From: Candidatus Thorarchaeota archaeon
GTDB taxonomy: Archaea > Asgardarchaeota > Thorarchaeia > Thorarchaeales > Thorarchaeaceae
NCBI GenBank assembly: GCA_038893995.1
Contig: JAWAQK010000052.1
Coordinates: 1-16,622, forward strand
DNA length: 16,622 bases
Direction: 5' to 3'
The notes under the pieces: model-generated
Told to the model about the DNA's origin: nothing
The model's input: the letters and a program-made list of their open reading frames with translations, nothing else
The model's database searches: none
Program-made: the position numbers and the translations under genes
Shown here: piece after piece, positions 1 through 16,622 of the stretch
Layout: each line of letters begins with the position of its first letter
Numbering within the stretch: position 1 is the stretch's first letter

Positions 1-2858
1 CGCGTCTTCTCATATGCTGCGTGGCTCATCCTCTGTGTCTTTCGGCGCTGCGCCAATTGCTTAAGCCCAGCCTTTGCGCCAGCCACCTTCTCGTCCTGGA
101 GTTCCAGCTGACCAACGATATCTCTGTATCTGGCGCCATAGGACATCAGCTTTTCCTTCAGTTTCGTGATCTTCTCTGTCGTTTCGTCCAGCTGTGCCTT
201 GAGGTCGCGTTCACGTATCATGAATTCCTTGCGAGTGACTTTTCCTCTTGATTGGTCAGTCTGAAGCTTCTCATATTCAAGCTCAAGTGCAGTTCTCTTT
301 GAGTAAGCATCTGTGAAAGACTTGATTACGTCAGGGGGTGCCAGTGCTTGCTTCGCCGAGGACACTGTTGGTTCAACAGGGGTAGTCTCCGTCGCTTCGT
401 GACGACGACGTCGGTAGACGACGTATACAGTCATCACAGAACCTATGAGTGCCGCAAACAGCACAGGACGTAACAGTACACCTGCGGACACATTGTATGT
501 CAACGATATCTCAAGTGGATTCTGAACGGTAGAATTGTAGCCAACGAATCGTAAAGTGTAGTCATGGAAACCATAGAGAAGTCTGTAGTCCCCTGCAATT
601 TCAACAATGGATACAGATGGCGCTACTCTGAGATCAACAACATGCTCTACCACAAGCAGGTCACCCAGAGTAGTCATCGGTAGAGTGATGCTCATACCGT
701 TGGTAGTGGGTTTGGAGTGCTTGGACAGTAACACACTGTACTCGACGTAGAAGGTGTAGCTGGTCTTAGGTCTGAAACCGTTCTCCCCAAATCGGTCTCG
801 CATGAGGTTGACTGTATGGGAAAGCGTGCTGTTCCACTCACGGTCAGCACTGGGCATCGAGTTCGATAGCAGCCCCACCCGATCGTAGATTCTGATGTAG
901 GTCGCAAACGCGGGGAAAATGAGCGGGATAGTGTTCTCCTTGGAATTGGCATGGTTGGTTATAGTGATTGTTTCCTTGTAAGATATCCAGCCCCACGCAT
1001 CGAGTACGATCTCACTGTGCTGCACGGCAGTCAGATAAGGATAGATTGACTTCAGTACGATCACTAGTTCCTCATGGGTCATTGGCGCGATGTTCTTTCG
1101 AACTCCTTCTGGAGAAGTACCCTGTATAGACTCTCCGCTCTTCAATGCAAACGACAGGGCGGCACGAGTGAGCAGATGAGGGACTAGAGGATATCGGAGG
1201 ACCCTCAGCTCAAACAGGTTTTCTGTGAAGTTGACAAGCCGTTGAACTGAATGGAGATGGGTGGTCACTGTCAATCTGTAGTCAGACCCGTAGCCTACAG
1301 ACCTGAAGAAGTATACACGCCAACACATGAAACTATCTGAGTCAGGTAACCTCACAACACTGAGGGTCTTGTCCTCGCTGTCCTTTGCACTGATTGATAG
1401 CAGATAATCCCGATAGTTGGTCGGCAAATAGTACTCGATTGCACCTATAGGAGCCGATCCATTGTTAGTCACAGTAAAGAGATCCGCAATGCTCACCTGA
1501 TGGTAGACCATGGTAGTGATGGTGCGTGTCACTCCAAGGATCATCCCACGCAGTGGAGATAGAAAAGACCCGATTGTGACGTTCATTGAAACCAGACTGG
1601 TCTTTCCTGACGCATCTGTAGCATTGACATACAGCGTGTAGTTGCCTCCTTCGTACTTGGTGATGTCGATGTTCAGTGTCCAGAGATGAGTCTGAAAGTC
1701 GTATTTGACTGAAACCCAGCTCTCGTTGTTGAGCTTGCATGATACACGTCGAACAAGCGTGTTGTCAGTCACGTTTGCACGCAAGTTGAGAGCCCATCGA
1801 AGTGTCTCATTCGCGAGGGGACTCTCCAGCGATATTTTGGGGAACTCGTTTGGAACAAACCTGACGAGCAGCGGAGATGACCAATCAGTGTGCTGAGTGG
1901 GGAGTGTGGAGAAGTCATCTGCAGTACCATACATCAGTACCATTGGGTACACACTGTTCGTGCCATTCAGCAGAGGTATGTCAAATGGATCGGTCGAGTT
2001 CATCCTGATGAAGAACTCTACGTGCGTGAATGAAGATGTCCCTGTGGCACCAGCTCTGATGATGAGGCTCTGGTCACTGTCCTGAGCATGGGCAAATGTC
2101 CCAATACCATGTCTATCGCTGCGGACAACAGCACCCGATTCTGCAGGATTGTTGTAGTCCTCGCCGATACGGATCAGGGTGACAACATACTCAAGGTCTT
2201 CCCCGTATAGGGTATCGGTGGGTTTAGTGTAGGCCTGTGCTGCTGGAATTATGAATCGCTTGACCTCTCCGACCCTCATACCGATGATTGCATCCTTGTA
2301 GGCTTGGAGCAGGTTCTCGTCCTTGAGAGGAGTCTGTGAACTTTCAGACGGAGCGTAGCCCTGTTGGAATAGAGTTCCGTTCCGAAGATACAACTTGTAT
2401 TGCACCGTGACAACATCGTTCTGAGTCACACGACGAACCTGAGTGTATGGGTTGCCGGGGGCATAGCCCATCACAATATCGCTGTTGTTCAGCCCTGCGA
2501 CAGTGAAGGTGCCGTTGGGAGCTTGCCATGCCGCGCCCACCCAGCCTCCAGCAGGAGATGAGAGACCCATGAAGAGCACAGTAGAGTTGTGTTCCATGTA
2601 GATTGTGACCCTAGAAGTGGGGTCGGTATATCTAAAGGCATACTCGGTGGGATCAATAATACCGTCAGCAGATCCGTAGTGAGCATCGACGTAGGGTACG
2701 TCAAGAACTGTGGACTGGGCGATGATGCCTTTGAAGTTCCGCGATGTGCCTTCCCAACCGGTAGATGCAACATCGGTGACTGCCAGTGTTGGAATGTTAA
2801 CTACGGTCAAGAAAACCAACGAAAGAGCAATTACGGCTCTCAAACGGAAAGCACTCAA
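1..2858 (-). CDS. Ribophorin I (OST1/RPN1)-like type I membrane protein with N-terminal DOMON-like domain (FKBP inserted) and Ig-like domain; 3' end lies outside the window
   Basis: Manual translation gives no stop from TTG 2858 to base 3 (952 codons). GGTGA SD at 2865-2869, with in-frame TGA TAA just upstream. Signal peptide MSAFRLRAVIALSLVFLTVVNIPTLA. DOMON-like motifs DGIIDPTEY, GWVGAAW, NSDIVMGY, VEFFIRMNSTDPFD, TQH. FKBP segment VTQNDVVTVQY...AIIGMRVGEVKRFIIPAAQAY...GEDLEYVVTLIRI. Ig-like PKISLESP...GNYTLYVNATDASG. Ribophorin-like motifs VTRTI...DLFTVTNNG, IVLDAWGWISYKETITITN, FPAFATYIRIYDRVG, RF...YTFYVEY. TM helix VLLRPVLFAALIGSVMTVYVVY followed by RRRR, then a charged helical tail. 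Confidence 0.85.
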   Translation of the reverse strand, partial: MSAFRLRAVIALSLVFLTVVNIPTLAVTDVASTGWEGTSRNFKGIIAQSTVLDVPYVDAHYGSADGIIDPTEYAFRYTDPTSRVTIYMEHNSTVLFMGLSSPAGGWVGAAWQAPNGTFTVAGLNNSDIVMGYAPGNPYTQVRRVTQNDVVTVQYKLYLRNGTLFQQGYAPSESSQTPLKDENLLQAYKDAIIGMRVGEVKRFIIPAAQAYTKPTDTLYGEDLEYVVTLIRIGEDYNNPAESGAVVRSDRHGIGTFAHAQDSDQSLIIRAGATGTSSFTHVEFFIRMNSTDPFDIPLLNGTNSVYPMVLMYGTADDFSTLPTQHTDWSSPLLVRFVPNEFPKISLESPLANETLRWALNLRANVTDNTLVRRVSCKLNNESWVSVKYDFQTHLWTLNIDITKYEGGNYTLYVNATDASGKTSLVSMNVTIGSFLSPLRGMILGVTRTITTMVYHQVSIADLFTVTNNGSAPIGAIEYYLPTNYRDYLLSISAKDSEDKTLSVVRLPDSDSFMCWRVYFFRSVGYGSDYRLTVTTHLHSVQRLVNFTENLFELRVLRYPLVPHLLTRAALSFALKSGESIQGTSPEGVRKNIAPMTHEELVIVLKSIYPYLTAVQHSEIVLDAWGWISYKETITITNHANSKENTIPLIFPAFATYIRIYDRVGLLSNSMPSADREWNSTLSHTVNLMRDRFGENGFRPKTSYTFYVEYSVLLSKHSKPTTNGMSITLPMTTLGDLLVVEHVVDLRVAPSVSIVEIAGDYRLLYGFHDYTLRFVGYNSTVQNPLEISLTYNVSAGVLLRPVLFAALIGSVMTVYVVYRRRRHEATETTPVEPTVSSAKQALAPPDVIKSFTDAYSKRTALELEYEKLQTDQSRGKVTRKEFMIRERDLKAQLDETTEKITKLKEKLMSYGARYRDIVGQLELQDEKVAGAKAGLKQLAQRRKTQRMSHAAYEKT

Positions 2859-2940
2859 GTCTTATCACCGGTTCGTCGTCAGTCTGCCTTCAGGGAGCAC
2901 CCCTACTGAGGCGCGAACAATCCGCCCAACATGTGGTCCG

Positions 2941-2956
2941 TTAAAATAGGTTTCGG
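2941..2956 (-). promoter_or_regulatory. Putative BRE/TATA element for the ribophorin-like gene, within the divergent intergenic region
   Basis: Minus strand reads CGAAACC-TATTTTAA about 85 nt upstream of TTG 2858. A plus-strand A-rich tract (CGAAAAAGGTAAAA, 2991-3004) may serve the divergent gene. Confidence 0.35.
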
Positions 2957-3031
2957 ACGTTGAGGAGTCGTACCGATACCCCAGATGATTCGAAAAAGGT
3001 AAAACTGAGTTTCCAGAGGTCCGCCCTAGAC

Positions 3032-4057
3032 ATGATGCAGCTACTGATTGTGGCCGCAGTTGCGTTCCTGGTAGTCATCTGTGTGACACCCACGACAATG
3101 CGGATACTTCGTGAAAAGGGAATCATTGGGGTAGATGTGCATAAACCATCAAAACCCGAGATTCCAAGAGAGGGGGGAGTTGTGATTCTCTTTGCGATGA
3201 TTGTGTCACTACTCTTCATACTGGGCACGGAAACTTTTGTTGGTAGTGGACGAGTGAGCCTCAACTTGCTTGCTGCACTTGTCGCCATCTTGATGGCAGG
3301 AATGGTTGGACTGCTTGACGACTTTCTTGACTTCAAGAACAGGACAAAGATCGTTCTACCGCTCGTTGCATCAGCTCCACTGGCTGCGCTACAGGTAGGT
3401 GTCACAAGTATGGACCTTCCAGTACTGGGAAGGATTGAGCTTGGGCTAGTATACCCCCTGCTTGTAGTTCCCCTGATGGTCACATTCATCATTGATTCGA
3501 CAAACATGTATGCAGGCATGAACGGACTAGAATCTGGACTTGCTCTCATCAACTCGTCCGCTATCATCGCATATCTAGTTCTTCGTACGACAACTGGCCT
3601 TCCACTGACTCAGGCGCAACTTGATGCCGGCCTCATTGCAGCTGCAGTAGCTGGTGCAACGGCTGCCTTTCTATTCTACAATCATTTTCCCGCAAGGGTA
3701 CTATCGAGCGATGTTGGTCTCCTTGCCATTGGAGCAGCTATCGCATCCTCGCTCGTGATCGGGAACATGGACAGGCTAGCAATATTTCTCTATTTCACAT
3801 TCGGGATCAACTTCCTGATGTATATCGTCTATCGTCTTGGGCACAGACCCGGTACTGACAGGTATGCGAAGTTTGCATCACCCAGGGAGGATGGCACATT
3901 AGAAGTAGTTGGTCCCTACACGATGTATTGGCTGATCCCCTATCTCCACCGCTCTACGACCGAATCAATCAATGTGATCCTGTTGCTTCTTCTTCAGGCG
4001 GTCATAGCATATGGGGCGGTCTACATCCTCGTCTTTGGAGTTCCCTTCGTCAGGTGA
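3032..4057 (+). CDS. aglH: UDP-GlcNAc:dolichyl-phosphate GlcNAc-1-phosphotransferase-like protein (AglH/DPAGT1/Alg7; MraY/WecA glycosyl transferase family 4)
   Basis: Polytopic membrane protein with GIIGVDVHKPSKPEIPREGG, GLLDD, NMYAGMNGLE (DPAGT1-type NxxAGxNGLE) and FYNHFPARVLSSDVG. ATG 3032 (GAGGT at 3016-3020) is preferred over the ORF-track TTG 2960. Confidence 0.85.
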   Translation: MMQLLIVAAVAFLVVICVTPTTMRILREKGIIGVDVHKPSKPEIPREGGVVILFAMIVSLLFILGTETFVGSGRVSLNLLAALVAILMAGMVGLLDDFLDFKNRTKIVLPLVASAPLAALQVGVTSMDLPVLGRIELGLVYPLLVVPLMVTFIIDSTNMYAGMNGLESGLALINSSAIIAYLVLRTTTGLPLTQAQLDAGLIAAAVAGATAAFLFYNHFPARVLSSDVGLLAIGAAIASSLVIGNMDRLAIFLYFTFGINFLMYIVYRLGHRPGTDRYAKFASPREDGTLEVVGPYTMYWLIPYLHRSTTESINVILLLLLQAVIAYGAVYILVFGVPFVR

Positions 4058-5117
4058 ACTCCGCGAGTTTGGTCGACAGGTATTCGTCTACCACGAAGTC
4101 CATGCCGTATCGACTGAAGGATTGTTGCTCGGCCTTCCGTCGAAGCTCTCGGAACTCATGGAGATGATGTTGCCAATCCGATGTCATATAGCGGGGGTCG
4201 GCACTCAGTTCATCTAGACGCTTCAGGTCCAGATCGTTCATTGCTTCGGTGGGCAGTGAGTACTCCCTTATGTCGGATGCTGTCACTCCGATCCATTTGG
4301 CATCAGGTACTGCCAGATCCGGAATGTGTGCAGCATTGGCACTCCCTGAAATAATGACTTGTGCAATGTGCATGCCCCACGGGTCACCATCAGTAAATAT
4401 CACGACAGGAAGTCCGAGTTCCATCCTCAGACGACGCATGAACCGGCGCGTAGACCTTGGAGCCTGACCGCCAAGGTGAATCAGTATTGCGTCGAATCTA
4501 TCAAACGCACCGGTTTCGATGAGACGAGAGAACATACCACCAGACTCAACGGCTAGTATTACCCTCGCATCAGACGAAACTATCTGTGCGGACATCATGG
4601 CAGGGCCAACCGGCAATCCGTCAGGGCTTATGGTCAGGTCGATCTCTCGCCCCTCATATCCAGGTACATTGTACTTTAGAGTTACGCGACCATAGATCGA
4701 CGAGTGCTCTTCCGGGAAGACACCCATGTCTTCTCTGGGTACGCCTATGAGAGCTTCAAGATCAGTCACTGCCTTATCTGACTCGGCCTGGTCCTTGAAC
4801 TTCACACCAAATGCCTCACTAGAGTAGTACAGGTCCCTGAGGGAACTGGTCCGACCTGTCTTGAGTAGTTGCTTGACATACCAGGCGACCCAGATTATCT
4901 GGGCAAAGCTCCGGACATGGCGGAGGTTCCCAGAGCTTCGTGTGGTATATGACTCCCCAAGGCGTATCTGCTCGCCAGGTTCAGCAAGAGATAGATTACC
5001 GGTTCCTCTCTCGGGGATTCTCAGTACGGGAAACTCCCCACGAACGATAGAGTCAACCACGTCTCGACCCAATGAGCTCAACCGGTCTACAAGTGCGGAC
5101 ACGTCATTCATCTTCAT
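4050..5117 (-). CDS. top6A: DNA topoisomerase VI subunit A
   Basis: Catalytic Tyr motif LRDLYY, TOPRIM Glu in AVESGG, DxD in FTDGDPWG, and C-terminal KAEQQS. Start is ATG 5117 or 5111, overlapping the end of top6B. Confidence 0.96.
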   Translation of the reverse strand: MKMNDVSALVDRLSSLGRDVVDSIVRGEFPVLRIPERGTGNLSLAEPGEQIRLGESYTTRSSGNLRHVRSFAQIIWVAWYVKQLLKTGRTSSLRDLYYSSEAFGVKFKDQAESDKAVTDLEALIGVPREDMGVFPEEHSSIYGRVTLKYNVPGYEGREIDLTISPDGLPVGPAMMSAQIVSSDARVILAVESGGMFSRLIETGAFDRFDAILIHLGGQAPRSTRRFMRRLRMELGLPVVIFTDGDPWGMHIAQVIISGSANAAHIPDLAVPDAKWIGVTASDIREYSLPTEAMNDLDLKRLDELSADPRYMTSDWQHHLHEFRELRRKAEQQSFSRYGMDFVVDEYLSTKLAEFT

Positions 5118-6618
5118 TCGCCTCTGTGCGCGATAGTAATACATTGATGTCAGGAACAGGTCTATCCCCTAACTGTGCACCGAAATGAGCAATCAGACGC
5201 AATGCTCTTACAAACTCCCTGTAGGCTCTTGTATTCTTGGGACTGTCAGATGCCGAAGGTCGACCTATCCTCAGACGACGACCAACCCGTCTGAACAGGG
5301 AAACAGCGGCATCCTCAATCTCCTCAACTGCGGCTATCGAATGCTTGCCTGCAGCATGGTAAGGGATTCTCGAGGAACATACATGAACAAACAGAGCAAC
5401 GTTCACATTGTCAGTTCCAATTCCGTACTTCGGCCAGTTCACCCGCTTGAGCGCTCTCGTGAGTACGTCTTCAGATGCATCGTAAAGGAGAGGGGTCCGA
5501 TTTGCAAATCTGAACAGCAATGGAAAATCAGATGACTGGAATTCGGAGCTAGTAGCCCCAACGGCCTCAACTACGAAGGGATTCCCGTCCCAGTCCCCCC
5601 TTTCCGACTCATAGTATGCAGTTTCACACTTGTAGGAACCAACCACTGCTCTCAAGAAAGATTCTTTGCCTATCGGACTTAGGAACCTCGTACTAGGTCT
5701 GGGAAAACCATCATAACTCCTCAGTGCTTGGCTGAGTCGAAGGAGGTCGCTCCGAGTCATTCCTCCAACTCTCATCGAGGGATCAATGCCAATGAATCCC
5801 AGGAATCGTCTTGAGATGGCTCGGCTCATGCACTGGAAATTCTGAGTTAGGAATACGATCAGCTTTGTCTCCGGACTAGTATTCGCTACAAGCCTCCGAA
5901 TGAGCTCCGGGTCTGCAGAGCGGGGGTGAGGACGCATGGGCACTGTGGGAGGGGGAATCTTATCGACCCAGGGTCCGAAGATTCCCTGTGATACTCCATC
6001 CACGACGAGTTGAACTCTGGCATGAGGAGCGGAAACGGATGTGAGCCGTACGTAGTCCAGGAGCCTTGCACGACTTCGTGCCAGATCGCCCTTGATCTTC
6101 AGCGAAACAGTCGTGCCGGGATGATCCCTTGGTACCGACTCCACAGACTCGACTATGGGTATATTCTTCTCGATATCGATGAGAAGTCGGTAGACTCGAC
6201 CCTGATTGGGTACAGTAGAGGTGTGTACCTCGACTGGACACCCTGTGGTTATCTGTGAGTAAAGGACGGCCATTGTCACTCCCAGGCCCAGAGATCCCCT
6301 CTTCTGTCTGAAGGAATACTTGCTACCATATAGGACCTGTGCAAAGGACTCTGCAACATGCTCATCCGGCACACCGGTACCATTGTCAGCAACCGAGATC
6401 ACTACGGTCCCATTTTCATGAGAATCGATTCGGACAAGTACTACCGGGGGTACTCCTGCATCCTCACACGCATCAAGGCTGTTCTCGACGAGCTCTCTCA
6501 CACAGGACACTACAGCTTGGACGGGATTACCAAATCCCGCCATCTGACGGTTTCTATAGAACAACTCCGAGGGGGTTATGCTCATGAACTGCGATGGGGG
6601 ATACTGGTCCTCGGTCAT
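5104..6618 (-). CDS. top6B: DNA topoisomerase VI subunit B
   Basis: GHKL motifs RELVENSLDA, DNGTG and GSKY...RGSLGLG. Transducer motifs RFANRTPLLY, WPKYG and IPYHAAGK. SD-like AGGTGGA at 6627-6633. Confidence 0.96.
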   Translation of the reverse strand: MTEDQYPPSQFMSITPSELFYRNRQMAGFGNPVQAVVSCVRELVENSLDACEDAGVPPVVLVRIDSHENGTVVISVADNGTGVPDEHVAESFAQVLYGSKYSFRQKRGSLGLGVTMAVLYSQITTGCPVEVHTSTVPNQGRVYRLLIDIEKNIPIVESVESVPRDHPGTTVSLKIKGDLARSRARLLDYVRLTSVSAPHARVQLVVDGVSQGIFGPWVDKIPPPTVPMRPHPRSADPELIRRLVANTSPETKLIVFLTQNFQCMSRAISRRFLGFIGIDPSMRVGGMTRSDLLRLSQALRSYDGFPRPSTRFLSPIGKESFLRAVVGSYKCETAYYESERGDWDGNPFVVEAVGATSSEFQSSDFPLLFRFANRTPLLYDASEDVLTRALKRVNWPKYGIGTDNVNVALFVHVCSSRIPYHAAGKHSIAAVEEIEDAAVSLFRRVGRRLRIGRPSASDSPKNTRAYREFVRALRLIAHFGAQLGDRPVPDINVLLSRTEANEDE

Positions 6619-6671
6619 CTATCAAGTCCACCTGTCAGCTTCACTGAACGGAATCTCACAGAACCAAGAGG

Positions 6672-6678
6672 ATATTAA
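6672..6678 (-). promoter_or_regulatory. Putative TATA box for top6B-top6A
   Basis: TTAATAT on the minus strand about 55 nt upstream of the top6B ATG, in a 300-nt intergenic gap. Confidence 0.4.
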
Positions 6679-6919
6679 GTGATAGGCAGCTCAGCGGCAG
6701 AGGACATGTCGAGTGTTCACAGACCTGCCAGTACTGGAAGACCAGTTCATCATTGACATCTCAAGACTGGTGAACAGACGCTGCGTACACAGGTGACTTG
6801 GGCCAACGCTTGGCGGTCCATGCATGATAGCGCGAATCAGTCGGTCCCGCGCTGGTATAAGCACATCCATGAGATTTGCGCCGGCATAACCCATTAGGGA
6901 ACAGACTGCATCGCAGTTG

Positions 6920-7483
6920 TTAGAGAGTTGGTTCCCAGATCTCGGCGCGCTCACGGTTCATCTCACGCCTCATTCGCTCGAGATAGCGATATACGACGGC
7001 ATGAGGAGCACCCTCGACAAGCATCGAAACAGCACGGGATGCATAGTCCAGATTGGGGTATGTTCCTATGAGTGACACTGTGTGCCCGTAAACTGAGAGC
7101 CTTACCTCTGCAGTTGACTCAATGAACCTCTTTGTGCGACCCCGTTCGCCAATAATACGACCTGCAACTCTACGTATCTGGTTGGGAGAGGAGCCCACCA
7201 GATCTCTCAGCGAGATCACCACTAGGTATGAGTCATCGTCAATCAGGGCGAAGGCCCCTTTCGGACTGAAGCCCCTAGCCATCGCCTGAATGATATCGCG
7301 AGCCTTCCATGCCATTACTGCGCCATCTTGATTGGAACCCGCAGAGATCGTCACAAGCCCGTCTGATCCTACCTCGATCTTACAGTTGGTGAGAGACTCA
7401 ATTCTTCTTCTGACTGCTCCATCCCTACCTACAATCACACCAATCCGGTCTTCAGGAACTCGTATTGTCTCGTGGATCGACAT
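6920..7483 (-). CDS. KH-domain pre-rRNA processing protein (archaeal Dim2/Pno1/Krr1 family)
   Basis: Two GxxG KH motifs (RIGVIVGRDG, GRIIGERGRT), plus KARDIIQAMARGFSP and SVYGHTVSLIG...GAPHAVVY. ATG 7483 with GGTGA at 7492-7496. Lies downstream of rio1, as in many archaea. Confidence 0.92.
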   Translation of the reverse strand: MSIHETIRVPEDRIGVIVGRDGAVRRRIESLTNCKIEVGSDGLVTISAGSNQDGAVMAWKARDIIQAMARGFSPKGAFALIDDDSYLVVISLRDLVGSSPNQIRRVAGRIIGERGRTKRFIESTAEVRLSVYGHTVSLIGTYPNLDYASRAVSMLVEGAPHAVVYRYLERMRREMNRERAEIWEPTL

Positions 7484-8246
7484 CTGATGTTTCACCAGGG
7501 TTGACTATCATATCGAGTATCTCAGTGGGTTCCTCCGTCTCGACGCCCAGCTTACGGAAATAGTTCGTAATGTTTTTAATGTCACGGAACAGGTACTGTA
7601 GCGCGTTATTGTGAGACCTGAGAACGGCCTGTGCAACATCGATGAAAACTGGGCCGCCGTACCATATTATGTTATACTCGCTTAAGTCGGCATGGACAAG
7701 ACCCGCTTTCCTGTAGGCATCTATCAAGAAACGCAAGATCTGCTCGTAAACCAGCTCTGGTTCCTCGAGATGAACGTGGCGCAACAGCGGGGCTGCTACG
7801 CCATTCACAGCGTCACCAATGAACTCCATCACGAGCACATTCCGCTCGACCTCAATTGGCTTGGGGACTCTGATTCCTGCGTCGCTGTAGAGCTTTAGGT
7901 TTCGAAACTCCTTCATTGCCCAGATGGGCACTATCGTCTTTGACTGTCGAGGTACCCGAGTGTAGCGCGGATCGCCTAGAAGGTACTCCAGCATGTACTC
8001 CCGCTGGGCAGTAGCAACACGATAGACCTTCACCGCCACTGACTTACCATCCTCAGTTTCGCCCCTGTAGACATTTGCTTCCTTGCCTGAGCTCACTACA
8101 CCGTGTAGAGCCTTGAACAGTCCCTTGTTGGACAGCCGATAGAGTTCCTTTAGCGTAATCGGATCGAGAACTCCCTCAACTACCTTGAGCTCATCCTGGT
8201 CCTTCAACCGCTTGGACATACGACGTTCGATTTCAGCATCTATCAT
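7452..8246 (-). CDS. rio1: RIO-family Ser/Thr kinase/ATPase Rio1
   Basis: SSGKEANVY P-loop, AVKVYR, LVHADLSEYNII catalytic loop, FIDVAQAV. The true start may be CTG 8273 (see findings). Confidence 0.95.
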   Translation of the reverse strand: MIDAEIERRMSKRLKDQDELKVVEGVLDPITLKELYRLSNKGLFKALHGVVSSGKEANVYRGETEDGKSVAVKVYRVATAQREYMLEYLLGDPRYTRVPRQSKTIVPIWAMKEFRNLKLYSDAGIRVPKPIEVERNVLVMEFIGDAVNGVAAPLLRHVHLEEPELVYEQILRFLIDAYRKAGLVHADLSEYNIIWYGGPVFIDVAQAVLRSHNNALQYLFRDIKNITNYFRKLGVETEEPTEILDMIVNPGETSDVDPRDNTSS

Positions 8247-8346
8247 GCGTGCCTTTGTGCGGATCCGCTTCAGCCAATATCACCTGCCTCACACCAATCA
8301 TCAGTGTACCTGCAGAGGGACGGCATAGGTGTCTGAAGACCGCGCG

Positions 8347-8676
8347 TCAAAATGACTTCAGAATACCATGCCTCTGTAACCATTCAACCTCATTGTTGCG
8401 ATACCGCCAGACCACATCGCACTTGGCCTCAGCCTGAAAGTCCCAGGGGACCACGAGCACCATGTCACCAACTCGCATCCAGACTCTCTTCTTCATACGT
8501 CCTGGTATCCGGCCTATTCGAATCTCTCCATCTTCGCATCTGACACGGACCCTGTCGTATCCGAGCATCTGCATGATCACTCCAAACATCTCACCTTCGT
8601 CACGGTTGGGAGTTCTCACTCGGACGGGCTCGGCCTCAGTTGACGTTTCGTTCTCACTATCACGAATACTAGGCAA
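8347..8676 (-). CDS. eif1a: Translation initiation factor 1A (aIF-1A)
   Basis: GEMFGVIMQMLGYDRVRVRCEDG...RIPGRMKKRVWMRVGDMVLVVPWDFQ...KCDVVWRY. Start is probably TTG 8676 (GGAG 8 nt upstream); TTG 8694 is the alternative. Confidence 0.96.
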   Translation of the reverse strand: MPSIRDSENETSTEAEPVRVRTPNRDEGEMFGVIMQMLGYDRVRVRCEDGEIRIGRIPGRMKKRVWMRVGDMVLVVPWDFQAEAKCDVVWRYRNNEVEWLQRHGILKSF

Positions 8677-8737
8677 TAGATACTCTCCGCTCAACGGGAT
8701 GACCGTTTGGTTAGGTGTTCAGTTGAGATGGCTGAAC

Positions 8738-8744
8738 ATTTAAG
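8738..8744 (-). promoter_or_regulatory. Putative TATA box upstream of aIF-1A
   Basis: CTTAAAT on the minus strand in the short nmd3-eif1a spacer. Confidence 0.35.
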
Positions 8745-8759
8745 CGTACCGAACCAGAT

Positions 8760-9848
8760 TCAGGCAGGGGGGTCAGGAGATGTGTCAGAGTTCGGAAGGA
8801 CGTAGAACTCCTCGCCCACAGTGACTCCATCAACTTCATCGCCAAGATGCACAGGCGAAATAAATCGCTCCGCCTCCACTTCCAGTGTGTGAAAGCTCTC
8901 CATGTCCATTAGATGATACGGACCATTGTATCCCTCTGCAACGACTGTATACTTTCGCCTCTCACTAGCGGGTCTCAGGAACTCTACGGACTTCCACTTT
9001 GGGCTCTTGAGATTGAGTGAGAATCTGCATCCAGTCCTTAGATTCTGACATCCCATCGATCCATGTCCTGATGAGAGTATCACACACGGCTGACCGTCAA
9101 CGCTCACGATGTCACCAGCTGTGAATCGGGGAAGTCGCAACATAATCGTGACACGAAACTTCCGTCGGCCTCCCTTGTCTTGCGTGATCAGTTTGAAGTT
9201 CTCCTTCCTCTCTGCAAGAAATGTCCTCTCAAGTTCGTCACCTATCTTCTTGGCAAGGCGGCTAGACCCAACCTTGAAGTCGATACCATATCGATTACGT
9301 TCAACGTCAGAAACGTACGCCCTTGGATCGGTACCGTACTCCGCAATGGTCCGATCAGTCACCAGCTGAAGTACACGAGTGGCTTCCTCATCGGTTATCT
9401 CGCGATTCTCTGCACGGACCTGGATTACTGCCTCATGGTAACCGCCTCTCATCATCGCACAGGTGTCACACATGACATGGTCGATGCGTATCTCTACAGG
9501 GTGCCGCTCAACATGAGGAGACAGACTCTCGTGCGAACATCCTCTCGCTACGAGTACAATCCGGATGACGCTGTCCAGCTTCTTGACTTCATCGATGCCT
9601 ATCTCAACATTGGTTCCAAGCACCTCGATGTCCTGATGCTCGATTGCAGCGAGTAGCCGCTCCTCCAGGGAATCAGCTTCACTCACATGACTCCACCCGC
9701 TCGCTGTCTTGAGTGCACCGCAGTTCTTGCACATCACAATAGAAACTGACTGCCTGGTCTTCAATAGGGGATGAGAGGCCCTGTAGCAGTCAGCACACAT
9801 ACCTCCAACAATGCTCGGGAGGCCACAGACAAAGCACCTGGAAACCAA
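8760..9848 (-). CDS. nmd3: NMD3-family ribosome biogenesis protein
   Basis: Four CxxC pairs (CFVC, CADC, CKNC, CDTC), GGYHEAVIQVR, GIDFKVGS, RKFRVTIMLRLP, and a C-terminal eIF5A-like OB segment (HLMDMESFHTLEV). TTG start with a GGGGTGAG SD. Confidence 0.93.
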   Translation of the reverse strand: MVSRCFVCGLPSIVGGMCADCYRASHPLLKTRQSVSIVMCKNCGALKTASGWSHVSEADSLEERLLAAIEHQDIEVLGTNVEIGIDEVKKLDSVIRIVLVARGCSHESLSPHVERHPVEIRIDHVMCDTCAMMRGGYHEAVIQVRAENREITDEEATRVLQLVTDRTIAEYGTDPRAYVSDVERNRYGIDFKVGSSRLAKKIGDELERTFLAERKENFKLITQDKGGRRKFRVTIMLRLPRFTAGDIVSVDGQPCVILSSGHGSMGCQNLRTGCRFSLNLKSPKWKSVEFLRPASERRKYTVVAEGYNGPYHLMDMESFHTLEVEAERFISPVHLGDEVDGVTVGEEFYVLPNSDTSPDPPA

Positions 9849-9898
9849 GTCAACTCACCCCAGAATTAGTCTGTGCAGGTCTGAGTCTTCTGATCTTG

Positions 9899-10198
9899 CT
9901 AGAGCCGTACCCACTGGGCGTGAGGCTCACCATCTATGTAGAGGACTGCCTCTTTGCTGATGAGTCCTCTGTTGATGGCTGCTGTGACCGTCGTCTTTCC
10001 CACCATGTTCACAATTGTCGCTCTTTTCAGATGAGTCATGCACGTTTCTATATCGACAAGTTCTCCACCGTAAAACTCCTCACTGACTCTGAATACTAGG
10101 TTGCCCTGAATGAGTGTCTTTCCTAGGAGGGACTTGTCGCATACCGCTACAAGATAATGGTCAAATGTTTCACGAACACGCATGTAGACAGACTCCAC
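9899..10198 (-). CDS. DUF424 family protein
   Basis: LVAVCDKSLLGKT...VSEEFYGG...ATIVNMVGK...VLYIDGEPHAQ. GTG 10198, with GAGGTG 6 nt upstream, avoids overlap with aIF-2beta. Confidence 0.9.
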   Translation of the reverse strand: MESVYMRVRETFDHYLVAVCDKSLLGKTLIQGNLVFRVSEEFYGGELVDIETCMTHLKRATIVNMVGKTTVTAAINRGLISKEAVLYIDGEPHAQWVRL

Positions 10199-10212
10199 CG
10201 TTCGCACCTCTG

Positions 10213-10626
10213 CTAGATTGGTCTTATCGAGGTCTTGGCGCCACAGGCAGAGCACACGAGATAGTATGCAGAATGTTCACGCACCTCATTGGTGTCGGGT
10301 CGACCACACACTGGGCATATCACGTACTGCTCGATATAACGTTTCAGGACTGCATCAACGACATCCGCTTCAAACTTGCCATTGAAGACCGCACGAGAGC
10401 CCTCGATATTGCCTGCAGTCGCCAGCTGGCCTGAGATATACTTGAGAACTGCCTTCCCTGGTCTGTTCAATATCGAAACAATGTCCTGAAAGTTCTGCCA
10501 GATACTTCTGCTTCCCTGAACAAGGATCTCAACTTCAGGGACTTGGAATCTCTCTCCAGAACGTCGAAAGGCGTCGGGAGGAATCTGGGATCTGGCTCTC
10601 TCAAGCAGCTTCTCGTAGTCGTCCAT
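10213..10626 (-). CDS. eif2b: Translation initiation factor 2 subunit beta (aIF-2beta)
   Basis: DYEKLLERA...ERFQVP...NFQDIVSILNR...LATAG, and a C2-C2 zinc ribbon YVICPVCGRPDT...CSACGA. GGAGGTG SD. Confidence 0.96.
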   Translation of the reverse strand: MDDYEKLLERARSQIPPDAFRRSGERFQVPEVEILVQGSRSIWQNFQDIVSILNRPGKAVLKYISGQLATAGNIEGSRAVFNGKFEADVVDAVLKRYIEQYVICPVCGRPDTNEVREHSAYYLVCSACGAKTSIRPI

Positions 10627-10675
10627 GGCTTATCAGACACCTCCAATCATTATTGAACCTGTTGTTCATTCACAC

Positions 10676-11413
10676 CTAGGCCGGCAAATAGACCCCTACC
10701 GTGACCTCCCGTATCTTGCGCTCCTCTAGGAGGTCAATCACGTGCATGTTGACGTCAGAAGCCCCGACCCCACGGCTCTTAAAGTAGTTGGCAATCTCGT
10801 CTATTGAAACTCCCTGACGACCTGCACGTGACTTTATGAACTGGAACACTTGATCACGTGGTGTTCCTCCAATTCCAGTGAACTCAGTCGACTGGGATGT
10901 GTCTATATCTGCACGTGATGTCGACGAAACTGTATCTGACAAACCGACACTGTCAAGCATTTCAGACTCGGCACGAACTTGGATATCAGTGTATGGGATA
11001 CTGCCCGACCTGAGTACCGTTCTAATTCGCTCAAGCCTATGAAGAGTCAGGTAGTTCGGATCAGGTAGCTCCCTGACTATCTCTGGATCCAAGTACACCT
11101 CATTTCCTATCTGCCGAACACGTCCCACCGCGATTACCAACGAGTCAGCCTGCACAGATGTCAACAGTCTGATCTTGGAGGGGTCGGAATCCCATGCTTT
11201 CAGCTGGATTGTCTCGGTACCATCGTCCACTGTCAGACTTGCATATTCCCGCTCTCTCTTTGTGTGCACCTGGGATACCACGTAGCCAACGATCACAGCT
11301 CTTCGTACCTCAACTCCGTAGCGTGTCACTACCCTCGAGACATCGGTCTTGTCAAATCGTCCGGAGACGAGGTCCTCTACAAGAACTCGGACTGCTGAGA
11401 TACGTTCCTGCAT
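10676..11413 (-). CDS. RPA32/RPA2-like ssDNA-binding protein (OB fold, S/T-rich linker, C-terminal winged helix)
   Basis: VRRAVIVGYVV...ASLTVDDGTETIQLKAW...VIAVGRVRQ...VYLDPEIVR...DPNYLTLHRLE. The linker is followed by RDQVFQFIK...GVSIDEI...VIDLLEERKIREVTVGVY. Confidence 0.85.
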   Translation of the reverse strand: MQERISAVRVLVEDLVSGRFDKTDVSRVVTRYGVEVRRAVIVGYVVSQVHTKREREYASLTVDDGTETIQLKAWDSDPSKIRLLTSVQADSLVIAVGRVRQIGNEVYLDPEIVRELPDPNYLTLHRLERIRTVLRSGSIPYTDIQVRAESEMLDSVGLSDTVSSTSRADIDTSQSTEFTGIGGTPRDQVFQFIKSRAGRQGVSIDEIANYFKSRGVGASDVNMHVIDLLEERKIREVTVGVYLPA

Positions 11414-11451
11414 GCTTCAGAGCTTCCCAACCAAGTGATTTGCCATCAGGC

Positions 11452-11459
11452 TATATATT
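11452..11459 (-). promoter_or_regulatory. Putative TATA box for the RPA32-like gene
   Basis: AATATATA on the minus strand about 40 nt upstream of ATG 11413. No obvious SD. Confidence 0.4.
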
Positions 11460-11493
11460 GTTCTCCCGCACTTTCTGACATTTGTCATAGGCA

Positions 11494-12525
11494 TCAGAAG
11501 AAGTCCGTCAAGGAACTCTGAGAAGAAGTATCACGTTCACTCATGACTTCTATCAGATGAGTCAGGGATGACCTGACACGCTGTTGACTGAAGTTGTGCT
11601 CATCACACAGCAGCGCGCAGACAGCATCTGTATCGGGTAGGCCCCATCTCAGTGAGGACACCTCCATGCGTGGGGGCTTGAGGAAGATCTCGCGTATCTC
11701 ATCTATTGGAATGTCGATCTGAATTGCCTTAGCCTCGATGATTTTCTCTATGCGACCATACTCTCTTATCAGTCTGAGAGCGGTCTTGGGACCCATTCCT
11801 GGGACCCTGTCGTTGTAATCAGTGCCCACGAGTATTGCGACATCGACAAGCTGTTCACGGGATATGCCTAGACTCCTCAGGTTTGTTTCGAGGTCAATCA
11901 GCTCGGGAGAAACTGTCTTGTATCCTCTTGAACCAGCCACCCTCCTGCGCCCGCTGATGGTGAGGTTTCGTATCAACCGGGGCGAGTTGTAGAGTAGGGA
12001 GTCACTATCCTGACTTGCACTGGCCCAAACGACCCCATCGCGTGCCATCTGAGCAGCAAGTGCCTCGCCTTCGGAAGGGGCCTGTACGAACGGGACTCCT
12101 AGAGCCTCAAGAAGGGTCTTGCTCTCAGCAATCATCTCACTCGTGAGTCTTGAACTGGCATGAGCGGCCTTGAGGGCATCTTCTGTCCTCCCCTCTGCAA
12201 GAGCACTCATCCACTCTTCGTATGCAGCTTCTCGGATTGCACGTCTCCTCTCTACCTCTGGTGCCTTGAGTTTCGGACTCTCTCCATCGTAGACGTACAC
12301 TGGTTGAATTCCATTCTCAAGTAGACTGACCGTCCTGTAGAAGAGACCGCTGAGATGACTGGTGATTCGCCGCTGCTGGTCCATCAGGGGGGTACCATCA
12401 GGTTGGCGAATGGTGGCCAGGAACTGGTAGAGAGTGTTGAAGGCGTCGATCGATATTGCGCGTCCAGACAGGTCACCTAGAGTGATTACCTCAGCAGTAA
12501 TGATCTCACCAAGTCTAGTACCCAA
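11494..12525 (-). CDS. fen: Flap endonuclease 1
   Basis: IDAFNTLYQFLATIRQPDGTPL, TSHLSGLFYRT, PVYVYDG, APSEGEA, SQDSDSLL, LVGTDYN, GMGPKTA, and a C-terminal PIP box QSSLTDFF. TTG 12525 gives the canonical MG- N-terminus. Confidence 0.97.
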   Translation of the reverse strand: MGTRLGEIITAEVITLGDLSGRAISIDAFNTLYQFLATIRQPDGTPLMDQQRRITSHLSGLFYRTVSLLENGIQPVYVYDGESPKLKAPEVERRRAIREAAYEEWMSALAEGRTEDALKAAHASSRLTSEMIAESKTLLEALGVPFVQAPSEGEALAAQMARDGVVWASASQDSDSLLYNSPRLIRNLTISGRRRVAGSRGYKTVSPELIDLETNLRSLGISREQLVDVAILVGTDYNDRVPGMGPKTALRLIREYGRIEKIIEAKAIQIDIPIDEIREIFLKPPRMEVSSLRWGLPDTDAVCALLCDEHNFSQQRVRSSLTHLIEVMSERDTSSQSSLTDFF

Positions 12526-12563
12526 ACGATTGCCCCCTGACAACAACACTGTTGCCCGATCAG

Positions 12564-12620
12564 GTAATATATGGTTTGGTGATTGAGGGCAATTCATGAC
12601 AGTTCGGCAGGTTTATAAAA
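12564..12620. promoter_or_regulatory. Divergent promoter region between fen and the Zn-ribbon/EF-1beta unit
   Basis: ATATATTA on the minus strand (12564-12571), about 40 nt upstream of fen. TTTATAAAA on the plus strand (12612-12620), about 52 nt upstream of ATG 12672. Confidence 0.55.
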
Positions 12621-12671
12621 ACCCCTGAGGGGGGACGGTTAGGAACTAGCACGAACAGGTGACCGCCGAAA

Positions 12672-12845
12672 ATGTCAATGAGGGCCATCAGATGTACGTC
12701 TTGTCACAGATCAGTGTCTCCACTCAGTAACAATGTCAAGTTCAACTGTCCTCAGTGCGGAAGCTTTGTGATATGGCGCTGTGAGTCGTGTCGGCGGTTC
12801 TCAATAAGATACACATGCCCAAGCTGTGGATTTGAGGGGCCTTGA
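12672..12845 (+). CDS. Small Zn-ribbon protein (DUF1610/COG2888, HVO_2753-like), 57 aa; missing from the ORF track
   Basis: MSMRAIRCTSCHRSVSPLSNNVKFNCPQCGSFVIWRCESCRRFSIRYTCPSCGFEGP has four CxxC motifs and the family's GFEGP end. AGGTGA SD at 12657-12662. Directly upstream of EF-1beta. Confidence 0.93.
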   Translation: MSMRAIRCTSCHRSVSPLSNNVKFNCPQCGSFVIWRCESCRRFSIRYTCPSCGFEGP

Positions 12846-12858
12846 GCAGGTGAGAGAA

Positions 12859-13125
12859 ATGGCAAGAGTGATCATGACAATAAGAATAATGCCGGAGGAC
12901 ATAGACGTAGATCTGGACAAGTTGCGAGAAAAGGTAAAGAAGTGCTTACCTCAGGGAACAGACCTCAGGGCAACCGAGATAGTTCCAGTCGCATTTGGTC
13001 TAAAGGCACTAAGGGTCAATCTGGCCAGGGACGAAGCACTTGGCGGAACAGACGACATCGAGGCGGCAATAACGGCCATAGATGGCGTTGCCCAAGTCGA
13101 TGTCGAGATGATCTCGAGAATATGA
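12859..13125 (+). CDS. ef1b: Elongation factor 1-beta
   Basis: MARVIMTIRIMPEDIDVDLDKL...PVAFGLKAL...GGTDDIE...IDGVAQVDV. ATG 12859 with AGGTGA SD. Confidence 0.96.
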   Translation: MARVIMTIRIMPEDIDVDLDKLREKVKKCLPQGTDLRATEIVPVAFGLKALRVNLARDEALGGTDDIEAAITAIDGVAQVDVEMISRI

Positions 13126-13443
13126 AAGCTCGATGTTTCTGAGGAAGTAATCGGCCAGTTGACGAAACCGAGCGGATGAATGAATCTCGGAAGTTTCGTA
13201 TCTTTGCTGATACTTGAAATCGCTCTGCACACACAGGGAAACAATTATCGAAGTTCGGTACTTTTTCAACAGACTGTGAGTACCAAGTATCACGTTCCTA
13301 CAGAAGAACTCGCCAAGTGGCCATGATGGATCTGACAGCTGGTACAAAGGATAAGCTAATTAGCGCACAGAAAGGAGCGGTAGTTGATACGGATGACGAG
13401 CGTAGTGACCTCCATTACTGAAGAGAGTTAAGGAGGCTAGGCA

Positions 13444-15657
13444 ATGGTTGAGGTAGTCCTGAAGGTCGCAGAAGCAGAGAACAGGGACATTGGCAGATTC
13501 TTGGTCCGCATCGACAGTGCAACTATGGAGAAACTGGGCGTCAGAACGGGAGACATTGTTCAGATAAGGGGAAAGCGAGTGACTGCAGCAATTGCGTGGC
13601 CTGCGTATCAGGGAGACAAGGGTAAGGAGATCATCCGGATGGATGGCAGAATAAGGAGAAATGCAGGAGTTGGCCTCACTGAGAAGGTAGTTGTCTCACG
13701 CATCACAGAAGAAGCTGCAAGGACTGTGACACTCGCCCCGACAACGACCCCGTTCCGGCCAGAACCTAGGTTTGAGGAGTTTATCAAGCGGAAACTACTC
13801 AACTGTCCTGTCACTGTGAACGATACCGTCTACATACCCATACTCAGCAGAGCCATCACATTCAAGGTGGCTGATGTGAAACCGAGCAGGACCGGCGTCG
13901 TGCAGCATGCAACTATCCTCAGCATTGCAGAGAAGCCAACTGGGGAAGTCACTGGCAGCTCCGAGGTCACATATGAGGACATTGGAGGACTATCAGAGGC
14001 CATACAGAGGATCCGAGAGATGGTAGAACTCCCCATGCGCCATCCTGAGTTGTTCAAGCGGTTGGGTATTGACCCACCCAGGGGAGTGATATTGCACGGT
14101 CCTCCTGGCACCGGCAAGACGCTGATGGCAAAGGCAGTGGCAACAGAATGTGACGCACACTTTGTTCATATCAATGGTCCCGAGATAATGTCCAAGTTCT
14201 ATGGCGAATCTGAACAGAAGCTCAGAAAGCTGTTTGAAGACGCTGAGGAGAACGCTCCGAGTATCATATTCATTGACGAGTTGGATGCCATCGCACCAAA
14301 GAGAGAGGAGGTACAGGGCGAGGTTGAGCGCAGGGTAGTTGCACAGCTGCTGGCGACTATGGACGGGCTGAAGTCAAGGGGACAGGTCATAGTCATAGGA
14401 GCAACAAATAGGGTCAATTCACTCGATCCAGCGTTGAGAAGACCTGGACGATTCGACCGCGAGATTGAGATAGGGGTTCCCGACGAGGCTGGTCGATTGG
14501 ACATACTCCAAATCCATACACGTGGGATGCCACTGACCTCCGAGGGAGAGGGCAAGGTGGACCTTCAACGACTAGCAAAAGACACACACGGTTTCGTTGG
14601 TGCTGATCTGCAGGCACTCTGCCGAGAAGCTGCAATGAAGGCCCTACGACGATACCTACCCGACATCCTGCCGAACATTGATGATAGTAGCGAGGAGATA
14701 CCTCAAGACGTACTGGAGAAGCTTGAAGTCAACAACAATGACTTCCAAGAGGCCTTGAAGGAGGTGATGCCATCCGCAATTCGCGAGGTCTTTGTCGAGA
14801 TACCAAACGTTCACTGGGAGGACATAGGAGGACTTGAGAAAGCCAAGCAAGAACTCCGGGAGGTAGTCGAGTGGCCCCTTAACAGACCCGACGTATTCAA
14901 GAGAATGGGAATAAGGCCGCCCAAAGGGGTGATAATCTGGGGACCTCCGGGGTGTGGGAAGACTCTCCTCGCAAGGGCAGTGGCAACGGAGAGTAAGGCC
15001 AATTTCATAAGTGTGAAAGGACCGGAGCTGATGTCCAAGTGGGTTGGAGAAAGCGAGAAAGGAATAAGAGAGATCTTTCGTAAGGCGCGCACCGCCGCTC
15101 CGGCGCTCATATTCTTCGATGAGATTGATGCAATCGCCCCGGTCCGCGGAAGGTCTGAAGGAGACAACCAAGTGACTGAGAGAGTCGTAAGCCAGCTCTT
15201 GACCGAGATGGATGGCCTCGAGAGTATGAAGGATGTTGTAGTGCTGGCAGCAACAAACAGGCCGATGCTCATAGACAGAGCACTGCTCAGAACCGGTCGT
15301 TTCGACAGATGGGTTTTCATTGACGCACCAGACGAAAAGAGCAGACTGGAGATTCTCAAGATCTACACGATCAAGGCGGGAATGCCACTTGACAGCGATG
15401 TGGACCTCGAGGAGTTAGCTCGAAGAACCGAGAACTATGTGGGAGGAGATATCGAGGCACTCTGCAGAGAGGCTGCGATACTTGCACTCCGAGAGTCTAA
15501 CATGGAGGCGGAGAAAGTTTCCTGGCGTCATTTTGAGGAGGCAATGGCAGGCATGCAAGCATCGGTCACTAAGGAGGACATCGAACGTTACAGAGAACTC
15601 GACAAACAGTTCCGCAGAGCCCGAGACAACATCTCTGTGAAATCGGGAGTAATATGA
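13444..15657 (+). CDS. cdc48: CDC48/VCP/VAT-family AAA+ ATPase
   Basis: Double-psi barrel N domain. D1: [28 protein letters not shown]2: [25 protein letters not shown]. Pore loops KFYG and KWVG. AAGGAGG SD. Confidence 0.98.
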
Positions 15658-15675
15658 TCGGGAGGTGAGTTTCAA

Positions 15676-15936
15676 ATGGCAACATGGACCGCAGTGCCCC
15701 TGAGAAACCTGATACTCAGCATTCTGAAGAAGCGCCATGGCATGATACTAGACGACGAACTCGAGAGGGCCATCACACAGGAAATGGGCAATCAGCCCAG
15801 TGAGAGTGAGCTCAATGCTGCGCTGATGCAGCTCGAGATAAAGGGCCTGATTCACGTCAGCCAGATCATGAAGACCAAACGGCGGATCGAAATCATTGGT
15901 GAGGGGCACGAGTTTCTTGCTGTTGACGAAGACTGA
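15676..15936 (+). CDS. Small winged-helix-like hypothetical protein, probably co-transcribed with cdc48
   Basis: Strong GGAGGTGA SD; starts 18 nt after the cdc48 stop. The pattern LRNLILSILKK...DDEL...ESELNAALMQLEIKGLIHV fits a wHTH. Acidic C-terminus LAVDED. Confidence 0.75.
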   Translation: MATWTAVPLRNLILSILKKRHGMILDDELERAITQEMGNQPSESELNAALMQLEIKGLIHVSQIMKTKRRIEIIGEGHEFLAVDED

Positions 15937-15959
15937 CAGCTTCACGGAGGATGTCGTAG

Positions 15960-16427
15960 ATGCCCGGAATTCGAGTGATGGCTGCAGGTAAGTTTGACAT
16001 CCTCCATCTTGGGCATCTGGCCTACCTCGAACAGGCCAAGGATCTTGCAGGGCAAGATGGTGAACTTGTTGTTGTAATCGCACTTGACAAGACAATTGAA
16101 AGAGAGAGAGGAGTACCTCCAGTCTTTCCTCAGGACCAGAGACTCCGGATTGTGAGTGCGCTGAAGGTCGTGGATGAGGCTGTTCTAGGCTATGACACTG
16201 ATGACCATACCGCAATAGTCAGAGACCTGCGACCGGACATAATTGCCCTCGGATACGATCAGCATACAGACATGGATGCACTCAGGAGGTGCATTGTCGA
16301 GGCGGGACTAGACACCAGAATCGTGAGGCTCAACAAGAGAGACGAGGGGGGACTATGCTCCTCCTCCCTCATCAGGAGGAGGATCATCGAGAATTATGCG
16401 GAGAATAGAGTCCCACGCCTCATATGA
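15960..16427 (+). CDS. ribL: Archaeal FAD synthase (cytidylyltransferase superfamily)
   Basis: RVMAAGKFDILHLGH (HxGH), LVVVIALD, RLRIVSALKVVDEAVLG, PDIIALGYDQ and CSSSLIRRRI, with two C-terminal Cys as in RibL. GGAGG SD. Confidence 0.85.
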   Translation: MPGIRVMAAGKFDILHLGHLAYLEQAKDLAGQDGELVVVIALDKTIERERGVPPVFPQDQRLRIVSALKVVDEAVLGYDTDDHTAIVRDLRPDIIALGYDQHTDMDALRRCIVEAGLDTRIVRLNKRDEGGLCSSSLIRRRIIENYAENRVPRLI

Positions 16428-16622
16428 TCAGTTCCCCGCGCGCTTCTGCCTCCTGGATGAGTCTACCCTTTCGGTCGCGACGAGTAATCTCGATCCTCCA
16501 GATTGCATAGACAGTGACTGCGATTGCCACCATGATGCCTAGTCCCAAGAATGTGTATAGGCCAAGCTTGAAATGCTTCACAAAGTCGATCAATGGGCCT
16601 GTGCTAAAGTAGGGCCAATTGC
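16420..16622 (-). CDS. C-terminal fragment of a membrane protein (5' part outside the window)
   Basis: Open frame ...NWPYFSTGPLIDFVKHFKLGLYTFLGLGIMVAIAVTVYAIWRIEITRRDRKGRLIQEAEARGELII* contains a TM helix followed by a basic tail. Convergent 8-nt overlap with ribL. Confidence 0.6.
   Translation of the reverse strand, partial: NWPYFSTGPLIDFVKHFKLGLYTFLGLGIMVAIAVTVYAIWRIEITRRDRKGRLIQEAEARGELII

Follow-up and report, generated by a model that had tools for sequence, protein, structure and literature searches.

A gene at the end of a thorarchaeal contig encodes an oligosaccharyltransferase (OST) subunit with an unusual N-terminal head, in which an FKBP-type domain lies inside a DOMON domain and is followed by an Ig-like domain. 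Its fold, its topology, its occurrence as a single copy, and its orthology to Asgard OST1 identify the protein as the OST1/ribophorin I subunit of Thorarchaeia. Our best reading, to which we assign a probability of about 0.6, is that the fused protein is a foldase or holdase tethered to OST.

Gene structure and domain layout

The window analyzed here is a DNA stretch of 16,622 nucleotides from a Candidatus Thorarchaeota archaeon, whose genome is 91% complete. Reading its open reading frames, we found a frame of 952 amino acids (aa) on the minus strand from 2858 to 3, with a TTG start delimited by an in-frame TAA two codons upstream. This bore out the original prediction of a single continuous minus-strand frame of at least 952 aa, and the fused ORF is confirmed as real. 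The frame is still open at the contig end (C52), and the C-terminal 29 aa are located on contig C28; the two contigs are bridged via a 19-nt overlap supplied by the near-identical assembly GCA_038825165.1 (99.8%), which gives a full length of 981 aa. The features of the gene are as follows.

3..2858, minus strand: fused OST1/ribophorin I gene, aa 1-952 of 981, with the remaining 29 aa on C28
2865..2869, minus strand: GGTGA, a Shine-Dalgarno-like site by sequence, 6 nt before the TTG start
2781..2858, minus strand: signal peptide, aa ~1-26, from hydropathy and low pLDDT at 1-48; cleavage site estimated
2433..2705, minus strand: DOMON N-half, aa 52-142, with an invariant D58/D65/G66/D69/E72 acidic motif and L123 at the haem Met position
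2163..2432, minus strand: FKBP-type domain, aa 143-232, inserted in a DOMON hairpin and lacking an insert-in-flap domain
1854..2153, minus strand: DOMON C-half, aa 236-335, with conserved H257 and H323
1563..1850, minus strand: Ig-like (Big_7) spacer domain, aa 337-432
489..1553, minus strand: ribophorin I outer region, aa 436-790, two beta-sandwich lobes with a WG motif at 622-623
414..485, minus strand: single transmembrane (TM) helix, aa ~792-815, followed by RRRR
3..341, minus strand: cytosolic helical bundle, aa 840-952 and beyond, homologous to the ribosome-binding domain of MK-D1 OST1 (8WHN)

Hydropathy analysis revealed hydrophobic stretches at the N-terminus (aa 1-30) and at the TM helix (aa 790-814), so that the fused OST1 has a type I topology composed of a signal peptide, an outer domain, one TM helix and a cytosolic tail; sequons occur in the outer region, and the tail has almost none. 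Pfam detected FKBP_C at aa 143-228 (E 3.5e-11; PF00254, 43.7 bits against a cut-off of 21.1) and Big_7 at aa 340-411 (E 2.6e-8). A full-length AlphaFold2 model built on 94 sequences had a mean pLDDT of 84.7 and a pTM of 0.55, at which the single domains are sound but their mutual arrangement is not reliable, while the model of the head reached a pLDDT of 94.2 and a pTM of 0.89. The domain coordinates proposed earlier were all correct to within a few residues, and hydropathy, Pfam and structure together upheld the predicted signal peptide, TM helix, Ig domain and FKBP domain inside a DOMON domain.

Identification of the ribophorin I region

The top eight structural matches of aa 433-952 were all RPN1/Ost1 chains (Z 26.4-31.0, 366-458 residues aligned), with an rmsd of 6-8 Å for the chains without the tail. 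Sequence identity to RPN1/Ost1 in these alignments is 13-18%. Foldseek gave an E value of 1.8e-25 for the ribophorin region, and W622-G623 was invariant across the 94 homologues. An aminopeptidase or generic S-layer identity was rejected, because aminopeptidase sandwiches matched only one lobe, with Z ~13 versus 26-31. The structural alignment begins at residue 25-29 of RPN1/Ost1, that is, at their mature N-terminus, indicating that the thorarchaeal head was added ahead of this point. At the other end, the tail matched the cytosolic domain of MK-D1 OST1 (8WHN; E 2.5e-9), which pulls down ribosomes (PMC11417166), and this bundle is the best-conserved region of the fused protein (0.76).

The fused OST1 itself was below detection by the Pfam Ribophorin_I model (PF04597), and a search of the whole genome with this model also gave nothing; nor did the Pfam DOMON model find anything in the genome, both models being too insensitive here. 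The homologue P0009, on the other hand, passed PF04597 (27.4 bits, cut-off 25), as did all five ordinary Asgard OST1s tested. A profile of ordinary Asgard OST1 aligned with the fused family at a probability of 100 (E 2.6e-60, 498 columns). Thus, the proposed check with a Ribophorin_I HMM gave no direct Pfam match, whereas structural comparison (Z 26-31) and profile comparison both recovered the two-lobed ribophorin I that had been predicted at aa 443-790. We regard aa 433-952 as confirmed ribophorin I/OST1, its homology to PF04597 being indirect, via relatives.

The DOMON-FKBP-Ig head

The FKBP fold was matched best by SlyD (Z 12.4, rmsd 1.8), followed by FKBP2 (Z 11.9) and FKBP11 (Z 10.6, rmsd 2.0). 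The domain is about 90 aa long and lacks the insert-in-flap chaperone domain of SlyD, having only 7 residues between Y210 and the LYG motif. Conservation is higher in its pocket columns (0.88) than over its whole length (0.70). In a numbering taken from the sequence alignment, where the 40s-loop positions are uncertain, the equivalents of Y26, Y82 and L97 are invariant among the 94 sequences, as is a Pro in the 40s loop; the W59 equivalent is Tyr in all 94 and that of F99 is Tyr in 92, the D37 equivalent is Gln in 76 and Glu in 17, F36 is mostly replaced by Ile or Leu, I56 by Leu, and the H87 equivalent is His in 65 of the 94 but Asp in this protein. The changes at D37, F36 and H87 suggest that the domain may have little or no catalytic activity left. 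Activity of SlyD depends most on the residues equivalent to Y82 and F99, and losing the D37 equivalent only halves kcat (PMC5034536). Judged from its sequence, weak catalysis or peptide binding by the fused FKBP is plausible. The sister-family form retains D37 (in a GTIFD motif) and an ordinary pocket. The genome's other FKBP_C match has a far lower score and looks like a cytosolic protein of the SlyD type, and the fused OST1 carries the only exported FKBP found in the genome.

Around the FKBP domain, which takes the place of one hairpin turn, model residues 52-336 adopt a DOMON fold, as matched by EbdC (Z 15.7, rmsd 2.9, 168 aligned), NxrC (Z 14.9), the DBH DOMON (Z 13.2) and CBM9 (Z 12.4), and by a DOMON cluster with a TM of 0.53. 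When the FKBP was excised, the remaining DOMON aligned with Pfam-positive Asgard Met/His DOMONs at a probability of 99.9. The position of the haem Met is occupied by Leu in 89 and Ile in 5 of the 94 sequences and by Met in none, and a Met/His haem-b cytochrome identity was rejected for the OST1 DOMON on this ground. H323 and H257 are kept in 89 and 92 of the 94, respectively. A sequon, N124-N-S126, is conserved in 92/94 adjacent to the lost Met position and may cover the DOMON pocket.

Distribution and origin of the fusion

We collected 99 database proteins of 839-996 aa that covered 85-100% of the query. Those with names are mostly labelled 'Candidatus Thorarchaeota', and the thorarchaeal form is currently annotated only as an 'FKBP-type isomerase' or as hypothetical. 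The ribophorin part was detected, nearly always as a single copy, in 73 of 76 family genomes and in the sole sister-family genome; 64 family genomes hold it in single frames of 981-1233 aa, and nine shorter frames are consistent with contig breaks. In 41 Asgard genomes from other families, the OST1 match lay in frames of 638 aa or less, and the head was absent from OST1 of the 14 that were examined among them. The fused forms made up one branch with a support of 100/100 in an unrooted tree of 26 rows. Because the ordinary Asgard OST1 profile detected only the fused gene, and no second OST1, in the 91% complete genome, the gene is the orthologue of OST1 and not a spare copy.

Only eight of 1.84 billion representatives matched the head over most of its length; the named ones are from Thorarchaeota, plus one record labelled Lokiarchaeota. 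Confinement of the head to one order and to a single branch is most simply explained by a lineage-specific gain that parallels the eukaryotic helpers. The surveyed architecture is fixed in this order and missing from the OST1 of the other Asgard families examined, and the earlier idea of an archaeal precursor of ER quality control is not supported as ancestry.

The DOMON-FKBP-Ig head was also found in a few genomes on Ig/PKD-stalked membrane proteins (L061, L062, P0107, and P0110), which indicates that the module is mobile and able to work away from OST1. The closest free FKBPs that we found are proteins of 175-250 aa with a signal peptide, an FKBP domain and a TM helix, often with a Cys-rich or basic tail, and they have the flap signature YTxPxHxLYG in common with the fused FKBP. 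A profile of these free FKBPs scored 1e-24 on the fused FKBP versus 2.5e-7 on the other FKBP of the genome. Three families, which include members labelled Heimdallarchaeota or Kariarchaeaceae, gave matches in 11/11, 21/21 and 27/28 of their genomes; among the matches listed, genomes of the thorarchaeal family align with the free FKBPs only over the FKBP part. The fusion probably had a single origin in the ancestor of the order, in which an exported FKBP of Asgard origin would have been joined to a Met/His DOMON whose Met was lost afterwards.

Gene neighborhood and OST machinery

Upstream of the fused gene, the window contains the following features.

2859..3031, no strand assigned: short divergent intergenic region between the OST1 and GPT genes, a candidate bidirectional promoter
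2960..4057, plus strand: Glycos_transf_4 gene by Pfam, head-to-head with the fused OST1 gene; true start probably ATG at 3032

From its family, we take the Glycos_transf_4 neighbor to be a GPT/ALG7/AglH enzyme, which catalyzes the first step of lipid-linked glycan synthesis. The two genes are head-to-head in 71 of 74 genomes and on separate contigs in the remaining three, and this conserved arrangement supports the predicted link to N-glycosylation. The genome has one STT3 with an intact WWDYG motif, an OST3/6 gene about 4 kb away, and only sub-threshold matches to TRAP-beta and OST48. No DOMON-bearing OST48 was seen among 25 OST48-like loci.

The C-terminus of STT3 is itself a DOMON-like domain of ~170-187 aa, present in 72 of 76 family genomes and in the sister family; none of the other families searched gave a match of comparable strength. 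The STT3 tail and the OST1 DOMON are distantly related (probability 94). A recent duplication joining the two domains was rejected, since this mutual probability falls below the 99.9 between the OST1 DOMON and the Met/His DOMONs. Asgard STT3 frames span about 680 to 1360 aa, so that tails are common and a parallel gain of DOMON domains is suggestive only.

Proposed function and alternative explanations

Beyond the fold, topology, single copy and gene linkage described above, we propose that the fused protein acts on nascent exported chains. Physical membership of OST would follow from orthology. By analogy with human, yeast and MK-D1 OST1, the protein would be a membrane partner of STT3/AglB next to the Sec61 channel, and its cytosolic bundle would contact the ribosome. 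The DOMON-FKBP-Ig head, presumably gained at the mature N-terminus of the OST1 of this lineage, would then lie on the outer face, where the Ig domain and the DOMON sandwich may serve as stalk and platform for the FKBP. As a holdase or a weak isomerase, the FKBP domain may engage newly exported chains at proline-containing or unfolded segments, either while they are being N-glycosylated or shortly afterwards. One chain would thus provide what human OST-A recruits separately as FKBP11 and, loosely, malectin. Two findings in humans help the proposed action on nascent chains, namely the binding of FKBP11 to the OST-A translocon (PMC12804085) and the chaperone-like activity and malectin binding of ribophorin I (PMC3944493).

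The main rival, possible if doubtful, is that the FKBP is instead a non-catalytic adaptor whose pocket holds one fixed partner, such as a surface-layer protein, the DOMON-like tail of STT3, or another subunit of the translocon or OST. The head would then cap the thorarchaeal OST in a structural or regulatory role. The changes of D37 to Gln/Glu and of F99 and W59 to Tyr, and the Pro of the 40s loop, are fixed over the 94 sequences; the STT3 tail has the same distribution as the head (72/76 and the sister family), and FKBP11 with CCDC134 offers a precedent (PMC12804085). This explanation, however, must account for the D37 and ordinary pocket of the sister-family form, for the retention of the most important catalytic aromatics, and for the portability of the head to other stalks. 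We consider it improbable that the DOMON is the working part and the FKBP secondary, in which case the DOMON would bind a glycan, a small ligand or five-coordinate haem and, like malectin, recognize either the glycan donor or the chain that has just been glycosylated. Members of the DOMON superfamily do bind haem or sugars (PMC4846438), CBM9 is among the structural matches (Z 12.4), H323 and H257 are conserved (89/94 and 92/94), and DOMON-like domains were acquired in this lineage by OST1 as well as by STT3; but the nearest relatives of the OST1 DOMON are of the Met/His haem type (probability 99.9) rather than CBM9, all 94 sequences have Leu or Ile in place of the Met, and the N124-N-S126 sequon (92/94) may cover the pocket.

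Departure of the protein from OST, leaving a free-standing surface foldase for which the ribophorin fold is merely a stalk or anchor, is very hard to reconcile with the lack of a second OST1 in a 91% complete genome, with the ribosome-binding bundle being the best-conserved region (0.76), and with the retention of GPT gene linkage across the order, even though in a few genomes the head is carried by unrelated Ig stalks and identity to RPN1/Ost1 is only 13-18%. As the gene lies at a contig end of a metagenome-assembled genome, an assembly chimera or read-through artefact might also be suspected. It has been refuted for practical purposes by the homologues, in that 99 other proteins, and the single frames of 981-1233 aa in 64 family genomes, have the same domain order, and G+C is flat (49-52%) across the gene. 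With the layout shared by about 100 homologues and the gene present in 73/76 family genomes, the fusion is real, and a foldase or holdase tethered to OST remains our preferred reading.

Novelty and significance

In the literature outside subscription journals, we found no published description of the DOMON-FKBP-Ig-ribophorin architecture, in agreement with the original prediction, which knew of none. FKBP appears in neither the texts nor the supplements of Eme 2023 and Carilo 2024, and DOMON in neither supplement; the paper on MK-D1 OST1 and its supplement mention neither Thorarchaeota, FKBP nor DOMON (PMC11417166). Asgard OST1 is already known, and the fused form is a variant of it that arose within a single order. 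Most simply, the fusion runs parallel to ER quality control as a side branch, and the eukaryotic system does not descend from it.

Asgard OST1 is classed among the eukaryotic signature proteins, and Pfam can miss the ribophorin part of its thorarchaeal form. The coupling of N-glycosylation and folding at the human translocon was resolved structurally in 2025 (FKBP11 and CCDC134), and a foldase-OST fusion fixed across an order would lend it independent genomic support. The thorarchaeal head is a soluble, well-modelled module of 290 aa. The fusion also draws attention to the free FKBPs as candidate FKBP11-like proteins of the archaea most closely related to eukaryotes. A more speculative and rather unlikely extension is that the fusion acts as a Rosetta stone for an Asgard-wide translocon FKBP, in which case the heimdallarchaeal free FKBPs would work at Sec61/OST as forerunners of FKBP11; if true, the presence of a foldase at the translocon where glycosylation takes place would predate the ER.

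Comparison with known systems

OST1 of MK-D1 ('Ca. Prometheoarchaeum syntrophicum', 607 aa) shares the signal peptide, the two lobes, the single TM helix and a homologous cytosolic bundle with the thorarchaeal protein but has no N-terminal DOMON-FKBP-Ig head, the thorarchaeal protein being ~385 aa longer there. Human RPN1 (8B6L chain O, 6S7O chain E) and yeast Ost1 (6EZN chain A) share the fold of residues 433-952 and start where the thorarchaeal head stops, and their folding helpers are separate proteins.

Among these helpers, human FKBP11 at the Sec61/TRAP/OST-A translocon (9N9J, 9YGY; PMC12804085) likewise places an FKBP on the lumenal face beside OST. It differs in being a separate protein with its own TM helix, a basic ribosome-binding tail and a pocket buried by CCDC134, and the authors of that work read its binding to the OST-A translocon as that of an adaptor, not an isomerase (PMC12804085). 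FKBP2 and SlyD match the thorarchaeal FKBP fold as well as or better than FKBP11. The heimdallarchaeal free FKBPs have the signal peptide/FKBP/TM topology of FKBP11.

The DOMON part resembles the Asgard Met/His haem DOMONs, EbdC (2IVF), NxrC (7B04), the CDH cytochrome (1D7C) and DBH (4ZEL), with Z scores of 11.8-15.7. Unlike the Met/His haem DOMONs, which it follows in keeping the His position, it is split by an FKBP and has Leu or Ile in place of Met. Human ribophorin I shows chaperone-like activity and is a binding partner of malectin (PMC3944493), which also puts a ligand-binding beta-sandwich on the outer face of ribophorin I; malectin belongs to another family and is bound non-covalently, while sugar binding by the thorarchaeal DOMON is putative.

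STT3/AglB and its appendages

A single gene for STT3/AglB was found in the genome that holds the window:

G000:C2:79923-82658 (L072:82-2820), minus strand, STT3/AglB, 912 aa

The protein carries a DOMON-like domain at its C-terminal end (aa ~742-912), and the lineage range of this tail is the same as that of the OST1 head (72 of the 76 genomes of the family, together with the sister family). Asgard STT3 frames range from ~680 to 1360 aa, with a length that differs by family, and large appendages are therefore present in several Asgard lineages.

In a few genomes, the DOMON-FKBP-Ig head was also observed on a second protein without ribophorin, which has Ig/PKD domains and a C-terminal TM. Some Asgard DOMON proteins are anchored in the membrane and have Met and His as haem ligands; in a tandem form, the Met is replaced with Lys in the second domain.

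L061:4130-5887, plus strand, ribophorin-free DOMON-FKBP-Ig protein
L062:4534-6318, plus strand, ribophorin-free DOMON-FKBP-Ig protein
P0107 and P0110, ribophorin-free DOMON-FKBP-Ig proteins
L063:2457-3626, plus strand, membrane-anchored Met/His DOMON protein
L064:4449-6161, plus strand, membrane-anchored Met/His DOMON protein

Gene neighborhood

The window also contains the following genes, some in the second run being named from sequence only:

4050-6618, minus strand, Topoisomerase VI A and B (B short, 504 aa)
6920-12597, minus strand, genes of ribosome biogenesis and of replication (KH/Dim2-like, RIO kinase, aIF-1A-like, NMD3, DUF424, aIF-2beta-like, RPA OB-fold, FEN1-like)
12826-16427, plus strand, EF-1beta-like gene, CDC48/p97-type AAA ATPase (737 aa), small ORF, cytidylyltransferase/FAD synthetase-like gene

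In most of the relatives examined, the Topoisomerase VI genes adjoin the GPT/OST1 pair; they are absent beside it in G164 (locus L049). In two other Asgard lineages, an ORF that resembles the GPT gene at its N-terminus, the part compared, is found at a distance of 1-3 kb from an ordinary OST1 (L040:3500-4852; L037:11343-12326), which suggests that the GPT-OST1 linkage may predate the head fusion. With the queries used, OST1, its head, and the GPT gene were all unmatched in G236 (a single-contig genome, 86% complete), where the frame that contains the STT3 tail is 206 aa long; frameshift errors or missing DNA may account for these gaps and for the short frame.

Free membrane FKBPs

Genomes labelled Heimdallarchaeota encode free signal-peptide/FKBP/TM proteins of 175-250 aa (loci L051-L060 and L066-L070), for example:

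L052:5010-5636, plus strand, signal-peptide/FKBP/TM protein

The C-terminus is a Cys-rich, B-box-like zinc finger on the cytosolic side in many of them and a basic tail in others, and their topology resembles that of FKBP11.
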